NCBI RefSeq assembly: GCF_006345805.1
Contig: NC_042997.1
Location: forward strand, 108,934,001-108,998,000
Source of the DNA: Octopus sinensis
Taxonomy: Eukaryota
Reading direction: 5' to 3'
Length of the DNA stretch: 64,000 nt
Part shown: positions 1 through 64,000 of the stretch, piece after piece
Numbering within the stretch: the stretch's first letter is position 1
Layout of the letters: every line of letters starts with the position of its first letter
Notes under the pieces: generated by a model
Databases searched by the model: none
The model's input: only the letters and a program-made list of their open reading frames with translations
What the model was told of the DNA's origin: nothing
Made by a program: the position numbers and the translations under genes

Positions 1-720
1 TCCCGAGTTGACATCTGCTCTTCTCTCGATTCTCGCGAACTCATTTCACCCTTTTTGGATAGACTAGTGACTGATGACGAAAAATGGATCTTCTATCGAA
101 ATTTTAAAAGTCGTAAACAGTGGCTTGGTAAAAGGGGAAAAGCTCATCCACAACTGAGAAGGGAACTTCGTGGGAAAAAGGTTCTTCTCTATTTGGTTGG
201 ATTGCAAAGGAGAAATTCACTTTGAATTGTTACCACCTAATGTAACAATCAATGCTCAAGTCTACTGTCAGCAATTTGAGCGTTTGAACCAAGCTTTGAA
301 AAGAAAAAGACCCGCTTTAGTGAATCGAAAAGGAGTGATGTTTCATCAGGACAATGCGCGACTCCACACTGCAAAGATCACATCACAGAAGATCGAAGAG
401 ATTGGTTGGGAAAAAATTCATCATCCACCATATTCTCCCGACCTTGCTCCTTCAGACTACCATTTGTTTCGTAGTTTACAGAATCATCTGTGGACATAAC
501 TTTCGCAAGCCAGGAGGAGGTGAAAACTGACATTTCAGAGTGCTTCGCTTTGAAACCAAAAGAGTGTTACATTGATGGGATTAAAAAGCTTGTAAATAGA
601 TGGAAGGAAGTCATAGATAATCAGGGAAAGTAAATTGATGATTAAATTCCTATTAAATATAACATTTGATCACTTGTTTTCTTTATTCAAAATTCGGACA
701 GAACTTATGGGATGACCTGA
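1..720 (+). mobile_element. mariner (DD34D) transposon, 3' part; transposase pseudogene plus right TIR
   Basis: Motifs LVTDDEKWIFY (~61-96), HQDNARLH and HPPYSPDLAPSDYHLF are present, with frameshifts and stops. The element ends in the mariner-type TIR ...GGACAGAACTTATGGGATGACCTGA followed by TA at 721-722. Confidence 0.9.
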
Positions 721-745
721 TATATAGATATATATATATATATAT

Positions 746-949
746 TACTCTCTTACTCTTTTACTTGTTTCAGTCATTCGACTGCGGCCATACAGGAACA
801 CCACCTTTAGTTGAGCAAATCGATCCCAGGACTTATTCTTTGTAAGCCGGTATTTTTTGCCGAACCGCAAGGTGCCACGTAGTGGGACTGCATCCGGAAC
901 CATGTGGTTGGTAAGCAAGCTACTTGCCATACAGCCACACCTGCGCCTA
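746..949 (-). mobile_element. tRNA-derived SINE family A, internally deleted copy
   Basis: Minus strand reads GGCGCAGGTGTGGCTGTATGGCAAGTAGCTTGCTTACCAACCACATGGTTCCGG (tRNA-like head). The tail matches the copies at 3145-3567 and 30398-30802. Confidence 0.8.
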
Positions 950-1012
950 TATATATATATATAATTTATATTACTATTATTTAATTGAACTCCACGCACC
1001 CATTTCCAAATA

Positions 1013-1140
1013 AGTGAAACTCTGAGTAACAGCTCCTATGTTATATTCCTGCTGCTTTTAAATAAAGCATATTACTCTACCTCTGGTATTTCAGTACTCT
1101 TTTTTCCACCTTGTTTCACATTTATGTGCTTCCTCCGGTA
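1013..1140 (+). mobile_element. short interspersed repeat (Penelope pLTR-like tail) beginning with the 3' half of a hammerhead motif
   Basis: Similar to the reverse complement of 53910-54034. It starts GTGAAACTCTGAGTAACAG and ends in (TA)n. Confidence 0.55.
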
Positions 1141-1174
1141 TATATATATATATATATAGGTATCTGTGTGTATG

Positions 1175-1233
<59 letters not shown>

Positions 1234-2810
1234 ACAGGTATGTATGTGTGTCTGTGAGTGAGTGTCTGTATTTGTGTTTTCAAAAATTTCAATTGGTAGT
1301 ATCGTTAGAGCATTGGGTAATATAATTTTGGGTATTTAGTTAGAGTCCTTTACGTTCTGCGTTCGAATCTCACCGATGTCGACCTTGCTTTTCATCGTTC
1401 CACGGTCGATTAGCAAAAGTAGTATTGAAGTCCCGGGGCTAATTATTTGTCTCTGTCCTTTCCCACACGCTGTGACCCTGCGCACGCTTTGAAATCAACA
1501 CCAGTAAGTCAATCAATAGCCAAGTCAATTGAAAGCCCCGCTGCTTGTTTTACATAATCCACTTCGTTATCCCAAATTTATGAGTTCAATCCTCATCATG
1601 CTTGATTTGTCTTTCATTCAGTTGTTGTTGCGGAGAACATAAAACTCTATTGTAAATCGTTAGACAGCATCAATCAACAATAATTCTTTATGTAAAGGAC
1701 ACAAGCTTCATTTGACGCCACGCCCTACTCGTGACTGCCTGCTTGAATGAATATCTAAATTATGTATAGTCTACAGGATATGGACTGAATGACTCCAGCG
1801 GTTGTACAAAAAATTAGACCCTGTACACCTCACCGAAATAAGCCCTAAAGATCGTGGTTTCTTGACTCGTGAATAATGAGCAGTTCGATTTGAAATCCAA
1901 TTCTTGTTGCACAGTAATGTTGTCACCCGCGTCACTTCCGGTATAATTCAGTCACATATTTTATCAACAGTTTTTTGTCAGAAATATCAAGTTGAAGATT
2001 GTCGAGATTCGAAATCGTAGCTTGAATGTACGTATGTAAACGCTCTAAGTCCATCCATGACATTCCCACCGAACTGAATGAAATATTAAAGCTCTTCATT
2101 TTCAGAAAAGCGATTTAGAGGAATGAATCAACGCAAGAATATGTTTTGGAGATATTTTACCGATTCCATAGAGAAAAATGCAAATATTCAGCCCGGAGTT
2201 ATTTCAACTGAAAACGTAGTGAAACGAACCTCAATACTGTTAGATGTTTAGTCCAACAATGTTCCAACCACGACAACCACCACCACCGCCACTACTCCCC
2301 TTAAATATGGTAATAAAAATAATACCATTAGCCGTGATATCATCGTTTGTTAAGAAAATCAGCTGATTTTATCATAATTAATTAAATGTAATCGAGGACA
2401 TTTAGCCCGATTAAGATCGTTTCTGCTGCACATTGTTATAATTAGATCAAAGATGATCAACGATAAAGATTAATATCTTCCACATTTGTCTGTGGAACCA
2501 AGAATTCGCCATTTACTGTATTCCAGTACATAGTGACAAAACAGGAATCAGTGGGAAATGTTTACCATTTTAATTTCTCCTTCTTTATCTGTCTGTCTGT
2601 TAGTCTCTCTTCCCCCCACTCTCTCCTCCTTTTCCCGTCGCCCCTCTTCTGCAACTACTCAGTTCAAAGATGGTTGAAACTAGTAGTTTCGCTCATGCGT
2701 TAAGAAGAATCTCTCCCAATATTCAATTCTGTGTTTTAATAAAACAGTAAATATTCTTATTTGGTTTCCTTCAGACTTCATTTTGTTGTGTATATGTGTG
2801 ACTGAAAGAG

Positions 2811-2875
<65 letters not shown>

Positions 2876-3144
2876 GCGCATCAGTGATAATGCATATAGC
2901 GTAGCAATCACTCGCAAGCGAGGAGAATCTGGTACGTTCCTTCATACTTTCGCTGGTTGTTTTCGCTTCGTATGTAGTTCCGAGTAGACTTAGACACACT
3001 CTTGGCCCTTCCACTCTTAACAACACGGAACATTGAAAATGGGACAGCAAAATGCAACATGAAAGTTTCGATACAGATCAGCTTCATCACAATATGATTA
3101 CATTACTTTATACCAGTTATATGCCATACACACATGTGTGTGTA

Positions 3145-3567
3145 TACTCTTTACTCTCTCTTTTACTCTTTTACTTGTTTCAGTCATTTGACTGCGGCCA
3201 TGCTCGAGCACCGCCTTTAATCGAGCAACTCGACCCCGGGACTTATTCTTTTGTAAGCCCAGTACTTATTCTATAGGTCTCTTTTGCCGAACCGCTAAGT
3301 GACGGGAACATAAACACACCAGCATCGGTTGTCAAGTAATGCTAGGGGGACAGACACAGACACACAAACACACACTCGCATATATATATATATATACACA
3401 TATATATACGGCGGGCTTCTTTCAGTTTCCATCTACCAAATCCACTCACAAGGCATTGGTCGGCCCGAGGCTATAGTAGAAGACACTTGCCCAAGGTGCC
3501 ACGCAGTGGGACTGAACCCGGAGCCATGTAGTTGGTGAGCAAGCTACTTACCACACAGCCACTCCTG
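3145..3567 (-). mobile_element. tRNA-derived SINE family A, near full length
   Basis: tRNA-like head with A/B-box-like motifs at ~3500-3567 (minus), an internal (TA)/(CA) tract and a GAGTAAA-type repeat tail. Highly similar to 30398-30802. Confidence 0.85.
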
Positions 3568-3596
3568 TATGTATGTATATATATATAATGAAATAT

Positions 3597-4211
3597 ATAA
3601 CATACGACGGGTAATTCCCGGCTCATTACAGCTGTTTCTTACGCATCTTTTTAATAGAAGAATGAGAATATTACTCCATCACAAAAACCGTAACCATCAG
3701 ATGAAACGAGGCCAAAAATGAAATGGGAGACTAACCAGCAAAGTTGGCCGTTGGGGTTAAGAATATAGTTTGTGAAAGGGTGTAAGTATGATATATAAGG
3801 TCAGCAACCCGGGTAAGATAGGAGTCTATTAGGCTGGGGGTGGGGTGTAGGTGATATTTCACTATAGTAGGCTTAGAGCAGTGGGGTGCTGGGAGAGGGC
3901 CTAAGATAAATTAAGGATAAAGAATGAATAAAGAAAGCAAAGGTAAGGATGACGAAAAATATTCCATCCGTCCACAAACTATATTCTTCACCTCAACAGC
4001 CAACTTTGTTGGTTATTCCCCCATTTCATAGTTGGCCTCGACAGACTTCAGCCACGCTCCTGCTGTTTTCTTGGGATATTCTTTTATTTGTAAGACTACG
4101 TTTTATCTGATGATTATGGTTTTTGGTAATGGAGTTATGTTCTTATTCTTCTATTAAAGCGTTATGTAAGAAACAGCTGTGATCAGCTGATAATTATCCA
4201 TCGTATGTTAT
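3597..4211. mobile_element. old foldback/MITE-like element with ~180-bp imperfect terminal inverted repeats
   Basis: 3597-~3780 is the diverged reverse complement of ~3965-4211 (ATAACATACGACGGGTAATT / AATTATCCATCGTATGTTAT). The right arm has an ~60-bp insertion. Confidence 0.6.
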
Positions 4212-4699
4212 TCATTCATTTGATTATAAAACACCAAGGGGATTTGCGACTTGTCGGACAACCCAGGGTGTACCAACAATGACCATTTCAATGTAAGGCG
4301 TGGTTTGGACCAGTCCTTAAGTGCTAAATACTTATTCATTTAATCGCTTCTCCATTCTGAAATGTCTACCATGCTCGTTAATTCAAAGTTCATATTTTCA
4401 TTTTCTTTCACGCGCTGGTCCGAAAATATCTGCCACTTCATCGAAGGGTTAATAAACTTACACATTATACGCAGCTGATTATTGTATAGCTTATAATGGG
4501 TTCTCTGTCATGTGTGTGTCTTGTTTTTAGTTGGTGAGTCGGGAGGAAGGTTTAAAACCCATAACTCTTGCAAGTCTTCTGAGACTTGTGCGTTTGATGA
4601 ATTAATTGGTGAGATTGAGGAGATTAATGTTCCGTTTAAAGTGTTGCAAGACATCAACATGAGGGAGATTCTGAAGTATCAAATCTCTGGGGATGCAGG

Positions 4700-5560
4700 A
4701 GTGAGATTTTAGTGCTTCGTATGGAGAAAGTGGAAATTGTAGTTGGGTACCGCAAGGGTACTGAGACGAGCAGGATGGGCGTACCTTAGCGATGGAGTTA
4801 CGAGGCCACTCAGCCCCATGTAGTTAGGGCAATTATGGTAGTGACAGTACAGGGAGAGAGAGAGAGAGAGAGAGAGAAAGGAAGAGAGAGAGAGGGTGAT
4901 GGAACAGCACGCCAGTGGGTCAGAGGCTGGAGTAGGTACATTAGCGACGGAGTACCAATCATTAGGTACATTTGTGATGGTGTTGCCCTTCTCTGGATGC
5001 CATTTTAGTGTGGGCAGCAGCAGCAGCATCCATTATGTGACAACATCACTTCATTGTGGGCCTCACCAAGGCTTGTAGAGTGTCAACCGCTGCTGGAGGC
5101 CGAGATACCTTCTGCGCCTAAATAGAAGGATTATTCTTTGGGATGCGAGCTTAGCTATGCTAATGATACACTTTCACCAAGGGACACTGTCAGAGGTATT
5201 GAGGATCAGCTATAAAGTAATTGTGGGGCTCTAGATGAGTGTCATTAATGATTAGGGGTCGTCTGGTGCAATAGTATTTTATTGATATATATATAATTAT
5301 TGGGTTTCCTTGTTGGTAAAAGACATAAGAGAGACACGGGGGCACTGGGGAATTCCTCTCAAGGTCCCTGTTAATGAAATTCATGTAGGTTAGTCGTGTG
5401 ATGTCTTGGTTAGATGCCGATAATAGAAGGTCTGGGAACTTGAAGGAGATATGAAGGACCGTATCACCTGCATAAAAGTGAGCGTTGTTGGATGTGGCGT
5501 CAAACAGGCCATTGTGTGTATGGAAGAGCGTAGGGATCACAACAGAACGCGATTCTGTCG
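4700..5560 (-). pseudogene. degenerate LINE reverse transcriptase fragment (CR1/L2/Jockey-like)
   Basis: Minus-strand reading SVVIPTLFHTHNGL...HFYAGDTVLH corresponds to decayed GSVLxPxLFxxxIND and YADD RT motifs. Confidence 0.55.
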
Positions 5561-5878
5561 TTTGATTGTAAACTCTACTCTCTCTATATTAAGTATATTT
5601 TACTTTGATTTGTCTCTCTATTATCGCAGTCCTTTTATCCATCTCCATTATCTTAGTGCTCCTTCTCGAGGCTCTCCTTCGGACATATTTTTGCTCTCTC
5701 TTTGTCCCCCACTCTCTCTCTTTTTAATTTCTCCCTTTCATTCTTTCTCATTCTCTTTCTCTCACACACGTACACATACACGCCTTTTAATCCCTCTTAC
5801 ATCTTTTCGTGAAATTGCGTGAAATATAAAGAAAAAAAAGGAGAAATACAAGAGAGGAGGAACGACTGAAGCGACAGA

Positions 5879-5931
<53 letters not shown>

Positions 5932-6128
5932 GAGAGAGGGAGATGTCGGTGGGGAAAGAAAAGAATGGGGAATAGTAGGAGACGGAAAGAAAGAACAAAG
6001 CGAATGAAAGGTGAGCATTGAAAGACAGAAATGAGACGGAGAAAAGCGAGGACATCGCATGCGCACAGTTAACCCCAACCAGACACACGCGTGGAATTAC
6101 ATTCATATATACATAACTTACATTAATA

Positions 6129-6172
<44 letters not shown>

Positions 6173-6997
6173 TACACATACATATATTCATACATACACT
6201 CATACATACACATACAAACATAATACATGCATACATACATATATACATACATGCATACACACATAATACATGCATACATGCATATATACATACATTCATA
6301 CATACATACATATATACATACATAAATACATTCTTACATACATACACACATACATACATAACATATATAGAGATAAGCACATGCGAACATAGATATCTAG
6401 TCTTACACTCACATATGCATATACATACGTAAATGCACATAAACTCACAACCACACACACAGACACACACACTCACACACATACACACACACACAGACAT
6501 ATTATATGTATATAGGAATGAATGTAAGAATAGAGGAAAAGACAGCCAGATATAAAGTTATAAATAAGTTGCAACATTTATAATACAATTCTACAGATGT
6601 TGTACGTAAATTATTTGTTTATATTACACACACCTCATTGCTTATTCCATTATTCCTTTTATTCGTTCTCACCTATATTCTTTGATTCGTTTATTCTATT
6701 ATATCAGTTGAAATGCCATCCTTTTTTCCGTGTTTTCGTATTCAATAAAAATCATTTTCAGTGTACAGGTAGACGAGTGTATATTTTGTGTGGCTGTGAT
6801 TTGTGTATAATTGATAAGATATCATCCATAATGCACAGAACCATAGTGAATCCTATGGAGGAATGCCTGATGGTGTCGCTCTCTCTTCTTTATTTTATCG
6901 ATCTCTTAAGATGAGAAGAAAAGATGACTTCGGCAGTTTTTGAACTTAGAATCTAAGTCAACTAAACAGTTGAAAGAATTTGACCGACATTCTATCG

Positions 6998-7042
<45 letters not shown>

Positions 7043-7059
7043 TAATAATAATAATAATC

Positions 7060-7752
7060 GACCGCAGTGCTAAACTGTTACTTCTTTTATCGACTGCGAA
7101 AGGATGAAAGGTCAAGGTTAACTTCGGCGGAATTTGAACTCAGAACATAAAGAACCAAAAGAATTGCCACTAAGCATTTTTTGCGAGGTCATTCTGCCCT
7201 AGAATCACCATAAATGGTTTCGGATTTAGGTACATGACGAACAATTGTGAGGGGAGGTGTTTAAACAAGTTCATCGACTTCACTTCTTCATTGGTTCTTT
7301 ATATTATTGACCCCCAGCAAGAACGAAAGGCAAATAATAATGGTTTCATTGTTATTCTTTTCTACTCTAGGACAAGACCCGGAAATTTTGGGTAGGGGGG
7401 CCAATCGTTTAGATCGACACCAGAACGAAACTGGTATTTAATTTATCGACACCGAAAGTATGAAAGGCAAACTCGACCTCGGCGGAATTTGAACTGATAA
7501 CGTAATGACAGACGAAATACCTATTTCTTTACTACCCACAAGGGGCTAAACACAGAGAAGACAAACAAGGACAGACAAACGGATTAAGTCGATTATATCG
7601 ACCCCAGTGCATAACTGGTACTTATTTAATCGACCCCGACAGGATGAAAGGCAAAGTCGACCTCGGGGGAATTTGAACTCAGAACGTAACGGCAGATGAA
7701 ATACCGCTAAGTATTTCGGCCGGTGTGCTAACGTTTCTGCCAACTCGCTGCC
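7060..7752 (-). mobile_element. cluster of tandem/nested SINE family B copies
   Basis: Repeated core GGATGAAAGGCAAAGTCGACCTCGGCGGAATTTGAACTCAGAAC (~7100, ~7460, ~7645), with a B-box-like GAGTTCAAATTCC on the minus strand. Confidence 0.75.
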
Positions 7753-8302
7753 TTTCGTTCCATTGTTATTACTACACAGAAGAAGAAATGCGAGGAGATT
7801 CAATGTATAAGTTAGAAAACTGAGAGGGTTTAACAGTGAAATAAACGGAGGGAAAGTAAAAGCAAAATGATAGTACCTTATAATAATTCTGCCTGTCATT
7901 GCGTTACTTAGCCCGTCGGTAACGCTTTCACATGATTAGAGAAAAAGAGGGAGAAAGAAAAGGAGGAAGAATGAAAAAGAGGGAGGGAGAAGTGTCTATG
8001 ACGTGAGATAGAGGGAATGTAATTGTAACGCTTTCACATTATTAGCTGAATGGAAAGAGAGAAGAAAGAAAAAGGAGAGAGAAGAAAAGAAGATAAGGCG
8101 AAGAGTGAGAGAAAGAGAGACTGAAAGAAAGAGAAAGAAAAAGAGGGGGAGAGAAGCGTCCATGACGCGAGGAAGGGGGAACGTTTCTGCCAATGTAATA
8201 TTTATGACTTGGTTAAAAAAGTTAGTTGAAGGTAGAGGAGGAGAGTTAAACATATAATTTTAGCAGAGGGGTGGGTTCTGATGGTGTGGGTAAAGAAAGG
8301 CA

Positions 8303-8342
<40 letters not shown>

Positions 8343-9019
8343 TATGAGAGAGAGAGATAGAGATAGAGAGGGGGATGACGATGGTGATTGGATAGTGAAA
8401 AGTGTATTTTTTAAAAACTGAGCTGAGTTTTTTTTATATCTCCTATCACTAAACGCATACGCTTGGGTTCAATTACACGAAAGATAAACGCTTATGTCAG
8501 ACAGAAAAATAAGTGTGAATATTTATTTTATGAGTGTCGTGTATTAAGTCTATAAAATTGCGCATAAATTATATAAATTGTATAGATAAAGTTCATTAAG
8601 TAATCATTGTATTCCAATTTCCTTCAATGTTCAATGAGTAGCAGATGAGCGACTATCTTTTGATACAGACGCAACACAAGTTATGCTTTCAGGTTTTTTG
8701 GATGAAATTTTCACCATTAATTCCGTGAATACGGGTTCCGCTAGTCTGTGGTATAATTATATAGTCAGTGTGAAAGAAGACTGACACTTCAAGAAACACA
8801 CTGATGCTACCTTATTTCGACTACCTCATCCAGCTGACATGTGATGTGAGTACCATGCATTCAGAACATGCTCATAATTTTCACCTGTCTTTTAACATCT
8901 TCTGGTGTGCAGTATTTTCCTCTTCACGTAAACCCACATCGCCAAGTGGAACTTGAAAAACGCCGATGAAGGCCTGAGTAGAAAAGAAAGCGTGTGTCAT
9001 TAGTCTTTACTATCGTTAT

Positions 9020-9442
9020 CACTTGAAAAGGAAAGTGAGAGTAGAGAGCTAAGTTTTGTCTAGCGAATGTTTAAAAAAAAGATGGGTGAATGTAGCAAGG
9101 ATGGCACGTATGAATGACGAAGCCACCTTGAGCATAATCCTATGAACCCGGAAAATTTATAACAGAAGGTTACCTACTTGCAAACAAATGTGGTAACATG
9201 TAGCATTATTGACCGAGGTTGCCGTGGTCTTTTCTGTAGGCTTTTCTTTCCACGGATAAACCTTATCTGCTTCCCCCTTTACACTGTGATACACGATCCC
9301 TATTGATCGTTTCTTTGTTTTTCTTTTCTTCTTTCCTTTTACGATCCCTTTTGATCGAAAACCTACTCCACTTTTTTTCTCTCCCCCGAAAAGAAAAGCT
9401 CTACTTTGTAATCTGTCCCTGTGTGGCTAATAATAAAACATA
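9020..9442 (+). mobile_element. 3' end of a Tx1/L1-clade-like LINE (ORF2 C-terminus remnant plus 3' UTR)
   Basis: Decayed reading HLKRKVRVE...FKKRWVNVARMARMNDEATLSIIL*, then a pyrimidine-rich UTR ending CCCTGTGTGGCTAATAATAAAACATA. Clade assignment is inferred from recalled resemblance and from the Tx1-like fragment at 60.4-61.1 kb. Confidence 0.45.
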
Positions 9443-10397
9443 TCGTTTTAGTCACTCAACTTCTTTTGTCAAAACTCAGCAGGCAATTTAAAAACTGTTT
9501 GCCCTTCTAGGCCAAAAGAAAGTGGCGGAAATATTTAGCCGGACCCAATCAATACGCTGCAGCAGATCCCCGAAAAAAATCGACAAATAATTCCTTGATA
9601 CTGAGCGAAAGTGCTCAGAATGGTTTCGCTATTCGGTATGTTTGTCAGACAGCACCAGTTCACTGAACTTCTAGAACTAGACAGAGTTTTCTTAACAGGA
9701 AATTCTCCTGGGCCGCATTGCAAGGCCGAAGATCCTCTGGTGTGAGTTGGTTCTCGCCGATGACAACTTTCCCACGAATCCTTTATAAAATGCTGACGCG
9801 GAATTTTACCGGTTGTATTACCTGATCCGCAGAGGGATGTGAGTCCCTGACAAAATTCCAGACACCAGGTGATAAGTTTCCGTTTTACACTGAATTACAG
9901 TTGCATGGAAGAGAGATGCATTAGAAGGTTAAAAGCAATGTGCTCTAGAATTGGTACAAAACCTTATGTTATTGGCACTTGTTGCAGTGGATTAGACTGA
10001 AGTCAGCACCTAATTAGCGCTTTCTTTTATCAACCCAGAAGCATGGGAGCCAAAGCGGAACTTCGTGGGGATCGATCTCACAATATAAGAGATTTATCTA
10101 AAATCACACGAGGCATTCAGTCCAATGATCTACTAGTTATATTGTATCCAGTCAACCCCAGGACCTCGTTAATACTAATTTCATTGATCCCTGGAGTGAA
10201 CAGTCGGCCTGGATGGGAATCTCCGGAATGAACAGTCGGCCTGGGTGAGAATCGAAGCCCGATTGTAAAGAGAAGTAATTAACTACTAATTCTGCCATAT
10301 AATCCCCCTCGTTATGTTCAATATAGTAATCGATCAACCACTTGCATTGTGTTGTTTGTTGTAATCGATCTTTTATCGATATTTTATGTGTTTAAAC

Positions 10398-10600
10398 GTG
10401 GTCAGCTGGCAGATTCGGTAGCATGCCGGACAAAATGCTAAGTGGAATTTCGTCCGTTTTTTCGTTCTGAGTTCAAATACCGCCGAGATCTGCGGAGTTA
10501 ATGAAATAAGCACCAGTTGTACAATGGGGTCGATGTAATCAACTTAAACCCCAACCCCACCTCCAAAATTGCTGGTCTTGTGCCAAAATTTGAAATCAAC
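10398..10600 (+). mobile_element. SINE family B copy
   Basis: GGTCAGCTGGCAGATTCGGTAGCA head, GTTCTGAGTTCAAATACCGCCGAG B-box region and GGGGTCGATGTAATC core. Matches 61288-61512. Confidence 0.7.
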
Positions 10601-11276
10601 ATTTCATGTGATTCCTAGTATGTGCGCATGCGTACGTGTGTATAAATAATCGCAAATACACACGCACACACACACATTTATGTAGCCTTTTCTCTCTCTC
10701 TCTCTCTTTTTCGCTTCCCTCCCTCTCTCACTCTCTATACTTCTTCTCCCCTCCGTCTCACTCTCTCTCCCTTCTCCCCATCCTCTCTACACAGTCTCCC
10801 ACCTTCTCTTCCTCTCTCATTTGCTTAATTATTTCGCTATTTGTGATTGTCTTTATCGTTCTCATCTCTACATTATAAATAAAGTCTATATATTAACACA
10901 GGTATGGCATTACTCGCTGCACACACACGTATATACGTCTAGATTCATATACACACGTGTGTGTGTGTGTGTGTGTCTATACGCTTGAATGTAAGCGCGC
11001 ATAATGTCTAGATTGTAGACGTGCATGATGTGCATAAGGACAGCATCTACCAGACACACACGCACGCAATACGTACACATTATCGATTAGTGCACTTAGC
11101 GTTACTACTACTACTACTACTACTACCATCATAACTGCAACAGGAACTACAGCAACAACAACAACAGCTACTGCTACTACTACTCTTACCGCCACCATTA
11201 TTACTACTATTGCTATGCATATAGGCATTGATTAAAACGAAGCAAAAATGTTATCTTTGGCAAATAGAGAGAAGAT

Positions 11277-11320
<44 letters not shown>

Positions 11321-11546
11321 AAAGAGAAGGGGAGAGAAGAAGAGAAAAAGAGAGAGAGGGAGAGAGAGAGAGAACATAAAAAGATAAAGCGATATGAAGT
11401 TGTCGACATTGTCTCGTGGAACCAGTTTCTGACTGCAAGTGTGAAATATTTCTGTGTGTTGCAGATAAAGGCCAATCCAATTATAATTGTATGGTAAAGT
11501 AATCAAACTGCTTTCACACGTTGCTGTTACAATTAATTGTCTCCAA

Positions 11547-11599
<53 letters not shown>

Positions 11600-11849
11600 T
11601 ATATATATGTATATATATTTTACATATACATTATACATTCACCACTGAATTTGAAACACTGTGGCTGTGACATCTCTGTTGTTATACAGAATGATTCGAG
11701 AAACAGCCGTGTGGGTAAAGTCTTGTATTCAATGGTAGCGTCAGTGGTTCGCATTGCATCACAGTACTGTCAGTTATGAGTCTTGAGATAAATTAGGCCG
11801 AAGATTGTCCTGGTTTCAATGGCTTAGATGTGACTGAGGTTAGAGCATT

Positions 11850-12040
11850 TCCCTTTAACGGGAGTGTCGCAGGGTTAATTTCGCAGCTGTTGCGGGAACC
11901 TATTTACAGCTGAGTGGACTGGGCCAATGTGAAGAAACTGCATTGGTCAAGAAAACGACGTACCTCCCGGTCTGAGAAACGAAAAGACGATTTATGACGA
12001 ATGCAACACCCCAACTTCTAGGTCAGGCACTTACACGTGG
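11850..12040 (-). mobile_element. degraded SINE family C copy
   Basis: TTTACAGCTGAGTGGACTGGGCCAATGTGAA is the reverse complement of the TTCACGTTGCTCCAGTCCACTCAGCTG core seen at ~54400 and ~55960. Confidence 0.5.
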
Positions 12041-12459
12041 GTTTGAGGACTGAAAAAGATTTTTTCATTCGGTCTTTTATTTTAGCAAACTGACAACATA
12101 AAACGACAGCAATTATCCACTAGGCATACTACTTTATTTTGATTTCATAAATATTCTGAGTTACCTCCCTTGTTTTCTTTTACCAGAGTTAATCTTTCAG
12201 TTTATTCCTTTAGTTTCTGTCATTTTCCAAAATTCCTAAACTGGTAAATGCGTGTATTGCACGAGATATATCAGATGAAATTAATATGTTAAAAGACCAT
12301 AAAAGGACGCGGTATATTGTGACCCCTCCCCCCAAAACATTAATATGCGATCAAACGCTAGAAATCTTCTCTTCTTGCCATAAAACAACAACAAAAATAC
12401 AAAACAAAACAAAAAGACACCGCTTTGTGCAACAAAAGCAGTATTATCATAGATTAAAA

Positions 12460-13672
12460 TGGTTAACACGAAAACGCAAATTAACTGCATCAATGTGATA
12501 AGTCTGTTCACCAAAGTCCCAACTGGTGAAGCACTACCGGTGATTCAAGAAAAACTAGTGACAGAGAACCATCTAAAAGAACGCAAGGAGCTAGATGGAA
12601 ATGTTGACCTTCTGCGTAGAAACTACTTACTTCAGTATGGACACTGACATATATATCGACAAAAGAGGGTTTGGCTATGGGTTCGCCATTATCACTGATA
12701 ATAGCTAATATATACATGGAATAGTTTGAGAATTTGGCTTTAGCATCAAAACCTCTAAAACCAACCCTATGGCTGCGATATGTTGCTGACACCTTCATAC
12801 TCTGGCCCCACCAGATCGTGCTGTTAGATCATGTGAACTCAATAAAGCCATCCATACAGTTCACAATGGAAAAGAAAAAGACAATCAGCTGACATTTCTG
12901 GACGTATTAATAACACGCACCAAGCTTGGATTCAGGACATCCGTATACCGCAAGCCGACCTTCACTGGAGGATACCTCAACTTCAAATCCCACCAACCAT
13001 ACAGTGTAAAAAAAATGGATTGCTCAGTGCTTAAAACATCGAGCAATGAATATACGTAGAAATCGTAGTACCCACCACGAAGAAATGACCAAGCTCAGTA
13101 ACAATCTATTAAGCAGCATCTACCCCAAAACATACTCTCCACTCAAATTATGAAGAAAAGTGAAGATAAAACCGATAAACTGTCCACAGTCTGTCTACCC
13201 CTATATGAAAAGCCTCTCCGAAAAGATACGAAAGATATGTGGCCCATATGACATCAGGACAGTATTCAAAAGTATTACAACACTTCGCAAATATCTCCTT
13301 GGAGTAAAACCACCAATAGATGAGAATATGACCAAGAACTGCGTGTACTCCATCCCATGCAGTTGTGGTAGGTTATACAAAGGCGAAACATGCCATCCCC
13401 TCAAAATAAGGGTAGAGGAACATCGCAAAGCTGTGACATGGGGAGATATTGATAAATTGGGTATAGCTGATCATGTATGGAAAAATGGAGACCACCTCCC
13501 TCTGTGGGATGAAGTTAAAATAATAGACAGAGAACACCACTGGAAAATACGAAAACTAAAAGAAGCAGCACATATGGTAGGACACAACAACCTCCTAAGC
13601 AGACCGAGTGCAGATATGAATAGCATATGGGAACCGGTAATAAGGAAGGATAAGAGAATATTAGATTTATAA
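12460..13672 (+). pseudogene. Penelope-like element (PLE) RT + GIY-YIG endonuclease, disrupted
   Basis: PLE RT motifs INVISLFTKVP, GLAMGSPLSLIIANIYME, WLRYVADTF, LTFLDVLITR and TSVYRKPTFTG occur across frameshifts. The C-terminal ORF 13160-13672 has CVYSIPCSCGRLYKGET...RVEEH...RKLKEAAH (GIY-YIG). Confidence 0.9.
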
Positions 13673-13701
13673 GCCCTAAAATTCACTTCATAATTGCCCA
13701 C

Positions 13702-13773
13702 GGACATATGGCGTAGTGCTTAAGAGCGTGGGCTACTAACCCAAGATTCCGAGTTCGATTCCAGGCAGTGACC
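13702..13773 (+). promoter_or_regulatory. tRNA-like cassette (Pol III A/B boxes) in the PLE 3' region
   Basis: A-box-like TGGCGTAGTGC (13709-13719), anticodon-like arm TGGG-CTACTAA-CCCA, B box GAGTTCGATTCC (13751-13762) and a degenerate acceptor stem GGACATA/AGTGACC. Confidence 0.7.
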
Positions 13774-13849
13774 TGATTAATAATAATAATAATAATAACA
13801 ACAACAACATCGAAAATGAATGAGAAGCTAGGTTCAAAATTTCCCTAAG

Positions 13850-13893
13850 ACACCTGATGAAGGTTGGAGAGTATAACGGCCGAAACGTTGTGT
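13850..13893 (+). ncRNA. minimal type I hammerhead ribozyme (PLE type)
   Basis: Stem I ACAC/GTGT, core CTGATGA plus an extra A, stem II GGTTG/CGGCC, GAAA, palindromic stem III AACGTT. Predicted GUU cleavage after 13889. Confidence 0.75.
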
Positions 13894-14375
13894 TAAGAAC
13901 AAACAAGATGAGCACAACTATCCACTGTAAATAATGCACTTGCACGTTATTTTCATTTTCACGAACAGGCTTTTCCGTTGACCGGATCAACTGGAACCCT
14001 GAAAGTCGTAAGCACGGATGCTGACACATAGATAGAGCGCCATTAAGCCATTCATGCATAGCGTCCAGAAAAATGGACGCCGGAAAAATTTCTATTGCTT
14101 GTTTAGTAAACTACGAATTGAGTTTATTTTTGGTATAGTCTGCCTCTAAACTAGTGCTCTGTAAGTGAGTAATTTTTCCTGTGTCCATTTTTCTGTGTGC
14201 TATACATTAAGGAGTTAATGGCATCACCTCCCCTTATGTGCCGCAGGCATTGTTATTGCTGGGTCGGGCTTAAATTATTCCGGACTGCTCATGTTCAGCT
14301 GCAGCAGCAACAGCATGAGCAAGAGCAGCAAGAGCAGCAGCAGCAAGAGCAGCAGCAACAGCCGTTCAAGAGTTT

Positions 14376-14570
14376 GGACCCGGAGATCTCCATTTCCAAC
14401 GACTTCGAGGGCCACCTCCCATTGGTGTCGGGCGTTAACGAAGAGCCCTCGACTACAACAAGACGACCAAAGTTTTTTCTTCCAGTGCCTGGGGTCTCCC
14501 TCTCCTAAGCCCTAGACCATCACCTTAATCACCCTTGCCCGTCTTGTTGCTTAACAACAACAACAACAGT
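14376..14570. repeat. unclassified ~200-bp interspersed repeat flanked by CAG and CAA tracts (copy 1)
   Basis: Clearly homologous to 62392-62618. Confidence 0.75.
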
Positions 14571-14604
14571 AGCAGCAGGAATTGTAGCAACAGCAGCAGT
14601 AATA

Positions 14605-14772
14605 TTGGTTTCAAATTGTGGCACAAAGCCAGCAATTTCTTCAACGCCAGTCTTCAACTGGTACTTATTCTATCGATCCCGAAAGGATGAAAGGCACAGT
14701 CGACCTGGGTGGAATTTGAACTCAGAACATAAAGACGGACGATATGCCGCTAAGCATTTGGTCCGGCGGGCT
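14605..14772 (-). mobile_element. SINE family B copy
   Basis: Core AACTGGTACTTATTCTATCGATCCCGAAAGGATGAAAGGC...GAATTTGAACTCAGAAC. Confidence 0.7.
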
Positions 14773-15145
14773 TGTTACACCTTACATTAATATATCGATG
14801 TAGTGAAGTGCAAATAGAATTTCGGGCGTCAGTTGCTCTGGCTCAGAGTACTTTGGGCTCAAACTCCGCTGGGGCCAACGCCAGCCTTCCTTCCTTCGAT
14901 GTCACTAAATAATGTACCAGTCAAGTCGTTGGGTTTTCTTGATCATTTCAAACCCTTTCTCCCAATTATCTGTCTGGAGGGATTAAGGAAAGATGGTTCC
15001 AAATGGTGACCCTCACCACAAATCCTTTTGTCGTCAAAATACAGGAAGACAGCTAGTGGCAGCAGCTGCAGTAGTAATAGTAGTGGTTGTAACAGCAGTA
15101 GCAACAGCAGTAATAGTGACAGTAGCAGTACTTGTAACAGTAGTA

Positions 15146-15195
<50 letters not shown>

Positions 15196-15462
15196 CTGGT
15201 AGATGTAGTAGCAGTACTCAGATAGTAAAAACGAGTTTACATCTGTGTATATGTGTGTATATGTGTATGTATGTGTGTGTATGTATGTATGTATTTTTGT
15301 ATGGATTTTGTATGTATGTATGCATATATGTGTGTGTATGTATGTATTTTGTATGTATGTATGTATTTATGTGTGTGTATGTATGTACGTATTTTTGTAT
15401 GTGTGTATTTTGTATGTATGTATCTATGTATGTATGTTATATATATATATGTGTGTGTGCGC

Positions 15463-15479
<17 letters not shown>

Positions 15480-15520
<41 letters not shown>

Positions 15521-15648
15521 ACGTGTAATGGCAGTGTTGGTGTTGCGTTCATTGAGAAATTGCCTTAAAGTACTCCAGACTGATTTCATCATCTAATCTC
15601 GTATCATTGCTTCAATAATTATTTCGTTTAAAAGAACAGCATCTGGTG

Positions 15649-15679
<31 letters not shown>

Positions 15680-15821
15680 GTGTGTGTGTGTGTGCACGTG
15701 TAATGGCAGTGTTGGTGTTGCGTTCATTGAGAAATTGCCTTAAAGTACTCCAGACTGATTTCATCATCTAATCTCGTATCATTGCTTCAATAATTAATTT
15801 CGTTTAAAAGAACAGCATCTG

Positions 15822-15850
<29 letters not shown>
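15480..15850. repeat. tandem duplication of an ~130-bp unique segment, period ~175 bp, with (GT)n junctions
   Basis: GTGCACGTGTAATGGCAG...AAAAGAACAGCATCTGG occurs at ~15517-15646 and ~15692-15822, almost identical. Confidence 0.9.
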
Positions 15851-15852
<2 letters not shown>

Positions 15853-17100
15853 CGTGCGAGTGTGTAAGTGTGTGCGCGCGGGCGAGCGTGCTTACGTGTG
15901 TGTATGTGTGTGCGAATATGCGTACGACTGTGTGCGTGTGTGTACGTGCGTGCTGGCATTCACTCGCCAATGTAATTGTGTATGTTCATCGGTGCATCGG
16001 CGCGCATCTGTGCGCACGTGTGCACACGTATGTTTTCGCATGTATGTGTTTGTCTCTGTATGCGTGCCTGCGTGTGCATACTAGAGTATGAGTGTGTGCG
16101 TCGTGTGTGTCTGTGTGTATTTGTGTGTGATTTTCGCGTGTGCTGGAATGTGTTGCTGAGTCTCTGTGTCTGCATGCGTGTGTCTGTGTAGGCATGTGTG
16201 AGTGTGTTTGCGCGTGTGTGTGTGTGTGTGTGTATACGTGTGAGTGTGTGCGCGTGTGTGTTTGTGTGTGAGTGATTTGTATTATTGTTGGCGTGTGCAT
16301 ACATTTAATTTCCGAAATGGGTAAAAGATAACCATGGCAGCAGCTATTTCTTTAATCCATTTATGTAAAGGTTTTTAATCTGCAATATCAAAAATATGTT
16401 TCAATTTCTCGCTTAAAAAAAAAAAATAAATAGAAGAAAAAGAAGGAGAAGAAGAAGAAGAAGAAGAAGAAGAAGAAGAAGAAGAAGAAGAAGAAGAAGA
16501 AGAAGAAAATAGATAAAAGGACAACAAAAAATAAGGAATAGAAGAAAAATTAAGAGGGGAGAAGAGGCGGTGTGGGAGGACGAGTGAAAGAGAGAGAAAG
16601 AGATGGAATGAAAGAGGGAGAGGGGGAAAGACTGGGATTGTATGTGTATGTAAATGAGAGAGAGAGAGAGAGGGGAGAGATAGAAGGCACTGATAAATTT
16701 GTTTATTTTGGATCAAAACAACTGTGGAATAATGGATTCCTGTGATTAAGAATGTAGCTGTAGACTTAGAAGACATCTGCTGTTGTGGTGCTCATGCTTT
16801 TCCCATATAGAACACAGACGTCTTAAAGTGTTACTGTACTTCAAAGATGCTGCAGTATTGAAGCGCAACAGTTTTCCTGGAGTTACTGGTGCTGGTTTGG
16901 GACCATATTCACCCTGATTGAGCTGATCACCCCAACTATTTTCCTGGATATACACGCATACGTATATACGCAGACAAGAGTAAACAGACACCCCATAAAA
17001 CATCGTTTTATGTTTATTCTAACTTGTGAAGGTTTAATTTCTTTTTTATTAATTGACATTTTTATATTTCAGCTTCTATATGTGACTGTTTAATCAGGCT

Positions 17101-18107
17101 ATGTACAAAAGAAGCCTTGGAACTGTCTGAATTTCAAAGAGGCCTTGTTGTGGGTCAATCTGAAGGTAGACATAGCGTAAAATCACAGAAAACCTTGGGA
17201 TTCCGCTTTCTACAGTTAACAGGGTGACTGTACAATCCACCGCAGAGGGGAAGGAGTCCACATCACCTCGCTCAGGTTGACCAAGGCTCTATGACAGGAC
17301 CCTTCTCTTTGTTAAGAGAAGTGTGGAGGATAATCCTCATTGCAAGGTCTCTGACATAGCTGAGCAAGTTGATGTCAGTCCCAGAACAGTTGTCAGGTAT
17401 CTCCACAAACTTGGTTACTATGGCAGAGCAGCAAGAAGGAAGCCACTTCTTTGACCAGCCAATATCAAGCGGAGAAAAGATTAAGCTAGTGAGATGGTGG
17501 AGTGGCCACTAGCATTTTGGGACACTGTCATTTTCTCCATTGAGTCTAGATTTGCTGTATTTTCTGAGAGCGGTCGAGTGTGGGTCTGGAGACTCTGTGA
17601 TCAAGAATTTGACGTGAAAAGATAGCAGCCAACAATGAAACATGGCAGCTATTCTGTGATGGTATGAGGATTAATTTGGAGCATTGGTCAGTCAGAGCTG
17701 GTGGAGTGTAAGGGAAACATAAACTCAGATAAATATGTGTCCATATTGCAGAAAGGACTCCTTCCAATCTTCTCCAGTTTAATCTCCAAATGATTAAAGA
17801 AGACACTTTATTTATGGCAGATAGGGCTCCTTGTCACACGGCTAAAATGACACAAGATTTGTTGGATGAGAATGGTATTAAAAAGCTTCCATGGCCAAGC
17901 CAGTCACCAGATATGAACCCTATTGAACACTTCTGGGACATAATGGACAGGACACTTCATAAAAAGAACAAGAAAGCATCTTCAAAGCTGTTACTGCATG
18001 GAACTTGGCAAGAAATTCCACAAGAGAATATTCATCATCTGATCAGTAGCATGCTTAATAGGGTCCTTGCATTCAAAACTGCAAAGGGCATGTCTACTAA
18101 ATATTAG
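17101..18107 (+). pseudogene. Tc1-like (DD34E) transposase relic
   Basis: ELSEFQRGLVVG N-terminus, RAARRKPLL, VIFSIESRF, FMADRAPCH, LPWPSQSPDMNPIEHFW and terminal GMSTKY*. Multiple stops and frameshifts. Confidence 0.88.
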
Positions 18108-18139
18108 ATATTCACATTACAACAATTAATAAATAATTT

Positions 18140-19046
18140 GAACAGATAATACCCGTCGTTGATTGGGTAATTACTTTTGCAGTTTCTCAGGACGAGAAGC
18201 TAGAAAAATGGGTATATCATATAGAAGAATAGCTTTACGGAATCTGGGTGACTGCGATGGCACTTAAAAGGCTAGAGGTCAAGTGGAACAGCCATTTGTC
18301 ACTGTTCCTTTTGACGTTTGAATAGGCGGTATGCCAAAGGAGAATTTAAAGGTTCCCTTTGAACGTGAATGAAGCTAGAAGAATAGCTATATCATATAGA
18401 AGAATAACTTTACGGAATCCAGGTGAGTGTGCGATGGCACTGAGAAGGCCATAGGTGAAGTGGAAGAACCATTTGTCACGGTTTTTTTTTTACATTTGAA
18501 TAGGCCATATGTCCACGGAGAATTGAAAGATTCAGTTTCGAATCTGAACCACGGTGAGACTACGACTACAGATTTAGGTTTACTCGTCCTCTGTGTGTGT
18601 ATGATACGAAAGAAAAATCATGTAATAATTAAAGTAGAAAAAAGATGGAACGAGGACGGTGTCACTTTCACCATTACCAGTGAGAATATTTGCCTGAATG
18701 CAGCACCTCACAGGTTTGTGCAGAATTAATGTTGTACTATTGCATAATTTTTGTAGAGAAATTAGGCAATGGTATAATAAGATATATACAAAAATGCGAA
18801 ATAGCTTTCCTTGAACCATTTACTTTCATTTTGGTGGACAAACAAACGAACAAACACACAAACGGAGAGAATCTCTCTTTTATATATATATATATATAAT
18901 ATATATATATATATATAATATATATATATATATATAGCAAATAAAAGATAGATAAATAAAGATAATAGCTTACCTTGAAACATTTACTTACATTTTGGTG
19001 GACTAAGAAACGAAGAAACACACAAACGGACAGAATCCCTCTTTTA
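18140..19046 (-). mobile_element. non-autonomous Helitron-like element(s) with internal direct repeats
   Basis: Two diverged TATATAAAAGAG...TTTGTGTGTTTG-type starts on the minus strand (~18885 and ~19046). An internal ~170-bp repeat (GAAGCTAGAA...GCGATGGCACT at ~18197 and ~18371). A terminal hairpin ACCCAATCAACGACGGGT resembling that at 37609-37624. Confidence 0.45.
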
Positions 19047-19850
19047 TACAAGGCGTGTAAGATATTTGAGAACAGAATTATGTTTATATAAAACATTTAT
19101 CAAATAAATCTTTTCAATAATGTTATTCAATAAAACCACCTTCAGCTTAACAACCGCTTCTATATGAGATCTAAATCATCTACATGCTCGAATCAAGTAG
19201 TCCTGATTCATTTTGAACATTACTCGCACTATGACAGCTTTCAAGGAATCTTTGGTGCTATGGGCGTGTTCGTTGACTTCTCTCTCTCAACAACGCTCCA
19301 CATGTAATAGTCCAATGGATTGAGATCTGGGGAATTAGGAGACCAAAATGTTAGGGGTTATGTGAGAATGAAAATTTTCAGCTGTTCATTCCTGTGTTAC
19401 TGGAGTCATGTATGAGAGTGCAGCGTCTTACTGAAACACATATGGCCTTCCATTGCATACACTGTCTATCCAGGGCTTAACAGTTGTTTCCAGGACCTCA
19501 ATGTAGGCAGCAGAGTTAACTCTAAGGCCTTTTGGAAAGAAGTAAGGAGGCATCACATATCCTTCATTGCTGATAACCTCTAAAACCATAACAGTTGCAG
19601 GGAATTTTGTATGCATAACACATGGAACTTCAGAAGGGTCTGCACATAAGCATCTGTCATTTCTTCTGTTAACTGTTTGATCTTGGGCGAAGTCTTTCTC
19701 GTTTGAGAAAAACCAAAATCAAATCTTCTTCTGCTGGATTTTTCAGTTTGTTTAAGAGCCTTTTAGATCTGATGTAGTGATTTTCTTTTGCTTTTTCGGA
19801 CAAGTTGACCTTCCGTCATCAAATATCCTGGATACATTGGAACGAACCTT
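19047..19850 (-). pseudogene. maT/DD37D-like Tc1-mariner superfamily transposase relic
   Basis: Minus strand: WFFSNEKDF, TKFPATVMVLEVISNEG, YVFQ*DAALSY and WSPNSPDLNPLDYYMW. Confidence 0.8.
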
Positions 19851-21080
19851 TAAACCATTCCAAGGGTTGTATAACAATATTTCGTTTCCTATTTTGTGTT
19901 TATGAATATTATTGTTGCTCAGTATGCCATATATTCTCTTTGAATTCAGTCATTTAATGCGCAAAGGCGATAATAAGAAACAAGATTAAAGGATTCCTTT
20001 TCGGGGAATAAACAGAATAAATGCTTATTATTGATTCTTTTATTCTATCATTTTCTTTTATTCGTTTCTGTCATTTGATTGCGGCCATACTGGAGCACCG
20101 CCTTTTATTGAAGAAATCGGTCTCAGGACTTATTCTTTGTAAGCCTGGTATCTATTCTGTCGGTCCCTGATATTAATTTAATTTTTCAAGGTTACTGGGG
20201 GATAGTTAGAATTTATGCCAATATACGGCGATTTCTTGTTGAGTTTAATCTAAACGTATTGCTTAAGAAAGCCTAAATCTGGAGTCATATTTAAGGAATT
20301 AACTATGCCTTCATTGACATTTATTTTGATGTTTAACTTAAATCTTTTTCAAGGTGTTAATGCATTTTCCCCTAAACGTTGTCATTGTATAGCTTTTAAT
20401 CTTTTAATATTTTGAGAAAAGAGTAATCCATTATTATGCTAAGCACCGAATTCTTGAGAGAAATCCTTCCGGAATACTTCTATGATATACAATCGTACAA
20501 ATGAGGAGAATCAGGAATTCCTTGCAACATTTCATTATTTACTTAGAAATTTACGACAAGGAAAGTCTCTAAAATGTATTATTTCTCAAACAAAGGATCA
20601 CCTATATCAATTAAAGACTGTCATATAATTGCGGGAAAAAAATTTCACTCCTTGTTACCCGTTATTACTTCCCTAAACATATACACCTTTTTCACTTGTA
20701 ATACTGAAGGCATAAAACGTCATTTATTTCGCAGGAGACTGGAAGAATACATCAGGTGTTTTAGAAATGAGAATTGGAAACATAAATACGCGACGTATTT
20801 CCAAATGAGTTTCGATGAGTAATCGTATGTCATTGAATCATTTTTATTTCAAGCTACTTAAGTATATTTTTGCTAATATATTATCACGCTAAGAAGATTT
20901 TTTTCTAAGTCGCTTGAATAAGTGTCAACGTAAAACTCGGAGTTGCGGTTCAAGAGCACTCAACACCAAACAATATAACTATATATATAGTTCAAATTTG
21001 GGAAAAACAAAAATACGAAGGCAGGTGAAGGAACAACAAACAGGTGTAATTTTTTGACACTCAGGAAGAATAGAAAAGCC

Positions 21081-21114
21081 TTTGATGTTTCGAGCCTACG
21101 CCCTTCGACAGAAA
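21081..21114 (-). ncRNA. degenerate minimal hammerhead-like motif in a pLTR-like repeat
   Basis: Minus strand TTT-CTGTCGA-A-GGGC(GTAG)GCTC-GAAA-CA-TC-AAA. The core has T at conserved A6 and stem III is imperfect. Confidence 0.4.
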
Positions 21115-21968
21115 TGATTCCGGAAAAAAGATAGAGAGAACGAAGAAAAACAGAGAGAGATAAAATGTGTAGGGATTAAAGGTTCAACATGATATATTCT
21201 TATCCAAGAGTGAGATGAATAAGAACGTTCCTTGTGGCAGAGTTGAGAATTGTAGTGTATTTACTGCATGAAACCAATGGTAGACTTGTTACCCCGCAAA
21301 TTAAGAATATTTATCTACAAGTGCGGTGTTGAGCACTCATTCTCTCTGTTCAGCATTATCGTATATGTGTGTGTGTGTGTGTGTTTGTGTGTGTGCGTGT
21401 GTGTGTACGTGTGCACGAGTAAGAGTGTGTGTGTGTGTGTATACGCATGCATATATATATTATGTATACATATATTTATATAAATATATACGTTGTCGCG
21501 TCCATATAGATGCAGAAATCCAAAAAACGACAGTGAAGTTAAAAATGTAGAGAAAATGAAGATATTAGGAGAGTGATAAGGAAAACTTAAAGAAAGATCG
21601 CATTAATATTGTCGTAATGTCGCTGCCAGCTTTATTCAGCCTTCCTCACCAATTCATTTCAATGCGTTTCTTATTTTATTAATCATTTCATTCTGTCTCG
21701 CCCCGCCTCCTCCGCCTCTCCTGAACAACCTTGCCCTCACCATATATTACTCTTTTTCTTTATCTCTCTCTCCCTCCTGTCTGTCTGTCTGTGTGTCTCA
21801 CACTGTCTTTTTTCTTTTTTTCACTCTCTTTCGCTTTCAGGCAGGTTTTGCTGCATTCTAATATTACCACATTTTTACTCGACTCACTGAACATCGTGCC
21901 GAGTTTAGCAGTTCGTTGCATGCACACACCTCTGTGTGTGTGTGTGTGTGTATGTATGTGTGTGTGAT

Positions 21969-22004
<36 letters not shown>

Positions 22005-22120
22005 ATATAAAATACATGAATTTATGTGTATATGTTTCTGTTCCTACACATATATATATATATGTGTGTGTTATATACATACATATATATATATACATAC
22101 ATATATATATATATACTACA

Positions 22121-22193
<73 letters not shown>

Positions 22194-22285
22194 AAGAGAG
22201 ACTAACATGCATACATACACATCAGTAGAACTTTTGTATGTATATATGTGTTCACTTACACACAGTGACACATACCCCTCTCTCC

Positions 22286-22346
<61 letters not shown>

Positions 22347-22651
22347 TTAATATACGCTTCTCGATGTATTTAAAATATGTAAATGAATATATATACACGG
22401 ATGTAAATATACGAACATGCATGCATACATATATATATTGATGTGTATAAACAGGTGCATTTACCTATTTCCATATATACACACACATATACATGTGTAA
22501 GTTTATGCATCAGTATGTGCCTTGCTGTTACAAAACCTGTACAATACACAAATTCTCCAATTCTCCAGATGTCTGCAAACAAAAACTTCCTGAGAACAAC
22601 TGAGCTGACAGAATAGAAGAGAGAGAGAGAGAGAGAGAGGGGGGGGAGAGG

Positions 22652-22690
<39 letters not shown>

Positions 22691-22835
22691 TGAGGGAGAG
22701 AGAAAGAGGTTCATCTTGGGATTTTCCATTCCAGCAGGAAACCAATAGATTCAATTAGTGTGTGGCGGATGGATGAGGAATTACAATTTAGATTCCCTTA
22801 TTTCCTTACAACTTGCATTCAACCTTTCTTTTTAT

Positions 22836-22909
<74 letters not shown>

Positions 22910-23042
22910 GGTATTTGTGTATGTGTATGTGGTGTGCATCGATGCCCACACACATACAGACATATATATATGTATATATATATTTACACACATGCACGCA
23001 TATGATAAATATAATATTTATATATACACTCAAGACACATAT

Positions 23043-23122
<80 letters not shown>

Positions 23123-23129
23123 ATATATA

Positions 23130-23189
<60 letters not shown>

Positions 23190-23602
23190 AGAGGGTGCGA
23201 GGGAAAGAGAGAGAGATAGAGAATGAGAAAGAGTGAGAGAGAGAGAGAGAGAGAGAGATAAAGGGTGGATTGTTATATACAGTGACTCTCAATTTCAATC
23301 CAGTTTATCCAGGCATGCCGATATGTGCTTTAGCGACGAACTCTGTGTGTGTGTGTGTATGTGTTCGTATATATATATATAATGCATGTATATATATATA
23401 TATTAATATGTGTATATAAATATATATCTATATATATAAATATATACCTATATATATATATATATATATGTAGGTATTTGTGTATGTGTATGTGTGTGCA
23501 TCGATGCCCACACACATACAGACATATATATATGTATATATATATTTACACACATGCACGCATATGATAAATATATATTATATATACACTCAAGACACAT
23601 AT

Positions 23603-23664
<62 letters not shown>

Positions 23665-23704
23665 CTATCTATCTATCTATATATATATATATTATATATA
23701 TATA

Positions 23705-23756
<52 letters not shown>

Positions 23757-24179
23757 AGAGGGTGCGAGGGAAAGAGAGAGAGATAGAGAATGAGAAGAGT
23801 GAGAGAGAGAGAGAGAGAGAGATAAAGGGTGGATTGTTATATACAGTGGACTCTCAATTTCAATCCAGTTTATCCAGGCATGCCGATATGTGCTTTAGCG
23901 ACGAACTCTGTGTGTGTGTGTGTATGTGTTCGTATATATATATATATAATGCATGTATATATATATATTATTAATATGTGTATATAATATATATCTATAT
24001 ATATAAATATATACCTATATATTATATATATATGTATGTATATATATATAAATATATTTACACACACATACACACATGAATATATTGTTGCTTCCCACTT
24101 GCCCTTCTGTGTATCTTCGCATCCATATATCCTTATCAATGAAACATTACTTATGTTTTAGTCTATCTATCTATCTATA

Positions 24180-24261
<82 letters not shown>

Positions 24262-24266
24262 CGTGT

Positions 24267-24306
<40 letters not shown>

Positions 24307-24317
24307 ACGTGTGTGTA

Positions 24318-24552
24318 CAGTAATCCTTTGCCATATCGCGGTTCAGCTATCGCGGTTCAACTATCGCGGTTTATTATTTAAGCTTACGTCGATTCCTCTG
24401 TGGTGTTGTTTTGCATTTGTAATGAAATAAATATATACAAATTATAGAAATAATTAAAAAAAACACACTGTACAGTACTGTTTCTACTTCGTGGATTTTC
24501 ACTTATCGCGGGGATTGGTAACACAACACCTGCAATAGTCGAGTGATTACCA
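24318..24552. mobile_element. Tigger/pogo-like MITE
   Basis: TA-flanked, with imperfect TIRs CAGTAATCCTTTGCCATATCGCGG / CCTGCAATAGTCGAGTGATTACCA and subterminal TATCGCGG repeats. Confidence 0.65.
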
Positions 24553-24880
24553 TACATATATATATATATAATGTGCTTATGGATATTATTTTATGTGTGT
24601 CACCGTGGTGTCTGTATGTGTAGGTTAGCGAGTCCGTTCGTATTTGTATGTGTATGTACCTGTGTGTCTTACTTTGGTCTTTATAAGCCACTCCCTTCCA
24701 GCTCTTTTATGTTTCTTGGATTTCTCAATTCTTTGTTATCGCTCGCAGTTCACATTTCTAATAAGTTGTGTTCTGCGAAGAAGAAAGAAACGAAGAGAAT
24801 AATTACTGCTTCATATTAAATTGGATCTCTCTCAGAGTCACCTATTTATCTACTCAATTAGGGTTAGGGTATGTGTATAC

Positions 24881-24933
<53 letters not shown>

Positions 24934-24944
24934 ATCTATCTATC

Positions 24945-25015
<71 letters not shown>

Positions 25016-25452
25016 ATATATATGGAGAGGGTGCGAGGGAAAGAGAGAGAGATAGAGAATGAGAAAGAGTGAGAGAGAGAGAGAGAGAGAGATAAAGGGT
25101 GGATTGTTATATACAGTGGACTCTCAATTTCAATCCAGTTTATCCAGGCATGCCGATATGTGCTTTAGCGACGAACTCTGTGTGTGTGTGTGTATGTGTT
25201 CGTATATATATATATATAATGCATGTATATATATATATATTAATATGTGTATATAAATATATATCTATATATATAAATATATACCTATATATATATATAT
25301 ATATATGTATGTATATATATATAAATATATTTACACACACATACACACATGAATATATTGTTGCTTCCCACTTGCCCTTCTGTGTATCTTCGCATCCATA
25401 TATCCTTATCAATGAAACATTACTTATGTTTTAGTCTATCTATCTATCTATA

Positions 25453-25530
<78 letters not shown>

Positions 25531-25591
25531 CGTGTACGTGTATGTGTGTGTGTGTGTGTGTGGTGTGTGTGTGTGTGTTAACGTGTGTGTA

Positions 25592-25825
25592 CAGTAATCC
25601 TTGCCATATCGCGGTTCAGCTATCGCGGTTCAACTATCGCGGTTTATTATTTAAGCTTACGTCGATTCCTCTGTGGTGTTGTTTTGCATTTGTAATGAAA
25701 TAAATATATACAAATTATAGAAATAATTAAAAAAAACACACTGTACAGTACTGTTTCTACTTCGTGGATTTTCACTTATCGCGGGGATTGGTAACACAAC
25801 ACCTGCAATAGTCGAGTGATTACCA
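25592..25825. mobile_element. Tigger/pogo-like MITE (second copy, carried by the tandem duplication)
   Basis: Same sequence and flanks as 24318-24552. Confidence 0.65.
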
Positions 25826-26151
25826 TACATATATATATATATAATGTGCTTATGGATATTATTTTATGTGTGTCACCGTGGTGTCTGTATGTGTAGGTTA
25901 GCGAGTCCGTTCGTATTTGTATGTGTATGTACCTGTGTGTCTTACTTTGGTCTTTATAAGCCACTCCCTTCCAGCTCTTTTATGTTTCTTGGATTTCTCA
26001 ATTCTTTGTTATCGCTCGCAGTTCACATTTCTAATAAGTTGTGTTCTGCGAAGAAAGAACGAAGAGAATAATAACGGCTGCTCATATTAAATTGGATCTC
26101 TCTCAGAGTCACCTATTTATCTACTCAATTAGGGTTAGGGTATGTGTATAC

Positions 26152-26236
<85 letters not shown>

Positions 26237-26255
26237 GTTTATCTGTCTGTCTGAT

Positions 26256-26348
<93 letters not shown>

Positions 26349-26510
26349 GTCTGTCTGTCTGTTTGTCGTTATGTTTGAATATCCATACAACTTTTATTTT
26401 CTCCGCCTGTAAGATCCTTTCGATTCAATATTTCCCAGTCAAAACTTGAGGAGAAATTCAAGCATCGTCTCTGCATTTTTTGTATGCTTTTTAAATACAT
26501 TTGTTTATGG

Positions 26511-26766
26511 AGTAAAGATTTTTGCCAACATAACATAGCAGTCCTGGTTTAGGACGAATGTTGCTGTTGAAGGGAAATAACCCGGAAATCGCAATACACA
26601 GATATTGTTTTGAGCTGAGTGGGGGTGCTAGATTCCCCTGTTTGAAAATATAAGGACACAGATCGTGTCGTATAGCCAGCTGGAGACGATGTCTCCTGGG
26701 GCTAAATTACAGCAACATTCGTCCTAAACCAGGACTGCTATGTTATGTTGGCAAACAATCTTTACT
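26511..26766. repeat. inverted repeat, ~57-bp arms, ~140-bp spacer
   Basis: 26511-26567 pairs with 26709-26766 with a single indel. Confidence 0.85.
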
Positions 26767-26918
26767 ACAATGTCCTGTTTCTGAATATCTCTCGTTGTGA
26801 GATTTGAAAATAGTAATTTTCTAACATTTGTTTATGTTTCATAATCGTCCCATGTTTGGGAATGAGAAACTCGGAGAACGACTTGTAAAATTTTTGCTGT
26901 TAATTACTCTTTCTTCCA

Positions 26919-26953
<35 letters not shown>

Positions 26954-27168
26954 TGTATGTATGTATGTATGTATGTATGTATGTATGCATGCATGTATGT
27001 ATGTATGTATGTATGTATGCATGTATATATGCATGTTAATATGCATGTATGTATGTATGTATGTATGTATGTATGTATGTATGTATGTATGTATGTATGT
27101 ATGCATGCATGTATATATGCATGTTAATATGCGTGTATGTATGTATGTATGTATGTATGTATGTATGG

Positions 27169-27363
27169 TATAAAGCGATTGAGAAGATCGAGACTGGTAC
27201 ATGTTCAAAATTAATTTCCTTTCCTTTTGCGATGTCACACAGCATATCCTTATGCAAGTGTTCATACTCTATGTAGCGGAAACACGAGTAGGTGTGACAT
27301 ACCCTAAAATGAAAAGAAATAAATTTTGAGCACATACCAGTTTCTACATTTTCTGTCTTTATA
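27169..27363. repeat. imperfect foldback (old MITE-like)
   Basis: ACTGGTACATGTTCAAAATT...ATGTCACAC pairs with GTGTGACAT...AATTTTGAGCACATACCAGT. Confidence 0.55.
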
Positions 27364-27617
27364 ATTATTGCAAATATACGTTCAGGATAATATTACCATC
27401 CAGTGAAGCGAACAGGGAATTTCCCGTCGGAGGAATTTACTGCGTCAGTGACACCTCCTAGTAGTCGTAGACGTTAAATGCTAATCGATGCAGTTAGCCG
27501 TAACCTGGAACATAACTGAGAGCCATCATAGTATCCGCCCGGGTAAATACATTCCTCAAAACTTACACACACACACACAAACACACATACACTCTCTCTC
27601 CCTCTCTCACACACATA

Positions 27618-27653
<36 letters not shown>

Positions 27654-27796
27654 AATACATGTGTGTGTGTATTTGCTATACCTGTTTGTACCTGCGTGTA
27701 TGTATATTTTGGTATTCATGCGCCTATTTGTAAATATAGTCAAGTTTTGAAATCTATTTTTGCTGTTTGTATAACCAAACCTGGTGAGCGCGTGTC

Positions 27797-27850
<54 letters not shown>

Positions 27851-27900
27851 GTATATGTATATGTATGTATATATATATATATATATTGTATGCATGTATG

Positions 27901-27932
<32 letters not shown>

Positions 27933-28440
27933 ATAATATGTATATACAAGTATGTATATAAGCATATACGTATGTATTTATGTATAAAGACAAATATCAA
28001 CGTATCGAAATTGCGTTAAATTTATACACACACACACACACACATACACACACACACACACAAACACACACACACTGACAACTCCACATACACATATGCA
28101 TATATTTACACAGTTATTATTTCTTGCTATTTCAGTGTAAAAACATTTATATGTCTTTCAAAGTGCGTTCCGTTCTGTATAATATTTTTGTCTTTTACTC
28201 CGTTCTAATGCAATTTGCCGTCTCAGATTTTCTGCTCTTGTTCTTTTTTCTTTTTTTGTATAATTTTTCTCCAAAACTTTTACAATCGTTTGATATTTCT
28301 TTCCTTTGTTCTCTTCTACATTTTGTCACTTATGTCGCTGAAGTGTTTCAATCTAAATCGAATCTCGTTTCTACATTGACTCGCCCAAATACGTCTAAAA
28401 ATGTCATAGCTATTTCTGACCTTGGAACTTTTCTTTCTTT

Positions 28441-28762
28441 GCAGGTGCAGGTGTGGCTGTGTAGTAAGACGTTTGCTTCCAACCACATGGCTCCGGGTTC
28501 AATCTCATTGCGTAGCACGTTGGGTAAGTGTATTTTACTATAGTCTCGAGCCGACCAAAGCCTTATCAGTAGATTTGCTAGACAGAAACTGAAAAAGCCT
28601 GTCATATACAAATAGGCGTAGGAGTGGCTGTGTGGTAAGTAGTTTCCTTACCAACCACACAGTTCCAGATTCCGTCCTTTGCAACTTGGACAAGTGTCTT
28701 CTACTATAGCCACGGGCCGACCAAAGCCTTGTGAGGTAGACGGAAACTGAAAGGAGTCCGTC
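28441..28762 (+). mobile_element. two tandem SINE family A heads
   Basis: GGTGCAGGTGTGGCTGTGTAGTAAG (28444) and GGCGTAGGAGTGGCTGTGTGGTAAG (28615), each followed by the AAGTGT...CTATAG...GCCGACCAAAGCCTT core. Confidence 0.8.
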
Positions 28763-29269
28763 GTCCTCCTCTTCTCCCACTATTCTATCCTATAACTCTG
28801 TCATTCTATCTCCCTCACTCCTCCTCCCTTGCTCACGTGGCTCCCACGTGACCATCGGCCATCTTTCTTTCTCTCCGTTGTAGCTGGAACAAGGAAGACG
28901 TGTTCTTGTTTGCCTCCTGTCCTAGCTTGATTTACGCGTTCGCCACCACAACCTCGTTTAGGCTTAGCAGCTCTTCCTGTTTGTTTTCGCTGTGCTGTTT
29001 GTGTTACCTATTTTGACCCTCCATAAAATCCCAAATTTTATTTATTTTGATTTGCGGGAGCAACTGTTTTATCAAAAGCGTATATTGTTGTTAAATGCTC
29101 GAAAAAGACTAGAAAAACAGCCAACTGCTTAAGGGTCGTTCTTTATGCTGGTTGTTTTGTTTTCCATTTTTCGAAAGAATGGTTCATGTTCCATGTACTC
29201 GTACTTCGTACTTTTTTTTGCACACATTTCATGATATCCTGTGCCCATATATGTATATATATATAATAT

Positions 29270-29352
<83 letters not shown>

Positions 29353-29504
29353 CGTATAGCTGTATGTACATATACGTATGTATATATGCATATATATATA
29401 TAGATCTATCTATCTATCTATCTATCTATATATATATATATATATACATATATACATAAGTATATGTACATACATCTATAGATAGATATAGATATAGATA
29501 TATC

Positions 29505-29830
29505 TATGTATGTGTGTGTATGTCCCTCCCACCAACATCGCTGGTTTGTTTACGTCCCTGTAACTTAGCGGTTTGGCAAAAGAGACCGATAGAATAAGTA
29601 CTAAGCTCGACTAAAGGCGATGCTCCAGCATGGTCGCAGTCAAATGACTGAAACAAGTAAATGAATAAAAGAATATATATATATATATTATGCGTGTCTT
29701 TGGGACTGTGTTTGCCCCCCCCCCCTGACAACCGGTGTTGGTGTGTTTATGTCCCCGTTACTTAGCAGTTCGGCAAAAAAACCAATAGAATAAGTTCTAG
29801 CTAGCATAACTACTGAGGTAGATCTGTTCA
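29505..29830 (+). mobile_element. SINE family A 3' fragments
   Basis: TAACTTAGCGGTTTGGCAAAAGAGACCGATAGAATAAGTACT...GCTCCAGCATGGTCGCAGTCAAATGACTGAAACAAG, partly repeated. Confidence 0.7.
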
Positions 29831-30241
29831 TCTATAACCGTTCAAAGTGGTGCCCCAGTGTAACCAAAGACCGATGAATGAAACTAGTTTATGATAAAAG
29901 TTAAAAGCTCAAATTGGTCCCTAAACATTGCCTTATCCCATAATTTTAATAAGGTTCGTTTATCCAAAGAACCATTTTATTCGGAGTGTTTTGTGTTTTC
30001 AACAGATGATGATGATGATGATGATGCACTCTGGAATGCGCCAACACCACCACCACCACCACCACCACCGCTACCACCACCACCGCTACCACCACCACCA
30101 CCACTACCACCACCACTGCCACCTGTTGCTTTAAATCTATTAGAAAGAGATTTGCAAGTCGATTGAAAATATCTTCCTCTCTAACTGAAACGATACAATT
30201 TCCAAAATTAATCAAACCAATATTGACAGTTCAAAGCCAAT

Positions 30242-30311
30242 AGTGGGTTAGATGAGTTCTGAAGAAGGGTCAACAACCCCCGAAATATGGTATATACACT
30301 CGTTACCCACT
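30242..30311 (+). ncRNA. type I hammerhead ribozyme candidate with extended stem I
   Basis: Stem I AGTGGGT..GATGAGT / ACTCGTT-ACCCACT, core CTGAAGA plus A (30259-30266), stem II GGG/CCC, GAAA, stem III ATAT(GGT)ATAT, AUA triplet. There is one T.C mismatch at the base of stem I. Confidence 0.65.
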
Positions 30312-30397
30312 TTTTCTTCGATCTCATTGTTTGTTTACATCTGACATATACGAAACGTTGTAGCTAAACTCAGTGCTGGTTATACGTTCTAAAGAAT

Positions 30398-30802
30398 CTC
30401 TCTCTCTCTCTCTTTTTTCTCTTTTTACTTGTTTCAGTCATTTTGACTGCAGTCATGCTGGAGTACCGCCTTTAATCGAGCAACTCGACCCCGGGACTTA
30501 TTCTTTGTAAGCCCAGTACTTATTCTATCGGTCTCTTTTGCCGAACCGCTAAGTGACGGGGACATAAACACACCAGCATCGGTTGTCAAGCAATGCTAGG
30601 GGAACAAACACAGATACACAAATATACACGTACATACATATATATACATATATACGACGGGCTTCTTTCAGTTTCCGTCTACCAAATCCACTCACAAGGC
30701 TTTGGTCGGCCCGAGGCTATAGTAGAAGACACTTGCCCAAGGTGCCACGCAGTGGTACTGAACCCGGAACCATGTGGTTTGTAAACAAGTTACTTACCAC
30801 AG
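30398..30802 (-). mobile_element. tRNA-derived SINE family A, near full length
   Basis: Highly similar to 3145-3567. Confidence 0.85.
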
Positions 30803-30929
30803 CACGACTGACGCAACAGAACCTGGCATTGACTTATGAAAACATTTACTATAAATTATCGTATATTGTGTTTGCTTAACGAAGTCCTACGTACCTACAA
30901 ATCTTTAATGATACTCTCAGTGTTTAGTT

Positions 30930-31230
30930 TGCGGCGACTGCTCACCCTTGTTTGCTACAATGTTTCACTGACCTGGTTGGCCTCGTACATCCCCGTTCAG
31001 GCAAACCTGTCCCACTTGTTTTTCTGTCTATCATCAATTTTGTGGGGCCCGACCCTCTCGGCTCCACATTTACCTTTAGCTCTGGTTCTTCCTCTCGCAC
31101 AACGTCATCCCTCTGGAATATTTGTCTGCGTCTTTTTTGTCAAGTGTTGGACTCTAAGTGTTTAAACGATCTCGCTGTGCTTGTAAACATCATGGGCAAT
31201 GTCTCTCCATCCTGCTCCACCAGGCTCAAA
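30930..31230 (-). mobile_element. possible decayed RTE-clade LINE 3' fragment
   Basis: Minus-strand reading IPEG*RCARGRTR...DRQKNKW loosely resembles the G-x-R-x-RGRP...DR..W C-terminal RTE pattern. Weak. Confidence 0.3.
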
Positions 31231-31274
31231 AACTATTAATTTTAAAAAAACCGCAGAATCTCCGAAAGATTATT

Positions 31275-31480
31275 ATTGGCTGCAAATTCCGGCACAAGAC
31301 CAGCAATTTCAGAGGGTTGTGTTTAGTCGATTACATCAACCCCATTACTTCGCTGGTACTTTATTTTAACCACCCCGAAAATATGAATGGCAATGTATAC
31401 CGCGGCAGAATTTGAACCCATAAACCGGAAGAAAACCGCAAAGCATTTTGTCCAGTGTACAAGCGAATCTGCCAGCACAA
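31275..31480 (-). mobile_element. degraded SINE family B copy
   Basis: GGCACAAGACCAGCAATTTC...GTCGATTACATC...CTGGTACTTTATT...GAATTTGAACC. Confidence 0.6.
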
Positions 31481-31970
31481 CTGGCAGGCCTAAATACCCC
31501 CAGTTGAGTCCTTGCTTTATATAAAGTTGATTTAATTGTCTCTCCGTGTCATTGGTACTATTATGCTTTTACGAGTCCATTTTACAATCAGACAATAATA
31601 TTTTATTTATTTGACTGTAGCAAAGGGAATTCCTCGGGGTGAGTTGTAAATGGTTCTTCGGCTCTCTGCTCCTTCTCCCTTCTCCCTCTCCCTCCCCCTT
31701 CTCCCTCTTCTCTCCTATTCACTAGAAGATAATTAGCGAGTTGCTTCTCTTCGAAGAAGTTTGTTGATCAAAATGACTTGGACATTTAATCACAAACACG
31801 AACAATCAGATAATTACGCAAGACCCAATGAATTCTAAAGATTTGTTGAGACAATGGCAGCTGAAGAGACTCTCTTTTCACATGTCTTTGCATAAATGTA
31901 TAATTTTATAATTTTCCAATTATAAAACAGAAGCAATTTGTTCAATATTGCTCTTTTTTAAATTTACACA

Positions 31971-32015
<45 letters not shown>

Positions 32016-32227
32016 GAGACATATATATGTATGTAAGTACATAAATGCCTCTGTGTGCGTGTGTCTGTGCTAGCACTCGTACGCATCTATATATCTGTGC
32101 ACGTTTATATTTGTGTGAAAATAAACTAATCACTCGTTTTCCCCCCAAGTTAGCCATTCATATCTCCATGTATACATACATATATATATGTGTGTGTGTG
32201 TGTTAGTGTGTGTGTGTATATGTATGC

Positions 32228-32259
<32 letters not shown>

Positions 32260-32326
32260 GTATATGTATATATATATATATATTTATGTATGTATGTATT
32301 TACACTTATGTATATTTCTTTCTTTG

Positions 32327-32361
<35 letters not shown>

Positions 32362-33231
32362 GTCTGTTAGTCTATTAGCTTAGTTATCTCATTATATCTA
32401 ACTACGTGTTTAAAAAGAAATGAGTTCATTGAAGAAAGACACGAGAGGAAGCACTTATTAAAGTATCACAGTCTAACTTTCAGACAAGAAAGTTTCTCAA
32501 CAACAGATACTTGTAGCAGCGTGAGTCTCTTAAGAAGTAAATTTCAATATTCACCTGAATATATAACAGGAAAAATGCGCAGTGAAAGAGAAACAAATCG
32601 GATGAATATATATAACTTCAAATAAATAATTAAACTTCTCTACTATATTTCCACCTTTAAATAAAGTAAATTTAAAACTTCTCTGCCCAACACTTCGTTC
32701 AAGGATAATGTCCGAACACCTAATCCTTTATTCACTTTTCTTCTTCTTGATGTCGCATTCGTTGTACCATCGTTTTCAATTGCTTTGGTTTACTTTTTCA
32801 TCATAAAAATACTAATATTTTTCTTCTTTTTTTCAGCCGTAGTTGTTAAATGGTTGCATATTTTTTGGTGTAATTTCCAAGTTTTCTCTGTCGCTGTCGC
32901 TAAGTCATAACTATATAATTTTAATTTTTATGCATTCTTTTACCTCGCCTTCGATCTATTGATTGTCTGTTATTCACTGTCAGTGGTGATGTTATTATAG
33001 AGATAGGGTCTAAGGCGTCGAAACTGCGTAAATCCGTAAATCCTAGCTGGGAATATTTTTTTCATACTTCAATCAATTATGCTGAAACTTCGTTTTCGAT
33101 ACATACATACATACATACATACATACATACATACATGTATGTATATATGTATGTATTTATGCATGCACCTAAGCACGTACATATGTGTGTATAATTATGT
33201 TATATGTGTATGAATTTATATACATACATAC

Positions 33232-33262
<31 letters not shown>

Positions 33263-33290
33263 CATACATACATCCAACATACATACATAC

Positions 33291-33364
<74 letters not shown>

Positions 33365-33367
<3 letters not shown>

Positions 33368-33483
33368 CCTGCTCGCTTAGCCAGCGGGGTGGCGTCATTC
33401 GAAGGGTAAAACAATGCGAACGCATTGTGACCAGCGATGTGTAACTACATCTGATGGACTGGTCGGTCACGTGATCACGTGAT
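33365..33483 (+). mobile_element. SINE family D 3' fragment in (TA)n
   Basis: Matches the tail of 53382-53689 and ends in CACGTGATCACGTGA. Confidence 0.8.
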
Positions 33484-33678
33484 ATATATATATACATATA
33501 TATTATATATATATGTGTGTGTGTGTGTGTATGTATGTGTGTATATATATATACATATATGTATGTATATATATATATGTATGTATTTATGTATGTATGA
33601 ATGAATGTATGTATATATATATACATACATACATTCATTCATATATATATAAATACATGCATATATATATACGCATCC

Positions 33679-33782
<104 letters not shown>

Positions 33783-34832
33783 CACACACATTTATGGAGT
33801 ATTTCTGGTCTGTGACTGCTTTATTTCTATTTGACACGGAGCGGAAAACAGGGCGCTCATGTTAGCTGTGATGACTGCTTTGCTGTATGGGGAGACCATC
33901 TGGCTGATGGTTACACACGCCAATCCCAGGTAGGTGTAAGGCAATAAAAACGTAATATTTCTCTAATATACCAACATTCCGTGTGATTCCTCTTCATTTT
34001 GAGTTTGCTTTCATTCTCACCTTTTTCCTGCAAGTATTTCTCATTCCATTCCTATCCACTTACATATTTCCTGTCCTTCCCGTTCAACAAACCTGCTGAG
34101 ATATCTGATACATTACATTCTCCATCGTAAAGACTCTTTTTATTTGCTGTATGGCTGCAAGAAGAAATTATATTCCCTTTTAATAAAATTTATTACATTA
34201 TTCTGTAGCAATCCTGTGAATATTAATAGTAACATACACAAACATCAGTCAGACACGAGTGAGTAAGGGGAAGACGAAAGCTCTACAGGGTTACTCAAGT
34301 TGTTAGAAATAACAGCCAAATGTCTTCCCTTTCTTTTTTGAAAAAGGTAAATATTTCGATGAATTATTGACGCTACTACTCGATAAAAAAAAGGTCACGT
34401 GGTCATGGCTTGAACGCTTTTGCTCGTAAGTTTGTTCTGTGTTATCCTGGCCTGTGCATATATTTATGAATAAGTTTGGTTTGTGTTGACTCTCGGAGAC
34501 CCCAGTCCCATAGTTGAGCTGACCCTAGAACTAAAAAGCGACAACAACAACAAGACCCATTAATCTGCATGGACTGATTTATAAATGTGTTTTTAATTCC
34601 ATACTATATTTTCTTAAGCAACAAAGGATGCATTAAATAGTATAGAGTCTATACTATAGACCTAGATGGACTATGCTGACATGAAAGATGCGATGGTCCC
34701 AGTATGAAGCTTAAAAATAATAATATAACCACTGGGGTCGATTCGTTCGATTAAAGATTCTTCAAGACCATGCTCCAGCATGACCGCAGTCAGACGACTA
34801 AAACAAGAGAAACATAAATCACACACACAGAC

Positions 34833-34865
<33 letters not shown>

Positions 34866-34908
34866 TTATTGTGGAAGGGGAAATGGCTAGCCTAGGGGAC
34901 TGAATACT

Positions 34909-35112
34909 TATTTCTTTACTACCCACAAGGGGCTAAACACAGAGGGGACAAACAAGGACAGGCAATCGGATTAAGTCGATTATATCGACCCCAGTGCGTA
35001 ACTGGTACTTAATTTATCGACCCGGGAAGGATGAAAGGTAAAGTCGACCTCTGCGGAATTTGAACTCAGACCGTAACGGCAGACGAAATACAGCTACGTT
35101 TCTGCCAGCTGA
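34909..35112 (-). mobile_element. SINE family B copy with LINE-like tail
   Basis: Nearly identical to 7522-7750, including the TATTTCTTTACTACCCACAAGGGGCTAAACACAGAG tail. Confidence 0.8.
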
Positions 35113-35639
35113 TGCCTAACCTGGTTTAGCTTGTCATCCTGAATCATTTATCTTGATTTTGGTATGAGCGCCGATCAATTGATTCACGGCTGAATTCGTT
35201 CCAGGTGTTTGGATTTCTGAGTACAAAATCCACCTAAGCGCCGGTGACCAGAGCTATTCACCCAACCGCGTAACTGGATTGTCCAACCCAAGTAAAGCAC
35301 GTGCGGTGCAGATAGTCGCATCACCAGTCTGGAGTAGCTGACATAGGCATATTGAAGCATCATCCGTTATTGGATTGCAAAGAACTGAAACGAGAGAACA
35401 AAAGCTGTTTGTACAGGAAAACTAATTGATATATTAAATACATATTTGAATAATGGCGAAGCATACCGCTGGGAGCAATAGTCTTTTCCGCCATGAGATT
35501 TCCGCTTTATGCATTAATATGAAAATACAAATGCATTGTAGAAATAAAATTATACATATGTATATACATGTATCAACACGAGTATGTACGTATATACATA
35601 GATACTTATGAATGCATGTATACACTATGTATGTATATG

Positions 35640-35691
<52 letters not shown>

Positions 35692-35905
35692 GTGTGTTGT
35701 GTGTGTGTGTGTGTGGTGTGTTAGCATACAAATGTACAATATAGAAATAATGACGAACACCCAAGACGATATTATCGTCTGCCGCAATGCGGACAAAACA
35801 ACCGAACTAAGCTTATTCATTGAGTACTGGAGCACTAAAGTGCGCGCATTCACACACGCACACAAGTACACGCACGCACGCACACACACATACACACACA
35901 CACAC

Positions 35906-36070
35906 AGAGGAGCAGTTGTGGCTACGTGGTGAGAAGTTTGCTTACCAATCGCATGGTTCCGCGTTCAGTCCCACTGCGTGACAACTTGGGCAAGTGTCTT
36001 CCACTTTAACCTCGGGCCGGCCAAAGCCTTGTGAGTGGATTTGGTATAGGAAGTCTGAAAGAAGCCCGTG
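35906..36070 (+). mobile_element. SINE family A head
   Basis: GTGGCTACGTGGTGAGAAGTTTGCTTACCAATCGCATGGTTCCGCGTTCAGTCCCACTGCG...GCCAAAGCCTTGTGAGTGGATTTGG. Confidence 0.75.
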
Positions 36071-36132
<62 letters not shown>

Positions 36133-36446
36133 TATATCTAGTACAGAGACGAGATCCAGTAGTTTCCGTATATGAGACACTAGGTAGTGCTCAAAAGATT
36201 CAAATTTAGACTCCGATGTCTTAACAAGGGATCATTCCACAAGCTAAAGAAAGGCTATAAGAGGAATCAAGTTAAGCGGGTTTAAAGGCAATTATGCGGA
36301 TAAAACAAATTAGGCACATCAGATACTGTAAATATATTAAATACATCAAGTACAAAATATGTCTACATGTATACAAGCAAAGCGAGAGAAAACAACGGGT
36401 GGAAACATTCAGATGATGAATTTATATGTATGCACACACACACACA

Positions 36447-36499
<53 letters not shown>

Positions 36500-36525
36500 A
36501 CACACACACACACCACACACACACA

Positions 36526-36573
<48 letters not shown>

Positions 36574-37094
36574 CACACACTCACACGTATATATATATAT
36601 ATCTCTTATGATAAAAGGCAGATTTTCTCTGCCTCTGACATAGTTTGTTTTTAATACAATTGTACAATATAGAATTTCTTCAATTGGAATTTACCTATGA
36701 TTTTTCGAAGTAGATTCGATTGGGTCATGGCATATACATTTTTTCAATTTCACCCCCAATTAAGCAAAAATTCCAGAAAACTCAATATTTTACGATTTAC
36801 CTCTCTCATTTCAAATGCTTTACTCCTGCTATTACCACACTTTCTCCTACTTTCTCTTTGCAAGTGTATACCACTATCATATCCTCTTTCTGCAACTCTT
36901 ATTCAACATCACTTATTCTGCTACTTTCTCTTATTAATGCTTAAACCAATCCTCAAAAAAAAAGGAAACAGAGATCTGTCGCTAACTTTTGGTAGTATTA
37001 ATTGGCGAGCGTACTTCAGTTGTCAATTGTTGAAAGAAAGAAATTGTAAGCTAAGAAGGTGTGCATGTGTGTATGTGTGCGTGCGTGCGTGTGT

Positions 37095-37128
<34 letters not shown>

Positions 37129-37251
37129 GAAGTGAAGGATAAAAATATGGCAAGAAGTGGACAGATGTGCATATATACATACATACATACATGTGTGTGT
37201 GTGTGTGTGTGTTGTGTGTATGTATGTTATTGTGTATGTGTGTGTGTGTTA

Positions 37252-37636
37252 TCTCTCTATATAAAGCTGAAGTTGTCTGTGTGCGGCAGGTTTGGTAGCC
37301 TTCAACTAACACTATCTCCTCCGAGACCCTGCGGCGCAAGTTGACCAAATTGAGAGTATGATAGAAGAAGGTTTGGTCTTCCTTCCGTAGAAGATAAAAT
37401 TTAAATCGGATCATGGTAACACCAAAATTATTTACATCAAAAAGGTGCTTTTTTCTATGAAAACCCTATTTTTTTACGATTTTTTTCACTGCTGTGTCGC
37501 CACTTTTCGGTGTATTTCAACCAGAAAATGTTCACTTGAAGAGAATAACAAGCTACATAATGCAAAATTTTTATTTTCAAAAATTCCAATTCCAGCGGGT
37601 CGAAACAACCCGAGCAACGCCGGGCGATACTGCTAG
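37252..37636 (+). mobile_element. non-autonomous Helitron
   Basis: Starts A|TC (TCTCTCTATATAAAG), has the subterminal hairpin CCCG-AGCAACGC-CGGG (37609-37624) and ends CTAG|T. These are canonical Helitron termini and insertion site. Confidence 0.8.
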
Positions 37637-37667
37637 TATATATATATATATATATTAATATATATAT

Positions 37668-37698
<31 letters not shown>

Positions 37699-38009
37699 CA
37701 TGTTGATATCAATATAGAGTAGAAATAACGGAAAAATTAAAGGGGTGGAAGAAGGTTATTATAAGTCAAACAATTGTTTTCTGGAGGCTCAGCGATCAAT
37801 AATAGTTTTGGCAGATTTAGTTCATTACAAAATGCGGCCGTATGGATGCATTTAACATACGATAAGAAGAAGCCCGTCGCCAGCATAGAGAAGATCTTAC
37901 ATTTCAGATCTTAATGTAGCGAAGTTCAATCATGGAATATCTCTCTGCGCCCCCCACCCTCTCTCTCTCTTGACCCTCCTCCAACTCTTCTGCCTATATG
38001 TTTGTGCAC

Positions 38010-38190
38010 ACCTTTGAATGCAGTGTATGCCAGAAGGTTTGTAAATCCAACGGAAGACTCAAAAGACATATTAAGATCCACAAAGAGCAGAACTTATCTG
38101 CAACTCATGGTGGTCCAAATCGGAGGTACAATCTATGTGGGTGTCTTTTCAATATATTGTCTAATTTAAAAAGCCACATCAGATGCCATG
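38010..38190 (+). pseudogene. orphan pair of C2H2 zinc-finger motifs (second one degenerate)
   Basis: FECSVCQKVCKSNGRLKRHIKIH and YNLCGCLFNILSNLKSHIRCH in ORF 37998-38252. No TGEKP linker. Confidence 0.55.
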
Positions 38191-38197
38191 ATGGTTA

Positions 38198-38680
38198 TAC
38201 GTTCGCTATTTCCAGTAAATATCGGTACTTAGTTGTGCCATTTATTTACTAATTTGTGTATTTTTCCCTCACGGGCTACTTTTTACTGGAAGGCAATACT
38301 TTGTATTGCATTACTTCTTCACCGTTTCTCGTACTGTTAGCGTTCCGTATTTCAGTCGAGTGTGTTAGTATTTATGTGGTAACATCGTAGTTTCGTCTTG
38401 GTATATGTTTGGCTGAAGAAGGTAAAGCAAATATGGGTGAGAGACATATCTTGCAAAACCTGAAACCTGCAGGTACCACATTATCCATTTTCCGGGTGTT
38501 TCATCTTTCAGATGTTCTCCCTGGAGGTAAGACGGTTTTTTTTCTCTATTTTGTTGCAACACACACGCATTTTTACTAATACATACGCGGTGAAGCTACA
38601 CATTAGCGTCGTATTTTTTACGTTCGCTATTTCCAGTAAATATCGGTACTTAGTTGTGCCATTTATTTACTAATTTGTGT
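38198..38680 (+). mobile_element. 421-bp unit with 62-bp terminal direct repeat carrying a hammerhead (retrozyme- or pLTR-like)
   Basis: 38198-38259 is identical to 38619-38680. The HHR lies at 38410-38478 and the unit is followed by (TA)n. Confidence 0.7.
38410..38478 (+). ncRNA. type I hammerhead ribozyme
   Basis: Stem I TGG/CCA, core CTGAAGA (38413-38419), long stem II AGGT..GCAA-ATATG..CATAT-TTGC..ACCT, GAAA (38462-38465), palindromic stem III ACCTGCAGGT. Predicted GUA cleavage after 38475. Confidence 0.8.
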
Positions 38681-38704
38681 GTATATATATATATATATAT
38701 ATAT

Positions 38705-38756
<52 letters not shown>

Positions 38757-39001
38757 TGAATCAAATTTAATATAAATTTGGGATTTGAGGAGGGTCAAGT
38801 TGATAACAAAAAAGTGTGAAAACGGTGAAGGGGAGAGAAAGAATTAGAATGAAAGAAGAAAAGAAAAAAACAAAAGGAAGAAGAAGGAGGAATGGTTTTG
38901 GTTTTTCGTATTTCATGTTGCTTACCATCTATGACGTACCCATATATGCATATATATGTACCCATATATGCATGTGTATATACATATATGTATGCATACA
39001 T

Positions 39002-39055
<54 letters not shown>

Positions 39056-40028
39056 TATCATTTGTATTATTATATGATTGAACGCCACGCATCCATTTCC
39101 AAGCAAGTTTTATCTATCTATCTAGCTAGCTAGCTAGCTAGCTACATATATATATATACACATGCATTTCCATGTGTGTGTATGTCTTAGTGTGTGTCTC
39201 TGTGTTTGACAACCGGTGATAGTGTTTCCGTACCCTCGGCAAAAGAAACGACTGAATAAGCACCCGGCTTAAAACAATACATAAATACTAGGGTTGACGC
39301 GTTCGACTAAAATTCTTGAAGGCGTTACCCCAGGATGGCTGCAGTCCAAATGACATATACACGTTTCCATAAAATTTTCTATACGTTTACCTGTCTTCGT
39401 CTACACCATTTCTCTATCCGTCTATCCGTCTATCAATTCAGTCTCCACATCGCCACACACATTCCATCACATTGTTTTCACCTTTTAATAATTTATAAAA
39501 GTTTCTCTCTCTTCTCCCTCTCTTACCTCTCTTTTTATACCGACACTTTTATGCTTCCCACCTCCCCCGTCTCTCTTCTAAATCCTTCTTTATTCTTCAC
39601 CATCCTCTTTTTTTTCCGTATTAGCTTTGAATCTGTCTCTTCCACACTTCTTAATATTTTTTCTTGCCTCGTTTCTCTCCTCCAAATTTCCTTCTTTCTA
39701 CATAATAATTCTCCTCTTCTTAGCATTGACATTTCCCTTCTGAACACTATTTTCGAATCCCCAAATGTTTGCCGTTCCCAGAAATAACTGCCCCCACCAC
39801 ATCCTTAGATAAGAAATTTGTATCATTCTAAGTCACATTTTTCACGAAACAAAAAAAAAAAGAAAAAAGAAAAAAGTCATCCGTTAATAGTGATTTGTGT
39901 ATATAAGTGGGCGTTTGTGCACACATACGTGTATGTGTGTATGTATATGTGTGTGTAAATATGAAGGTATGCGTATGTTTCTATGTGTTTTTAAGTGCAC
40001 GAGTATGTGTATTATCTGTATATATATA

Positions 40029-40105
<77 letters not shown>

Positions 40106-40299
40106 AAACACAAACACACATACACGCGCATAATGAATGAGGGAAGCGGGAAAAAAGAGTTGGCGAAAATCTTTATTCAACACAACGATCGTTTCGACCC
40201 ATCCTGCATCTGGCCCTTACGGCTGGGATATAAGACAACTAGTTGTGTAACAAGAGATTGATTTGAAACTTAAGGAATTCATGTCAATAATGCGAACCA

Positions 40300-41140
40300 T
40301 ATGCATGAAATTTGACCCTAAGAAGAGAGCAGTAAAATTAAAAAAACTTCATTCCTTGAGACAGGAGAGTCCTTATGAGAAAGAGTATAAAGATCTCCGA
40401 CCGCTTAAATAAAAAATAAACTTATTGACAGTGAAAAACCTCGCCTAGATCTAAAATAAACTCAGACTCTGCCATGAAAATGAAAGGATAGAAAGAGAAA
40501 CCAGGACTGTGGAAAATATAAAGATAAATCTAAAAGCTTTTTACAAGTTCGCGAAAGAGTCTGCTTCAGTGGACTACGAGATAGGGCCACAGTTTGAAGA
40601 AAAGGGCTCGCTGGCGGCAGACCCCTAGGGGATAGGTGAAGTTCTAAATAAGCATTCCCTGAGTGTCTTCACTTTTCCAGTGAGAAGCTGGCAAGTGAAC
40701 GAACCTACAGAGTTCTTCAACACTGCACACCTACATGGGAAAAAGGCAACTATCGATTAAATCGACATAAAGGAGGAAGATGTGATATCAGCCATTGATG
40801 CGATGCACTCAATCTCAGTAACGGGCCCGGATGGATTTCCATTTGTTCTCCTAAAAACATGATCGAAAACTCTCGCAAAACCACTGCAGATACTTTTAGT
40901 GTTTCTTGCCAAACTGTTAAAAGAGGTGTCATATGTCCTGACCATAAAGGAGGAAGCATATCAGATGCTAAAAATTATAGGCCTCTCTATCTGACTTCAC
41001 ATATTAGCAAGGTCATGGAACACATTGTCAGAAGGAGACTGATCCCGTTCATGGAAGAGAATATCTTTCTTACAAACATACAACATGTTTTCCGCCGACG
41101 GAGGAGACACAGCTACTACAACATTACAATTGGCTTCATG
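40300..41140 (+). pseudogene. LINE ORF2 (RT N-terminal region) relic, CR1/L2-like
   Basis: NIKINLKAFYKF, GPDGFPFVLLK and HKGGSISDAKNYRPLYLTSHISKVMEHIV...QHVFR. Confidence 0.8.
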
Positions 41141-41298
41141 CAACTCGCTTCTTCACCAAAAACAGTATTGAAAAGAGACCCCAAAACAATGAAAGGCGGT
41201 GCTCCAGCATATGGCCCTAGCCTCTGAAACCAATAAATGAATAAAAGAATATATATATATATGTGTGTGTGTGTATATATGTGTATATATATATATTA

Positions 41299-41350
<52 letters not shown>

Positions 41351-41353
41351 TAT

Positions 41354-41712
41354 AAACAATTGCAGCGTGGAAGGTGTTTATAAGCCATTTAAGAAACACA
41401 CAAAAGCCGTTCGATTCACTTCAACATTTAAGTTTAATTTGTCAAAATATTTTCGTCGCTAAAATCCGCGACCTGTTCACTGAAAATCCGCGACCTGTTC
41501 ATCTCAGAGATGCAGCACGGACTTTGTCAGTGAACAGGTCGCGGATTTTAGCGACGAAAATATTTTGACAAATTAAACTTAAATGTTGAAGTGAATCGAA
41601 CGGCTTTTGTGTGTTTCTTAAATGGCTTATAAACACCTTCCACGCTGCAATTGTTTTCGTTTCAGCACACGATCTCAGATCAATTACTTGCTATGCGAGT
41701 ACATCTCCGTAA
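41354..41712. mobile_element. foldback pLTR-like element with 130-bp inverted arms
   Basis: 41354-41483 is the reverse complement of 41527-41656. The spacer contains a ~19-nt tandem duplication. Both sides are flanked by (TA)n. Confidence 0.85.
41523..41572 (+). ncRNA. minimal hammerhead ribozyme candidate with G3-C8 variant core
   Basis: Stem I TTTGTCA/TGACAAA, core GTGAACA plus G, stem II GTCGC/GCGAC, GAAA, palindromic stem III AATATT, UUU triplet. Confidence 0.6.
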
Positions 41713-41729
41713 ATATATATATATATATA

Positions 41730-41801
<72 letters not shown>

Positions 41802-43728
41802 CATTTATACACACAATTATATATATATAGGTATGTAGGTATGTAGAGATAACGTTAACCTCTGTGTGTGTATATAAATGTGTACATCCTATATGTATAT
41901 ACACACACACACGTGTGCGCGCGCATACCCTCCCCCTCACTCACACAATATAAACAAGCAGACACATATACATGCAGAGTTAATCGTCATATGAGCATAT
42001 ATTTTTCGGAATTGTGCAATTGTAGCCAGTGACTTGATTTGAGGCCATTTGCTTAAACTAAAACAATGGCATTGAGCGAGGGCCACAGCGACCATTTAAA
42101 TACACGCAGCTGTTAAACTCATTTGAAATTTAATTCATTAACTGAAATGTCAATATTTTCTTCATACAATTGAGACTCGTTCAGTGACACAATTTTACTG
42201 TGGAAGGGTGTCAGTGACCAGCTTAGAGTTGTGTGAGGGAAATATTGACATGTCTTGGAATAAATTTAAATTTAAATAAAATTTAACAGTTTGACTTTTC
42301 AAAAAAGTTCTTCTACGATATATATGCATGCATGTACGCATGTATGTGAGTACGTATGTAATTATGAGTGCCCGATGCAATTCTGTTGCACAAAGCATAC
42401 TGCCAAATGTGTCAATATTTAACTGATTGAGTTTCATTGTTTGAAGGGACTTCTTAATACAAATTGGATTTTCCAGTTTGGTGACATCCTTAATAATAAT
42501 AACCATATCTACAATTGCTTACTATGCGGAAGACAGACGAGCACGCAGTCTCTGATAATCTTTCACATTTAGGAACGAATCTAACCCAACCGTTTCCTAT
42601 TTCTTTTTACCTGCAATACAATCGTATGGACATTTATTTCTATTTGTCTATAGTTTCTTCTCACGGAATGTCTGCTAAATTTTGCTTTTGCATTAGATTT
42701 ACTCCATAGCACACCCATTCCAGATACGTACAGAGGAAATCTATTGGGACTCACGTACAAATACACACGCAGACTCAATCGCGCACTCGTATATGCATTT
42801 ATATTATACGCACAGACACATATACACACTTCTGTAGATACAAATGTATATATGATTCTTCAACTCTAACTGCCAACTGATACTGAAATATACAAAGTTC
42901 TACGCTGGAAGATATTTATATACAGAAGCGTCTTAATCTGAGCATTCACTATATACCTGCGTTTTCCCTTAACAGATTTTAATTACGTTCTGCTTGCGTA
43001 TCCGTTGTCAGTTACGGGTGTGTTTGTACTTTCACATATATATACTTAAGGGTGTATACATATGTAGATTTATGTATGTGTGAAAGTAACTCTGCGTAGG
43101 TATACACATACACGTACACATATATGCGTACATTTATACCGTATGTCAATAAGATTTTTCCATATACGTATATTAACAAACCTATATTCATACACACATT
43201 CTTACACAGGCGCTCGTACACATATACTCATATACGCACGCACACACACACGTTTTTAACATTTGTGAAATGGGGGACCATCCGCTTTTTTGTATATCGT
43301 GTGCTACATTTTTAAACGCGGCTTTCTATATTAAAGGCAGTAAGATATTATTCGAAGGAGGCTTTCTTGCAGGTAACCCTGAGTTTTAGTTTAACCCCTA
43401 TTTTACTCTGGTCGAACAACCTATGAAAAAAGACAGTCAGCTGTGACCATCCATTTTGAATATCACGGACTACATCACTCTGAGTTCTTCCACATTTAAG
43501 ACTAAAATGTGATCTGAGAGAGAATTGGTTGCGCCTCTTGCAGATCGAGTGACTGCTCAGAGGTTTTTCGTTGTTTCGGGCCCCTTTTAGTTGCTTTACC
43601 CCACAGGTTATTCCTGGTGGAACAGATCATTGTCTTCAAAGACATACCTGTCCCACGGCTATTATATTCTTTCCCGGGCAATTGAAAAGTCACTGGACCA
43701 CTGATAATCACCCTTCAACTAACGGGTC

Positions 43729-43760
<32 letters not shown>

Positions 43761-43771
43761 GTGTGTATGTG

Positions 43772-43836
<65 letters not shown>

Positions 43837-45249
43837 GCCTGTCTGTCTGTCTATTTTAATTCCAGACGAAATAGTTTATTTATCCCATTCAAATTAAGAA
43901 TGTAGTGATTACGTAGTGATTATAATGTTGGGGTGGGCTGCATTTGAGGTGTGGAAACAGCTGGAGAACATAATAATGAAATTAGTACTATCCAAAATTA
44001 GTACTATTTTGAATGAATTAGTACTATCCAAAAAGTCTTCGTAGCATACTCATAATGCATATAGATCACACATCCTGTTACCATATAGGAGTGCGAAACC
44101 TTCAAAGTTCCTTTGATTCTTAGATGCATCCGTAATGAATGCGCTGACGTAATCAGCAAGCAATTATATTCATCACGTACAGAGTTTCGAAGATAAAAAT
44201 TTAGAATATATAGGATCTTCTTGAGTTGAGCTCAAGAATTTAGATACTATGATGATTTCGAAACGCAGCAACGCCATTCTAAAGGTTTTGCCTGTTAACC
44301 AAAACATATGCCTATAATTGCAGACATAAACTGCAAAAGTATATTCTGGAGTCCGGTTAAACTTCTAGACGATAAGGAATAAATTCATGTTCTAGCGATC
44401 CACCCGGAGAGTCATTGGCGTATTGTGTTCCCAATACTTTTGTTGTAAGTTAGGATAAGATTGCAGTTAATATACTCAGACCTACGTAGTCAAAGAAACC
44501 GTTCACAAATGGAAAAAAAGTTAAATGATTACGATAGAAAGGAATCAGGGGTTTGAGAGAGGAAGTATGAGAAAAAGGGAAGGAATAGAAAAAGAAGTAA
44601 GAGAAGATGGTGGAGTATGTGAATAGAAGGTGAAAGTATGGTGTGGTGAACATAGGGGAGTTTTGGGGCCATTGGGAGTGATATACTTCTGTTGCTAGGA
44701 ATCAAATTCGTGATCCCCGGATGCTATGTCTGCAGGGCTCAAAGATTCAGCCGGTATCGGGTGGTTAATACATTCAAGGCATGAATATACTTAAGAGTTT
44801 TCTACGAGAATTTTCTTGTATGGAAACAAGAAAAGAAGTTTCCTCTTTCTCTTTAGAATATTGTTAGTTTGTTTCGGTATTTTAATTTTTCAATGACATA
44901 AAAGTTAACTTTACTGTAGTGTCCAGTTTATTTAGATGTCTGACGTTATATGCTACTTTTCAAAGTTCTTCATTTTCTCGATCTTTAGTTGCTTGATGTA
45001 TTTTGACAGTGGAGTGTAATTTCGCTTACACTTCTGAACGAATGTACTTGTTCTTTATATCGCACCTTGAAAGAGTTACCGGTAAGGCCGCTGTATCTTC
45101 TCATCTTGCTATTCCAGTATGAAACATCTGCTCTACACTAGCTAGCTTTGGAAGTTTATTTTTTTTTTAGAACAACTGGCATTCTAAATCCGATATCTCA
45201 CTGAGATGCTGGCGCATTGTTTCATGCTTTATATATGTGTATACCTATG

Positions 45250-48200
45250 TCAGGTCTCCGCTTGGAGCTACTGGTAACATGTAACCCAGTACAACCTGTT
45301 ACATGGTCGGGTCGTTGGCGACTAAACTGGCAACCCCACCAAGATTTCTTGGTGAGGAGGGTGATTTGGACACCCTGCAGGACTAAAAACAAAACCTGTC
45401 AAAGGGCAGAGGAACTCTCTCATGAGTCAATGGCCATCCAAAATCCGGAGTGGAGCCCCTAAGGCGGTTGGATTGCGCCATGCGTGCCACCTTCCGGCAG
45501 CTCCTGCATCTTGGTCTACCCCCAGTCGTCTTGACTTTGTCTTGCCACTGGATCCGGCGCACCAGGACGAGAGAGTGAGGCTGATCCTGCGCAAGTCACC
45601 CTCACTATAATCCAAGTCACACGCATGTCACGACATCATGACGCCATGACACCATCCCAAAGTCCTGTGGCGATGGGGAAACGGCGAAGTAGCAGGTGAG
45701 GATACACTGGGAGCTGCAGTCGTGAACCCACACACAGGCGGCTCAGGACATGTGGTCGCCCCTCACTGAACTGAGGCAGCAGTGGAGTCCGGCAGCCTCC
45801 TGAGTGACCGAGCAGCCCTCTTCAGGATCGCTCTGCTCGCCTCCCCAGCATGAGGACGGGGCTAGAAAAGGTTGCCCTAAACATAGCCTGCCTCACCTCA
45901 CCCTGGTCAGCAAACCGCGGCTGGCGGGGATCCTTTCCAAGCGGTCGAAACAAAGAAAGAAGAAAACAAACTAAGGTGCTCACTTTCGCAACTTGGAACG
46001 TGAGAACTCTGCTTGACAACACCAAAGCGGACAGACCAGAGAGACGAACTGCCCTGGTGGCCAGAGAACTGAGCCGATACAGTGTCGATATTGCAGCACT
46101 GAGCGAGACCCGCCTTGCGGACAAAGGCCAGCTGACAGAGACAGGCGGCGGCTACACTTTCTTTTGGAGTGGTCGCAGCGGCGAAGAGCGTCGTGAGGCT
46201 GGTGTTGGTTTTGCCATTAAGTCAGTACACGTGCGGAAACTGGAAAGCCCCCCCGAGGGTATCAACGATCGGCTGATGAAGATGCAGCTCCCACTTGGAA
46301 ACAAGACTAGTGCGACCATCATCAGTGCTTACGCCCCCACCATGACCAACCCTGAAGAAGTTAAGGACAGGTTCTATGAGGAACTCGACTCCCTCATCAC
46401 GTCAGCCCAGCCTGGGAAGCTCATCCTCCTTGGGGATTTTAACGCCCGTGTCGGGACTGACCACCAAGCCTGGCATCGCGTACTGGGAAAGCAAGGAATC
46501 GGAAAGTGCAACAGCAACGGACAGCTCCTCCTGCGTGCGTGTGCCTCTCATGATCTTACCATCGCCAACACCTTGTTCCGTCTGCCAACACGCAACAAGA
46601 CATCATGGATGCATCCACGCTCCAAACACTGGCATCTGATAGATTACGTCATCGTCAGGGCGAAAGACAGGCGGGACGTGAGACTGGTCAAAGCCATGTG
46701 CGGAGCTGACTGCTGGACGGACCATCGCCTCATCATCTCCAGGATGGATTTCTACATCCGACCTAAGAGAAGACCACAGGGTCAGAAAGTGACGAGGAAG
46801 CTTAACATCACGAAATTAAAGAACCAGCTGACTGCACAAGATCTCCAGTCACGTATGGACAGTAAGCTGTTGGACATTCGGAGTGACCAGTCCAGCATCG
46901 ATGAGCAGTGGGAATCATTCAGGGACACGGTTCATTCCATCGCCCTTGAAACTCTGGGCCAAATACGAGGAACCACCAGGACTGGTTCGACGAAAACGAC
47001 CAGGAAATCCAAAAGCTCCTGGAAGAGAAACGCCGTCTGCTGCGGGCTCACCAAAATGACACCACCTGCACGGCAAAGAAGGCCGCTTTCAACAACATTC
47101 GCAGCACAGTCCAGGCTAAACTCCGCCTCATGCAAGACGCATGGTTAAGCGCCAAGGCGGATGAGATTCAGGGATACGCAGACAAACACGACACCAAGAA
47201 ATTCTACGAGGCGCTGAAAGCTGTCTATGGACCGCAGTTCTCCTTTGGATCAACCCCCCTGCTCAGCTCAGATGGAACCTCACTCCTGACTAACAAGAGG
47301 CTGATCCTGGAGAGATGGGCGGAGCACTTCAACATCGTGCTCAACCGACCAGCCCAGATCAACGAGGAAGCCATCGCACGACTCCCCCAGGTGCCGACAA
47401 ACCACGAGTTGGCTGTTCCCCCTGCAGTCGAGGAAGTGAGCAGAGCCATCAAAAAAATGTCCACCGGCAAAGCTCCAGGCTCTGACGCCATCCCTGCAGA
47501 GGTGTTCAAGTCGGGCGGCCCCACCATGATCAGTCAGCTCACCAGCCTGTTCCAGTCGATGTGGGACAGGGAACAACTCCCTCAAGATTTCCGGGACGCA
47601 ACAATCGTCCACATTTATAAGCGGAAAGGAGATCGGCAGTCCTGCGACAACCACCGAGGTACTTCCCTCTTGTCCATAGCAGGCAAGATCCTGGCCCGGG
47701 TCCTGCTTGACCGCCTTCTGGAACACTTGGAGCAAGGCCTTCTCCCTGAGAGCCAGTGTGGCTTCCGTGCGGGTCGAGGGACCACTGACATGATATTCGC
47801 CGCCCGCCAGCTCCAGGAGAAATTCATGGAGCAGCACCTTGACCTCTGCATGACCTTTGTTGACCTCACCAGGGCCTTTGATACAGTCAGTCGGGAGGGA
47901 CTATGGAAGGTCATGGGAAAATTTGGTTGCCCCAGCAAATTTATTGCAATTGTCCGCCAGTTCCACGACGGAATGACAGCCAGAATCCTTGAAGACGGCG
48001 ACTCATCTGAAGCCTTCCAGGTGACCAACGGAGTCAGGCAGGGCTGTGTCCTGGCCCCAACACTGTTCAGCATCATGTTCTCGGCAATGATGTCCGACGC
48101 CTTTAGGGACTGCAAGTCCGGTATCAACATCAAGTACAGGACAGACGGGAAACTTTTCAACTCCAGGAGATTGCAGGCTGTCACAAAGGTGAGGGAGATA

Positions 48201-49212
48201 GTCGTCAGAGACTTTCTCTTTGCTGACGACTGCGCCCTTAATGCAATCGATGAGCAGGAGATGCATCTCGAGATGGACAGGTTCTCATCAGCCTGTGACA
48301 ACTTCGGTCTCACCATCAGTGCAAAGAAAACCGAAGTGATGTTTCAGCCAGCCCCCGGCAAACAATACCATGAGCCTCAGATAAGGGTGAACGGACGGAT
48401 CCTACGAGTGGTGGAAAACTTCACCTACCTGGGCAGCACTCTCTCCTGCAATGCCAACATAGATGCTGAAACCATCAACAGAATCTCCAAGGCAAGCAGC
48501 GCGTTTGGGAGACTGCGAAAGAAAGTCTGGGAGCGGAGAGGAATCAGCCTCAACACCAAGCTGAAAGTCTACCGGGCAGTCGTGCTTACCACCCTACTAT
48601 ATGGCTGCGAGACGTGGACTGCTTACCGAAGGCACGAGCGCCAGATAAACCACTTCCATCTCAGGTGTCTTCGGAATCTCCTTCACATCCGCTGGCAGGA
48701 CAAAGTCCCAGACACGGAAGTTCTGAAGCAGGCAGATCTCCCTAGCACCATCACAATCATGCGCAAGGCCCAGCTGAGATGGGCGGGCCACGTCTCCCGC
48801 ATGTACGACACTCGCATCCCAAAACAGCTCTTCTACGGTGAACTCGGCCAGGGCAGGCGCAAAGTCGGAGGGCAGAAAAAGCGCTACAAGGATAGTCTCA
48901 AGGTCTCTCTCAAAGACTTCTCTATCGGAACAGAGACCTGGGAGACACTTGCTGCCAACCGCTCATCCTGGCGCAGCGCAATCACCGTGGGAGCAGGGAC
49001 AGCCGAGGAGGGACGGATTCGGTCAGCGGAGCAGAAACGTCAGATGCGTAAAGTCAGAGCCGCCTGCACCAGTAGCACTGCCCCTACCCACTTCTGCCCC
49101 ACCTGTGGGAGGGGCTTCCTTGCCCGGATTGGCCTCACCAGCCACCTCCGGTCTCATGGCGGCAGTTCCATCAGATGATGTCAGTTGGTCATCTTCGAAC
49201 CGAAGGACGAAC
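45250..49212 (+). mobile_element. near full-length RTE (BovB-like) LINE
   Basis: A GC-rich block sharply distinct from the AT-rich flanks, with an ~600-bp 5' UTR, APE+RT coding region and a short 3' UTR GGTCATCTTCGAACCGAAGGACGAAC. The 5' boundary is approximate. Confidence 0.93.
45850..49178 (+). CDS. RTE LINE APE endonuclease-reverse transcriptase polyprotein, split by one frameshift near 46965
   Basis: APE motifs TWNVRTL, ALSETR, SAYAPT, LGDFNARVG, IDYVIV and TDH. RT motifs KAPGSDAIP, QCGFRAGR, FVDLTRAFD, GVRQGCVLAP, FADD and YLGS. C-terminal CPTCGRGFLARIGLTSHLRSH zinc finger. Adding one base at ~46964 restores RNHQDWFDEND in frame with 47130-49178. Confidence 0.92.
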
Positions 49213-50122
49213 ATTATATATATGGCCCTTATGTTACTTAGAAATAACTAGCTTTCACGGAATTCCTATAAAACCATTTTTCTATATATGAGATATGCAG
49301 AAATGACAGTACTAATTATTTTGAACACTCAAATCAGTGAAAGTACTTTAACACATTGTAAAGCAAATCCATTCCGCTGGGTTCATGAATTTAATAGGAA
49401 AACGTAAAACATATTTTACGCAGCTTTGAAAAAAAATTTGATTTTTTCTTTGCTCATATATTTTTTGTTTCATGCATCTACCTAGCAAGATGATACCTTT
49501 TCTATACAATGCGTAAGCATAGAGCAGTATATGAACACAGGAGCCTGTTTGTGGCAATTGCAGCGTGTAAAGTTCTATCTAGATAGGCAATGTACTTGCA
49601 TTTTGTAATAAATCTAAGCAATTTTCTGCCTGATTGAAACTGCATGCATTGGTCCTAGTTTACAAACCGACAGTAAATTATAGAAAATAAATCACAGTGA
49701 GGCTAATACGATAACAACGCGCCGCCCAATAAATTCTTTGAATGGATTCTGTAATCAATATCATATCAATAGGGTGTCAAATTATATTTCAATATCTGTT
49801 CACAGGTTAACTCCATTGCAGATATGATCACTTCAAAAGGACTTCCATTGATAATATGTAACGAAGCTTCTAGTCTCAATACTTCTGATAAGGGAAGACT
49901 GAAAGGCGAGCTGTGCTGATTTCCACCATATTAACTCGTTCGGATTTGGAAATTTATTTCTCTTTAATAACCTAAAGACAGAGGCAACTTTAAAAACAAA
50001 CACATAACATTAACTGTAATTTCCTGCATCGGGTTCAACCGAACAAATTAAATGAATATTCTACTTTCTTTAGTTATTTACTACAACTAAAACACAGACA
50101 GACACACACACACACATGTATG

Positions 50123-50170
<48 letters not shown>

Positions 50171-50395
50171 CAACAAATACATATATATGTACATATATGT
50201 ATATTTATATATAAGTGTGTGTGTTTGTGCGAGTGGATATATGTAAATACTCACGCCAACAGCTATATTTATAAATATCTACAACCAAACATGTAGATGT
50301 CAAGGCGTTTAATTAACGAATATACATAAATAGATATATGTATAAACATTGAGTTTGATTGCACTCATACGCTCGCCCACACACACACACACACA

Positions 50396-50433
<38 letters not shown>

Positions 50434-51075
50434 CTGTCCGTAGCTGTATATCAGCAAACTCTAAGTCAATAACAAACACACACACAATTACACCCAAAGG
50501 CATGCGTGCGTATATATCAATGGCAGACGTATGCATATGCATGCATGTATATATGTGCGTGTGTATGTATGCATCTATATATGTAGATGTATGTATATAA
50601 AAGCAAATATCCATCCATCCACAGATGTATGTGTATATACATCTATATGTGAGTGTGTGTGTATGTATAAATAAATGTATACGCAAACGTATATTCATAC
50701 TTATTCCACACACACACATGAAAACATTAAAAAAAAAATACCTGTTATCTGTATCGAGTGTAAATAGGAATGTATTGTTGAGCGGTGATGTTAGGCCGCA
50801 GTAAATGGTAATAGTCAATTATCTTTGTATAACTGATTGTCTTCTTGTCCGCTGTAAAATAAACATTGGAGGCTTCAACATCTTTACATTAATGTAAACT
50901 GCTTTCTAAATATAGGAGAAGATTTGTTTGGAAGCTTTGGTAGAGACTGAAGACGGCTGGGGGTGGACGATACGGTGAGGTGTGTTCGGATGAGTCAAGA
51001 AATATGAGTGAAGTAAAAGCCGCACCCCCTCTCTTTCTCTCTCACCTTCTGTATGTAGGTATACATACATATGTA

Positions 51076-51157
<82 letters not shown>

Positions 51158-51312
51158 TTATATATATATATGTGTGAATATATATATATGTACATATATA
51201 TGTATATATATGTATATATGTATACATATATATATAAATATATATATATATATATGTACATATATATGTATATATATATATGTATATATGTATATATATA
51301 TGTATATATATG

Positions 51313-51392
<80 letters not shown>

Positions 51393-51539
51393 GTGTATGT
51401 ATATATATATGCATAGATTTGTAAGTACATGTATATACGTATGGTATGGTTGGCTTCTCTGCTGCAGTGTTTCAGGAATAAACACGAAATGATGCCACAT
51501 TTTATTATCCGAGACATGACTGTAATTGTAGCCAAGTGT

Positions 51540-51960
51540 GAGGCTTGGAAAAAGAGTTAGCTTTCGTTGTTTTGACTTTATAAACAGAGAAAGCAGTATA
51601 ACCGCCATGACCTTGTTGTACATCCTCGTTTATTGACGAGGTGGAAGTGAGGAAAGAGCTGATACGATTTCTGATTTATTGCAACAGGATGTTACACATC
51701 AAGGTATGTCGCTCTCATACCAGAAACTGGAGATATGCTTGGAGTCCTGCAACAGAACCGACTCCACTAAAAGGCTTCTTGGGATAAAGTTGTGTTGTTC
51801 AATTGAGCGTCTGATTTGCAAATTGGAAGAAATAAATGCGTGTAGCAGCATATTAGTGATGCATGTCCGATTTATTACTTTAAAACACATTAAGCAGAGT
51901 CCATTAAAATAAAGCAGTGTATTATTATATTTAACTTGATCGTGTACCTTCAAATGTGGA
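51540..51960 (-). pseudogene. possible heavily decayed LINE RT fragment
   Basis: Minus-strand IRRSIEQHNFIPRS resembles the EQxGFxxxRS RT motif. Otherwise poorly conserved. Confidence 0.35.
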
Positions 51961-52070
51961 AAGATCTCATGGAAAAAAAATTCTCCTTATTGACAATACG
52001 TATGCGGGCCATGAATGATGATATTAAATAGTAGGACACGTGGTATCAGTCTCTTACCTCCAATCTTCAG

Positions 52071-52172
52071 TGTTTTCGTCGTGTAACGTGGGTAGTTTCG
52101 CTTTCCTGGAGGCCTTCTGACAAATTCTCGCTTATTAGAAAGCGAAACGACACATGTTACACGACGAAAACA
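52071..52172. repeat. inverted repeat, 35-bp arms, 32-bp spacer
   Basis: TGTTTTCGTCGTGTAACGTGGGTAGTTTCGCTTTC / GAAAGCGAAACGACACATGTTACACGACGAAAACA with 3 mismatches. Confidence 0.8.
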
Positions 52173-52189
52173 GTGAATTTGTTGGATAA

Positions 52190-52895
52190 GATGCTTAGGG
52201 AGTACTTAAAAAATGATGATTCAAGAAAGTTGGTTAAAATTGACGGTAACTTGAATAGTGCCAAATACATCCAGCTGCTGAAGGACAATTTGCTACCAGA
52301 CTTGGATGAAGGTGAGATTTTTCAGCGTGATGGAGTTCCATGCCACAGATCGTGAGCAACACAACCCAGTCTGGCTGATGAAGGTGTTACCGTATTGAAA
52401 GATTGGCCAGCTCAGAGCCCTGACTTAAATATCATCGAGCAAATATGGACAGAACTAAAGAGAAAAGTCTGTCAGAAGAATCCATGCAACCATGAAGAGT
52501 TGTGGGAATTCAGCCACAGAGAATGACATCTCATACCTGTCAAGATGGTGAAAGGTATGCATGCATCTCTTCTCAGGCGCATTGAAGCAATTATTCAAGC
52601 TAAGAAAAGCCACACGAAATATTACAGTGTACAGTAACTTCTTGAAATGAACATTGTGTAATCGATTTTCATTATAATGTATCTTGATTAGTATCGTGAT
52701 TGGTTTATGTGAGGTGGCCGATAACTTATGCACGGCTAATTTTGGTGGTCATCTCGCATCTTCCCTTTTCATTCAGAAACCCTACTAAAAATATAATGAT
52801 TTGGTAGGGAATTGACTCCAACATCCACTTATAATTTGGCAGTTAGTAGATATTTACAATAGTTTAAAGTGTCCGAAGACTTCTGCACGGTACTG
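52190..52895 (+). mobile_element. Tc1-like transposon 3' half with right TIR (IR/DR-like)
   Basis: LVKIDGNLNSAKYIQLL...FQRDGVPCH, DWPAQSPDLNIIEQIW and SHTKY. Ends TGTCCGAAGACTTCTGCACGGTACTG plus TA, with a similar inner motif at ~52712-52737. Confidence 0.85.
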
Positions 52896-53231
52896 TATAT
52901 AAGTGGCACTGCTGGTACTGTGACGACAGTAAATGGCCGAGACTGGAAACAGTGTGGGCGATCGTTTCCGTTCCAAACTGCTAGATGTCTGACATCCTGA
53001 AACCAATGACTCTCGACTCGGGTCTCACCTGTGCGTTTCGATTTTATTTCGTCTGGATTAGATCGTGGAAACGCTTTCTTTGTGACTTGATGCGGACTGA
53101 GAGTAGTGACTTCTATTATTTCTGAGCAATTCGAAAGAACCTATGTGTAGTTTACATAACGAACTTTAAAGTTATATATACAAATTAGGATATATATACA
53201 TATATATATATATATGTATATAATATATATA

Positions 53232-53372
53232 TGTACCCTTTCACCACTCTTTCTCCCACTCTTTCTTCTGTTGGCCTGCTCGTGTTGGCCTGCTCGCTTA
53301 GCCAGCGGGGTGGCGTCATTCAAAAAGCTAAAACAATGCGAACGCATTGTGACCAGCAATGTGTAACAACAT
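53232..53372 (+). mobile_element. SINE family D 3' fragment, inverted relative to the adjacent full copy
   Basis: Reverse complement of 53414-53540 with several substitutions and a 14-bp internal duplication. Confidence 0.85.
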
Positions 53373-53381
53373 ATATATATA

Positions 53382-53851
<470 letters not shown>

Positions 53852-53866
53852 TATATATACATATGC

Positions 53867-53901
<35 letters not shown>

Positions 53902-53907
53902 ATATAT

Positions 53908-54072
53908 ATGCCGGAGTAAACACATAAATGTGAAACAAGGTGGAAAAAAGAGTACTCAAATACCAGTGGTAGAGTAATATGCTTTATTTAAAGCAGCAGA
54001 AAATTCAACAAAACCTGTTACTCTGAGTTTCACGTAACAGGTTTTGTTGAATTTTCTGCTGCTTTAAACAAA

Positions 54073-54078
<6 letters not shown>
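53908..54078 (-). mobile_element. pLTR-like repeat with 45-bp foldback
   Basis: Same family as 1013-1140. 53977-54021 pairs with 54034-54078 around a 12-nt loop. Confidence 0.7.
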
Positions 54079-54119
<41 letters not shown>

Positions 54120-54292
54120 CAAATTGTGAATGGTGTAGAGACAGTAACTTAACGTTCTTTACTGTGTCTGAGGTCCTTGCAAAGGTTTCCATACATGGAA
54201 ACGCAACGAAGGAATGATAAGTCAATATGTTCGCAACATCTATGCAACCGCGTGGGATACTGGGTATTGGTTAAGTATATAACTGTGTATTT

Positions 54293-54560
54293 AGTGAGGT
54301 GGATGGCTTAATGGTGATGGTGTTGGACTCACGATCATAAAATGTGGTTTCGATTCCTGGACCAGGCAATGTATTGTGTTCTTAAGCAAAATACTTCATT
54401 TCACGTTGCTCCAGTCCACTCAGCTGACAAAAAGGACTAATCCTGCGACGGATTGATTATTTGGCATCTCATACGGGGAAGAATATATCCACCAGAGAAA
54501 CCAGGAGACCAGGAACCCAGCCCTGTGCTCCTTATAGAGTAATGACGACTAACCATAACT
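54293..54560 (+). mobile_element. tRNA-derived SINE family C
   Basis: TGGCTTAATGG A box, GGTTTCGATTCC B box and TTGTGTTCTTAAGCAA...TTCACGTTGCTCCAGTCCACTCAGCTG core. Confidence 0.7.
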
Positions 54561-55867
54561 ATGCATTTAAGGATACATTTAAACAAAATAGTTTTAGTGA
54601 ATGAAGGATTCAAAAAAACTGGTTCCGTGTTTGACAAAGAGTAAAGAAACCGAAAAGATCCAGCAATACCTACGTTTCGTTTGGAACAGTAAGCTATACA
54701 CTCTCTCACCACATGGACACACACACACACAATAAATCTGTTGATGCACACGAGCGATAAATTAAAGTACTCAATACAAACATAAAGCACTCTTTATTGG
54801 ATGATGATTGAAAGGCCCCGATTAGCGTTTCATTCAGACTTTCATTTCATATTTGAAAACAAAAAAATTATTCAGACATTTAAAAGAAAACCAAGCTCGG
54901 ATGACCAGGAGGTGATCAGGAACGAGCAGTCCGGAGTATTGGAAATCGGAGCCTTTGAGTTATAATGCGCACGTGCGCGTGAATAAAACAGTTTACAAAG
55001 AAACTGAGAGGTGAACTTGAACTTGAAATCAAGTGCTTAAGAATTTCACTTCTTGTATGTGTGTATATATGTTTATGATTACATACATGCAATACATACA
55101 TACATACATACATACATACATACATACATACATACATACATACATACATAAATACATACATACATAATACATACATACATACATACATACATACATACAT
55201 ACATACATACATGCATACATATATTCATACATACATACATACATGCATACATACATAGCAGTACCAGGCAGTGGCGCACATGGTTGTTGATCTTAACTGA
55301 TTGGAAGTGTTATCATGTACATTGTTTTGTCTTGGTATAAAAGATGGACTACAGCAAATATTCTGCTCAATACCACAGATTTGCTTGTCAGTTGTTTGAT
55401 CTTAACCAGTTGAGCATGTCCCTTAGTGACTGACGATATGTGCATCTCTGATCACGAGCAGAAGTAGTGGGGGAGCATCATAGCCATCTGTTGAGAATAA
55501 TTCTTTGGGGTTTAAATAATTAACCTCAGGGAACATGAATTGATTGTTCATCATCCTTAAACAACCCTTATTCAGGGACCTTTTGAGCAGTATGGACTAC
55601 TCAAGATGAAGAAAATTCTCACTGGGCCCCACTTGCAATGTCATGCGCTTTTTGTCTTGATATGAGATTACCATATCGTGCACATTATGGTTGTGATGCA
55701 TGTGCCTGGTGTACCCTTATCAGACGGGTAGTCATGGTGGGTATACTGGGCTTCGTATATTTTACCCCAGTGTCACTTTGATGGCATGCACTGCTCTCTC
55801 TCACTCTCTCTCTATAGATAAACGTATAATACATACATCCATACCCGCATACAACTATATACATTTG

Positions 55868-56190
55868 TGTGGCGCATGGAACGTCACGCTCACAATCATG
55901 TGGTAGTGAGTTCAATTTCCGGACCGTTCTGTGTGTTGTGTTCTTGAGCAAGATATATTATTTCACATTGCTGCAGTTTACTCAGCTATAGAAATGAGTT
56001 CCGACGTCACTGGCGCTAAGCTGTATCGGCCTCTTTGCCTTTCCCTTGGATAATATCGGTGAGGTGGAGAGGGAAGGCTGGTATGCATGGGTGACTGCTG
56101 GTCTTCCATAAACAACCTTGCCCGAACTTGTACCTCGGGGGTAACTTTCCAGGTGCTATCCCATGGTCATTCATGACCGAAGGGGGTCTT
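55868..56190 (+). mobile_element. tRNA-derived SINE, family C core with a different tail
   Basis: GAGTTCAATTTCC B box and TTGTGTTCTTGAGCAAG...TTCACATTGCTGCAGTTTACTCAGCT core. The tail ends GGTCATTCATGACCGAAGGGGGTC. Confidence 0.7.
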
Positions 56191-56314
56191 AACTCTTTAT
56201 ATAAATATATATACATTTTGAAATGAACTAATTTGAGGGGTTTATAACAGCAGCAGCAGCAGCAGCAGCAAGCAGCAGCAGCAGCAGCAGCAAGCAGCAG
56301 CAGCAGCAGCAAGC

Positions 56315-56358
<44 letters not shown>

Positions 56359-56895
56359 CAGCAGCAGCAGCAGCCGCAGTGGTGATATTCGTCATATGAT
56401 AGAAAATGAAAAGGCAGTTGTAAAATAAAAATATGGCCTTCTCCATTCATCTACCCCGACCTCCACCCAGAACAATTTTGCTTGTTGCCTGCTGGAAATG
56501 AATTATTCTGACACTATTGTTTAAAGGATTCTTCATGTGAATGAAGGGTCAATAGTACCAGCTCCCAGCTGCCATAACAGAGCCACAAAACACCCGTACT
56601 TTTTCTGGCTCTCATTTCCAGCTGACACCAGAAAAGGGTTGTGAATTCAAACGTATAAAAAGCAACACATTTTTATGCGTGGCTACGTCCCTTTACTGGG
56701 GATCCGTTTAGGGAAGAGAAAAGAAGAAAGGAAAAAAAATAAGAATGTGAAGGTAAGGGAGAGAGAGAGAGAAGGAAAGAATAAGAGGATGAAAAGTGAG
56801 AAGGAGAAGAAGAGAGGGAAAAAGAGTGAAGAAAGAGGGTGAGGAAAAGCAATAAACAGATATAGATGTATATAGAAGTGTAAATTGTGAACAAA

Positions 56896-57020
56896 TAGGC
56901 GCAGGAGTGGCCGTGTGGTAAGTAGCTTGCTTACCAACCACATGGTTCCGGGTTCAGTCCCACTGCGTGGCACCTTGTCTTCTCTATGTTTACCCCACTG
57001 TGGGCAATAAAGAAATAAAT
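56896..57020 (+). mobile_element. SINE family A head fused to the LINE-like tail of family B
   Basis: An intact head TAGGCGCAGGAGTGGCCGTGTGGTAAG...GTGGCACCTTG joined to TCTTCTCTATGTTTACCCCACTGTGGGCAATAAAGAAATA. Confidence 0.7.
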
Positions 57021-57029
57021 ATTGCTTTC

Positions 57030-57225
57030 ACATTTTGGAACAAGGCTAGCAATTTCAGGGGAAGGGGAAGCCGAATACATCGGCCCCGAGTCTCAACTAG
57101 TTCTTCTTTTATCGACTCTGAAAGGATGAAAGGCAAAGTTGACCTCTGCAGAATTTGAACTCAGAACGTGCAGACGGACGAAATGTTAAGCAATTTGCCC
57201 GGTATGCAAACGATTCTGCAAGCTC
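57030..57225 (-). mobile_element. SINE family B copy
   Basis: GAAAGGATGAAAGGCAAAGTTGACCTCTGCAGAATTTGAACTCAGAAC core. Confidence 0.7.
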
Positions 57226-57532
57226 GGATTAATATTAAACCTACAGGGGATGGCATGGTTGGGTACATGAGTGTGCATGTGTGTAAGTGTGTGAGTGCAA
57301 GTGTGTATACGTCTGTGTGTGCGTGTGTATGTTCATGTGCTCATGGGTGGGAGTTTACGACGTACCAGCATGCTTAAATCGAAACGGGTTCTCTGCCAGA
57401 ATCGTTCTTGTAAGGTACACATGGCCATTTCTGGTTAATACCTTTCAATGTAGTCTTCTGAGGGAACAATTGTCGGTTTGTCGTGTTTTACGCCACGTTC
57501 ATCTTCAATAGGAAAAGTAGGAAGATCACAAG

Positions 57533-58220
57533 TTTATCGACTACGTTTGGCGAACCGCTATCTTATTTCATCGATCTCTTTGGCGAACTGCTAAGATATT
57601 TTATCGTTCTCCTTTGGCGAACCGCTAGATTACTTTATCTATCTAGTTTGGCGAACAGCTTACTTATTTTATCGGTCACGTTCGGCGAACCCCTAATATT
57701 TTATCGATCATTTTTGGCGAACCGCTATGTTATTTTATCGACACGTTCGGCGAACCACCGAAGATATTTTATCGATCTCCTTTGACGAACCGCTAATTAA
57801 TTTTATCGATATCCTTTGGCGAACCGCTAGGTTATTCTATCGATCTCGCTGGCGAACCGTTAGATTATCTTATCGATCTCCTTTGGTGAACCACTAGGTT
57901 ATTTTAACTATATCCTTTGGTGAACCACTAGGTTATTTTATCGAGCTCCTTTGGCAAACCCCTAAGTTATTTTCTCGAACTCTATTGTTGAACCGCTATG
58001 TTAATTTATTGATCTTTATGGGCGAAGTGCTAAATTTCTTTATCGAATTATTTTGGCGAACCTCCAGGTTATTTTATGGATAACCTTTGGCGCTAAGTTA
58101 TTTTATTGATTTCGTTTGGCGAAGGGCTAAGTTATTTTAACGTTCTCCTTTGCCGAACCGCTAAGTTATTTTATCGATCGCTTTTGGCGAAGCACTAAGT
58201 TATTTCATCGATCTCCTTTT
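57533..58220. repeat. minisatellite, ~34-bp unit, about 20 diverged copies
   Basis: Consensus about TTATTTTATCGATCTCCTTTGGCGAACCGCTAAG. GAAC recurs at 57787 and 57821, giving period 34. Confidence 0.9.
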
Positions 58221-59600
58221 AAGTTTTTACACCTTTTACCATGGTAAAGTGGAAGCGGATTAGTAATTTAAGCGCGGAAATCATGATGAGGACGAATATC
58301 CGTCAAATGTAAATAGTATAAATAATGTGCCTATTCTTTGTTTTGCGGGGTCTGTTTGAAGCGACTTGCTGGATTGCTGGTTTTGAGATCATGGCTATGG
58401 TGGATTGTTTACCACAGAAAGAAAAGTTACATTTGTAATTAAGGGAAAATAATGTAAGTTCGTTTATTGAATAATGCGGTGAAAATTGGGCGGAGAAGCT
58501 TTCAGTCCAAAATATCCGATTACTCTTCTTGCCAGAGAACACGAATATACCGGAGTCTGAGAGTGAAAAAATATCTCTCATATATTACAGGCCAAGAATG
58601 GTGAATTTTAGAGGTATTTTTGTCTCCACTTTTGTTAATTTTCCGAATTTCATTATAATGTTGTATTTTGTTGTTATCGTTGAACCAAACTCTTTCTCTG
58701 AACTATAGTATCTCTCTCCCCTCCTCTCTCTCACTGTGTTAATTACAACTGGGTTTAGGTTAATTGACAGAAATAATAATTAATATTATTGTTATTACAA
58801 ATATGCCGGTACCGAAGTTCAGAAAAGTCGAATGAATACAAATAATTTAATCAAAAAAAAATAATTATTTAATACAATCTGTATTGGTTATAAATCTGTT
58901 CATTTCGATAAACTTTATAAGTCTTTGTCAGTTGTTATTAACACATTTATCGAGAAAGCAAAGGAAATTTTTTAGATTATTTTAATCCCTCAAATGATTT
59001 GAAATCTTATCTATTCTCTCGAGTTATGAATCGTTGAAAATTACTTCTTTGTTTGTCTTTTTGTTTTCATTTTTCTGTCTTTTGTTATTTTGTCGGTTTT
59101 GTTTTCTATTTGCTGTTTCGTGCTCGAAATGTTTCGCCTCGCGTCAGGTCATATTTCATGCTTGAATGACTGCGAATAAACAATAATTCATTTCAATCAA
59201 TTTTAAAAATCATTTGTAATATTAACTTTGTCAGCTCGCGTACGGAAATCATGTTAGCATTGTCAGTATCAACCCCATTTGTATTAAGTTTTCTATTTAT
59301 CCTGAGCAAACAGACTGTGTAGTTCCAAAACTAGTCTTCAGTATGTGTGTGAAGTTTAATCAAGCTCACCTGTTTGTATTGATTTGCTAAGACAAATTAA
59401 CAATTGACTGAAAACTTTCATTGATGTGGCCAATTCTTCGCTTCATTGGTTACAAAAGTAATTTGATATGCTCTATAATGATATCTCCACCGAACTACAC
59501 GGGGAACAGATATTTAGGTTCAATAGCGCTCACCGGCTGTGCATCACAATCTATATACATACATATCTGTCTGTTTATCTATCTATCTATCTATCTATCC

Positions 59601-59660
<60 letters not shown>

Positions 59661-59694
59661 GTCTGTCTGTCTGTCTGGCTGGCTGGCTAGCTGG

Positions 59695-59746
<52 letters not shown>

Positions 59747-59797
59747 ATGTCTGTCTGTCTGTCTGTATATCTGTCTGTGTATCTATTTGTCTGTCTG

Positions 59798-59828
<31 letters not shown>

Positions 59829-60384
59829 GTCTGTTTGTCTGTCTGTCTGTATATGTATCTATCTGTCTATCTATCTATCTGTCTGTCTATCTACTGACGT
59901 GTTGTCGCATCGGCTCCCAAGGTAATCGTCTTTTTTTGACCATTTATAACCCACATTTTGTTTACATTTTTGCACATAAGGTGTGTGAAGCAGCCAACTT
60001 TCGTTTGAGTGTCTTTCCAAGGGAGGAATTAGCCCCTAGGGGCAGTTTCAACCGCAATGAAATCTGTCTATTTTCTTCTCGAATTCTCGAATATGAAGAA
60101 ATGTCATCATAAAACGCTGGTCCAATTCGTTCATGGACTAGTATTTCCCGCATCTTTACCTTTTGACCGGCAGATTTAGAAAATAATTGTTTGTAACTAA
60201 ATACTTTCAAACTTCGGACACTGGTAGAATGTGTCAAATAACACTTTTTTTACTCTTAGTTTATATTTACGAAGTTATTTCGTGTTAAAATTGTCGTATT
60301 TCGGTAATTTCAATCAATTAATGACGTGTATTCAGCTAAATAAAATTACTGCTGTTGTTTGTCAAAAACAACTATCGGTGGTGT

Positions 60385-61090
60385 ATTTTTCGTTTGTCCG
60401 CTTCTCGTGGAAAGGAAGCATTCCGATGGTCAGGCGATCCGTTTGCTGCCAACACCCGCTGAAAGGAGGGCTGGGAATGCCGTGGTTGAGGATGAGCAAA
60501 CACGCGCTGAGACTGCGACATATCCGGCCCTACGTAGACGACGGTGAACAGGTGTGGTCGCCGATTGTGCGACGCACTTTTCCGCAGCTCGTCTCCATGA
60601 CCGAGCTACAGTCGTGGATCAAGAAGAGACCGAGGAAGGGCAAATGGCACCACGAGTGTCGAGTTGCTCTCAAGCAACTATGCCGTCCTGGGTCGAATTT
60701 GAGCGACTTCAACACAACCAAAGCATTCTATAGGGGATTAGTACGGCGACGATCTCGGGGCGAACCTGGGCGTCGACGAGGAATAGCTAACCCGCCTGTT
60801 TGAGACGACTTTCGGGCCGGGACCTATGGACAACTTCCAGAGATCCCTGGCCTGGCAGTGCTATCGAGAAGCGCTACCCGTTCGGGATAAGCTCTACACG
60901 CACGGATCGAGAAATACCGGGCCGACCTGCCCGAGATGCGGGTAGTGCGACGAAACCGTTCTGCACGTGCTCGTGCAGTGTCCAACAATTTCCGACCTGT
61001 AGGCTTATGTCGAACGACTGCTGTCACGTGTGGGACGAGTCGGTTTATCAGCCGAGTCTATCGTCAGTATTGTCGCGCCTCTTTCCTTCA
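60385..61090 (+). pseudogene. Tx1/L1-clade LINE ORF2 C-terminal fragment
   Basis: FSWKGSIPMVRRSVCCQHPLKGGLGMP, then in a shifted frame SLAWQCYREALPVRDKL...CPRCG*CDETVLHVLVQCP (CCHC zf-RVT-like knuckle). Confidence 0.8.
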
Positions 61091-61287
61091 AATTTATTCT
61101 ACAAACCACCATAATGATTACAAGTGACAAGATAATACCTGTCCAGTGCTCACACGCACACAGGCCTCTCTTTGTAGCTATTTCTATGATTCTTTATTTG
61201 CTTTATAGTCTTTTCAACTTCAGCTGGTAATTTCCTAGATTCCATACAAGAAGGAACATAATTTTGTTAATATTATATAAACATAAA

Positions 61288-61512
61288 GGGCGGTGAGCTG
61301 GTAGATTCGTCAGCACGCCGAGAAAAAAATGCCTAGCAGGGTGTTTTTCCGTTTTTCTGAGTTCAAATTCCGCCGAGATCGATTTTGGCTTTCATCCTTT
61401 CGGAGGTTTATAAAATAAGTAAAATAAGTACCAGTGATACACTGGGATCGATGTAATCGACTCATCCCTCCTCTGAAATCGCTGCACTTGAGCCAAAATT
61501 TCAAACCAATAT
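61288..61512 (+). mobile_element. SINE family B copy, near full length
   Basis: GGCGGTGAGCTGGTAGATTCGTCAGCACGCCG head, GAGTTCAAATTCCGCCGAG B box and CTTTCATCCTTTCGG...AAGTACCAG core. Confidence 0.8.
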
Positions 61513-62391
61513 TACGTAAACATGTTTCGTTTCCTATTTATTTGTTAAACGTCAGTCAACACTTTCGCCAGTGTATCTCCAAGCAGAAACTCTTCGTTTT
61601 TGCTGTTCCAGTACGGAATACCCTTAATAAGCTAATTAATTCATTTCTGTTCCAGTCATCTATCTTATTTAATTACAGTCCTTTATCATTCTTTGTGACT
61701 TGTCTTACATTGCTGTTATTATGCTTCGTTTATTTGTTTCTTAAATTAAATATTCCATTATAATCACTGACAGATGCACGAATGTATTTTGTATTCCTGA
61801 ATCACGCCTAATGTTTCATTTTAATCTATCTTTTCCATTTAGGTCTTTCTCCAAGTCCAACTGTTACTTCGTTGCCTCATGTAGTATGTCTTAAATACCA
61901 TTCCACAATTGATGTATTTCCTACTCTCATTTCCTTCCGATCCATTAATGTCTACAGAACAACGAATTTATTTCAACATTCACATAAAAAACCTACTTTG
62001 TACACCTTCTTTGGTTCTCTTTCTTTTTTCTGCATCAACTTCTGAAATCGAGATTTAAATTGTTTCGTTTCACCTTAACTTTGATATTGATGACCGTTGT
62101 CAATAGCCACTCCTATCCTAAATTCTAGGTGTATTAATGGGGTCCAACATCATTTATTAACGGCAATATATTCAGTTTAATTTCGAGTTAGTTTAGTTTT
62201 TCATCTGATAAAGTCCAATTATATTTGTAAGTATTTCGCAGCTAAAAAATTGCTGTCACTTATATCAATCCATTTTCCAAGCAAAACCTATCAAACCGTG
62301 ATCCATTTTTGATAATTTGTCGAGTCTTGTTCAGCAAAACGGTTCTTTGACCTTTTTTTAAGTGTTGGCAAAAACGTTTCCCATACACAGC

Positions 62392-62618
62392 AGCAGCCGT
62401 TCAAGACTTTGGACCTGGAGATCTCCATTTCCAGCGACTTCGAGGCCCACCTCCCAGTGGTGTCGGGCGTCAAAGAAGAGCCCTCGAATACAACAAGCCG
62501 ACCAAAGTTTTTTTTTCCAAAGTCTGGGGTCTCCCGCCACTAAGCCCAAGACCATCACCTAATCACCCTTACCCGTCTTGTTGCTGAACAGCAACAACAA
62601 CAACAACAACAACAGCAA
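62392..62618. repeat. unclassified ~200-bp interspersed repeat flanked by CAG and CAA tracts (copy 2)
   Basis: Homologous to 14376-14570. Confidence 0.75.
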
Positions 62619-62949
62619 GTCATACGTCCACTATTTTCCCAACTGCAACGTTGAAGTTCGTTAAAAATCCATTCATCCTTCTTCATATCGTCTGTTGTTT
62701 CACATGTGCCAGCAGACGTTGCCAATATGCAAACACTTTCACATGTAGACCTGCACCGAGCGTATGAAATCCTCTAATCAATGGGTTGTCATTCCCCAAG
62801 TACTCCACCTCCTCGTGTTTCGCAGATAATGAGGAGGAAATTCACTCGTTTTAATGAGAGAATTTGTGTAATTACGAAGTGTATTTGTTTTTCTAATGTA
62901 TTTACTTATGAAGACGTGTGTGTATGTTTGTGCGTGCGTGTGTGTGTGT

Positions 62950-62980
<31 letters not shown>

Positions 62981-63609
62981 CACGCCTTGGCGTACTTGAA
63001 ACTTTCTTTTAAATATAACCAGGTGAGAAATCTGGTTGATGGACGTCATATTCATAGAATTACGAGGAATGAAGTGAGAACTGGAAGAAAAAGCAACAAA
63101 TTCTTTCATATTTTAGAAGATGGAGTGACGTACGTACGTACGTGTATGTGTGTGTACGTGCGTGCGTGACGTGCGTGCGTGTGCGTGTGTGTGTGTGTCT
63201 GTGTCTGTGTCTGTGTGTGTGTGTGTGTCTGTGTGTAAAATGACTTTTGACAGAGTTTCAGAAATAGATGTGATACGTTGTATTATTTAGGGTAGTTTCA
63301 TAAACAGGTCCAAAGCTACAACGTTGATGATAAATTTCTTTCTAGGGCCATGTATTGTTGTTGTTGTTGTTGCTACTGTTTACACTTTGGTCACCTCCGG
63401 CCCCAGTGGCCGGTCATAGGATGAAAGGCGTTACAACGGTGGACGTCACATTTTTAATGTGATTGGTTTGGGGTTTAATAGCATTTAGCTATTATTTCCA
63501 GCATGTCAAGTGATTACGTATAAGCCCCTTCCCTAGATCAAGATAGAAAAATTAATAGTTAGATACAAAGTGAGAAAGTCATATCTATATAGATGGAAAG
63601 AAGTATTAT

Positions 63610-63742
63610 TTTCTTTTCTACTGTAGGCACAAGGCCCGACATTTTGGGAGAGTGGGGCAGTCAATTAGATCGACCCCAGTACGCAACTGGTACTTAATTT
63701 ATCGATCCCGAAAGGATGAAATGCAAAGTCGATCTCGGCGGA
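63610..63742 (-). mobile_element. SINE family B 3' part
   Basis: GATCGACCCCAGTACGCAACTGGTACTTAATTTATCGATCCCGAAAGGATGAAATGCAAAGTCGATCTCGGCGGA. Confidence 0.75.
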
Positions 63743-64000
63743 GACGGAAAGAAATATTGTAAAATAAATAGACGCATAGGCAGTCAAGCAAAGAGATCGG
63801 TAGAGAGATTGATAGAACAATAATAGATGGATTGGTAGATATATAGAATGGATATCTATGTATGGAAGGTAAGAAATGCAGATAAATAGGTAGACGGACA
63901 GGTAAAAAAGAAAAGAAAAACAGGTACATGAATGTAAAAATAAATAGACAGATAGACAGGCAGACAAACAAATAGTTACAAAGATAAATATATATATTGA

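Follow-up and report, generated by a model that had tools for sequence, protein, structure and literature searches.

For the Poseidon element PAc of Anolis carolinensis, a single ORF with a reverse transcriptase (RT) plus a GIY-YIG endonuclease at the C-terminus, pseudo-LTRs, a hammerhead ribozyme overlapping the ORF start and two 3' ends past the cut that are separated by about 30 nt have been described. In this element the tail corresponds to two internal sites at which the RT starts on uncleaved RNA in vitro, and the promoter is likely to reside in the pseudo-LTR (passages of PMC11167929). The Penelope element of Drosophila virilis has its promoter in the pseudo-LTR that the upstream copy's 3' UTR forms; this promoter is internal, LINE-like and TATA-less, and the element contains a spliceosomal intron (PMC2377424, in part). 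The minimal hammerheads of metazoan Penelope-like elements (PLEs) combine a short helix I, an extra base before stem II and a palindromic helix III, and are inactive as monomers (passages of PMC4209133). Outside the PLEs, Pol III promoters derived from small RNAs lie inside the terminal repeats of the TRIMp3 elements (Cassandra, Helenus, Ajax), which are non-coding LTR elements of 0.3-1.3 kb; in the available passages of that source, transcription by Pol II is taken as the rule for coding retrotransposons and transcription by Pol III for their non-coding parasites, and autonomous partners are argued to require Pol II (PMC10886601). Short hammerhead-bearing repeats are also represented by Sm-alpha and Sj-alpha of Schistosoma and by animal non-LTR retrozymes (PMC2770079, PMC7229834, bioRxiv 10.64898/2026.07.22.740005, each in part). 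These are non-coding and carry canonical hammerheads, retrozymes forming tandem arrays; Sm-alpha contains a tRNA-like sequence (PMC2770079), and mobilisation of retrozymes by PLEs has been proposed (PMC7229834, bioRxiv 10.64898/2026.07.22.740005).

The element described here lies in a 64,000-nt stretch of Octopus sinensis DNA, referred to as the window, whose coordinates are used throughout. Positions 12493-13936 hold a single 5'-truncated, decayed Penelope/Poseidon-type element with RT and GIY-YIG regions (Table 1); this particular copy is most likely dead. Its family, in which the order is ORF end, head, (AAT)n, ATG, hammerhead, tail and next ORF, shares with PAc the ORF organization, the pseudo-LTRs, the overlap of the hammerhead with the ORF start and the pair of 3' ends. 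It differs in a tRNA-derived head, a feature that, like a Pol III promoter, goes unmentioned in the available passages on PAc (PMC11167929). A promoter position in the pseudo-LTR would be common to the octopus element and D. virilis Penelope; in contrast to the latter, the octopus element has A and B boxes and no intron was seen (PMC2377424, in part). With TRIMp3 it would share a small-RNA-derived Pol III promoter, here putative, inside a terminal repeat, but the octopus repeat belongs to a 2.9-kb coding element of non-LTR type (PMC10886601, in part). Its short copies resemble Sm-alpha and the retrozymes in bearing a hammerhead, and Sm-alpha also in the tRNA-like sequence, but they are the pseudo-LTR of the coding element itself.

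The in-frame ribozyme is already known from the anole element, whereas no published description of a tRNA-type head in the pseudo-LTR of a coding Penelope element was found; Repbase, Dfam and most subscription papers lay outside the search, so that an entry in a repeat library is possible. No tRNA-headed Penelope element appears in the passages of PMC8557442, PMC7229834 and PMC13282606 that were available, and those of the 2026 retrozyme preprint (bioRxiv 10.64898/2026.07.22.740005) mention neither tRNA, nor Pol III, nor a promoter.

Table 1. Features of the octopus Penelope-type element and of a related tail fragment, in window coordinates.
Feature	Position	Strand	Evidence
RT region, decayed, 5'-truncated, with frameshifts and stops	12493..13153	+	From 12493 on, 84-88% identical to the long copies L091-L095; similarity of family frames to Penelope-type proteins
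GIY-YIG endonuclease frame, C-terminal, 172 aa, stop TAA 13670-13672	13154..13672	+	Open reading frame and protein match P0072
AT-rich stretch resembling a TATA box, in overlap with the stop codon and 34-29 nt ahead of the head start	13666..13673	+	Sequence
Short palindrome across the ORF/head junction; fold-back junction site in some copies	13695..13706	+	10/58 head-start junctions hairpin-like
tRNA-derived head, 73 nt, +1 = G13702 (30 nt past stop); likely Pol III promoter and RNA start	13702..13774	+	Sequence, family comparison, 5'-end pile-up
A box of head	13709-13719	+	One damaging change in window copy
7-nt loop of head, ACT in anticodon position	13733-13739	+	Sequence
B box of head	13752-13762	+	Sequence
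(AAT)n/(AAC)n spacer, length varying greatly between copies	13778..13809 (about)	+	Sequence, copy comparison
ATG; opens a frame through the hammerhead into protein in copies with a downstream ORF	13820..13822	+	L315, L316, L317
Minimal type I hammerhead motif, predicted cut after 13889	13849..13894	+	Manual mapping; architecture as in PMC4209133 (in part)
Penelope tail to the shorter of two family 3' ends (putative RT start site)	13895..13936	+	3'-end clusters; PMC11167929 (in part)
Isolated tail fragment of the same Penelope family	58279..58321	+	88% over 43 nt to family majority, E 2.5e-10

The affiliation of the element is readily apparent from its organization. The single ORF places the RT before a C-terminal GIY-YIG domain, as in endonuclease-positive PLEs, and the window frame matches P0072, a carrier of PF01541, with 40% identity over 131 aa (E 3e-30); a Pfam scan of the window endonuclease and of the family N-terminal frame assigned no family. 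The best named protein match of the family is an Octopus sinensis gene model (85% identity). Pseudo-LTRs arising from partial tandems are present in L315, L331, L332, L339, L342 and L344; inverted 5'-truncated arms also occur in the family. As in Penelope/Poseidon elements, an optional tail of 30-40 nt gives two 3' ends and a minimal hammerhead motif, recognised by its sequence, lies in the pseudo-LTR. Judged by domain order, pseudo-LTRs, tail, ribozyme motif and similarity, the element can be assigned to the endonuclease-positive Penelope group. The A and B boxes with tRNA spacing at the 5' end of copies recall tRNA-derived SINEs, but the head is part of the coding element and does not define a non-autonomous lineage whose partner would lack it. 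The 92 head-started and 43 ORF-linked heads are equally diverged outside CpG (4.5 vs 4.6%) and show no diagnostic variant; consequently, the short copies form no separate SINE lineage. Fewer B-box changes were seen in the head-started copies, at 2 of 74 columns (P about 0.03), a difference set aside in view of multiple testing and alignment bias. The 93 hammerhead-anchored copies are mostly single or in inverted pairs, without the head-to-tail arrays of short units typical of non-LTR retrozymes and Sm-alpha, and their hammerhead motif is minimal, not canonical as in retrozymes. Finally, the repeat flanks an RT/GIY-YIG ORF and not, as in TRIMp3, a non-coding unit with two true LTRs.

The sequence-only reading had placed a whole tRNA-like cassette about 30 bp after the GIY-YIG stop. 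Its position is exact, and its length and promoter boxes also stand, but the fold does not: ARAGORN predicts 0 tRNAs over the window, and Rfam at E≤10 reports neither a tRNA nor a hammerhead in 13660-13960, both motifs having been identified by manual mapping and family comparison. In the per-column family majority, the acceptor stem pairs at 2/7 positions (5/7 if shifted by one) and the following stems at 3/4, 3/5 and 3/5. The head is no longer a tRNA. Although its cloverleaf has decayed, the family majority has both the A box and the B box intact, spaced as in a tRNA, and we take them to match the Pol III promoter consensus. The window copy is damaged in the conserved GG of its A box, with a C at 13719 where 349/364 first-mate-plus reads of run X21 carry G. 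An RNase P-type cut at +1 was also considered and is rated unlikely, because the acceptor and T stems of the head pair poorly.

Regarding the origin of the head, a donor search over 27 host tRNA sequences of 6 amino-acid types revealed no clear parent, the best being Arg-TCT with 50/74. The closest relative found, by a small margin, is a host SINE head (L157:672-737, 48/66), while tRNA genes reach at most 45/66 (3 compared at that length). The donor may be a SINE or a tRNA type outside the 6 sampled; the proposal that this PLE family captured a tRNA gene in its pseudo-LTR is upheld as to the family-wide location of the head and leaves the donor uncertain. Abundant tRNA-headed SINE-like families occur around the loci (L157:672-737, L247, L083, L111) and in the window at 30752-30800 and 35920-35981.

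The motifs are not a product of chance, as demonstrated by exact 34-35-mer counts in the genome: 2805 for the tail, 1551 for the hammerhead, 751 for the head and 478 just upstream of the head, with 0 for the reversed controls. Corrected for the share of exact matches among copies picked by other means, these correspond to ~33,000 tails, ~32,000 hammerheads, ~6,900 heads and ~1,800 copies of the segment 50 nt upstream of the head, estimates with small numerators that hold to an order of magnitude. With the exact 34-mer that directly precedes the head as probe, the first 30 of its 478 matches all run into the head, 21 of them with a hammerhead segment within 900 nt; the head is likewise reached in 26/29 endonuclease-picked copies, and a hammerhead/tail segment follows in 28/30 head-picked ones (first 30 of 751). 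These samples were drawn from the first part of one contig (C1), with both arms of inverted pairs counted. Contigs bridging endonuclease and head with at least 31 nt a side are present in at least 2 of 4 runs of other organisms, among the contigs listed, and contig depth, which is no copy number and is given no weight here, rises about 4-10-fold from endonuclease to head in the 4 runs. The head is carried family-wide in the pseudo-LTR and is not a stray SINE. The expected linkage of head, hammerhead and PLE ORF is confirmed, and the observation named beforehand as contrary, other copies lacking the tRNA-like segment, was not made.

The 5' ends of copies were compared in 121 insertions: the first matches on contig C1 supplied 30 anchors picked on the tail and 93 picked on the hammerhead, from which 2 duplicates were removed. 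Their ends fall in the hammerhead segment (29), in the head body (19), at -20..+14 of the head start (32) or further upstream (7); the remaining 34 end in the microsatellite or gave no head within 900 nt. The head is reached by 58 copies and never by 63. Among the 39 that get as far as its start, 32 stop within -20..+14, which corresponds to 3.92 ends per 100 nt at risk, compared with 0.81 in the head body and 0.29 upstream; the binomial P is 4e-8 and 2e-13 against either side, with copies treated as independent. The upstream rate of 0.29 is reproduced in the separate set of upstream-34-mer-picked copies, and the start of 28/30 head-picked copies lies at -20..+14. Copies that begin at the head and are as short as a SINE are common. 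By a rough pattern count, 10/58 head-start junctions are fold-back-like on the junction palindrome and 48/58 are not.

An analogous picture emerges from 30 loci containing the ORF start, the best of 354 candidates; among the 30, 4 represent a single duplicated insertion and 2 the arms of one insertion. Only 7 reach the head; 4 of these begin at it (+4, -2, -7, -14), and 3 extend into the preceding endonuclease (-62, -182, -284). It appears that the majority of template RNAs, though not every one, started at the head. Since 3/7 ORF-start loci and 7/39 of the other copies extend upstream of it, longer RNAs starting elsewhere must also have been copied. Such a pile-up reflects either the 5' end of an RNA or a stop of the RT, and it does not indicate which polymerase was at work. 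In L024, L128, L136, L157, L163 and L174, foreign sequence interrupts the (AAT)n spacer of the family, so that the number of copies seemingly stopping in the microsatellite is inflated. The insert in L024 and L163 presumably represents an R4/Dong-type LINE; Pfam gives no more than a weak zf-RVT match for that of L163.

The hammerhead and its spacer are present as the sequence-only reading had them. In the motif, stems I and II and the two core boxes can be recognised, a single additional base precedes stem II, and helix III is a palindrome of 4 nt; the motif is ordinary for the PLE group (PMC4209133, in part). Helix III has no loop, and a dimer or the help of a protein would be needed for cleavage. 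Among copies visible to the search pattern, stem II retains 5/5 pairs in 50/74, and the core is kept in most. Starting from the ATG and crossing the hammerhead into the protein, the frame shows no interruption over the 150 codons read in 3 of 9 copies examined (L315, L316, L317); the other copies show stops or frameshifts. The N-termini of P0005 and P0007, Penelope proteins of other organisms, resemble translated hammerhead cores, which suggests that the in-frame ribozyme may be widespread.

At the 3' side, the ends of 111/121 copies form two clusters, of 55 and 56 copies, at ~50-58 and ~75-90 nt beyond the predicted cut, and two clusters of loose ends ~30 nt apart recur in 4/4 contig runs of other organisms. 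Near the predicted cut itself, 1/121 copies ends, in sets anchored close to or past it; 28/30 head-picked copies run past the cut, and 3/30 tail-picked copies begin between it and the tail anchor. A T>C variant at L025:1678, in the hammerhead region, accounts for 44-50% of contig depth in X19 and X20 and for <1% in X16 and X18, hinting at a lineage-specific subfamily. A generic hammerhead pattern gave 18 matches (control 4); 9 of these (L348, L349, L352, L353, L356, L358, L359, L360, L362) have the same 12-nt spacer length with unrelated spacer sequences and no Penelope homology nearby. The second tail fragment noted near the end of the window is real (Table 1); directly upstream of it, at 57540-58220, lies a degenerate tandem array with a unit of ~40 bp and ~17 copies by eye.

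No TTTT separates the cassette from the ribozyme, as had been noted; the first, at 13950, is flanking DNA, the element ending at ~13936. The sense strand of the whole 2,921-nt family majority is devoid of TTTT, where 5.4 are expected from composition, and the window copy has none either. The corresponding P is 0.006 for a mononucleotide null (base shuffle), 0.047 for a dinucleotide null, and 0.011 and 0.061 for codon-aware nulls; G4 runs are likewise absent from the majority. Natural copies contain 27 T runs in 94,551 nt (73 alignments). As a control, 9 open frames of other retroelement-like sequences hold 14 T runs vs 15.5 expected, 3 of the 9 having none; L044, a transposase-like frame with 8 T runs vs 5.0, was excluded as not a retroelement. 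A second Penelope family for this control was not found by tblastn of 8 homologues over 1.2 Mb or by the generic hammerhead pattern. The absence of T runs lends modest support to a possible Pol III read-through of the whole element. RNA-seq data, from 3 raw runs of another organism together with 1 contig run, give no direct indication of Pol III transcription: the two strands are represented equally, with no site at which many molecules begin or end; the reads are interpreted as read-through of embedded copies. No GT..AG joint across the head is found among the RNA-seq joints listed.

Collectively, these findings are best explained if the head is the RNA start site and likely a Pol III promoter, and if the RT primes in the tail of uncut RNA, a reading that we regard as fairly probable. 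The pile-up could also be a true start created by a Pol II promoter, as in D. virilis Penelope with its internal LINE-like promoter in the pseudo-LTR (PMC2377424, in part), the tRNA-like block being then a captured 5' leader or an internal Pol II element. In its favor, translation would be easier from a capped RNA, the 5' ends of some copies lie upstream of the head, and a TATA-like stretch is present at -34..-29, although its chance origin in AT-rich DNA is plausible. This explanation is nevertheless unlikely, given that decay in the family majority has affected the cloverleaf but left the A and B boxes intact at tRNA spacing, that the start coincides with tRNA position 1, that the sense strand lacks TTTT and that the joints listed include no GT..AG joint over the head. 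Alternatively, the pile-up might be mechanical, caused by fold-back of the cDNA on the 12-nt ORF/head palindrome or by stalling of the RT, with the head as a passive relic of an old SINE insertion. The 10/58 hairpin-like junctions, the frequency of inverted pairs in the family and the resemblance of the head to another host SINE head are in line with this, but the 48/58 remaining junctions join other element parts or plain flank, many at -2..+5. Moreover, the palindrome has a stem of merely 4-5 bp, an RT halted by a tRNA fold would stop on the 3' side of that fold, which shows no pile-up, and the intact boxes and missing T runs are left unexplained; we consider a mechanical origin improbable.

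The sequence-only reading had suggested that a Pol III transcript of ~190 nt could be ended or processed by hammerhead self-cleavage, giving a module that may drive the element or spawn SINE/retrozyme hybrids. Such a 188-nt RNA as the active unit would fit the lack of T runs between the head and the predicted cut, the conservation of core and stem II (5/5 pairs in 50/74 copies visible to the search pattern) and the precedent of Sm-alpha, a SINE-like element with a hammerhead (PMC2770079, in part). The copies do not bear it out and make it very unlikely: one of 121 ends near the cut in sets anchored close to or past it, 28/30 head-picked copies run past, just 3/30 tail-picked copies start right after it, and head-to-tail arrays of short units are absent among the 93 anchored copies. 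The 188-nt product is unlikely to be the mobile RNA also because the putative RT priming sites, 50-90 nt past the cut, would be missing from it. In addition, minimal Penelope hammerheads are inactive as monomers (PMC4209133, in part), and uncleaved RNA is the RT substrate in vitro (PMC11167929, in part). An independent SINE insertion confined to this Penelope copy has nothing in its favor except that the head with its (AAT)n resembles a SINE, and its probability is negligible: the same junction occurs in 30/30 upstream-34-mer-picked and 26/29 endonuclease-picked copies, 28/30 heads are followed by the Penelope segment, and bridging contigs exist in at least 2/4 runs of other organisms, among the contigs listed. 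It is excluded by the family-wide linkage of endonuclease and head.

With the head as the RNA start and likely Pol III promoter, a mechanism can be outlined. The head would recruit Pol III, with the RNA starting near -2..+1; the element RT would prime in the tail of the uncut RNA and run off at its 5' end, producing thousands of SINE-like copies of 250-300 nt, single or often in inverted pairs. Where a pseudo-LTR precedes an ORF, in partial tandems, the same promoter would read through 2.9 kb without Pol III terminators and yield the coding RNA. The hammerhead may act later or as a switch and would not define the mobile RNA; its cut would remove the start codon. The full version, a 2.9-kb autonomous coding element transcribed end to end by Pol III from a captured tRNA-type promoter, with terminators purged from its ORF, an uncapped RNA that is translated, a SINE of its own and an in-frame hammerhead cut removing the start codon, is possible but remains tentative. 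Pol III RNAs are uncapped and normally poorly translated.

If the inference holds, the octopus element would work like Cassandra/Helenus-type elements and Sm-alpha, those being non-coding. A protein-coding retrotransposon started by Pol III would, if true, be unusual, and a Penelope family with a tRNA-type promoter in its end repeat would blur the line between Pol II-transcribed coding elements and Pol III-transcribed parasites: one element would make both its own protein and thousands of SINE-like copies. It would offer a system for testing Penelope transcription and the translatability of long uncapped Pol III RNA, and one possible route by which SINEs and retrozymes arise from Penelope ends. 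In octopus repeat libraries, the short head-started copies can be mistaken for tRNA-SINEs.

Two further features were observed downstream in the window. A direct duplication of ~180 bp lies between (GT)n tracts at 15510-15820, and a 124-aa frame at 17733-18107 (+) presumably corresponds to the C-terminal part of a Tc1/mariner transposase.

What the first reader, a model, noticed from the sequence alone, without database searches (positions are those of the whole stretch)
38198..38680. 421-bp retrozyme-like monomer: canonical hammerhead inside a terminally redundant unit
Seen: an exact 62-bp direct repeat 421 bp apart encloses a non-coding sequence with a well-formed HHR (long structured stem II, 10-nt palindromic stem III, GUA site). 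Established: metazoan non-LTR retrozymes are small HHR-bearing repeats that yield circular RNAs, and PLE insertions show partial tandem pLTRs. Inference: the 1.15-unit permuted structure is what reverse transcription going once around a ~421-nt circular RNA would leave. This is a candidate cephalopod circRNA-based retrozyme family.
Basis: partly seen in the sequence, partly recalled or inferred. Interest (0 to 1): 0.72.

Follow-up and report, generated by a model that had tools for sequence, protein, structure and literature searches.

The report
Octopus hammerhead retrozyme, Penelope-type insertions
This is one shortened copy of a protein-free jumping repeat, present hundreds of times in a probable octopus genome, that carries a predicted self-cutting RNA motif and is likely pasted in by Penelope-type retrotransposon enzymes, probably from a circular RNA that has not been observed; the kind of element is already known from other animals.

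Summary
The 62-bp repeat, 421-bp spacing and hammerhead are real. The locus is one copy of a dispersed non-coding family (432 matches to a hammerhead pattern) with a unit of about 430 bp; 421 results from a private deletion. The hammerhead stems covary across subfamilies down to about 77% identity. Copies are not circularly permuted. Their 3' ends are fixed at two sites about 64 nt apart and abut (TA)n, 5' ends are randomly truncated, and 56 of 59 head-to-head inverted insertions use each site once. This is Penelope-like (PLE) insertion anatomy, but no PLE ORF adjoins any of 93 5' flanks. The 62-bp redundancy is a chance truncation point, not a 'once-around' signature, and this copy has one ribozyme, so it cannot itself yield the circle. 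Copying runs through the cut site, and units within an insertion share variants, which favours repeated copying of one unit (likely a circle). No RNA circle, cleavage or partner enzyme was shown. Verdict: a new member of the animal non-LTR retrozymes. The scan reported the same kind of element and anatomy earlier, in this genome and others.

The parts
38198..38680 (+). Whole insertion: 5'-truncated 1.12-unit copy of the ~430-bp hammerhead repeat family
38198..38256 (+).
   Evidence: 5' ends of other copies are spread over the whole unit
38257..38677 (+). One full unit (421 bp here; 426-432 bp in the family)
38257..38312 (+). 'Tail' segment between the two fixed 3' ends; a private 14-nt deletion after 38312 removes the second end site (site B) in this copy
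   Evidence: alignment A1; 62 of 212 arms end at site B
38405..38481 (+). Type I hammerhead motif: core CUGAAGA 38413-19, long stem II, GAAA 38462-65, predicted cut 38475/38476
   Evidence: activity untested
38465..38474 (+). Palindromic stem III; four different palindromes of 6, 10 and 12 nt occur in subfamilies
   Evidence: 114 of 131 distinct-context hammerheads are perfect palindromes
38667..38680 (+). Fixed 3' end, site A (inferred main reverse-transcription start)
   Evidence: 145 of 212 arms end here
38681..38755 (.). (TA)n microsatellite, the inferred target
   Evidence: 205 of 212 arms have (TA)4 within 30 nt of the 3' end
37972..38195 (+). Unrelated zinc-finger-bearing host repeat; its last ~55 bp before its TA tail are missing here (inferred target-site deletion, no TSD seen)

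Best explanation
The locus is a 5'-truncated copy of a dispersed, protein-free, ~430-bp hammerhead repeat family (an animal non-LTR retrozyme) that is likely inserted by the reverse transcriptase-endonuclease of a Penelope-like element, probably by copying one circular RNA unit repeatedly. SHOWN: dispersed family; no ORF; two fixed 3' ends; (TA)n at 3' ends; scattered 5' ends; head-to-tail arrays; head-to-head inversions with one end of each type; covarying hammerhead stems; inserts running through the cut site; units within one insertion alike. INFERRED: (1) a copy holding two hammerheads is transcribed, self-cleaves (likely as a dimer through the palindromic stem III) and the monomer is ligated into a circle. 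(2) A PLE protein, likely Neptune-type, nicks (TA)n and starts cDNA at site A. When both target strands are primed, the second cDNA starts at site B, about 64 nt further, giving the A+B inverted pair. (3) cDNA stops at random after 0.05 to more than 5 laps and is joined by microhomology, often with target deletion. This copy stopped after 1.12 laps, has one ribozyme and has lost site B, so it is likely a dead-end product. Odds: PLE-mobilised non-autonomous element about 0.9; circular template given that, about 0.7.
For: Family size: 140 exact hammerhead 21-mers, 550 exact 3'-region 23-mers, 432 loose hammerhead matches; reversed-pattern controls 0. Ends: of 212 arms, 145 end at A, 62 at B, 5 elsewhere; 56 of 59 inverted pairs are A+B (22/23, 19/21, 15/15 in three separately chosen samples); 84 of 94 single arms end at A. 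An autonomous Neptune-type family in the same genome (775-aa RT + GIY-YIG ORF) shows the same anatomy: of 30 ends, 11 short ends into TA, 17 tail then TA, 2 running on. Literature passages: tail on one of the inverted pLTRs (PMC3846280; PMC8557442); two internal RT starts and both strands cut and extended (PMC11167929). No ORF: 1 of 93 5' flanks has a PLE protein hit, on the opposite strand about 500 nt away. Read-through: 55 of 59 arms reaching 185 nt pass 215 nt, the cut lying at 199; 1 of 206 5' ends lies within 5 nt of the cut. One template: subfamily-diagnostic variants are concordant within an insertion 141 times against 11; 11 insertion-private variants are shared by all covering units, 4 of them across both arms. 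Hammerhead covariation; palindrome kept while its sequence and length changed.
Against: No RNA circle, cleavage or ligation was observed. No autonomous partner with DNA homology to the unit was found in 80 PLE-bearing loci (best E 0.19), so the partner is inferred from anatomy alone. In the one PLE tested in vitro, hammerhead cleavage was dispensable and unprocessed linear RNA was the main substrate (PMC11167929). Only 1 of 9 Xenopus retrozymes cleaved in vitro (bioRxiv 2026.07.22.740005). The hammerhead is not the MFE fold and has no Rfam hit. 83 private variants are not shared between units and 11 diagnostic sites are discordant; L186 has a block of 7 variants in only some units. Homogeneous arrays could also come from homogeneous master arrays or DNA-level duplication. 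Samples were picked by pattern, not at random, and cover 147 insertions of several hundred.
Confidence: 0.63

Rival explanations
1. Same non-autonomous, PLE-mobilised element, but the template is a linear, uncleaved multi-unit transcript from tandem master copies; circles, if made, are a by-product.
For: Accounts equally for fixed ends, read-through of the cut site and 5' truncation. Matches the Anolis PLE in vitro. 23 of 212 arms span two or more hammerheads and one array of at least 5 units runs off a contig end.
Against: Progeny can only be shorter than their source, yet several successive subfamilies each have homogeneous multi-unit arrays, and 11 private variants occur in every covering unit; this needs repeated monomer bottlenecks and re-expansion. 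It does not explain why the ribozyme stayed intact over about 23% divergence.
Confidence: 0.25
2. The template is a linear self-cleaved monomer, and the RT jumps precisely from its 5' end to the 3' end of the same or a sister molecule, giving tandem units without ligation.
For: Explains ribozyme conservation and homogeneous arrays without a circle.
Against: Predicts stops or scars at the cut site; none seen (1 of 206 ends within 5 nt; hazard 0.23 per 100 nt there, no higher than nearby).
Confidence: 0.07
3. Debris of an ordinary autonomous PLE (solo or truncated pLTRs).
For: Ends, tail, inversions and TA target are all PLE features.
Against: Units follow each other head-to-tail with no ORF between; no ORF at 93 5' flanks; subfamilies at 75-85% identity are the same ~430-bp non-coding unit.
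Confidence: 0.04
4. Unique local 62-bp duplication around a chance hammerhead-like motif.
For: The motif is not the MFE fold and has no Rfam hit.
Against: Hundreds of dispersed copies in which the 62 bp are simply the next unit; covariation.
Confidence: 0.01

Closest known systems
Metazoan non-LTR retrozymes (Cervera and de la Pena 2020, PMC7229834: coral, Mytilus 350-390 bp, axolotl; Li, Clavereau and Pollet, bioRxiv 10.64898/2026.07.22.740005)
   Same: Small, low-GC (38%), non-coding tandem units with one type I hammerhead each; no LTR; PLEs in the same genome; already known in a mollusc.
   Different: No circRNA or cleavage shown here; mostly dispersed short inserts rather than long arrays; no TSD seen at this locus. 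The parts of those papers that I read argue the PLE link from co-occurrence and pLTR similarity, whereas here it is read from insertion ends; a homologous pLTR was not found.
Endonuclease-bearing Penelope-like elements, Neptune clade (PMC8557442, PMC3846280, PMC11167929, PMC4209133)
   Same: Fixed 3' end with optional tail, random 5' truncation, partial tandems, head-to-head inversions with the tail on one arm, microsatellite target, hammerhead with palindromic helix III.
   Different: No ORF; tail about 64 nt against the 30-40 bp described; the whole element is one ~430-bp unit.
Plant LTR retrozymes (PMC4918200; search listing and description within the two papers above only)
   Same: Non-autonomous, hammerhead-bearing, circular RNA intermediate proposed.
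   Different: Those have LTRs, type III hammerheads, PBS/PPT and 4-bp TSDs; none applies here.

Membership tests
Animal non-LTR retrozyme | Type I hammerhead in each unit | tested here: met
   Core and stems by inspection, covariation; no Rfam hit
Animal non-LTR retrozyme | Short (150-450 bp) low-GC unit in head-to-tail copies | tested here: met
   ~430 bp, 38% GC, arrays up to at least 5 units
Animal non-LTR retrozyme | No protein coding, no LTR | tested here: met
   Longest stop-free frame 93 codons; no ORF at 93 flanks
Animal non-LTR retrozyme | At least two consecutive hammerheads ('active' criterion of Li et al.) | tested here: met
   Met by the family (23 of 212 arms, estimated from length); not met by the window copy, which has one
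Animal non-LTR retrozyme | Self-cleavage of the RNA | not testable with these tools
   Needs in vitro transcription
Animal non-LTR retrozyme | Accumulates as monomeric circular RNA | tested here: inconclusive
   Only assembled contigs were available; they cannot tell a circle from a tandem
Autonomous PLE (Neptune/Poseidon) | RT + GIY-YIG ORF between pLTRs | tested here: not met
PLE-type insertion anatomy | Fixed 3' end with optional tail; 5' truncation; head-to-head inversion with tail on one arm | tested here: met
   207 of 212 arms; 56 of 59 pairs
PLE-type insertion anatomy | Microsatellite (TA)n target bias | tested here: met
   205 of 212 arms; no genome-wide background was computed, and TA repeats are common in this genome
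Derivative of a specific PLE pLTR | Sequence homology to the pLTR of an autonomous PLE | tested here: inconclusive
   None in 80 PLE-bearing loci, a small share of 5029 GIY-YIG candidates

The most novel reading that the evidence does not exclude
A long-lived lineage of circular-RNA parasites that a PLE enzyme dimer copies by rolling-circle reverse transcription from two fixed start sites, one per nicked target strand. The near-strict A+B rule of inverted insertions and the variants shared across units and arms would be the genomic record of PLE twin priming on a circle, giving a 430-nt minimal substrate for testing how PLEs build tandem and inverted insertions.
Probability: 0.4. Interest if true: 0.68.

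Novelty: new member of a known kind. Interest (0 to 1): 0.4.

Why it matters
That PLE enzymes mobilise animal retrozymes, and that they do so from circles, is proposed in the papers read but not shown there. This family gives insertion-site evidence for the PLE link and defines two exact start sites on a small RNA, in a genome with intact young Neptune ORFs, so enzyme-plus-template tests are straightforward. The window locus itself is an ordinary dead-end copy. Searches for 'retrozyme'+'cephalopod' and 'retrozyme'+'octopus' and two wider searches listed no paper whose title or abstract start describes a cephalopod retrozyme. The library is partial, Repbase/Dfam were not available, and supplements were not read.

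Tried and rejected
Circular permutation of both ends: rejected, 3' ends are fixed. Rfam: no hammerhead hit at E up to 10; window-wide hits shown were microsatellite artefacts (150 of 189 listed). Partner search: GIY-YIG and Neptune loci showed no homology to the unit. A hammerhead upstream of the L135 ORF proved to be separated from it by TA repeats, so it was not credited to that PLE. PLE ORF fragments near family copies (L156, L181, L255, L072 and others) lie beyond TA tracts or kilobases away and were taken as neighbours (only L156 was read base by base). RNA: no RNA holder listed; 19 of 24 rows hold the stretch, none on record as RNA. Contigs from 7 of 8 laid runs cover parts of the unit, one 457-nt contig about one unit, with no joints across the donor-like site; not used as evidence. 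A 'one-lap' excess of stops at 400-470 nt (0.57-0.77 per 100 nt against 0.13-0.41 below) stays at about 0.45 beyond and coincides with an AT-rich junction suited to microhomology with (TA)n: inconclusive. Circular fold of one unit: z -3.5 against 60 shuffles, with the hammerhead not formed: weak, not relied on. Look-up of earlier findings by sequence was blank.

Full report
Observation. The repeat is exact over 62 bp, 38198-38259 and 38619-38680. Between the copies lies a type I hammerhead motif with core CUGAAGA (38413-19), a long interrupted stem II, GAAA, the palindrome ACCTGCAGGT and a GUA cut site at 38475. Rfam does not detect it and it is not the minimum-energy fold (-11.5 against -15.8 kcal/mol), so I tested it by comparison.

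Family. A DNA search of the own genome (2.72 Gb) gave 1139 candidates, 40 scored, 93 matches. Exact patterns gave 140 hammerhead 21-mers, 550 3'-region 23-mers and 131 tail 26-mers; a looser hammerhead pattern gave 432. Reversed controls were 0. The host is inferred to be an octopus from genome size and repeat style and from earlier scan notes; no call names it. I fetched 100 loci chosen by full-unit or hammerhead match, 60 chosen by 3'-region or tail match, and 20 from more distant subfamilies. The unit is about 426-432 bp. The window's 421 comes from a private 14-nt deletion plus small insertions. Young copies differ 1.3% from the majority base; older subfamilies fall to 75-85% identity yet keep the same non-coding unit and ends.

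The hammerhead is under selection. Over 12 distinct sequences from all subfamilies, 98.5% of 271 cells pair and 6 of 23 pairs, in stems I and II, change on both sides; slid controls pair 23-39% (similar on 9 full units). I drew the structure and chose the rows, and they are related, so the shuffle counts (0 of 500) are indicative only. Stem III is a perfect palindrome in 114 of 131 distinct-context copies, in four versions of 6, 10 and 12 nt. Older subfamilies have CUGAUGA and often GUC; the window's subfamily has CUGAAGA and GUA. Palindromic helix III permitting dimeric cleavage is described in PMC4209133 (passages).

Insertion anatomy. In the first 160 loci I delimited 212 arms; a few are segmental or assembly duplicates and were kept in this count but dropped. 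Of these, 145 end at site A (window 38677-80), 62 at site B about 64 nt into the next unit, and 5 elsewhere; 205 have (TA)4 at the 3' end. 5' ends scatter over the whole unit and lengths run from about 25 bp to over 5 units. Of 59 head-to-head inverted pairs, 56 have one A and one B end (22/23, 19/21 and 15/15 by sample; the last sample was chosen on the tail), while 84 of 94 single arms end at A. This is not circular permutation. It is the PLE pattern: tail on one of the inverted pLTRs (PMC3846280, passages; PMC8557442, passages), and two internal RT starts with both strands cut and extended (PMC11167929, main text parts 1-2 of 4). An autonomous Neptune-type family here shows the same two ends into TA (11 short, 17 tailed, 2 continuing, of 30). 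The clade name rests on the cysteine linker between RT and GIY-YIG seen, read against PMC8557442; no tree was built.

No ORF and no identified partner. One of 93 non-inverted 5' flanks has a PLE protein hit, on the other strand about 500 nt away. Fifteen flank pairs share sequence up to the junction; they look like duplicates or common host repeats, judged from identity and printed ends and not annotated. Eighty PLE-bearing loci show no significant homology to the unit, a small sample of 5029 GIY-YIG candidates.

Template. The cut site lies 199 nt upstream of site A. Of 59 arms reaching 185 nt, 55 pass 215 nt, and the stop rate there is not raised (82 arms from C1, C2 and part of C3). One of 206 5' ends lies within 5 nt of the cut (the hammerhead-chosen sample depletes such ends). 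A plain cleaved linear monomer is thus unlikely. Among 147 insertions, 68 with at least 30 doubly covered sites, diagnostic variants agree within an insertion 141 times against 11. Eleven private variants are in all covering units, 4 of them across both arms; 83 private variants are not shared, as expected for post-insertion mutation, though L186 has 7 in a subset of units. This favours repeated copying of one unit, which a circle gives simply. It does not exclude homogeneous linear masters, and the Anolis PLE used unprocessed RNA in vitro. RNA data could not decide.

This locus. It is a single A-ended arm of 1.12 units. It sits at the end of a zinc-finger-bearing host repeat whose last ~55 bp before its TA tail, present in 9 of 9 other copies viewed (truncated in one), are absent here. 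I infer priming in the TA tail with target deletion. With one hammerhead and site B deleted it is likely inert as a source.

Comparison. It meets the sequence-level definition of an animal non-LTR retrozyme (PMC7229834: passages and parts 3-4 of 6; bioRxiv 2026.07.22.740005: parts 1-3 of 5; supplements not seen). The RNA-level features are untested. It works like a PLE insert but is not an autonomous PLE. PMC13282606 (passages) lists PLE families in Octopus vulgaris and has no occurrence of 'ribozyme'. After reaching this reading I looked up earlier scan notes: 52 findings in at least 4 genomes hold the same keywords, and the 8 shown report octopus retrozymes with PLE-type footprints, one with the two-armed pattern in this genome. 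They are unchecked AI notes and not independent support.

Verdict. Real feature, new member of a known kind, interest 0.4. The value lies in the family's insertion record, not in this copy's 62-bp redundancy.

Noticed in passing
L149:4690-5400 (G000:C1665): A second, largely unrelated hammerhead-bearing non-coding repeat of about 490 bp with an inverted arm and TA ends, beside a broken Neptune-type PLE; shares one 15-mer with this unit (E 0.34).
   Followed up: partly
window 12700-13900: Broken PLE remnant (Poseidon-like by recall) with a 172-aa GIY-YIG-like frame at 13154-13672 (no Pfam hit) and a minimal hammerhead-like motif near 13855-13892.
   Followed up: partly
window 45808-49178: Two overlapping long frames (446 and 742 aa) that read like the endonuclease and RT of an RTE-type LINE (recalled, not scanned); nearly intact.
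   Followed up: no
L131, L135, L211-L240: Young Neptune-type PLE families with intact 775-781 aa ORFs; my motif scan found no hammerhead in 30 loci of the L135 family (within about 1.5 kb of the matched ORF part), although hammerheads are described as general for this clade.
   Followed up: partly
window 38524-38532: A splice-donor-like GAG|GTAAGA conserved in most subfamily units viewed, with a possible branch point and acceptor in the next unit; no spliced joint in the contigs laid.
   Followed up: partly
window 37972-38195: High-copy (2450 candidates) short repeat encoding C2H2 zinc-finger-like motifs and ending in a TA tail; type not identified.
   Followed up: partly
L104, L109, L133, L135 flanks: Further hammerheads with long stem II and palindromic stem III, so the genome likely holds several such families.
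   Followed up: no
G000:C8850:160557-162800: Array of at least 5 units that runs off the contig end; a possible longer master array.
   Followed up: no
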